Assembly: GCF_033153115.1 (NCBI RefSeq)
Contig: NW_026889806.1
Location: 1,736,001 to 1,800,000 of the forward strand
DNA length: 64,000 bases
DNA from: Saccostrea echinata
Lineage: Eukaryota
Reading direction: 5' to 3'
Shown: in pieces, positions 1 through 64,000 of the stretch
Layout: every line of letters starts with the position of its first letter
Numbering within the stretch: the stretch's first letter is position 1
Translations under genes and position numbers: made by a program
Notes under the pieces: model-generated
The model's database searches: none
What the model saw: only the letters and a program-made list of their open reading frames with translations
What the model was told of the DNA's origin: nothing

Positions 1-1215
1 GATGTTTCTTCGTTGGGAAATGCAATGAATACAGTACTTGTATTTATCTTAACTCTTTTCGTCATTGAGATTTTTTCATACGTTAATGTCTTTGCACTCA
101 ATGGAGTAATTAAGCTGTAGACATCTTCAATTCAGAATAGTTTCTTATGTGTTATTTTCAAGACTGTTTTGATATCGGTTGCCATATTTTTCAATAAACT
201 AGAGCACATTTTTTTGTTAAGCATAAACAAATTGCAATGTGTTGAATTGGAAAAAAAAGTTTTAGCATGCATGTAATTCAGATTCAGTGCAGATGTTAAA
301 TTTCTACATCTTTGGTAATTATTATCAGATACCTTTCTGCTTATTTTGAACCAATATTTGTCATATGTAGTAACACCTTCTCTCTTTGTGAAAAAAACAA
401 CCTCTTTCATACATGTACATATATTGGGTAAAATTCTAGCACCTGCTTTCACAAAAACAACAAATATTGAGTAAAAGTCGGGTATCTATCACGAGTACCT
501 GCTTACACAAAACAAATTTACATAAAAAAGTCTTTCATTATTTATATGTGTGAAGCTTATCAAATAAAGTACCTATCACCCGTAATTGTGTGGTAATTTT
601 ACAATCCCTATAGAAGGCACCCATTAACAGACTCGTAGTTTAATTGTTTGGGTCGAATTCCCATTGCTAACTTAACAAAGCAATATCTTTAATTCTTCAT
701 ATTTATACAGTATTGCATTGTCTGCAAATCAGAGACGGATATCTACTTTCCAACGAAAAATCTAAACATTTAAACTAAAGGTCGTCATTAAGATGCGAAA
801 GATAAATTGAAATTTAATACAGACCATCTTCATAATTAATGAACCCGGATAAAGAGGGTATTGTGCGTGTCACATTTTTCAAGCGCCCACAGATAAAAAA
901 AAATATAGAAGTTCGCAAAATAACATCATTGCAAGTATGAATTCATTCCGTAAATTGATGTTAAAAAGTGGTGAAAGACAGGCCACCTAATGCTCATTCG
1001 TTAATTAGCAATTTACCGAGCTTCCTTCGCGACACTAGCGCACCATTTCTATAGAGCTGCGAGATCGCATTTCGCACCAGCCCTAATGGTCGCAAGCGGA
1101 AACAAGAGAGCGTGTTTGTACTGGGATGATGTTCCGATAATCTTTTGTTATAAGTTTTTGTGATATCATAATCTGTAAATTTCCTCTGTGACGGACACAA
1201 GTCACAACTCTTAAA

Positions 1216-1279
1216 CACGTCAGTTCTTTCTCTTCATTATAACTCCTACTGTCTTCTGATTGGTTAAGCGTCTATAAAA
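1216..1279 (+). promoter_or_regulatory. Core promoter of the RFamide precursor gene (CRE-like site, inverted CCAAT box, TATA box)
   Basis: CACGTCA at 1216-1222, ATTGG (reverse CCAAT, in CTGATTGGTT) at 1259-1263 and TATAAAA at 1273-1279, about 60 nt upstream of the ATG at 1337. Confidence 0.55.
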
Positions 1280-1336
1280 CTGTAATTCCGCGTTGCGGAC
1301 ATCCACTTTGAATTTGGTTTCTTTCCAGTATCCACT

Positions 1337-4009
1337 ATGATGTGTTTTGCAAGGTAAGGTTACTTACATTTCATTTATGTCCATCTATGCAATCAAAGTT
1401 TTCATTTACAAAAATTACAATATCCTTGGTTTTATCCACAAGGAAGAAATGAACAAAAAGGAATTGGAATTTTATTATATAACTTATTTTTTTATCTTTA
1501 CTTGAATTGTATTTTGATATATGTATTGGCATATAAAATAGCGCAATGTAAACTTTTCACAGCTATCAAAATAAAATCCATTGTTATTTGTTTAATCAAG
1601 GTTTAAATCATAATGATTAATTATATAAATAAATAAAATTATTATTTAGATTTTGAGAAAGGAACGATGGGAGATATTCTTTTATCTTCACGATATTTGC
1701 AGAGCTTTTAGCCACACATTATGTAGCAGTTTAAATCAACTAAATTAAGTGATTTTTGATATCTTAAAAAATTATATTAAAAGTATATAAAATCGGTGTA
1801 AATTTCCCACAGCTATACGTATATGGTTACGGCTTTGCTTTCAGTAGCAGCATGCTGAGACTATTTGTGGTTGCCTTCTGGACATTAACAATTGTGTTCA
1901 AACAAACACAGGGACTGTCTGCACTTGAAAATCTTCTAGCAGAGGAAACTAAAGACGATTATTTGAGGGATGTTGAAGCTGATGATTCGATGCTTGATCA
2001 GAGGGCACGGGAAGAAGGTGGGATCTAATGATATCCATTAATCTAATCCTAGAACAACATGAACAGATTAAAATATTGTTAATGGTCGCATGAGCATGTC
2101 AAAAATTACTCTATTAGTTTCTGGCTCCGACTTTCTGTTAATTTGTAAATGAATTTTGTAAATGTATCGAAATATAATGTTCAAAATTTGCGCATTAGTG
2201 TGACTTAAAAGTGCATTTTCCAAAGTACACGTCCTGATTGTTTTCAATGCGGAACGACCAATTACATATCCTTTTCGATAGTATAAACATTTAGCACGAA
2301 AAAAAACTTCGTGCCATTGAGATAATATTTTTTAAACGTTTAAAATTTTAAATTTTCCGAATGTATCAAATTTATCAATATTTATTAAATTTATCATTAA
2401 TGGACTTTTTCCAGAAAAGGTAAAGACACCTTAAAATAAGGTAAATTAATGATGTCTAGAAAATTCATCATTGTTTCTACGTTTGATAGATATTGCAAAC
2501 CAAATTTGTCGAGCATGGATGACATAAATTTCAAAATATTTGAATTACAAACTGACGCAATTTTGAATTTACTGAGGATTATTTGTGTTTTTGTTAAAGG
2601 CGTTCATTGCAGAACATTTCTTTTCAATTTAGATTTAAGAAAGCTTATTTTAAAGAAACTGCGATTTCGAGATCTTCAGAATGATTCAACAGCAGAGGGT
2701 CTCAGTAGCTTAGGTATGTATTGTCATTCTTATTTCTCTCATTAAATCGCACGGTGTAATAATTCGTTTCACTTGTCATAAAAAAAAATAACCTCTTTAA
2801 TAATAATATTTTATAATTTTTAATCTCAAATGTTTATTAGTCTTGTATATTTACACTCCATGGGCTTCCTTCGATAATTCTCGAAAAATATTTTTAAAAA
2901 TAATTTTATTTGTCAATGCAAAATAAACAAGACGTTCAGCTGCTATTTGAAAAAAAAAATAGACTAAATATATTCATGCATTTAAAAATAAACTTTAAAT
3001 ACATAATATATCGTAAAAAAATATGTATACCATTCAATTTGGCACAGACTTTCTTTGATCAATGACAATGTGCAATGCAAAAAGAGAAAGATCATTCAGT
3101 ACTAAAATATTCATAAAGAATACACTTCGGGAGTGCAAAACCGGAAGTCTTTATTCTACAATCAATAATACCTGCAAATGTCTTGGTAGAAGGAATCTAG
3201 ACATAAAATACATGAAATATTTTCATGATATATTATAAGTTGAGTTATCGTGGTAGAAGGTACTTAGCCGAGATGGGAAATGCCGGTAGACTTTGATAAT
3301 TGGATAAAATTTGTCATAATTGTATCTACTAAAATTGAACCGAATGTAAATAAATGGAAAATAATATTAATTTGAATTTTTGTTCTAGGAAAAAAGTTTC
3401 TAAGATATATTTTTTTTTAAACAATGCTCAAAATATATTTTTTACGTACTTTTGTATACCAAGGATGAAAAAGTCTCTTCACCTATTTGCTTCAGTATTT
3501 TGGTTTAATCTGCCAATTTTTTCTTCACTATGCTTAGGTGCTTTTCAGTATGCTTATTTCTCAATGACTGGACCAGATTTTGTGTACATGTTTTTTTTTT
3601 ATCGCCAGAAACAAGTGGATTTTTGTATTTTTTCCCCCGTTATTTTTATTTTATACAATGTTAATAGAAGTAAGGTTTATTTGAAGAATAATGCTTTTTT
3701 TGTTGTTGTTGTATTCATCTTAATCATAACGAACGGAAATTTAGAGATATTCCCCGCTGCACTTATGTTCTCAGAATATTGACGATGTTATAGGGTTGTA
3801 CAAAGATAAAAATGAAGAGAACAAGAAGACATTTCAAAACTGGGTATCTAGTTTAGATTTAAAAACCCCAAATGATTTTTCTGGGCTACTAGTATACTCC
3901 GACTTGCCTTTTGCATATTTTCAGTCTTTTCTCTTCTTTTTCTCTTTGTATTTTTTTTTTTGGAAGTTTCTTGTTTTAATGACAATTCTTTTCCCTATGT
4001 TTGTTGTTA

Positions 4010-4042
<33 letters not shown>

Positions 4043-4626
4043 AGGGGGGGGGGGTCTGTTTAATTTTGTTGTGTTGTTTTTGGTGTTTGATTTTTGTATT
4101 CATATACTGGACTATATATTACTAGTGATGTATTTTTCCTTTGTAATGCCCCGTTACCCTTTTCATTATTGCTCAATAATTAATTGATGCTTAACCCCTC
4201 TCCCCACCCCCTCTTAAGAAACTAAAGCTATTTTCAGGTCTTTGATATGACAGAGAATGTTTTTCAAAATCCAAATTTCAAATAATCAAAATCACCCCAC
4301 TGTGTGATATTTTAAATACTTCATATGACCTTTATATACAAAGTGGCATTTCGCTTATGGTTTCTTCTTTGAATGATCAAATCTTGTGAACTTTCTCATA
4401 ATCGTCATGTATGTTATATTAGAGTTTGGCATCAACTATGGAAACCAAACATTAAACAAAAATATAAAGTTAAAATTAATTTATTTTTCTATTTTTAGTG
4501 AAGCGAGTTCCGGATTCCTATCGATTTGGGGATTCTTTGGTGGACAAGGTGGCGGCGTTACTTCGCTTTAAAATGCGCCCAACAAAAAGTCCTCAAGTCA
4601 GGATGCCCAGTCTCCGATTTGGCTGA
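1337..4626 (+). CDS. RFamide-type neuropeptide precursor (132 aa, 4 exons), possibly 26RFa/QRFP-like
   Basis: Exons 1337-1353, 1845-2017, 2633-2713, 4499-4626; all GT-AG, phases consistent, 399 nt. Translation: MMCFASSSMLRLFVVAFWTLTIVFKQTQG-LSALENLLAEETKDDYLRDVEADDSMLDQRAREEDLRKLILKKLRFRDLQNDSTAEGLSSLV-KR-VPDSYRFGDSLVDKVAALLRFKMRPTKSPQVRMPSLRF-G*. Signal peptide, acidic propeptide, dibasic KR site and C-terminal RF-Gly amidation signal. AATAAA at 4932. Confidence 0.88.
4012..4041. repeat. (TG)n microsatellite
   Basis: About 15 TG units followed by a G-run, in intron 3 of the neuropeptide gene. Confidence 0.9.
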
Positions 4627-5644
4627 GCAAAGTGTTGAGAACTGTAAAATACAGAAATGGATTAGCTTCGTCTATAGGATGCATAAATAATAGATCAATT
4701 TACCATTCATTTGTAAATTTATACGGCAACTGTATTACATGAACAATTTACAGCCCCATGATATTTCTTGTAATTTTGTTTCTTTAAATATTGGATATAA
4801 AAATTCGAGTACTTAAACGTTATTAGTAAAATTTCACATGTTTGATCGTTGTCAGGGTTTGGAAGAATTCCGCTTTGGGAGAGAGAAGATGCCATTAAAG
4901 TCTATTATGAAATCAAATATTAAATATTTGAAATAAAGAACTATAAAACATCGGAATCAAAATGTCGTTAAAATTTGGTGGGAAAGAACATGTCTTATAA
5001 TTGTGACGAATATATAATCAAATTACAATCTATAGAAATTCAAATTATAGAATATTTGAAGAAAAGAAAACTAGAATATTATTGATATCTTCACAAGTGT
5101 AAAAACTAATTACTCAAAATTTCGTTTTAGTAAATGCTACTAAACTCGGCCATGAAATCAAATTTAGAAATATTTCAAGAATTCGATATATTTCGTTGAA
5201 GAAACCGAAAATGTCATTTGAGCGAGAGGTTGCTGAACTGAACTTATCGTGAATGGTGCTAAATGGTAAGCAACTTTCTCATAAACGTCACAGGTTTCAA
5301 AAAGACAAGTCCATTTGATATTTATTCGCTAATTATCGCTACATTTTTTATTTCTTTTTCAATCAACGGTCGACATGTAACATTCTGAATACAAATATTT
5401 GTGTATCACATTCAAAAACAAAGACCCTTTTAAAGATATTCTTAAATAAAAACATTATGATTTTCCTGCATCCAAACAGATAAAAGCCGAGATTTTTTTT
5501 TCAGCAAAGGATTTTCTGTCTTTGAACTTCCATGTAAACCCAGAAGTTTCAGTGCACATTTAAAAAACCGAACACAGATATAAACGGACAAGTATAGATT
5601 AAAATTAGATTGAAAGTGATAAAACTGCAGCGTTTATAGTAAAT

Positions 5645-6096
5645 GTTCAATAGGTTGGGACCAATCACCCAAATGGATATAATAACCGATCTGGGATATA
5701 ATATCCCAAATGGGATATTTTTGTAAATTTAAGTGCAAAAAGAAAATTTTTATTTTGGCTATAAATATGAATCCCTATCAAAATACTTAAAAAGGAAAAA
5801 CTTTCGGCAAGCAGGTTTTTCTGCAACTCTACAGTTTCTTAGATTGATCTTCAAGAAGTTTAGGAATTTCCGAGAGATCTATTTCTTAAACAGTGGGCAT
5901 ACAGAAAAAATTAAACTTGTTAACCAAAAGTTATTCCTTTTTAGGTATCTTGATGCGGATTAATGATATTTAAAACCAAAATAAATTTTCTTCTTTTTTT
6001 TTTTTTTTGCACTGTAAATTTATATCTCATTTTGGATATTATATCCCAAACGTGCTATTATATCCTATTTGGGTGATTGGTCCCAACCTGTTCAAC
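5645..6096. mobile_element. Foldback/MITE-like element (near-complete palindrome)
   Basis: GTTCAATAGGTTGGGACCAATCACCCAAATGGATATAATA... from 5645 is the reverse complement of ...TATTATATCCTATTTGGGTGATTGGTCCCAACCTGTTCAAC ending at 6096. Complementarity continues inward for more than 150 bp. Confidence 0.8.
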
Positions 6097-6589
6097 ACGT
6101 CTCTATCTTTTACTGCCGTGAAGGTGAAACTTCAGATATACTGTGCCACAATATATGCAAGAAGTATTGAAAATCAAATCTTGATACTCAAATATTTCAA
6201 GGAACTTTGAAAAATTTAAAGTCAATCCCCCCCCCCCCCCCATAATCACGAACATCGAAACGTATTATTTTCAACACTTTATACAACCATTCCTAATTTT
6301 GAAAAAAATAAAAACAAAAACAAAAGAAACAAAAAAAAAAAACAGGCGTTTTTGACATAATAGACAACTGCTTCTTTAAGAAAAATGAAACTTGGAAATT
6401 ATATCTTTTGATTGGTTATTTCAAACTAACTTTGTTAAAATACACACAAGTACTCTAAAATTGATATCAAACAGATGCTGGAATTTCTCAGTGACAAGAC
6501 TAATATTTACATTTTCACAGAGTCTGTCACATGTTTTCATATTTGGATGTTTTATTGACTTTATTTGATTATGGTCAATTAATCACTAA

Positions 6590-7850
6590 ACTATGTGACA
6601 AACGGGATGACATCAACTTTGCTGTCGTCTACTTTCCCTACACTTACGGGTATGTAGTAATATTTTGGGATCACCCGCATATAATGTTTTTGTCTTCAAA
6701 CTAATTCGATACGCAAGAGCATGTTCGTCATGAATACGATCAATTTATAAACCGAGGCATGCTCCCCCCCCCCCCCCAAAAAAAAAAATACGTTGATGTT
6801 ACAGGGCTTTTAACAATTTCGCTTAAGGTAAACATTTCGAAAATTCGATGTTCATTATAGTGACCTTTTCTACAAATACAACCTATCGTTAGGTCGTATT
6901 TTGACTGACATGTTTCACTCCAATTGTTAGGCCATTGTTTTATACTTATTTTGACTTCGGCTCACTCCGTTTGCCTGAACAATACAGAGATATATGAAGA
7001 TAACAAACAATAATCAAGCTCAAATATCCACTGAAACAATACAGATTGGAAGTGGAGCTAGTAAACACGAACCTCTCAAAGCATCAGAGGTGGGATCAAG
7101 TGCCATGGGGGAGTAAGTATCCAGTAGTCGACCTTTCACACCCGTCGTGTGCGTCTTGTCATGATCGGGCAAGCGGAAAAATCTGCAGACAATTCAGAGT
7201 GAAAATAATGGCCTTACAATTTGTTTGAAAAACGTCAATCCACATTCGGCTTAACGATCGATTGTATTTGCTTACAAGGTCCTTGTATTGACAATATTTT
7301 TCTTTGTCAATAGCTTTTCTTGTTTTAGAAATTGTTCGTACCTAGAACATGCTCTTGCGTATCGAATCAACTGGGAGTCATAAAGTCCATATGCAGATGA
7401 TACTGGTTTGTTTGTCGTTTAACGTCCCTCTCGAGAATTTTTCACTCATATGGAGACGCCACCACTTGCCGGTGGAGAGCTGCAAATTTTGACCTATACT
7501 CGGCCTTAGGGCCATTGAGCAGTGAGGGATCTTTTTTGTGCCAGCACCTACTGCGACATAGGACTCGGTTTATACGGTCTCATTCAAATGACCAGTCTCC
7601 ACATCCCGCAGTGGATTCGAACCGGTGACGTAAACCAACTTCTTATACTGCGATTCTTGAGCAGGCGCTCTAACCACTGCGCAACGCGGGTGACAGATGA
7701 TACTGGTATATTGCTACATAAATAAGGGAAATTGACGATAGAAAAGTTGAAGTAATCACGTTCATTTATATAATTTTATTGTTAGTTTGCCGTGACTTTT
7801 TTTCTCTAGTAAAATATCTAAATATGAAACAGATGTGTCAGACTATGTTA
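6590..7850. mobile_element. Degenerate Penelope-like retroelement fragments, tail-to-tail (about 6590-6985 on +, 7040-7850 on -)
   Basis: The + fragment reads as decayed L(Y/C)DKRDD(F/I)NFAVV..FPY...LIRYARAC. The - fragment matches the copies at 9000-9460 and 49900-50510. Confidence 0.7.
7408..7693 (-). mobile_element. tRNA-derived SINE with 14-bp target-site duplication, inserted in the Penelope-like relic
   Basis: On the - strand: A-box-like GCGCAGTGGTTAG, B-box GGTTCGAATCC and an (AAAC)-type tail. Direct repeat CAGATGATACTGGT at 7394-7407 and 7694-7707. The uninterrupted site is seen in the copy near 50360. Confidence 0.88.
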
Positions 7851-8268
7851 CTAATTGATAAAAACGTCGTCGATAGATATATATAATGTCAAAATGAAGA
7901 CCACCACAAGAGACTTCTTCTTTTAATGTACAATAAACATATTATTTGTCTCTTTTGATTCGCTACTACCTTTTATAAATAAACAGTTAGGTCTTTATCA
8001 CATTCGCACCAAACTTTGCTCTGTCTCTTTGAAAGTTATAGAAAGCCTATTTGAAAATTTTAAGAAAAGTCCATATTTGGATTCTTCGACACCAGAATAC
8101 AGGCTCGGAGTGAGTACTACTCAAGCAACCCGTTTCTTCCTTATACTTCAACAAGGAATTGACGCAGTTAATATATAAGTAATATTGTTAATCATAAAAG
8201 GGTCCAGTCTTATATTCCTCCATATTTCAAGTTGAAGTCCATACCTTGTATTTCTTACAAAACACATA

Positions 8269-8666
8269 CCTTTATATCGCTTTAATCCGACTTACAAAAA
8301 AATTGGGGTGTGAAAAAAAAGATAAAGGTATTGAACTCCTTACATAGGGTACCCACATTCGCCATTAAAATACTTTTAAATCAAATTATTTAAAATTTTA
8401 CTCTCTATTCATTTATATTCATATATAAACAATCGACATTACTACCAAAGTTCATTCCGAAATTCCGTATACTGAATTTCGATGAACTTTAGTAGTAATC
8501 TAGATTGTTTATATGTGAATAGATATGAATAGAAAGTAAAATTTTAGTACATTTGATTTAAAGTATTTTATTGGCGAAACTGGGTAGCCTATGTAAGGAG
8601 TTCCGTACCTTCATTTTTTTTAACATCCATATTTTTTTGGTCAGTCGGACTTAAGCGATCTAAAGG
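8269..8666. mobile_element. Foldback/MITE-like palindromic element (about 400 bp)
   Basis: Arms CCTTTATATCGCTTTAATCCGAC... and ...GTCGGACTTAAGCGATCTAAAGG. Complementarity runs to a centre at GTATAC (about 8467-8472). Confidence 0.82.
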
Positions 8667-8689
8667 CTTGTGTTACAAATATTCATCGA

Positions 8690-10745
8690 CTATTGCTTCC
8701 AAACTTTTCAATTACAAAAAACTGCAGTGCCTATAGATATCGAACATTTGAAACATACTAGTAATCCTCCAACGTTTTCATGTTCTTCTTCACCCTACTA
8801 CTATAGTTCTGCTGGAAGCATCATTACTGGGGACGTAAATATAGTTAATAATGAGGATCTTAAATCACTTATTCTAAAAAGGCCAAATTTCAAGGAACTC
8901 CCATCTTTCAATGAAAAAGGTGAAGATAACGAACAGTGATCGATCTCAAAAAATCTGCAAACAATACAATTCTGTGAAGAGGACATAAAACACAAACCTC
9001 TGGAAATTCCAGAGGTGGGATCAGGTGCCTAGGAGCATCCCCTGTTGACCGGTCACATCCGCCGTGCGCCCTATGTATCGATCAGGTATACGGAACATTC
9101 CGTAGTCAAATTCAGTATGAAAACAAAGGCCTTTTATTGTTATGAAACAAGTCAGCCAAAATACGACCCAATGATAGGTTATTTTTGCTAACAAGGTCAT
9201 TATAACGGCAATAAAATTTACGAAATGCTGACTTTAAACGAGAAATTCCTGTAACATCAACTTATCTGGGTTAAAAAAATGATTGTACTCGGAGCATGCT
9301 CTTAAGTATCGAATAAGTTGGGAGATGTAAACACCATATGCAGGTGATAGCGGGATATATTACTACATAAAGTCATCTCGTTTGTCATACAATTTAGTTG
9401 TTAGTTGGTCCTTATCGTCTATAGTTAGTAAAACATCCAAATATGAAACAGATCTGACAGACTCTGTGGTGTCTTTTATTTCAAGTTCACTAGGATATAT
9501 CGAATTGACACATGAAAGAAAATAACTATTTTTAATTGATAATACACCGTCGATATATCTAAATATCGAGTTGAGGACCACAGCAAGTATTTTCTTCTTC
9601 TCATGTAGAAGTTTTTGAATAAATTCTGCTCCATGAGAATATACCGGTAAAACAGGTCGGCTAATAAAAGGAACACAATTAGTGCCCATTAGTATTCCAA
9701 CAGTTTGTTGTCAAGCCTGGTCTCCGAAGACTACATAAATGTTAAATTGTCAATGAGGAACTCCAGCATCCTTTTCCTATCAAATTTAGAGTACTTGTGT
9801 GTAGAATCAGAGTGATTTTCAACAAAGTAATTTTGTTGATGACCAATCATAAGATAGGAAAATTCGCGACATTTTTATTGAAGAAGCAGTACGTTATCTA
9901 TGGTATCAAAAAGTCTAGTTTTCAATTTATCGTGAGGAGTGGTTGTATAATGTGTAGAAAAGTCGTACATTTTGATGTTACTGACTTTGAAGAAAATTGC
10001 GATTTTTAAGTTTCTAAAAGTTCCTTAAGGATTTGGAGAAACCACATCTGATTTACACCTTTTCTAGAATATGCTGTAGCAAGGTGCGTCTGAAGTTTCT
10101 CCTTAATGCTGTTAATATTTTTGTAAGGAGTAAGGATAGAGCCTTATCATAGCATTTGCTTTACCCTGCAATATATCTCTGTAATTTTATGAAGTTAATG
10201 AATCCAGTATAGGTAGGGTAGACCGAACTCACCTTGGTTGACTGGAATGTCAAAAGTTTTAAATACTGAAATGTGATTTTGAAGAATTTAAAAAGTAAAC
10301 TTCGAGTATATAAGTTGGATTTCCATAAGTAGAATTAAAACCAAGTTCTTCTAGAATACAGTTATAATAATGAGCCTCGCAAAAAAAGACGATATTGTTA
10401 CAAGCCTTGTCGACTGAGGCCATAACATTTTGTTTACCGGGGGTATGTAGTCTTTCTAATTCTTTGATCACCTTCGATTTAGTGAAAACGGAAGGATAGA
10501 TGGTTCGTATTATTATTATTATTGCCTTTTAAATTTCTTATACGATTCTTTAATATATTTCTTAAATATTTGTTCCAATCTGACAAAGTGTCCAGGTCTT
10601 CCTTTTCATATTTAGCCCAACGTCTGGAATAATCTTCGACAGAATTCATAATAGAAGTGAAGTACTGAGAGATAGGGGCTCCCTGTATTTAGGACTTTTA
10701 ATATGATCACTAAATAAGATCTTCATTTTCTAAAAGATCTTTTAG
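8690..10745 (-). mobile_element. Degenerate Penelope-like element with reverse-transcriptase relic (main body 8990-10745 on -, inverted fragment about 8690-8915 on +)
   Basis: Frameshifted RT motifs MGTNC, LLADLF, FRYIDGVLS and LTTKLYDKRDDF (ORFs 9363-9689, 9476-9676), plus VDKACNNIVFFC (10259-10471). The + fragment ITGDVNIVNNEDLKSLILKRPNFKE matches the - strand segment near 10670-10740. Confidence 0.8.
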
Positions 10746-11688
10746 TATCAGAAAGTATGAATTTTTATAAAAGGCTAGTTTTAGGTTATATTTTGGATTT
10801 TTCAGTTGTAATACTTTGTGAATATGTCATAGAAAAATATTTTATTTTGATAAAAGTCAAAGAGCCCTTGGGGTACGGAACACGGGGGAGGGGGGGTTCC
10901 CGTCCCCAAGCACCTGTGTTTCTTGTATAGCAATTACTCCTATCACCTGCATATGGAGTTAATGTCTCCCACTTGATTCGTATGACATGCCAAACGTTGC
11001 GATATTTGATCTTTTCTATTTGTATAGTATAATTTTCCATTTGTATTCTATAGTTTCCTACTTTTGTATACTTACATGTAGTGCATATAAGAATACAAAA
11101 ATAGGAAAAAGGTGTGTCGACCCCAGAGTTAAAAAAGAAATAAAATGGAAAAGGGGAAGGGAGCGTCCAGCCCCCAAATACCTATGATTTCAGTACAGTG
11201 ATGTATACAGTCAAGAATGAAAAAGTGCATGACGTTTAAAGATTCTGAATTGTAATATAGCCAGTGGAAGTAGGTAGTACTCCCCCGTCTTTATTATTTA
11301 CTGTTTAGAAGATGACTGTCAGAATTGATCCTACGTTTTAAATATGATTTTTTTAAACATGGCCGTAGGTTTTTTATTTTTTGTTTGTTTGTTTTTTTTG
11401 GGGGGGGGGGGGGCTTGTCAAGGAATTTTGATAGTTGCTAGTGCCCCCTCCCCAACTGAAAATGTATATGGTTGTGCCCCATCAATGTGAAATTGCTTCC
11501 TACGGTCCTGTTAGATACATATATTTTTATTTAACTGCAGATTAAACAGCAGTTGATCAATTTACCTGTAGTTCTTAACTTCTTTAAGATAAAATTAGAC
11601 CACTGTTCTATATATATGTTCAATATATACAGATAGGGGTTATCGATGTGATACCGATTGACACTAACAAGACCAAAACAACCTAGCC

Positions 11689-24900: not shown

Positions 24901-27900
24901 AAAAAAACTGCTGCTACATAGAAACCAAAAAAATTTTGTAGAATATAGATATATGTCTTAAATTTTGGGAAGTATATCTCTTCAGAGATGTTAAGGAATG
25001 ATTGTATTTAACCATGATCTATGAATGCTATGCTGATTCATCTAATGTTTAGAAACACAGCACAGATATTCTTATGAATTTGAAGGATAGAGTGTTCACA
25101 TTTTTTTCCTCCCTTTTTGAAGGTCAGAGAGAAAATGTGCCCCCTGTCAACAAGGATGTGTGGGGAATGGAATCTGTCACTGTTACAGTCCACAGAGGGG
25201 AACATGGATATGGATTCTCTGTGATTGAGAGTTGTCCAGTCAAAGTTGGCAGAGTTGATAGAGGTACATATGTCATTTTTTTCACCAAGTGATATTCAGC
25301 ATGTCCAGACAAGAAAAATTGTGAACATCACTGGTTTGGCTAAGGAAAAAAATAAAGATTTAATTGTGTTGTTTGGTGATTTTTTTCAGGTTCCCCAGCA
25401 GATCATGCAGGGCTGTGTCCTGGAGATTGTATCATACGTGTCAATAACCAGAATGTCTCCCGATCACAGTCTGCCAGTGTAGCCAAACTTGTAAAGTGAG
25501 TTAAGCTTAAAAATCTTTTTTGTAGAATTATTTTCCCTATTTAGAAATTGCTGATATTGGTAATATACTGACAAATTCACAATTGTCTATTTATTTTACA
25601 GGAATTCAGGTCCTACTTTGATCATTGACCTGCAGCGCCCCAAGTCGTATGAGATTCTGGAGACCCCCTCTTGGCAGCAGGTGCTTCCTCCTAATTCCTC
25701 CATAGAACATATGGAGCTAAGACGTGGTCAGGACGACAATAACTCAGGAGAGCTCTCAGATGACAGCAAGGGGACTGATGGATCCGTAGATGAAGGAGTG
25801 TTCTCTCTTCCCAGTCACCTCATCACAAGCACCCCTCTCCCCCTCTTCATGAATGGACACCAGGTATGTATGGCGGGAAATATTTAGGGAGGTTAAGTGT
25901 GTGTAATAAGATTTTCAATTTGAGTTACCATTTGTTTTTATTTTTATTTGATACCACTCTGTTCTGTGGTAAATGTAAGATATCAGCTTCAAATGAAAAA
26001 ATTGCTAACATGGTTTTACTATTGTTGCAGACTGTGCCAACTAGAGATAAGAGGAAACAGGAGGCCATCCACAGATTAATGAGCATAGAGATGGAGTTTA
26101 TTGATGTCATGCATGCTGGAATGCAACGATATTCCAGACCACTCCGTCATTGTATTTTAAACCCCAGACAACATTTTACCCTCTTCCAAAATATCGAAAA
26201 AGTAAGTAGATTATGTCTCCTTTCTATCATTTAATTGAAAGTTACCTTCAGCAAAAGAATTATTATAATAGAAAATACACCTTTACAATGTTTGTTATTA
26301 AAAGAATGAAAAATTGGAATTTACTGTAAATCTGAACCATGGTTATCTTTACATTTTTAGTTGGTAACCATTTCTGAGTATCACCTTAAGCAAATCCATG
26401 ACAACATGCCATCATTTTGTTCGGACACAGAGGGATCTTTCACATCAAGTGAGGGAGGACAAAACTTTTCCATTGGCATGATCTATCAATCAAAGGTAAA
26501 TTCAAATCACACTCCAAACAAAAGGTTTTTTTTATTGAATAATTACTTGAAAATTCAGGACAGAATTTGTTGGGTCAGGAGAGAGACAGTTTTACTCACA
26601 AACTATTTCAAATTTTCAGGTACACATGCTGTCCCAAGCATATGAGTTGTATTCAAAAGGTTTAGGGGAGGCCAATGAACTTTTATTAGAACTAAGGAAA
26701 TCAACAGAATTTGTAAAATTTGTCAAGGTGAGTAGCTTTGAATAAAAGTAACAGTAGAATATTTATGATCACATATTATACATTTTATTAATTACTCATT
26801 TGAAGAGGCTAATTAAAGTGACTTAATTATTTGATTTAATACAGGATCCCCCCTTAGAGCCCCAACAGCCCTCTATCAGCACATTTCTAACCAAACCAGT
26901 CCATCACATTCGAGAGATGTACCAAGTACTTCAGGACATCTTCATAAACACACTCAATGAAGAGAGTGACTTTAAGGGTCTCAAACAGGTGGTTGAAAGT
27001 AAGTTATCTGCAATGGAAATTGTCAGTCATGCTTGCATCTTTAAAACAAAGTAAATGTAAGCTCTATTATTGCACAGTTGAATGAAATGCATTATGAAAA
27101 TGACAAAGTTTCATGAGACCATAAAAGTATATTTTTAAGAAAATTTCAACATCCTGAGTTACAGATTTTTAATAAACCTTTACCAAGTAAGACTACAAAG
27201 ATATTATATTGTAGGAGATTTAAAAAAAAAAATCTTGACTTTTCAGGTTTAAATGAGTGTGTGGGCAATATATCAAACTACAGCTGTGTGGACCGTGTTC
27301 CAAGCATTTCATCCCTTGCCTCATCGACTGGAAGCACAGGACATTCTAAAACTGAAACTAACTCAATGTCCGGCAAAGGCACTCTTGCTCCATCCTGTTC
27401 TATGAACACTGTACGATCTGTTGACTCAGAAGTAGCCAGAATACAAGATCGATTGGTGTTTTCTTCAAATGCTGGGGTAAGAAATGTGTTCTGTATCGTA
27501 CTTCATTATCAACATAAATACAAAAAATTTTAAAGCATATCCATATGTTTCAAAGGTCATAAAGGAATCTGTTACTGATATCTGCTTACTGATTCAAAAG
27601 CACCACTATGTTCAAGTATTGTAGACACATTCTAAAAGCTTTGTCTTTATGAAATGTTAATGTTTTTCCCCCCCAGAAATTCCAGCTATGTACAGAGGAC
27701 AGACATTTGATTTATGCTGGCGACATGTTTAGATGGGAGGGAACCACTTGGAAAAAGGTAGGAATCTTTACAAGAAAGATTTTCTGTCACTTCTGTTAAT
27801 AACATTCAGTAATTAATAAAATACATGTAAAGCATGGACAAAGTATCTAATTCTGCCATTTTTTTCAGCTGTTTGTACTGTTGTTCTCTGACATCCTGGT

Positions 27901-28349
27901 CCAGACTGAACAAGACAGAAGTGACCAGCTACATGTACTGTATGAACCTGTGTTTCTAAAGCACATTACACAGGTGGATGGACAGAGAAATCACAGTAAG
28001 TTGTGGTCACTGTTTTCAATAGGTGTCAAAAATTAAAAGACAGAAAAAAGTTCCTGCATGAAAAACTTTGTAGATTATGTTGCATCTAAATTGGAAATTA
28101 TGTAGAATTATTGGATTTACATTGTGATATGTTTTTCTTCCAGCAACTGAACTTGTTTTACATTTTGCTTCTGAAACAACCCCTCAAGGAGTTCCAATCA
28201 CCCACAAGATGCTATTCCGGGCCCCTACTACTGAATTGAAGTACACCTGGAAGTCTCTTTTGGAGCAGAAAGTCCATAATGTAAGGGGAATTACCACAGA
28301 CTACTATAGTCTTAGTGACTGCTCTGCAGGCTCAGCTGTTATCATATGA
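18955..28349 (+). CDS. C2-PDZ-RhoGEF(DH)-PH protein, PsGEF-like / homologous to the RGS3 N-terminus (775 aa, 17 coding exons)
   Basis: Exons 18955-19135, 22246-22296, 22421-22479, 22579-22673, 23656-23724, 24477-24628, 25123-25263, 25390-25495, 25602-25863, 26031-26201, 26361-26495, 26620-26727, 26845-26998, 27247-27476, 27677-27757, 27869-27995, 28144-28349; 2328 nt, open frame. C2 (LTVHVIQARHL..NPLFDEKFSF..FLGCTSFG..GWYYLL), PDZ (HGYGFSV..GSPADHAGLCPGDCIIRVN), DH (LFQNIEKL..FLTKPV), PH (RHLIYAG..LFVLLFSDIL..LKYTWK). No RGS domain. Confidence 0.85.
22075..22135 (+). CDS. Putative alternative first coding exon of the C2-PDZ-RhoGEF gene
   Basis: ATG..MVFSRPDSVGIYEQKIMSTR-G|GTATAT. The phase-1 donor is compatible with the exon at 22246. 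AGCCAATCA box at about 21872. Confidence 0.45.
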
Positions 28350-28390
28350 AAGGAAAGGCGAAAAAGGACAACGGTGACGGAGGACTGCAC

Positions 28391-28601
28391 AGAATCAGCT
28401 GATGATAAAGACAGACAATGACGATTGTGAGCATAGACTATAGTGCTTCATCAAGATTAAACAGCAACAGAACATAGCTGATTTCATATAAAGACAAGGA
28501 CCAAAAAAAACAACAGCCTCGGGGAGACCACCCAAGATCAGCTGTTGATGAAGACGGACTTTGATGACTGTGAACACAGGTCTTAGTGCTTCATTAAGAA
28601 T
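28391..28601 (+). repeat. Imperfect direct repeat of about 68 bp in the 3' UTR (period 143)
   Basis: ATCAGCTGATGATAAAGACAGACAATGACGATTGTGAGCATAGACTATAGTGCTTCATCAAGA (28394) versus ATCAGCTGTTGATGAAGACGGACTTTGATGACTGTGAACACAGGTCTTAGTGCTTCATTAAGA (28537). Confidence 0.8.
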
Positions 28602-29633
28602 GGACTACAGTGTAATAAAGAGTTTCTATCATTATTTTTTTTTCTTGATAGATATCAACATTTGTCTCAGAAAAGCATGTTAAGTAGTTTTTATGGTATA
28701 TGTATTCATTTCTGAGCTAATGGAATGTAGACATATATTGACATAAGATTTGTGGTCAGTAAATGTTATATATATATGTACATGTAGATTGCCACATGAA
28801 ACTTTTGTAATGTTGTTTTTATTGAACCAGATTCAGTTTTCATTGCACAATTACTATGTGTGTTAGGAATTAAGTTGCAAACATTGCTAGTCAGTAGATA
28901 AATATTTGCTGTTTTATTTACTCATTCGTGTAATTCAAGAGATTTTACATTACTCCTGTATGTATTTAACCTTTGTACTAAGAATATTCCATTTTTAAGC
29001 AGCGATAAATAATCCAGTCTACCCAGATTATCAATACTCAGATTTTTTGTAGCCATATTTACTCTATGATGCATTTTATAGATTTTGTATACCTTTGGTA
29101 TGAATTATATGTGGATTTTGTTGGGAGTTCCTTTGTTGGAACTGTGAAGTGTGATAAAAGACGCTACCTTGATTGAGTTTACTCATCATATGAACAAAGT
29201 ATTGTTTTGATAGGATTTGATAGGCTTTTTAAGGATGTGTGATTTGTGGCAAATTTTGTATAAATTTCTTTTTAAAAATGACAACAAAAATAGAAAAGTG
29301 AAACCTTCTTGTAGTTGGTGTTGTACTTTTTAATCACTTTTATGAGATATTTTTAATTATGTTATTTGTTTTGTTTTTTCTGCCACGAAAGTGCTATTGT
29401 ATTTTATGCTTGGAAATCATGTTTCGTTAATCTTTGGAAATCCTTTAAGAATTGTAATTACCTCTGACCACAGTAATGGTCCCCAATATTCCTCCTTTCA
29501 CTTTCATCTCAACTTCTTTCACTTTCATCTGAACTTTGTAGTATTTATTTTTAGTTAGACCCATAGTGTTTAGAAACAGTTTTGTAAGTTTATAAGAAAA
29601 ATAGTAAATTCAGACAACTAAACAAGCTATGTG

Positions 29634-30515
29634 TTTTTTGTTAGCTCACATCAACAAAGCTAGGGGAACTTATGTAATAACATAAGTGTCCATGTCCCAG
29701 GTTAAAATGTTCGAGATTCCTTTCAAAGTATTTCTTTGCCTTATATTAATTAGAGCTGCATGGATGATGCATCTAGGGATGCACACTACTGAACTGGCTT
29801 CAGATGCTGAATCTGACCTACATTTTTCTTGAGACAGATGAGTGACCAGGTTAAAGTTTTTGGGGTGGGTCCATTCCCAAGTAACTATAAACTCAATGTG
29901 AACCAAACTTCTGTGTGTGATGCATCCAGAGATGCATACTACCAACCTTTCTTTGGATGCTTCATCTGACCTACATTTTCCAGATGATTGACTAGATTAA
30001 AGATTAAGGTCTTTTCCCAAGTACAAATAAGCACATTGTTGACTAGGTTGATTCATTCAAGGATGCACACTACAGGACTTGCTTCGTATGCTGAAGCTGA
30101 CCTACATTTTCCAGATGAGTGTCCAGGTTAAATGTTTGGAGCAGGTCCATTTCAATGTAACCATAATCCCAACTTGGACTGTACCTAGAGATGCACACTA
30201 CCAGACTTGCTTTGGATGATGAATTTGACCTACATTTTCATCATGAGTGACAATGTTAAAGTGTTTGGAGCAGGTCCATTCTAATGTAACTGCACGTATA
30301 AGCCCTACCTGGACCAACTTCTTTGTATGATGCAACTAGTGATGCACACTAACAGACTTGATTTGAATGCTGGATCTGACTTACATTTTCCAGATGAATA
30401 ACCAGGTTTCAAGTGCCATTCTCAAGTAACTTTAAGCCCAACCTGGACCAAACTTGTGTGTGTCATGTATCTAGGGATGCACACTACCAGAATTGCTTTG
30501 GATGCTGGATCCTTT
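29634..30515 (+). mobile_element. Helentron/HINE-like non-autonomous element with degenerate internal tandem array
   Basis: Starts TTTTTGTTAGCTCAC. About six diverged 130-155 bp units containing GATGCACACTAC..CTTGCTTTGGATGCTGAATCTGACCTACATTTTC. Confidence 0.65.
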
Positions 30516-31685
30516 GCTTTGTTGCCTTCTCTCCTGAGGCTTCACATTGTCCCTCCATTGCATTGCCTCAATGGCTGTAAGATTTATTGATTATATGTAG
30601 TTGAAGTCCCAGGGGAAATTTTCACAGATATCAAGACATGCTACCTATAGATGGTAATATTTTCTAGGGATGGCAATTTGTAATAGGTTTTTTTTTTTTT
30701 TGTATTTAAATTGAAATAAAATATATATACATGCGCAGATCTAGAGGGGGTCTGGACCCCCCTTGGAATTATTAAAAGTATATACTGAAGCAAATAAAAA
30801 ATGACTTTGGCCCCCCCTAGAAAACATGGACTCCACGATCACTACCAAGAAAATATTTGTTTTTCACGTTTGGGAAATGGATTTTATTTTTTATTTATTT
30901 TTTTTTTTTCTTGTCAAGAAATTTTTAGATTTGAATTTTTTTTTTGACTTGGATGGACCCATAGGTTATTGACTTTCACATCTTAATTTTAGTGAGTTTA
31001 AGCCAGTGGACACTAAAATACACAGACAAATCTCTTCTTTTTTTTCTTGAAGATAATTGATTCCTCTGTTTAAGATTCTCATACAGTTGAACTTCAGTAT
31101 CCGGATCGTCGATTTCTCAAATACCATGGAATCGTTATGTCAAATTTAAGTAAGTTGGAAGTCTTTACCACTTTTCTTTGTGTATTTTAACCTCAGTATC
31201 CTGAACTCTTGCATACAACAAAGTTTTTTCTCGGTTTATTTAAGTTAAAGATAAGGAGTTTTGACTGTGTGTGTATTCAATAGCATTTTATGATGAAAAT
31301 TGGTGATAGCAAAGAGTTATTCCCCTTTAGCACATTTCAAAGACATTTATAGATAAGGAGGCTTCATTTTTGCTGAGTGTCTTTCCCCCAATTCATTATT
31401 TTTTTTATTTGGGAAATTATTTGTACATGTATATTAAAATCAAATGTCCCGAGTTCCCTGATAATTTTTGCTCATGCTTTTTTTTTCTTTTTCTTTCTTT
31501 CTTTTTTTTTTTCTTTTTCTTTTTTTTTTTAACTATCATCATTTATATAATATTTTTTTTCATTTACATAATAGAAACGTAAGAAAACTGCATTCTTATT
31601 TGTTTTAAAAAATCTGCCACAAATATTTTGAAGGTAAGTAGCACATCAATATCAAGAAGAATTAATTGATCGGGCTCGTGATACA

Positions 31686-31698
31686 TTTGCATAGCAAC
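31686..31698 (+). promoter_or_regulatory. RFX X-box-like motif upstream of AK8
   Basis: TTTGCATAGCAAC, with a strong RGYAAC half-site, about 50 nt before the ATG of a ciliary/flagellar gene. Confidence 0.5.
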
Positions 31699-31745
31699 GC
31701 AATCAACACGAGCGTAAAGAACTAAAGTAAAGAGAACCGTTGAAA

Positions 31746-37715
<5,970 letters not shown>

Positions 37716-39941
37716 TGTGGAACTTTTCCTGTCAGTGTTTATGTATATAAATGACATTTCAGTTACATTACAGATGACTGTTTTATCAACTGTATTAATG
37801 TTGGTTATGTTTATGTGACAATTTCCATAATTAAAATATGACATTTTCTTAAAGTATAACATTAAAAAGTTAACATATACATATAGGTGAGTCTTTGTTA
37901 TCAGATTTTATGTTTTTCATGCAATGTGAATACATTACTTCTTAACTCATGAAGATCATTGATAGGTGAGATTTTGAATAGCTCCCTTTATATTATCAAA
38001 ATGTTCAACCCTTGCAATAACAATGCATGCTTTGTGAAATACAACTCGAAAAATCATTTGATATAAAGTGAGAATGCCACACAAGACTGACCACTGAAAA
38101 TTTATTATGATCAACTATTGTATTCATTGAATATGTAACAATGCCATGTAAGGTACAAACACCTCTATACAAACAGATGTATGTATCTGTGTCTTTAGTC
38201 TCTTGACATGTCCTTATATACTCTCCTCTAATGGTCGGATCACTATTGACATACAGTAATAACAATAATTCAACCTCCAGTCAGAGGAAGAGATAAAGTC
38301 CTAACAAACCTATTTGTGCATGTATTTACAAGTAGTAGATAGCTACAGGCTGGTCTCCGTTATATCAACTATTGCTACCAGTAGCCTACAGATTAAATTG
38401 TGGCTTCCAGCCTTCCTATATTTCTTACAGACCTGCTCTAGCTTTGTACAAATCAAAGACCAATCTTCAAAAAGAGAGACTCCCTACTTCCATGCACATA
38501 CACTTCTGCACAGTTGAATACATATGTATAATCAGTAAGATGCATTCCAAATTAATAAACCTCATTAAACATGAGCAAAAACAAAGGATATCCCAGTATT
38601 TATATTTCCTTAACCATTCTTCAGTACTGTCTTCCTCTCATTTCAGTCTGTAGACTAGAATCGGTAAAAGACAAGAACCAAATAAAACATAGTTTTTATT
38701 GGTATTCTTCTGTGGCAGTAATGACAATCATGCAAAACAACATGGATGACTTTTACACTGGCATAATTTTCTATTCAGTATTCACATTTACTGGTATCTA
38801 ACACAATAAGGCATATCTAACAAAGGTCATGCAAAGAATTAACTATATGTGGCATCGCTACATGTACTGTATATACCACACATGCATTTAAGCTGTGATT
38901 AAGAAAATGTTTTGCTTTGAGGTATAATTTCCACTCAAAAGTGCTGTGAATTTTTCACACATCTATTGAAAAGATATATAATATTATTTATATCCCTTAT
39001 GTCAAACACAGGACATATACCAATGAACAGAGCTCATACACTTCTATTTAAAATCATGGTGGTAATTGTTGCTTTTTTATAACAATACTGTAAACAAATA
39101 TTAAGGATAAAAATCAAGTTGGGCTGATATATACAGTGTATAAATTAATTATGTGCAGAAATCACAATACATCCATCTATTTTCAATGTATCTACAGTAC
39201 AATAGATGGGCAGAATTTCAAATGTATGAACAGTATCTCTACAAGTTTATATACCAAGTTTTAATAATTTTTGTTTTAATTTGCAAGAAATTGAGCAAAC
39301 AGAGTATGTTTGTTGAATTTCTAAGTTTAAGCACCATATGTTATTTCAGATACATATACATTGTACAATCTGGTAATTTACCTTTGGCAATCAGCAAATT
39401 TAATAATCTACAACCTGTGAATAAACCCTGGATACTGGCAACGACAGGACCTTAATTTTCCAGTTGCCATGACTAGTGAAATTTAATTTATAAACGTATA
39501 CATCTGTAACAATATTCAAAAAAAAAAATTACAATAATCGGGGGAAAATATTTTCAATTTCTGGTTAAAATTCAATTACATAATGTACTAACATTTTATA
39601 TATCGATAACACATAATATAATCAAATACATGCACACCAAAATAAATGTATATAATCAAATACTCTTGTTTTGAATAGATACATAAAATTTATTTATCAG
39701 TGTTCATAAGACACATAAATTCATATCTGACCTGCATTAACATACAGCATTCAACAAAACTAAAACACATAAATAATATATCGTAAACAATGAATGTACA
39801 GTGCAGTTGAAATACATGTACACTTCAGGGCTTTTTCTTCCTTCAGAATTTTTTTTTTATTACATACATCCTGTATCACTTTACTGTAGTGCCTTTCTTT
39901 GTCAAAGTTAATATAAACCTAAGATTAATAACAAATTGAGA

Positions 39942-42128
<2,187 letters not shown>

Positions 42129-44306
42129 TGTCGAAATATCTTGTTAGTGTGTGTTCTGCTCTCACAGGCCACGTACCCCCATGAGAAACCGGAAATGTGA
42201 AAATCTAAAAGTAGGAATCAAACGTTAAAATCTTTAAACTTTCAAAACATGCATGGTTTACTAAAATCAGAAAGTCCATTAAAACTTTCTTTCATTGCAT
42301 AAAATAAAATAAATAAAAACCCTCCTTACTTCTCTTTTAAGCTGCACAGAACAACAACATTACCATAAATTTCCCGATTTGCCGGTGTTTCTTTCAGGGC
42401 GTAACTTCATTTACTAGAAAAGCCGCCACGTTATAAATTTTAGTATCCGAGCCCGATCTATATATTAAAGTTGAGGAAGGATGAGGGAAGCTTAGATATT
42501 CCGAATCCGATACCGCTTAAGAAGATTGGAAGAATTTTTAAAAATTTATTATTATTTTCATTGATGAATGAAGTTTCATATGGATTTAATTAAAACCATT
42601 ATTATTATTTTTTTTTACATAAAATATTACAAGAAATCATAGCTAAATGGGTTTTGTATTACCCTCATTCAATATCAATATTTGGAATCATTTATTACAG
42701 TTTTTGGTACGTAAAATCCCATTTAGAATTAATAATGATCGAGGCTTTTTAAAGTAAAGTTAAATTTTCTTAAGGAAGGGGTATAATCCCACATTATATG
42801 CGCTCAAAAAATAAATAAATAATATTTAAAAATAGTAATAATAAATAAATATACAGAAGTTTTCGAAACTGCGATTCTTAACAGTTCTTCTTGCTGTTAT
42901 AAAACCACTGTCGGAACCCACTGGTTTTCTCTCCGTTAGTTACATTACATTATCAACTCTATTCATATCAGAGGAGATGAAAGTCATTAACGGCATCTGG
43001 ATAAATTCCCGGTAAAAATCTGTATTTTATTTACTGTTAAAAAATTTAGCCACTACCAAAGTTTTCGTTCTTGCCGATATGCAATGACAGTCAAACTTTC
43101 CAGAAATCTTGACTATGGAACCCTTTTAAAAGTTTTGTGTCGAACCCAACATATGAAGTTCAGTCGTTGTTTTGTTGAGAAGGGGGAGAGTTAGGCTAAA
43201 TTAAATTAAATTAAAGTACTAATTAAACAAGGTAAGTAATTAGATATAATAAATCATAGAAAGGATTCCTTAATTGTAACCTGAAGTTCATAGGTCAGCA
43301 TTTCTCTATTACTATTACAATGACCTTTGAACTTGATCCAAATTTAAAATGTTTAAAGCCATAGGTTAAAATTTAGAGTCCCATCACAGGTGCTCTCATG
43401 TTTCTAAGACTCTTCTTTTACAAGTTATTGTTTTTAACTAAGAAGACCGAAGAACTAAGTGTATCCCCTCAAAGTCTTTGCCATTGACTGTCTCACACCA
43501 CTTTTGGGGGAATTATCAGTGATCACACTTTACTTTTATTGAATTTGCCAGTGTCGAAATCTGACTGACAAGTTTTCTCTGCATGTCTTGAAATATATTC
43601 CTAGAATCATTTTTGCTGAAAAGACTTCTTTGATTCATTTTAAATGATAGGCAAAATTTTGCCAAATTATGTGGTAAATTAAAGATAATGTCGTATATTA
43701 TCGTTACTGCTCTAAGTGCCTGACTTTCAAATGATATGATTCGGTTCACTTGTTTCCAGATTCTGTGAATAAAATACGCCGTAGCTTAATACACTAAAAA
43801 TAAAAGCATAGAAAGAAAAAAGTAATTAACGCGCCTCATATATATTCAACTCTGTCATTTCTTTTACTTTTATAATTTTTCATGTATATAAAATGTGCTA
43901 TACACAAAATAATAATATTTAAAAAAAAAATGTTTCAGTGAACGTAATATCTGTCGGGACTTTGAAACATTAAATTAATTAATGCATATGTGACAAAATC
44001 TTGCGATTGATAGAAATACAAGTAAGGAGAGAAAAAACAGATGGAAAATAAGTTCTTCTACTTTTTTTAAAATATATAATGATTTGTATCCTCTGACAGT
44101 GAAGTCTGCTATATAATTAGACATTTCTTTCGCTCTCTAATCCCAGGTAATATTTAACATTTCCTTTAAAGCAAAACCTTTCTTTCAAGCCAGTCATCAT
44201 TACAGGTTAATATTTTGAAAAAAAAAAATTCCATGTAAATATTGTATTCATAATCCGGGATATAAAATGTTGTCAGTACTAACTCTTGTCTGTATGCTCA
44301 TTCAAA
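42129..44306. promoter_or_regulatory. Divergent promoter region shared by SURF4 and TADA1
   Basis: Head-to-head start codons 2.2 kb apart. ETS-like CCGGAAAT at about 42190. YY1-like AAAATGGC overlaps the TADA1 ATG. Confidence 0.45.
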
Positions 44307-47300
44307 ATGGCAGCTTCCATAGACTTGAATGTTGCAAAGAAAAATTTACAGGAAAGTTTAGGCGATGAAATGAAACTGTACGTTGTTTTTCTTATGTTTA
44401 AAATTGTCTTTATTGAGTAATTTAAAAGACTGGTAATCGGAATATATATATGATATTTAAAAGATATATTTTATTTTACATAGTCAATGGTGATCGAGGA
44501 AATGTTTACTAACGTTACTTTGTTTATTCTTATACGAGCAGTAATTTAAAAAGAAAAATTTCATAATTAAACTTGGATACTTGAATGCTGGTTTTACCAT
44601 CGTAATATTGTATAATATTGTATATTTTTCATTCCACCGAATGTCTTCGACAATAAAATAATTTCAAGAAACATTTGTTAACATCAGTATCATCTCTTAC
44701 AACTCTATATCAGAAACTGGGTATTTGTCACTTACTCAAATCATCTTAAAACATCTAGGTATCTGAGGCCAAAACTGCAAGAGTCAAAAAAAATGAGGCT
44801 GAATGAACTTCGGGTCAAACTGGAAAAAGGCGGAAACAACTTGTTACCTTAAAATAAGAGCATCACTTTGGTCAAATTTATTTACTTAGTTCTTCGATAC
44901 TAGCTTGAAAATACGGATATATATTTAATTGCTATAGTAAAATTTAGAAATTTATTTCAAAATTAAGGATTATCTTCCTCATGCATAGCTTTGATCCTTC
45001 GACGTATTTGGCTCCAGTCTTTGGCACCTTTTTTAAGCTCTTCCAAGTCTTTTTTATTTAAATATTTTGGATTTCCAACGTTTCGGCTTGAGCATCACTG
45101 AAGAGACATAATTTGTCGAAATGTGCATCTGGTGCATCAAAATTGGTATCGTATATGATTTACGTCTTAAAGATCTAATAATGATATTTTTTAAAGTTTA
45201 CTATATGGCTACCTATTATGTAAGACAGTGGAACTGTGAGGGCAAAGACATTAGGGGCAGTTAGCTTTATTGATTCATTAATTCTACACCTTTCAAATAT
45301 TAAATATGTAATTTCATATTTTATACTACGTAGACAATGACATAACAAATTGCAGTAAACTTCTTGTAGCCTCTGTTTGATGCATCTCATAACATCAATT
45401 CCCCTTATTTCTTCACAAGTCTTTTATCTCAGAAAAATTCATAGTTTACTAGGATTAGTTACATTTTGTAATTTTTTGTTAATCTTGTTTAACAACTTCA
45501 CAAAACTCAGAAGATTCTGAAATTGTCAGAAAATTCTTGGACAATTCCTACAAAATCAGAAAAACCTTAACACATTCTGACAAAATAACTGAAGACATAT
45601 ACAAAGGCATGTTTAACAAGGATGCATATGCCAAGCTTTGTGGTAAGGAGAAGTCAAGATTTTTTTTTTTTTTTGTAAATATTTTCATGTAAGTTGTTGC
45701 TAACTCTAGTCACCATGTTGTTTTGTGTACCAAAAGGATTGAGAGTTGTAGAATTTTTTTTCACGAAGGGGCAATCACAATATCTTATAACAATGTGTAG
45801 GTTTCAATTAAAATTTCCACCATTGGTACACATTGTTAATAGTGCTTGCTTTCCTTGCTTATACTTTATGGAGGGTAATCGTGTTCAAAAATGCAGACTT
45901 GTAAGTTTGTAAATCCAAACTTGTAAGTTTGTAAATCCAAACTTGTAAGTTTGTAAATCCAAACTTGTAATCGTATCAGTTTCATAGTATACATATGTAA
46001 GTAGGTAATTCCGACATCCTAGCATGAAGTTCCGAACATACAACTGTGTTGACTTTGAGTTTATACTATGAATGTGTGTATTTTTGATGTTGTAAACTTT
46101 GTTTTCTGGAATTTATATTTCCGCACTCTGAATAAAACACAAATACCTGATAAGCATTGATACGGATCTTCATCTACTGAGTGGTTGTTGATTTTTTTTT
46201 AATATGATATCATTGCAGTTACATTGGTTCTTAATAAACTGGGGCACTGATCACAGTAGCCTAGTGGTTGGGCGGGCGCTAGCTTTGTAGGCCATTGGAG
46301 GGTAAGAGTTCGCTTGTCCTAAGTTCCTAGTGCCGGCAGGCAAAATGTAAAACGTTTAACATACGTGTTGGTAATGACTATTCCTTTGGCATTGAAAGTC
46401 AGATTGAATATTTTTCGGTTGAGACCTTAAAAACCGAAGCCCCTCTAGATCCGCACAAGCTGTGAATAAGCGGGTAATGATTCATGTCACATCGTCAAAT
46501 AAAATAAAATTAAGAAAATTGGAACATATAAACAAAAAGTTAGAATTAAAATTAAATAACAAATTCAAATTAAAATATTAATATAAAATTGGAAGTTAGA
46601 ATAAAAAAAGAAATAAAATCTAAATAATTTATTTCAGTTGGAAAAAGAAGAAGTTAGAATAAAAAAAGAGAAAAAAATGTGGCACTGATGCCCCTCCATA
46701 GTTTCTCATAATCAAAATTTGACAATCATGTAGACTTTACATTTGTAGACTTGTTAATTGTCTTTGTGTTTTATTCAGAGCGCGGAAATATAAATTCCAG
46801 AAAACAAAGTTTACAACATCAAAAATACACACATTCATAGTATAAACTCAAAGTCAACACAGTTGTATTTTTGGAACTACATGCTAGGATGTCGGAATTA
46901 CCTACTTACATATGTATACTATGAAACTGATACGATTACAAGTTTGGATTTACAAACTTACAAGTTTGGATTTACAAACTTACAAGTCTGGATTTTTGAA
47001 CACGATTACCCTCCATAATACTTGAGCCTCCAAACTCTAATTCCATGCATCCTTTTAGATGGAAGCAGTCTTATTTCACATTCATTTTCCATGTATAAGT
47101 ACTGTATTTATTTTGACAGGTAGTCTTTGACATTCTGCATTGAGACTCAGATCATGATGCAAACAATATTTTGTTGCTTTGGAAACAAATTAATCTTTTC
47201 ATTGTTAACATTTTTCATGTCTAGCAAATAAAATATTTGATGAATACATTTGTTGTAAATTGATAGTAATCTTAAAGAAATACTAGTAATTCATTCCACG

Positions 47301-50300
47301 AGAATGTTGGCCTTAAATGAAGATGCACAGAATGAACACAGTTAAGGGATTGTAATTATACACTGTAGTTTTCAAATCAAAGCACAGAGATTTGGAATCA
47401 TTCTGTTATTATGTAGAATGTTGCATGTATATATATACACACGCTTATCAATTAAACATCTATTTAACGAGAATTAAAGAATTTACTTCCATCTTTTTTA
47501 AAGGTATCTTCAGAATATGAAATCCTGGTTCAAGCAAAAGGTATGGTATTGTTTAAATAATACTGAATAACTTCTATTATCATAACTTCTTTCTTAAACA
47601 AACTGTCAGATGAGTTTTTTAAAAATAAAAAGCAGTTACATCTGACAAACATAAATTTTACTTCAATTTGGAGATTTTAAGCTTAATAATTATGACTTTT
47701 TGCAGATTACAAAAGAGGAGTTTGATCTTGAGGCAAGAAAACTTTTACCTGAACATGCAGGTATGCACAATAAAAAGGAAGCAACAAAACAAAATATTGG
47801 ATTACACTAATAGTACTGGTGATGTTTATAAAGAGATGATGCATCATTTTGCTAAAGATCATAGTTGACAACACTTTTAGATACCCTGTCTACAATGACC
47901 AGTTTAGAAATTGTTTGAATATACAAATGTTTATACATTCATTTGTATTTTTTCCCTTAAATAACACTATTTGAGCAATGTGTATCTATCATTTTATGGA
48001 TACAAGTTTGTCACATGATCATAAATTCATTGTAATGTAATAAAAGGACAACATAATATCTCAGAGACATAATAAATGGTCAACATATTCAAAAGTACAG
48101 CATTGGCTTAGAGATGATATTAAATGTGCAAATATTTGTTACATGGTTCGTCAAAATTATGTCATTTTTCGGGCTTCATGGGATTTGATCATGTGACTAG
48201 CCCATATTTTTCAGTGATTTTTGTCTATCCTTTGGGAAAGGGTCTGGTACCGATTCAACTGGGGAAAATAGTGTCGAAATAGAACAGATGGAAATTTTTT
48301 GAAAAGTCAACAAATGAAATTTATTTTGCATTTATTCTAACCTCATTACCTATTAATTCACGCTTTAAAGAATAATCAATGTATTCATTGTTTTACATAT
48401 TAATGTCCCTTGTTTTCATGCTTTCAAGTTGTTAAAAATGTAAGACACTAGCATGACTACGCTGTCAACAGCACGCATCCCGCCATATTACCATTGATCT
48501 TTACTTTCGATTTAAATTGGGAAATATTAATGTTTTTTAGCATTGGGAATGGTACCATTTACCAGTACCAGTTATATAAGGGAAAAAACACTGTTTTTTA
48601 TATCCCAATAGATGTTTCAGAATGATATCTTAACTATATTGCATTGTCATTTTCAGTAAATTTACACAATGAATTCCTACTGGCAATCATCTCCAGATGT
48701 CAGACTCTCAGTTCTTCATTAGGTACGTACTACCCTGTCATTAGATATGCACTACTCTGTGATTATGTATGTAATACCCTGTCATTAGGTCACCTGAGTA
48801 ACTCAGGTGACCTATTGATATCTCATTTTGTCTGTCGTCATATGTTAACATTTTCAATTTCTTCTCTGAAACCACTGAACCAATTTCAATCAAATTTGGC
48901 ATATAGAACCTATGGGTGAAGGGAAACAAAAATTGTGAATTTCATGGTCCCTGCCCCCCTGGGGCCTGAGAGGTGGGGGGGCTAAAACCATCAAAATTAA
49001 TGCAATCTTTAAAAATCATCAAGCAGTCAAACTGTTGGCATGATTGTTATAAACATTGAGCCCTCTACCAAAATTATGAAATTCATGGCCCGAGGGACAG
49101 GGTTCTGGTGCTAGGGCAGGGCTAAATAGGTCATATATAGGTCATATAGTGAGAGTGCATTATTTCTTTGAAAATCTTCTTCCCTGCTCCTGAATATCAA
49201 ACAAACTTACTAAGTGCATAATTATGACAAGCAAAGGGTGCCTCTTCCCTGGATCAGGGGTTCTAGTGTTAGGGTGAGGCTCTATTGATGATATAGTAAT
49301 AATGGATGAATTCTTTGAAAATCTTCCTATCTGTTCCAGGGTATTAAACTACCTACGTGCATAGTTATAATGAGCAAGGGTGCCTCTTCCAAAATTGTGA
49401 ATTTCATGGCCCCTGGATCAGAGGTTCTGATGTTAGGGTGGGGCTCTATTGATTCTATAATGAAAATGCATTATTTCTATGAAAATTTTCTTCCCTACTC
49501 CTGAGTATTATGTAAAGAAACTAAGTGCATATTTATTATGAGCAAGGGTGCCTCTTCCAAAATTATGAAATTCATGGCCCCATGGTCAAGGGTTCTGGTG
49601 AAAGGGGGGTGGGGAGGGGGGCTCTATTATATATATATAGAGAAAATGCATAATTTTTGTGAAAATATTCTTTTCTGCTTCTGGTTATAAAGCAAAGAAA
49701 TTAAGTGTATAGCCATGATGAGCAAGGGTGCTTCTTAAAGAATTGTGAGATTCATGGCCCTTGAGTCATTCTACTGAGAGAAGTTACTCCCCTTTGCCAT
49801 TCATCTCTGATAATTAATCACTATGAATAATGTATTTGAAAGGTTAATAGAATAGGAGAATTATGCAAGAATTTTTATTGTATAATACAGAAAGTACCTT
49901 CATGGTTTTAATGATCAGGTATGCTTGTAATGAAATATGAAGATAATGAACAGTATTCAATCTCAAAAGCCCAATGAAAGGATACAAATTTGGAGCAGAG
50001 CAAACACAGACCTCAAAATATAGAGGTGGGATCAGGTGCCATGGAGGAGTGAGCATCCCCTGTCAACCGGTCACACCCACCCTGTGCTCCTTGTCATGAT
50101 TAGAAAAAAACAGAAAAGTTCAGTGTATAAATAATGGCCTAACAATTATTATGAAAAACATCAGTCAGCATTTGACTCAATGATAGGTTGTATGTGCTGA
50201 CAAGGTCAATATATCTACCATAAAATTTGTGAAATGATGACTTCAAACAAGACTTGTTTCATCAACTTGTTTGTCAATAGCTTGCCTCTTTTTAGAAATT

Positions 50301-53300
50301 GTTCATACTTGGAGCATGCTCTTGCGTATCGAATCAACTGAGAGACATATAAGCCCATATGCAGGTGATAAGGGTATATTGCTACATAAGTAATGGAAGT
50401 TGACAATTGAAAAGTTGAAGTCATCACGTTTATCATAAAGCTTTGTTGTTAGGTTACCATTAACTTCTTTTTTTAGTAAAATATCCAAATATGAAACAGA
50501 TATGTCGAGCAAATTTTGACAGAGTTATGCCCCGTGAACTTAGGAAAATTCCAAGTATTTGTAGTTTCTGTTCATTTTCTTTGCAGAGGTTGCACATACC
50601 GAAATGAAATTTGGTATACAGATTTATCATAAAAATATCTAGGTCTTTTTGACAGAGTTATGCCCCTTGGACTTAAAATAATTCCAGTTATTGGGGGGGG
50701 GGCATAAGTGTTTTACAAACATCTCTTGTGTTTATTGCAACATCATCTGCATTTTTTACTTCAGTAGATAAAATAACATGCTTTATTGTTCTGATGACAA
50801 CCATCCCTGGTCGAAACTGTTCAACAAAGTAAATCTATTGCTGCATTCTCACAAAGTGATGGTGATCTGTTTTATGCCTTTAAGTTTACATCTACTGTTT
50901 TATTTAACAGTACCAAGAGAAAACAGTATTGCTGGTAAAGTATCAGAAATATCAAAGAATCCCAAGCCTGGAGATCTTGCTAAACATGTCAAGTCCAAAC
51001 TAAATAAACTCAGGAGGAGGTCTGTGGTATCAAAGAGTGCACAGGTTGGTGCCCAATATTTTATATCCAGAATACATGTGTAAGCTTATGCTTTTTATCC
51101 TTTTCTTTTTTGTTATGAAAACATGTAGTCTCACTCTTTTAGTCTTTCACAGTGTAGATAAACCACAGAAAGGGTCTTTCTTAATATTTTATTTTTATTT
51201 TTTTCAGAGGTTTTTAGTGGCTAATCCATTGAGTAAATTCCCACTTGCCAGCTTAAAAGGAGCTGAAGATGCAGGTAAAGATTAATGAAGTTGATTACAG
51301 ACAAGGGGAGGAATATACATCATGGTTTAATACCAGTATTTCCCATAACAATGGCAGCATCATTTTTGTTGATGCCAAATATTGAATGAGCTTTATTGCA
51401 GATGTGTTGAACTTAAAAGACATATCATAAATAAAGGGTTGAATAATGCTTTAGAGACTTTAATACACATTATGTTATGTAAAAATACATGTAAATGAGC
51501 ACTAAGACCTGGCAGATTATAGTAAAACACACATATACAAGGGTTGTCCCGGAAATATGTGAACATTTTCAATATCTTTTGTTTCACTAATACTATAAAG
51601 TTAAAAATTGGCATACATCATGATCAACATTTTTTGAGTAATGGATAAAAATTTCACAGAAATATCTTTATAAATAACATTTCCCTCTCAGGTAAACGAG
51701 TCTTACAAATCAGTTGTCGGCGCAACACTGATGATGTCAAACCGAAGCTGGTGGCGTTTGTGAATTTGTTCTGGAAATGTGCTTCTGATAAAATTTGTTT
51801 ATGCATAAATTCTGCACTGTATTTAATTTTCTTTTATTTTTCAAGTTATACATCTCAAATACTAGTGTTACCAAAATTATTCTTTTAATAGACAATTTCT
51901 CAATCCCGATAATAAACCTAACAGTTCGCATTGTTTAACGGCGGTCTTCACTTAAGCCTATGACGTCCAGCTCCTGACTTTTTTGTCTTCATTTTTAATG
52001 GTTTACAAAACTCGATCCTCTTCTATCGGATAACCAGCCAAGCCATCCTCAAACCTCTTCAACTCAGGATAAACCTGTGTCCGAAATTTGTGTTTCTGTT
52101 TTTCCATCGTTAAAATCTCTTTTATCTTATGGAGAAGAGTCATCTCGCGCTCAACACAGTACTGCTTAATAATTTGGTGCCCCACATTATCGCCAAACGT
52201 CACCATTTTTGACAATTTCTAATTAAAAGTGTTTTGACATATAACGTCATATATTTGTCATTAATGATATCAAATTAATGAATTTTTATACACGAGTACA
52301 CCAGATCAAAGAGTATTTATGGAGGTAAATTTTGTGACATTATATTTCCTTATAATCTGGTAATAATGAAAACTATATTGACAATGCTACTTTTAAAAGT
52401 CAAAAAATTGCCATGCGCCGACCACTGATATTTAACACCCTTTAAATGCTGTTTTTATATACTTATGACATCACAAGCCTAAAATATTTTGTCAAAATAC
52501 CGAAAATATCATTTTCTAACAACATGCAAAAAATTATTTGTTTTTATCAAATAGTTTCTGAAATATTCAAAAAGTTCGCGTTTTTCTGGGACAACCCTCA
52601 CAGTGAACACACTTACCAATAATGAATTGATGCTTACAGCAAAGTGACTTTCAATCCCAGTGGCTATAAAATATATTGTGAACTTAACAGATATAAGAAA
52701 TTATGTTTATAACGAAGCAAAATGGTCCTTCTCTGGCACTTCGGTATTAGAATAAGTAAAACAGGCTTATAACACCTTTTACTGTTCATATCATTATCAG
52801 ATGAATGTAGTGTCACAGAGAGAAAACTCCTGGGTTTCCATGATGATGACATATATGTTCCTGTTTATTTTGTACATGTGTAATATTTGGCTTTTTCTTC
52901 GGTATTCATCATTAATTTTTTTTTTACCAAAGAAAGTATTTAACCTCATCACCTGGGCTTGGCTGAAAACCTGAAATCATTCAGCGCCATTTAAATGCAC
53001 ATTTTTTACTCAGCGTTTGTTATTTAGGAGAGGGAAGTTTGGGATGGATGATACATACCAGTGTATATCCCCCTCCTATTTTGATTTTTGATGAATTACT
53101 GTTTTTTGTTTTACTTTGAATACAGTATTTGCTTCCCGTGAAATGGTGCTTCCAGACATTACGATGGTCCATGGGAGAATGTTAGTGTGTGCTTGGGAGG
53201 TGGGACTGGAGGAAGTTACAGACACCACGGTTAAATATGTCATGCAGACAGTGGAGGTCAGATATTGTTTTACTTCAGCAAAACTTTCCAACAAGTTCTT

Positions 53301-53675
53301 TGAAATATAGGATAATGAGAGAATGACTAGAACTTACACTGTACATGTACAGTGTACTTTAATTTACATATAAATATATGATTAACTCTCATATTTCACT
53401 CTTATTCATTTATGTTGATCATATTTCATTCTTTTCCAGAATGTTTTAAAGAATGTGATATCTCTGATGTTATCACAAAGAAATGGATACAAACTTCGTG
53501 AGAAAAAGATGAGATTTTCCATGGGATCCTCCACTCAGAATCCGTATCAGAGACAATCATACCTCAGACATGACAGCAGGACAGAGAGGTAGGACCAACA
53601 ATACAAAATAGTGTACTCCAACAGAACCAGCAAAACTACCCCCATCTGATGATTTTTTTTCAGTACTTTAAATTC

Positions 53676-53731
<56 letters not shown>

Positions 53732-55080
53732 ACAAGGGATCACCCTATTTATTTTTACATAAAAATTGTATAATGCTACAAAGAATATTTTAAAGATTAA
53801 TAAAACTGCTGCACAAATCCCTTGTGCCGAAGCTGTTTTGTTAATGTGTTTTATTACCTCCAGTGGTTAATATCATAATATGACGTCATGATGTGTACTG
53901 GCTATAACATATCATGGATGCTAAGTATGCATAAGAAAATAAATCAAAACATTCTTTGAATAATAAATATACCTCTTACACATTTTTATTAGTTCATTTG
54001 CATAGAAACGTGTATACCTGGACTTAACTCACTTGCGTATATCAATAAAATTTTTCTTCTTGAAAAACCTACCTATCCACCTACATACCTTGAAAAATGT
54101 GGATTGGAGCACGTCATCACACAAAAAAAAAATTAATGACGGCTTACCATTTTATTTTATTCCCCTCCTTTTTCAGAATTTACATTAATTTGAAAGGGAT
54201 ACTATGATTTGTCCAATGAACATGGGTGAAATAAAAGCTATTTTGTAAACAGATTCAGTAAAAACTTCTTTCATAAGATAAAATGAAACTTAATAAAAAC
54301 AGGTGTTTTGTATTCATACAATAGTGGTTATGAATTAGTTTGTAAGTTATCTGTTTTACCCTATAAGATGCCTTTCTTCTGCAGTGAAGCTACAACTATA
54401 TCTAACAGTGGATCACATGTACCCTGTCTGAAGCACACAACAGAACTAGGAGAAGAAGAGGGTGTATACGAGCTGGCCATGTCAGAACCTGTCCCCCCAA
54501 ATCCCCCAGTCTCTATGTTTGACCTCTTGCATGCCTTACAAGTAAGCTTATAAAATTCAATCTAATATAGATAACTTTCATTGAACTTCCGTGAATACCT
54601 TCATGGGTAACCAAAATTTGACTGGTTCGTGGGGACATAATTCTGTGGGTAACTTGCATATTTTATTAAGAGAAATAAATCAACTGTGCTAAATGCTTGT
54701 GTGTTTCAATGTTCCTGGGGATGTTAATTTGTGGGTAAGGGCTACCCACTAAATCCATGAACATTGATCCCCCCATGAACAATGATATTATAGACCAGTG
54801 CTTATTTAAAGGGAATTCCTGCTACTTTGCGTATATGAGTTGATATTTACATAGAGACTATAATTCTCAGTGTCGTCTTGATGTGAGACAATAAAGTATA
54901 AAGGTAGACTCTTCTTTACAGAGTCACCCAAGCATCATTCCCTCCCACGCTGTTTATGAGCCTGCTGTACAGAGAGCAATCCATCACCTGTTTCACCCCT
55001 CCCATGAAAACATCGACCAGGAGCTGATACATCAACAGGAGCAGGTTCTCACGCAGAACTACACCCCAACCAACAGATAA
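44307..55080 (+). CDS. TADA1: Transcriptional adapter 1, SAGA subunit (341 aa, 10 exons)
   Basis: Exons 44307-44377, 47504-47540, 47706-47760, 48657-48722, 50911-51044, 51208-51274, 53126-53256, 53440-53588, 54385-54541, 54922-55080; 1026 nt. AKKNLQESLGD..WFKQKITKEEFDLEAR..HNEFLLAIISRCQ..GRMLVCAWEVGLEEVT..PPVSMFDLLHALQ..IIPSHAVY match vertebrate TADA1. Confidence 0.95.
45092..45135 (+). ncRNA. Minimal type I hammerhead ribozyme motif in a probable Penelope pLTR-like repeat (about 44900-45165)
   Basis: GCATCA (stem I) - CTGAAGA (core) - GACA/TAATT/TGTC (stem II) - GAAA - TG/TG/CA (short stem III) - TC (AUC triplet, cleavage after 45129) - TGGTGC (stem I', one G-U pair). Confidence 0.75.
45867..47017. 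mobile_element. Non-autonomous DNA transposon with TIRs of about 270 bp and a 6-bp TSD (IS3EU-like termini)
   Basis: TATGGAGGGTAATCGTGTTCAAAAA... (45867-46140) is the inverse of ...TTTTTGAACACGATTACCCTCCATA (46766-47017). ATACTT is duplicated at 45861-45866 and 47018-47023. A 22-bp subterminal repeat occurs 3 times on the left and twice on the right. Confidence 0.88.
46243..46440 (+). mobile_element. Degenerate tRNA-derived SINE-like fragment inside the TIR element
   Basis: A-box-like TAGCCTAGTGG and decayed B-box GAGTTCG. Confidence 0.4.
48783..49850 (+). mobile_element. Helentron/HINE-like element with internal tandem repeats of about 140 bp (TADA1 intron 4)
   Basis: 5' palindrome TAGGTCACCTGAGTAACTCAGGTGACCTA and repeated GAAATTCATGGCCC..GGGTTCTGGTG units. 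Same family as 59215-60840, in the opposite orientation. Confidence 0.8.
49905..50510 (-). mobile_element. Penelope-like element 3' fragment (RT C-terminal region)
   Basis: ORFs 50303-50512 and 50215-50436 give LTTKLYDKRDDFNFSIVNFHYLCSNIPLSPAYG and YVSQLIRYARACSKYEQFLKRGKLLTNKLMKQ across a frameshift. Confidence 0.8.
51538..52600 (-). mobile_element. Internally deleted mariner-like transposon relic (TADA1 intron 6)
   Basis: TA|CAAGGGTTGTCCCGGAAA at the left end and TTTCTGGGACAACCCTCA at the right end. The frameshifted - strand translation (IIKQYCVEREMT..KRFEDG..SEDRR) resembles the mariner N-terminal HTH region. No catalytic domain is visible. Confidence 0.7.
53675..53731 (+). mobile_element. 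Truncated HINE-like 5' end
   Basis: TTTTTAGCTCACCTGAGCCGAAGGCTCAAGTGAGCTTTTCTGATC, the same terminus type as at 56860. Confidence 0.65.
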
Positions 55081-55321
55081 CAGGGACTGAATCCTGGGGG
55101 TGGGGAACTACACCTCCACCAACAGATAACATGGAGTGATTCCTAGGGGTAGGGAAGTATATCCCCACCAACAGATAGCAGGGACTGAATCTGTGGGTGG
55201 GGAACTACAGCTCCACCAGCAGATAATAGGAATTGAATCCGGGAGGGGGAGTGGGGGAGGGGGGGGGGGGGAAGCTACACCTCTACCAACAGATAACAGA
55301 GATTGAACCCTGTGGGTGAGG
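55056..55321 (+). repeat. 48-49 bp G-rich minisatellite (5 units) overlapping the TADA1 stop codon
   Basis: Units GAACTACACC(C/T)C(A)ACCAACAGATAACAGGGACTGAATCC..GGGTGGG start at 55056, 55105, 55154, 55202 and 55271. Confidence 0.9.
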
Positions 55322-56858
55322 ATTTTAATTGTTCCTGGTATCAAATTAATTCAAATAAAGTGTATTTGCAAATTAAATTTAATGTGTATTAGTACATGTA
55401 CTTGCAAATGTACATGTATTACAAGTAATAACATTTTTAAATTGAAATCATGATACATACATGTATATCATTTGTTATGGAATATCATGTTATGATCTGA
55501 TGACTCTCTTTTTTAAATGTTATGTTCTGTACATATATGTTTATAGTTGTAGATGTGTTCTGTATGCAAGGCTTTTCAGTACAACAAGGTACAAATCTCA
55601 TTGTAAGGTTATATGTACCGACTTGTATTTGAGAAGCAAAAATGTTTGTACTTTTTAACTCAAAAATGAGAGCTTTGATGAACATTTATACACACTGACC
55701 TGAATTTTATACATATATAATAGAGAAGTAATAAATAATCAATCTTAGATGTTTTATTTATTTAGAAACTCACAGCATATTAGAAAATAGTATAATTTTC
55801 AAATATACTTGTAAAATAAGACCTTAAACCTATTAAACTCAATATCAGTAACATGGTCGGTAATAAAAACTGTCTGATGTCAGCTCACTGGCCAGTGCAC
55901 ACATGTATTTTGACTATAATGCATGTACTAAGAGTAAATTGACAATGAATTCCATATTTCATTGTAAAATTTTAAACCATTCCTCTCAAATACATGGGGT
56001 TATCAAATTGGTGCAAAATTAATACTATGCAGTTGGTGCTAACAAAATTTATAAGGAACAAAAAATAACAAAAGTTTAAGAAGTGTTGAAATTTTTAGCG
56101 TCATAGGTTGATAATTAGCCAAATTATCATTAAATACAAATTAAAGTCGTTATATGATCACCAGGTGCTGTCTCCATTGAGTTTCATGACATCTGACAAT
56201 TTCTTTGTTTCTCAATGTCCACTCCCTCTGCCTCAGTACACTTTTCTTGATGAGATTCCATAAAGTTACATGAGAACTAAAACCTGTCTTGTTTATGTTA
56301 CTTTACAATGGCATGTACAGTTGATTTTGGTGCATAATATTGTAAATGGATCTCTACATAGGGAAAACTCTTCACTTGATTATGCTAGCATTTGCTTGTT
56401 CAATGTCTACCCCACATGAGTAACATCACTTTTTGATGTTACTGACTTTAGACACCCGAAATACAAATTGACATAAACACATAAGCAACATAGTTTTCAA
56501 ATTTTCTCTTATTTTCTTAATAAATGAAAAATTTCAATAAATGAAGGACCTTAGTGCAATTTTTATCATGCCTAATGATGCATTACACCTCCTCTAAAAA
56601 AAATTTTGAGGAAATATCAGCTAAAACTGTATGTTTGGTAATTTTTCTTTCAAAAAGAAAAGGATTTTCATTATTTAATATCTACTTCAAACCCCAGGTA
56701 ATGTATGGCTTGCTGATTTTTTGTCAAAGAACATCTGATTTAAAATTCAAGAGGTAATGTAAGTTGTATGTTGTGAGGTACATGTATGTTGCATATGACC
56801 TTTAATGTGCATCTTTCCTCTGAATCTTTTTTGGCATATAAAAATGTATTCTGGATGC

Positions 56859-56940
56859 TTTTTTAGCTCACCTGAGCTGAAACTTACATGAGCTTTTCTG
56901 ATCACCTGTTGTCCGTCGTCCATCCGTCTGTCCTTCCATT

Positions 56941-56975
<35 letters not shown>

Positions 56976-57447
56976 AAGAACCACTGGGCCAATTTTAACC
57001 AAAGTTGGTACAAAGCATCCTCGGGTAAAAGGGAATTTAAAATTGTTAAAATGAAGGACCAAGCCCCTTTCCAAGGGGAGATAATCAAAAAAAGACAAAA
57101 TGGGGTGGGGTCATTAAAAAAAACACTAGGCCAGAAAAGCTGAAACTTATTTGGAAGCATCCTGGGGTAGTGTAGATTGTTCAAGTCATGGTCCCAGGGG
57201 GTAGGGTGGGGCAACAATAGGAAATCCAAGTTTTACATTAAAATATATAGGAAAAATCTTCTTCTCAAGAACCACTGGGACAGAAAAGCTTACATGGAAG
57301 CATCCTGGGTTATTGTAGATTCTAAATTTTTCAAATCATGACCCCCAGGGGTAGGGTGGGGCCACAATGAGTATTACAAGGGGGAAATCTGGTAAAGAAC
57401 AATGGCAGTTACTCAGGTGAGTGTTGTGGCCCATGGGCCTCTTGTTT
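56859..57447 (+). mobile_element. HINE/Helentron-like element carrying Cg170-like satellite units
   Basis: 5' end TTTTTAGCTCACCTGAGC, a GTCC/GTCT microsatellite, TCTTCTTCTCAAGAACCACTGGG..AAGCATCCT units, and a 3' end CAGGTGAG..GGCCCATGGGCCTCTTGTT. Confidence 0.82.

Positions 57448-64000: not shown

What the first reader, a model, noticed from the sequence alone, without database searches (positions are those of the whole stretch)
1337..4626. Hidden four-exon RFamide neuropeptide precursor producing a predicted 38-residue ...MPSLRF-amide
Seen: four small exons splice in frame into a signal peptide, an acidic spacer, KR, and VPDSYRFGDSLVDKVAALLRFKMRPTKSPQVRMPSLRF-G-stop. The ORF track shows none of this as a protein. 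Established: convertase cleavage at KR and amidation of a C-terminal Gly by PAM yield RFamide peptides. Inference: this is a single-copy long RFamide whose C-terminus (PSLRFa) does not match the molluscan families I recognise (FMRFa, LFRFa, luqin PQGRFa, NPF RPRFa). Monobasic cleavage could also release shorter forms such as MPSLRFa. I cannot exclude that it is an already reported bivalve 26RFa/QRFP-like precursor.
Basis: partly seen in the sequence, partly recalled or inferred. Interest (0 to 1): 0.85.

Follow-up and report, generated by a model that had tools for sequence, protein, structure and literature searches.

The report
Oyster SLRFamide neuropeptide precursor gene
The four small exons really do encode a secreted RFamide neuropeptide precursor, but it is the rock-oyster copy of the SLRFamide precursor, which is already published and already annotated, so it is a correct call and not a discovery.

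Summary
Exons 1337-1353, 1845-2017, 2633-2713 and 4499-4626 all have consensus GT/AG borders. They join in frame into 132 codons plus a stop.

The joined translation is letter-for-letter identical to RefSeq XP_061165307.1, "uncharacterized protein LOC133174244 isoform X1" of Saccostrea echinata.

It is the orthologue of Cragi-SLRFamide (Réalis-Doyelle 2021, PMC8398477) and of the scallop "LRF" precursor (Zhang 2018, PMC5996578). In C. gigas, mass spectrometry detected the amidated 38-residue peptide and SPQVRMPSLRFamide. The window's 38-mer differs at 3 of 38 positions, and its last 17 residues are identical.

The "hidden/novel" reading is not.

Two smaller points go beyond the papers:
- A bivalve-only profile finds clear gastropod members, so the family is not bivalve-specific.
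- The Platynereis "SLRFamide" precursor, published as annelid-specific, shares the whole architecture. I compared it by eye only.

No sequence link to 26RFa/QRFP, NPFF or any Pfam family was found.

Transcript evidence could not be obtained because both tools that could have supplied it were unavailable. The scan's index holds no earlier SLRFamide finding on other DNA.

The parts
1259..1279 (+). Putative core promoter: inverted CCAAT (ATTGG, 1259-1263) and TATAAAA (1273-1279), about 60 nt upstream of the ATG
   Evidence: Read from the sequence. This is an inference only; no transcript start data were available.
1337..1353 (+). Coding part of exon 1 (start codon, 5 codons + 2 nt), donor AAG|gtaagg
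   Evidence: The N-terminus MMCFA is identical in P0006, P0055 (S. echinata) and P0054 (S. cucullata); O. edulis begins MMNVA.
1845..2017 (+). Exon 2: rest of the signal peptide (through G29, ending at 1914) and the acidic spacer. It has a tandem NAGNAG acceptor (1844/1845 or 1847/1848).
   Evidence: RefSeq isoform X2 lacks exactly one Ser at this junction in Saccostrea and in Ostrea. The profile hit has E 4e-5.
2633..2713 (+). Exon 3. It carries the family's most conserved internal motif, LRKLILKKLRFRDL (2635-2676), including a KK site.
   Evidence: R-F-R is invariant in 34 sequences. The oyster-free profile gives E 6.8e-7. C. gigas mass spectrometry found a peptide starting just after KK.
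4499..4626 (+). Coding part of exon 4: V, KR (4501-4506), the 38-residue peptide (4507-4620), the Gly amide donor (4621-4623) and TGA (4624-4626)
   Evidence: phmmer E 2.8e-18 to the C. virginica orthologue. The oyster-free profile gives E 2.4e-8.
4588..4620 (+). C-terminal 11 residues, SPQVRMPSLRF, preceded by the monobasic site RPTK. They are identical to the amidated 11-mer detected in C. gigas.
   Evidence: mass spectrometry table, 1315.7183 Da. One search computed the same mass from the window sequence.
4932..4937 (+). First canonical AATAAA after the stop. This is the likely poly(A) signal and would give a 3'UTR of about 320-330 nt.
   Evidence: Read from the sequence. This is an inference only.

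Best explanation
This is the Saccostrea echinata orthologue of the SLRFamide (scallop 'LRF') neuropeptide precursor gene. It has four coding exons and is single-copy. The 132-aa preproprotein enters the secretory pathway through an N-terminal signal peptide, with cleavage predicted after ...TQG29. Prohormone convertases cut at KR92-93 and probably at KK71-72. Carboxypeptidase trims the basic residues. PAM converts the C-terminal Gly, which is directly followed by the stop codon, into an amide. The products are a basic 38-residue peptide ending in SLRFamide (predicted monoisotopic mass 4406.40 Da), made of a helical N-terminal half and a flexible, proline-containing C-terminal tail. A further monobasic cut after RPTK gives SPQVRMPSLRFamide (1315.72 Da). 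By analogy with other RFamides, the peptide(s) most likely act on a rhodopsin-type GPCR. In C. gigas the gene is expressed mainly in larval stages and at a lower level in the visceral ganglia. What is shown here: the gene structure in the sequence, identity to the RefSeq model, and family membership. What is shown only in the sister genus: processing and amidation. What is inferred: the receptor and the physiological role.
For: Consensus splice sites and an in-frame join. The joined translation is identical to XP_061165307.1. A one-Ser isoform pair fits the NAGNAG acceptor and is shared with Ostrea edulis. Exon 4 matches C. virginica XP_022327616.1 at 95% identity (E 2.8e-18); that is the very protein aligned as SLRFamide in PMC8398477. 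The C. gigas/angulata and scallop proteins named in the papers were recovered as family members. C. gigas mass spectrometry lists the amidated 38-mer, the amidated 11-mer and the post-KK fragment. The 34-sequence alignment has invariant RFR and SLRFG and a near-universal KR. Profiles that exclude oysters still select exons 3 and 4. The AF2 model gives helices at 3-26, 55-74 and 100-115 with an unstructured 116-132. The nearest language-model neighbours are almost all peptide-hormone precursors.
Against: No RNA reads or transcript contigs could be examined for this species, so the junctions rest on sequence signals, the RefSeq model and conservation. No peptide data exist for Saccostrea. No receptor or function is known for any member. 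The AF2 model has low confidence (mean pLDDT 64.6).
Confidence: 0.93

Rival explanations
1. The gene is as described, but the physiologically active product is the short SPQVRMPSLRFamide, or the internal LRF-containing fragment. On this view the 38-mer is only a processing intermediate.
For: The 11-mer amide and several N-terminal truncation fragments of the 38-mer were detected in C. gigas. The last roughly 8 residues are the best conserved part of the C-terminal peptide across molluscs. The internal KKLRFR motif is as conserved as the C-terminus, and both Crassostrea and Platynereis mass spectrometry show cleavage inside it.
Against: The full amidated 38-mer was also detected. The helical LVxxVAALL segment upstream of the monobasic site is conserved from bivalves to gastropods, which suggests selection on the long form too. 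In many members the residue pattern at the RPTK position differs.
Confidence: 0.3
2. SLRFamide is the lophotrochozoan counterpart of vertebrate 26RFa/QRFP and signals through the QRFP-type receptors, which are conserved in lophotrochozoans and for which I know of no identified ligand.
For: The precursor design is similar: about 130 aa, with a single long RFamide at the extreme C-terminus whose N-terminal half is helical. QRFP-type GPCRs belong to the conserved lophotrochozoan receptor set (PMC8557429). A 26RFa cluster appears among the language-model neighbours at 0.89.
Against: Pfam PF11109 hits none of the 34 members at E<=10, and it does not hit this locus in a whole-genome scan. There is no match to any PDB chain. 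The language-model neighbours are a mixed bag (DH31, NPFF, UTS2B, CCK, NMU), all below the 170-feature mark. The C-terminal motif PSLRFa differs from GGFSFRFa.
Confidence: 0.1
3. It is a chance concatenation of short ORFs and not a gene.
For: No transcript data could be laid on the window.
Against: The join is identical to an independent RefSeq model. Orthologues exist in more than 30 molluscs with the same architecture. Oyster-free profile E-values are 1e-6 to 1e-8 within the window. Transcripts and peptides of the orthologue are published.
Confidence: 0.01

Closest known systems
Cragi-SLRFamide precursor of Crassostrea gigas (XP_011455361.1; Réalis-Doyelle et al. 2021, PMC8398477) and C. virginica XP_022327616.1
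   Same: Same length class (130-132 aa), the same order of parts, the same KK and KR sites, and Gly followed directly by stop. The 38-residue peptide differs at 3 positions from C. gigas (F5Y, Y7F, I21F). Across the whole precursor, about 77-79% of positions are identical to the Crassostrea proteins. The C-terminal 17 residues are identical.
   Different: Different genus. The signal peptide and spacer have diverged. No mass spectrometry or expression data exist for Saccostrea.
Scallop 'LRF' precursor (Mizuhopecten/Patinopecten yessoensis XP_021354453.1; Zhang et al. 2018, PMC5996578)
   Same: Identical DLRKLILKKLRFRDL motif, the DKVAALL helix core and the C-terminal VRMPSLRFG.
   Different: About 40% overall identity. 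The KR site lies 8 residues closer to the helix, so the predicted peptide is shorter. It was not confirmed by mass spectrometry in the scallop.
Platynereis dumerilii 'SLRFamide' proneuropeptide (Conzelmann et al. 2013, PMC3890597); also reported in Urechis (PMC7737342). Published as annelid-specific.
   Same: Read by eye: a signal peptide, an acidic stretch, LLLKNLRFRDLSN at the same relative position, KR, a C-terminal peptide of about 33 residues with a helical xELAxIL segment, and ...QSLRFG at the end. Mass spectrometry shows a cut inside the internal motif, as in Crassostrea. Expression peaks in larval stages.
   Different: Gly is followed by RRRR rather than the stop. It has Q instead of P before SLRF. 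No paper in the searchable library links the two families.
Vertebrate 26RFa/QRFP precursor (Pfam PF11109)
   Same: A single long RFamide at the C-terminal end of a precursor of about 130 aa, with a helical N-terminal half of the peptide.
   Different: No detectable sequence similarity. The C-terminal motif differs. The receptor relation is untested.

Membership tests
SLRFamide / 'LRF' precursor family (molluscs) | N-terminal signal peptide on a precursor of about 105-165 aa | tested here: met
   Hydrophobic core at residues 9-24. AF2 models helix 3-26. This stretch aligns with the signal peptides of the family.
SLRFamide / 'LRF' precursor family (molluscs) | Internal motif L-x-K-[LM]-[LI]-L-K-x-[LM]-R-F-R-[DEQG] in mid-precursor | tested here: met
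   LRKLILKKLRFRDL is encoded at 2635-2676. R-F-R is invariant in 34 sequences. The oyster-free profile gives E 6.8e-7.
SLRFamide / 'LRF' precursor family (molluscs) | Dibasic KR site upstream of a single C-terminal peptide with an L-[VM]-x-x-[VL]-[AQ]-A-L-L helix core | tested here: met
   KR at 4501-4506 and SLVDKVAALL at residues 103-112. AF2 models helix 100-115.
SLRFamide / 'LRF' precursor family (molluscs) | C-terminus ...[RS]-[ML]-[PS]-S-L-R-F-G at, or within a few residues of, the end of the protein | tested here: met
   RMPSLRFG followed by TGA at 4624-4626. SLRFG is invariant in 34 sequences.
SLRFamide / 'LRF' precursor family (molluscs) | Significant whole-protein similarity to the named members | tested here: met
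   The window protein (P0006) scores E 1.4e-57 against a C. virginica query. The published C. virginica and scallop accessions were recovered by name.
SLRFamide / 'LRF' precursor family (molluscs) | Mature amidated peptide present in tissue | not testable with these tools
   This is shown only for C. gigas by LC-MS/MS. Predicted masses for Saccostrea are 4406.40 and 1315.72 Da.
SLRFamide / 'LRF' precursor family (molluscs) | Spliced transcript from this locus | not testable with these tools
Indirect support comes from the two RefSeq isoforms that fit the NAGNAG acceptor.
26RFa/QRFP (Pfam PF11109) | Match to the family profile, or a GGFxFRF-amide type C-terminus | tested here: not met
   No PF11109 hit for any of the 34 members at E<=10. 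The genome scan with PF11109 does not hit this locus. The C-terminus here is MPSLRFa.
NPFF/GnIH (PQRFa / LPxRFa; Pfam PF15085) and FMRFamide-related peptide precursors | Profile match; several RFamide copies flanked by basic sites | tested here: not met
   No Pfam hit. There is one amidated RF copy only. The only link is an NPFF language-model neighbour at 0.91 with 151 shared features.
Annelid SLRFamide proneuropeptide | Shared internal LRFRDL motif, KR site, helical segment and C-terminal SLRFG | tested here: inconclusive
   All four features are visible by eye when one search is compared. No formal alignment was run, because the annelid sequence has no reference here. The three word-indexed database searches returned no named annelid protein.

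The most novel reading that the evidence does not exclude
SLRFamide is neither bivalve-specific nor annelid-specific. It is one ancient lophotrochozoan neuropeptide family. Gastropod members are shown here by profile, and the annelid SLRFamide precursor shares the whole architecture. It could be the missing ligand of the QRFP-type receptors that are conserved in lophotrochozoans. The first half of this statement is likely (about 0.8). The probability given below is for the QRFP-ligand half.
Probability: 0.1. Interest if true: 0.65.

Novelty: already known. Interest (0 to 1): 0.15.

Why it matters
For this locus, very little. The gene model is already in RefSeq (as "uncharacterized protein"), and the family, its processing and its amidated peptides are published for a sister genus. 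What this report adds is a proper name for LOC133174244 and its S. cucullata and O. edulis counterparts. The by-product is of modest interest to comparative neuroendocrinologists. The family reaches well beyond bivalves into at least five gastropod lineages, and it very probably equals the annelid SLRFamide family. That would make it a conserved, larva-expressed trochozoan peptide without a known receptor, and a reasonable candidate to include in GPCR deorphanisation panels.

Tried and rejected

2. The joined model was not sent to any search tool. Searches used single exons by reference, then database proteins by id. The join was computed only inside local scripts, to check the frame and to compare it with P0006.

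3. Pfam scan of all 34 members: only scattered chance hits, with no CRF, 26RFa, NPFF or FARP family. The UniProt label "Corticotropin-releasing factor domain-containing" on the Arion member was not reproduced.

4. PDB sequence search with the family profile: only a chance LLKHFRFRDLEE match in iduronate-2-sulfatase.

5. PF11109 against the whole genome: two sub-threshold hits elsewhere. One reads RKKGGFIFRF followed by T, not G, and I judged it chance.

6. Paralogy inside the window. An exon-3-like stretch at 8853-8900 (EDLKSLILKRPNFKELP) gave tblastn E 0.006 with one query but only E 0.2-1.1 with profiles, and it lacks the invariant RFR. I treated it as not significant. The neighbouring secreted-precursor candidate at 11689-15333 shows no profile similarity.

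7. Formal alignment of the Platynereis SLRFamide sequence was left out, because the sequence exists only as text in a paper supplement and has no reference here.

8. ESM Atlas: a generic peptide-hormone-precursor neighbourhood, with no family assignment.
Full report
**What is in the sequence.**
I read window 1200-4800 and joined the four proposed exons in a local script. All borders are canonical:
- Exon 1 (1337-1353) ends AAG|gtaagg.
- Exon 2 (1845-2017) follows ttgctttcag and ends GAAG|gtggga.
- Exon 3 (2633-2713) follows ttttcaatttag and ends TTAG|gtatgt.
- Exon 4 follows ttctatttttag at 4499 and runs to TGA at 4624-4626.

The pieces add up to 399 nt, which is 132 codons plus a stop. The product has these parts, in order:
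- a hydrophobic N-terminus (core at residues 9-24);
- an acidic spacer;
- a basic amphipathic motif, LRKLILKKLRFRDL, encoded by exon 3;
- KR;
- a 38-residue basic peptide (window:4507-4620:+);
- Gly directly before the stop.

Three flanking signals are inferences without transcript data. An inverted CCAAT lies at 1259-1263 and a TATAAAA at 1273-1279, about 60 nt before the ATG. The first AATAAA after the stop is at 4932-4937.

**Which gene it is.**
The joined model was never sent to a search tool.

Exon 4 (window:4498-4623:+) was run against 1.84 billion representative proteins. It gave two strong hits. The best (E 2.8e-18, 95% identity) is XP_022327616.1 of Crassostrea virginica.

Using that database protein by id, the word-indexed search returned:
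- oyster members from C. angulata/gigas, Saccostrea echinata and Ostrea edulis;
- scallop members from Mizuhopecten, Pecten, Argopecten and Ylistrum;
- a Mytilus member.

One of them, P0006, is XP_061165307.1, [quoted passage not shown]. It is identical over all 132 residues to the window's four-exon join. The window is therefore S. echinata (contig C57 of a 923-Mb assembly), and the exon-4 sequence occurs once in that genome.

RefSeq isoform X2 lacks one Ser at the exon 1/2 junction. That is exactly what the tandem acceptor cag|TAG|CAG at 1845/1848 would produce. Ostrea edulis has the same isoform pair.

**It is a published family.**
A full-text search for the C-terminal motif hit two papers.

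Zhang et al. 2018 (PMC5996578) listed a scallop precursor called "LRF", with predicted peptides ending ...KKLRF and ...VRMPSLRFamide. They proposed it as a new RFamide member.

Réalis-Doyelle et al. 2021 (PMC8398477) described Cragi-SLRFamide. They aligned it with C. virginica XP_022327616.1 and P. yessoensis XP_021354453.1, and reported expression mainly in larval stages and lower in adult tissues, including the visceral ganglia.

Their Supplementary Table 2 lists the following peptides detected by mass spectrometry:
- the amidated 38-residue peptide;
- the amidated 11-mer SPQVRMPSLRFamide;
- several N-terminal truncations of the 38-mer;
- a fragment starting right after the KK of the internal motif.

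The window's 38-mer differs from the C. gigas one at three positions (5, 7 and 21), and its last 17 residues are identical. The mass I computed for the window's 11-mer amide, 1315.7183 Da, equals the tabulated value. The predicted Saccostrea 38-mer amide is 4406.40 Da.

**Is it more than chance?**
Yes. A 34-sequence alignment (A2) has invariant R-F-R in the internal motif, invariant S-L-R-F-G at the C-terminus, and a KR site in almost every member.

To avoid circularity I rebuilt the profile without the four oyster sequences, and again from gastropods only. I then scored all 2961 stop-to-stop segments of the window's six frames. Exon 4 and exon 3 were the top two hits both times:
- oyster-free profile: E 2.4e-8 and 6.8e-7;
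- gastropod-only profile: E 9.5e-6 and 1.1e-4.

**How it most likely works.**
- Shown in the sequence: the signal peptide, the dibasic sites and the terminal Gly.
- Shown in the sister genus by mass spectrometry: cleavage at KR and KK, a monobasic cut after RPTK, and C-terminal amidation.
- Inferred for Saccostrea: the same processing, giving a long and a short SLRFamide.

An AF2 model built on A2 has low confidence (mean pLDDT 64.6). It does place helices at 3-26 (signal peptide), 55-74 (internal motif) and 100-115 (the LVDKVAALL segment), and it leaves residues 116-132 unstructured. This suggests a peptide with a helical N-terminal half and a flexible, proline-containing RFamide tail.

The receptor and the physiological role are unknown for every member. 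A rhodopsin-type GPCR is the default expectation for an RFamide.

**Comparison with known families.**
Membership in the SLRFamide/LRF family is met on every sequence criterion I could test.

No link to other families was found:
- No Pfam family matched any of the 34 members.
- The family profile hit nothing meaningful in the PDB.
- The 26RFa/QRFP model PF11109 does not hit this locus in a whole-genome scan. Its best hit elsewhere lacks the amidation Gly.
- ESM Atlas feature neighbours are almost all peptide-hormone precursors of mixed families (DH31, NPFF, UTS2B, CCK, 26RFa, NMU). All fall below the feature count that marks true family members. This supports "neuropeptide precursor" and nothing more specific.

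The design is the same (one long RFamide at the C-terminal end), and QRFP-type receptors are conserved in lophotrochozoans according to PMC8557429.

**What goes beyond the papers.**
Réalis-Doyelle et al. state that the family appears bivalve-specific. A profile made only of bivalve sequences found clear gastropod members at E 2e-11 to 1e-5: Babylonia (two genes), Batillaria, Nucella, Littorina, Patella, Gigantopelta and Haliotis. Further bivalve lineages also appeared: Pinctada, Solemya, Sinanodonta, Mactra, Mya, Mercenaria, Dreissena and Ruditapes. Pomacea matched at E 2.5e-4. Candidula and Arion matched only weakly with that profile (E about 5e-3 to 9e-3). They scored strongly (E 1e-21 and 2e-17) with the wider 34-sequence profile, of which they are themselves rows; Bradybaena, which is not a row, scored 3.7e-21.

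Separately, Conzelmann et al. 2013 list a Platynereis "SLRFamide" proneuropeptide as annelid-specific. Its sequence, printed in their supplement, shows the same order of parts:
- a signal peptide and an acidic stretch;
- LLLKNLRFRDLSN;
- a spacer, then KR;
- a peptide of about 33 residues with a helical ELAQIL segment;
- ...QSLRFG followed by RRRR.

It also shows a cleavage inside the internal motif by mass spectrometry, and it is expressed mainly in larval stages. I judge the two families to be the same (about 0.8). No paper in the searchable library connects them.

**Limits.**
The splice junctions therefore rest on consensus signals, identity to the RefSeq model, the isoform pair, and conservation.

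**Verdict.**
It is a correctly read but ordinary orthologue of a published and annotated neuropeptide precursor. The wider phyletic range is a minor addition. The scan's own index holds no earlier SLRFamide finding on other DNA.

Noticed in passing
Exon 1 (11690-11808) codes a signal peptide. Exon 2 (14927-15333) contains REKR, an internal TLRFG-T and a WCCPF-stop tail. The SLRFamide family profile finds no similarity to it, so it is not a tandem paralogue of the SLRFamide gene.
   Followed up: partly
window 8853-8919 (+): A short open stretch, EDLKSLILKRPNFKELP, followed by a GT. It resembles the exon-3 motif (tblastn E 0.006 with one query) but lacks the invariant RFR, and it scores only E 0.2-1.1 with profiles. 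It could be a decayed exon-3 relic or chance.
   Followed up: partly
window 1845-1848: A NAGNAG tandem acceptor (cag|TAG|CAG) explains RefSeq isoforms X1 and X2, which differ by one Ser. The same isoform pair is annotated in Ostrea edulis.
   Followed up: yes
window 5644-6097, 6670-7401, 8315-8621: Long, imperfect inverted repeats (31-90 nt arms, 71-94% complementary) with MITE-like structure. They lie in the intergenic region downstream of the gene.
   Followed up: no
window 4013-4056 (intron 3): A (GT)n microsatellite followed by a G-run, inside the 1.8-kb third intron.
   Followed up: no
window 16302-16467: A run of 166 N, which is an assembly gap or a masked stretch. I left it untouched.
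   Followed up: no
P0002, P0008 (ENA/Logan contigs of 2.8-4.2 kb): Metagenome-style gene calls over unspliced C. virginica-like exon 4. They read through the TGA as W (RFG-W...), presumably because a non-standard genetic code was applied. They are annotation artefacts, not variants.
   Followed up: partly
L002:1501-1572 (G000:C6:8685062-8685133): The best genome hit of the Pfam 26RFa model reads RKKGGFIFRF followed by T-N-K, with no Gly. It scored 16 bits at E 6.4 and is probably chance.
   Followed up: partly
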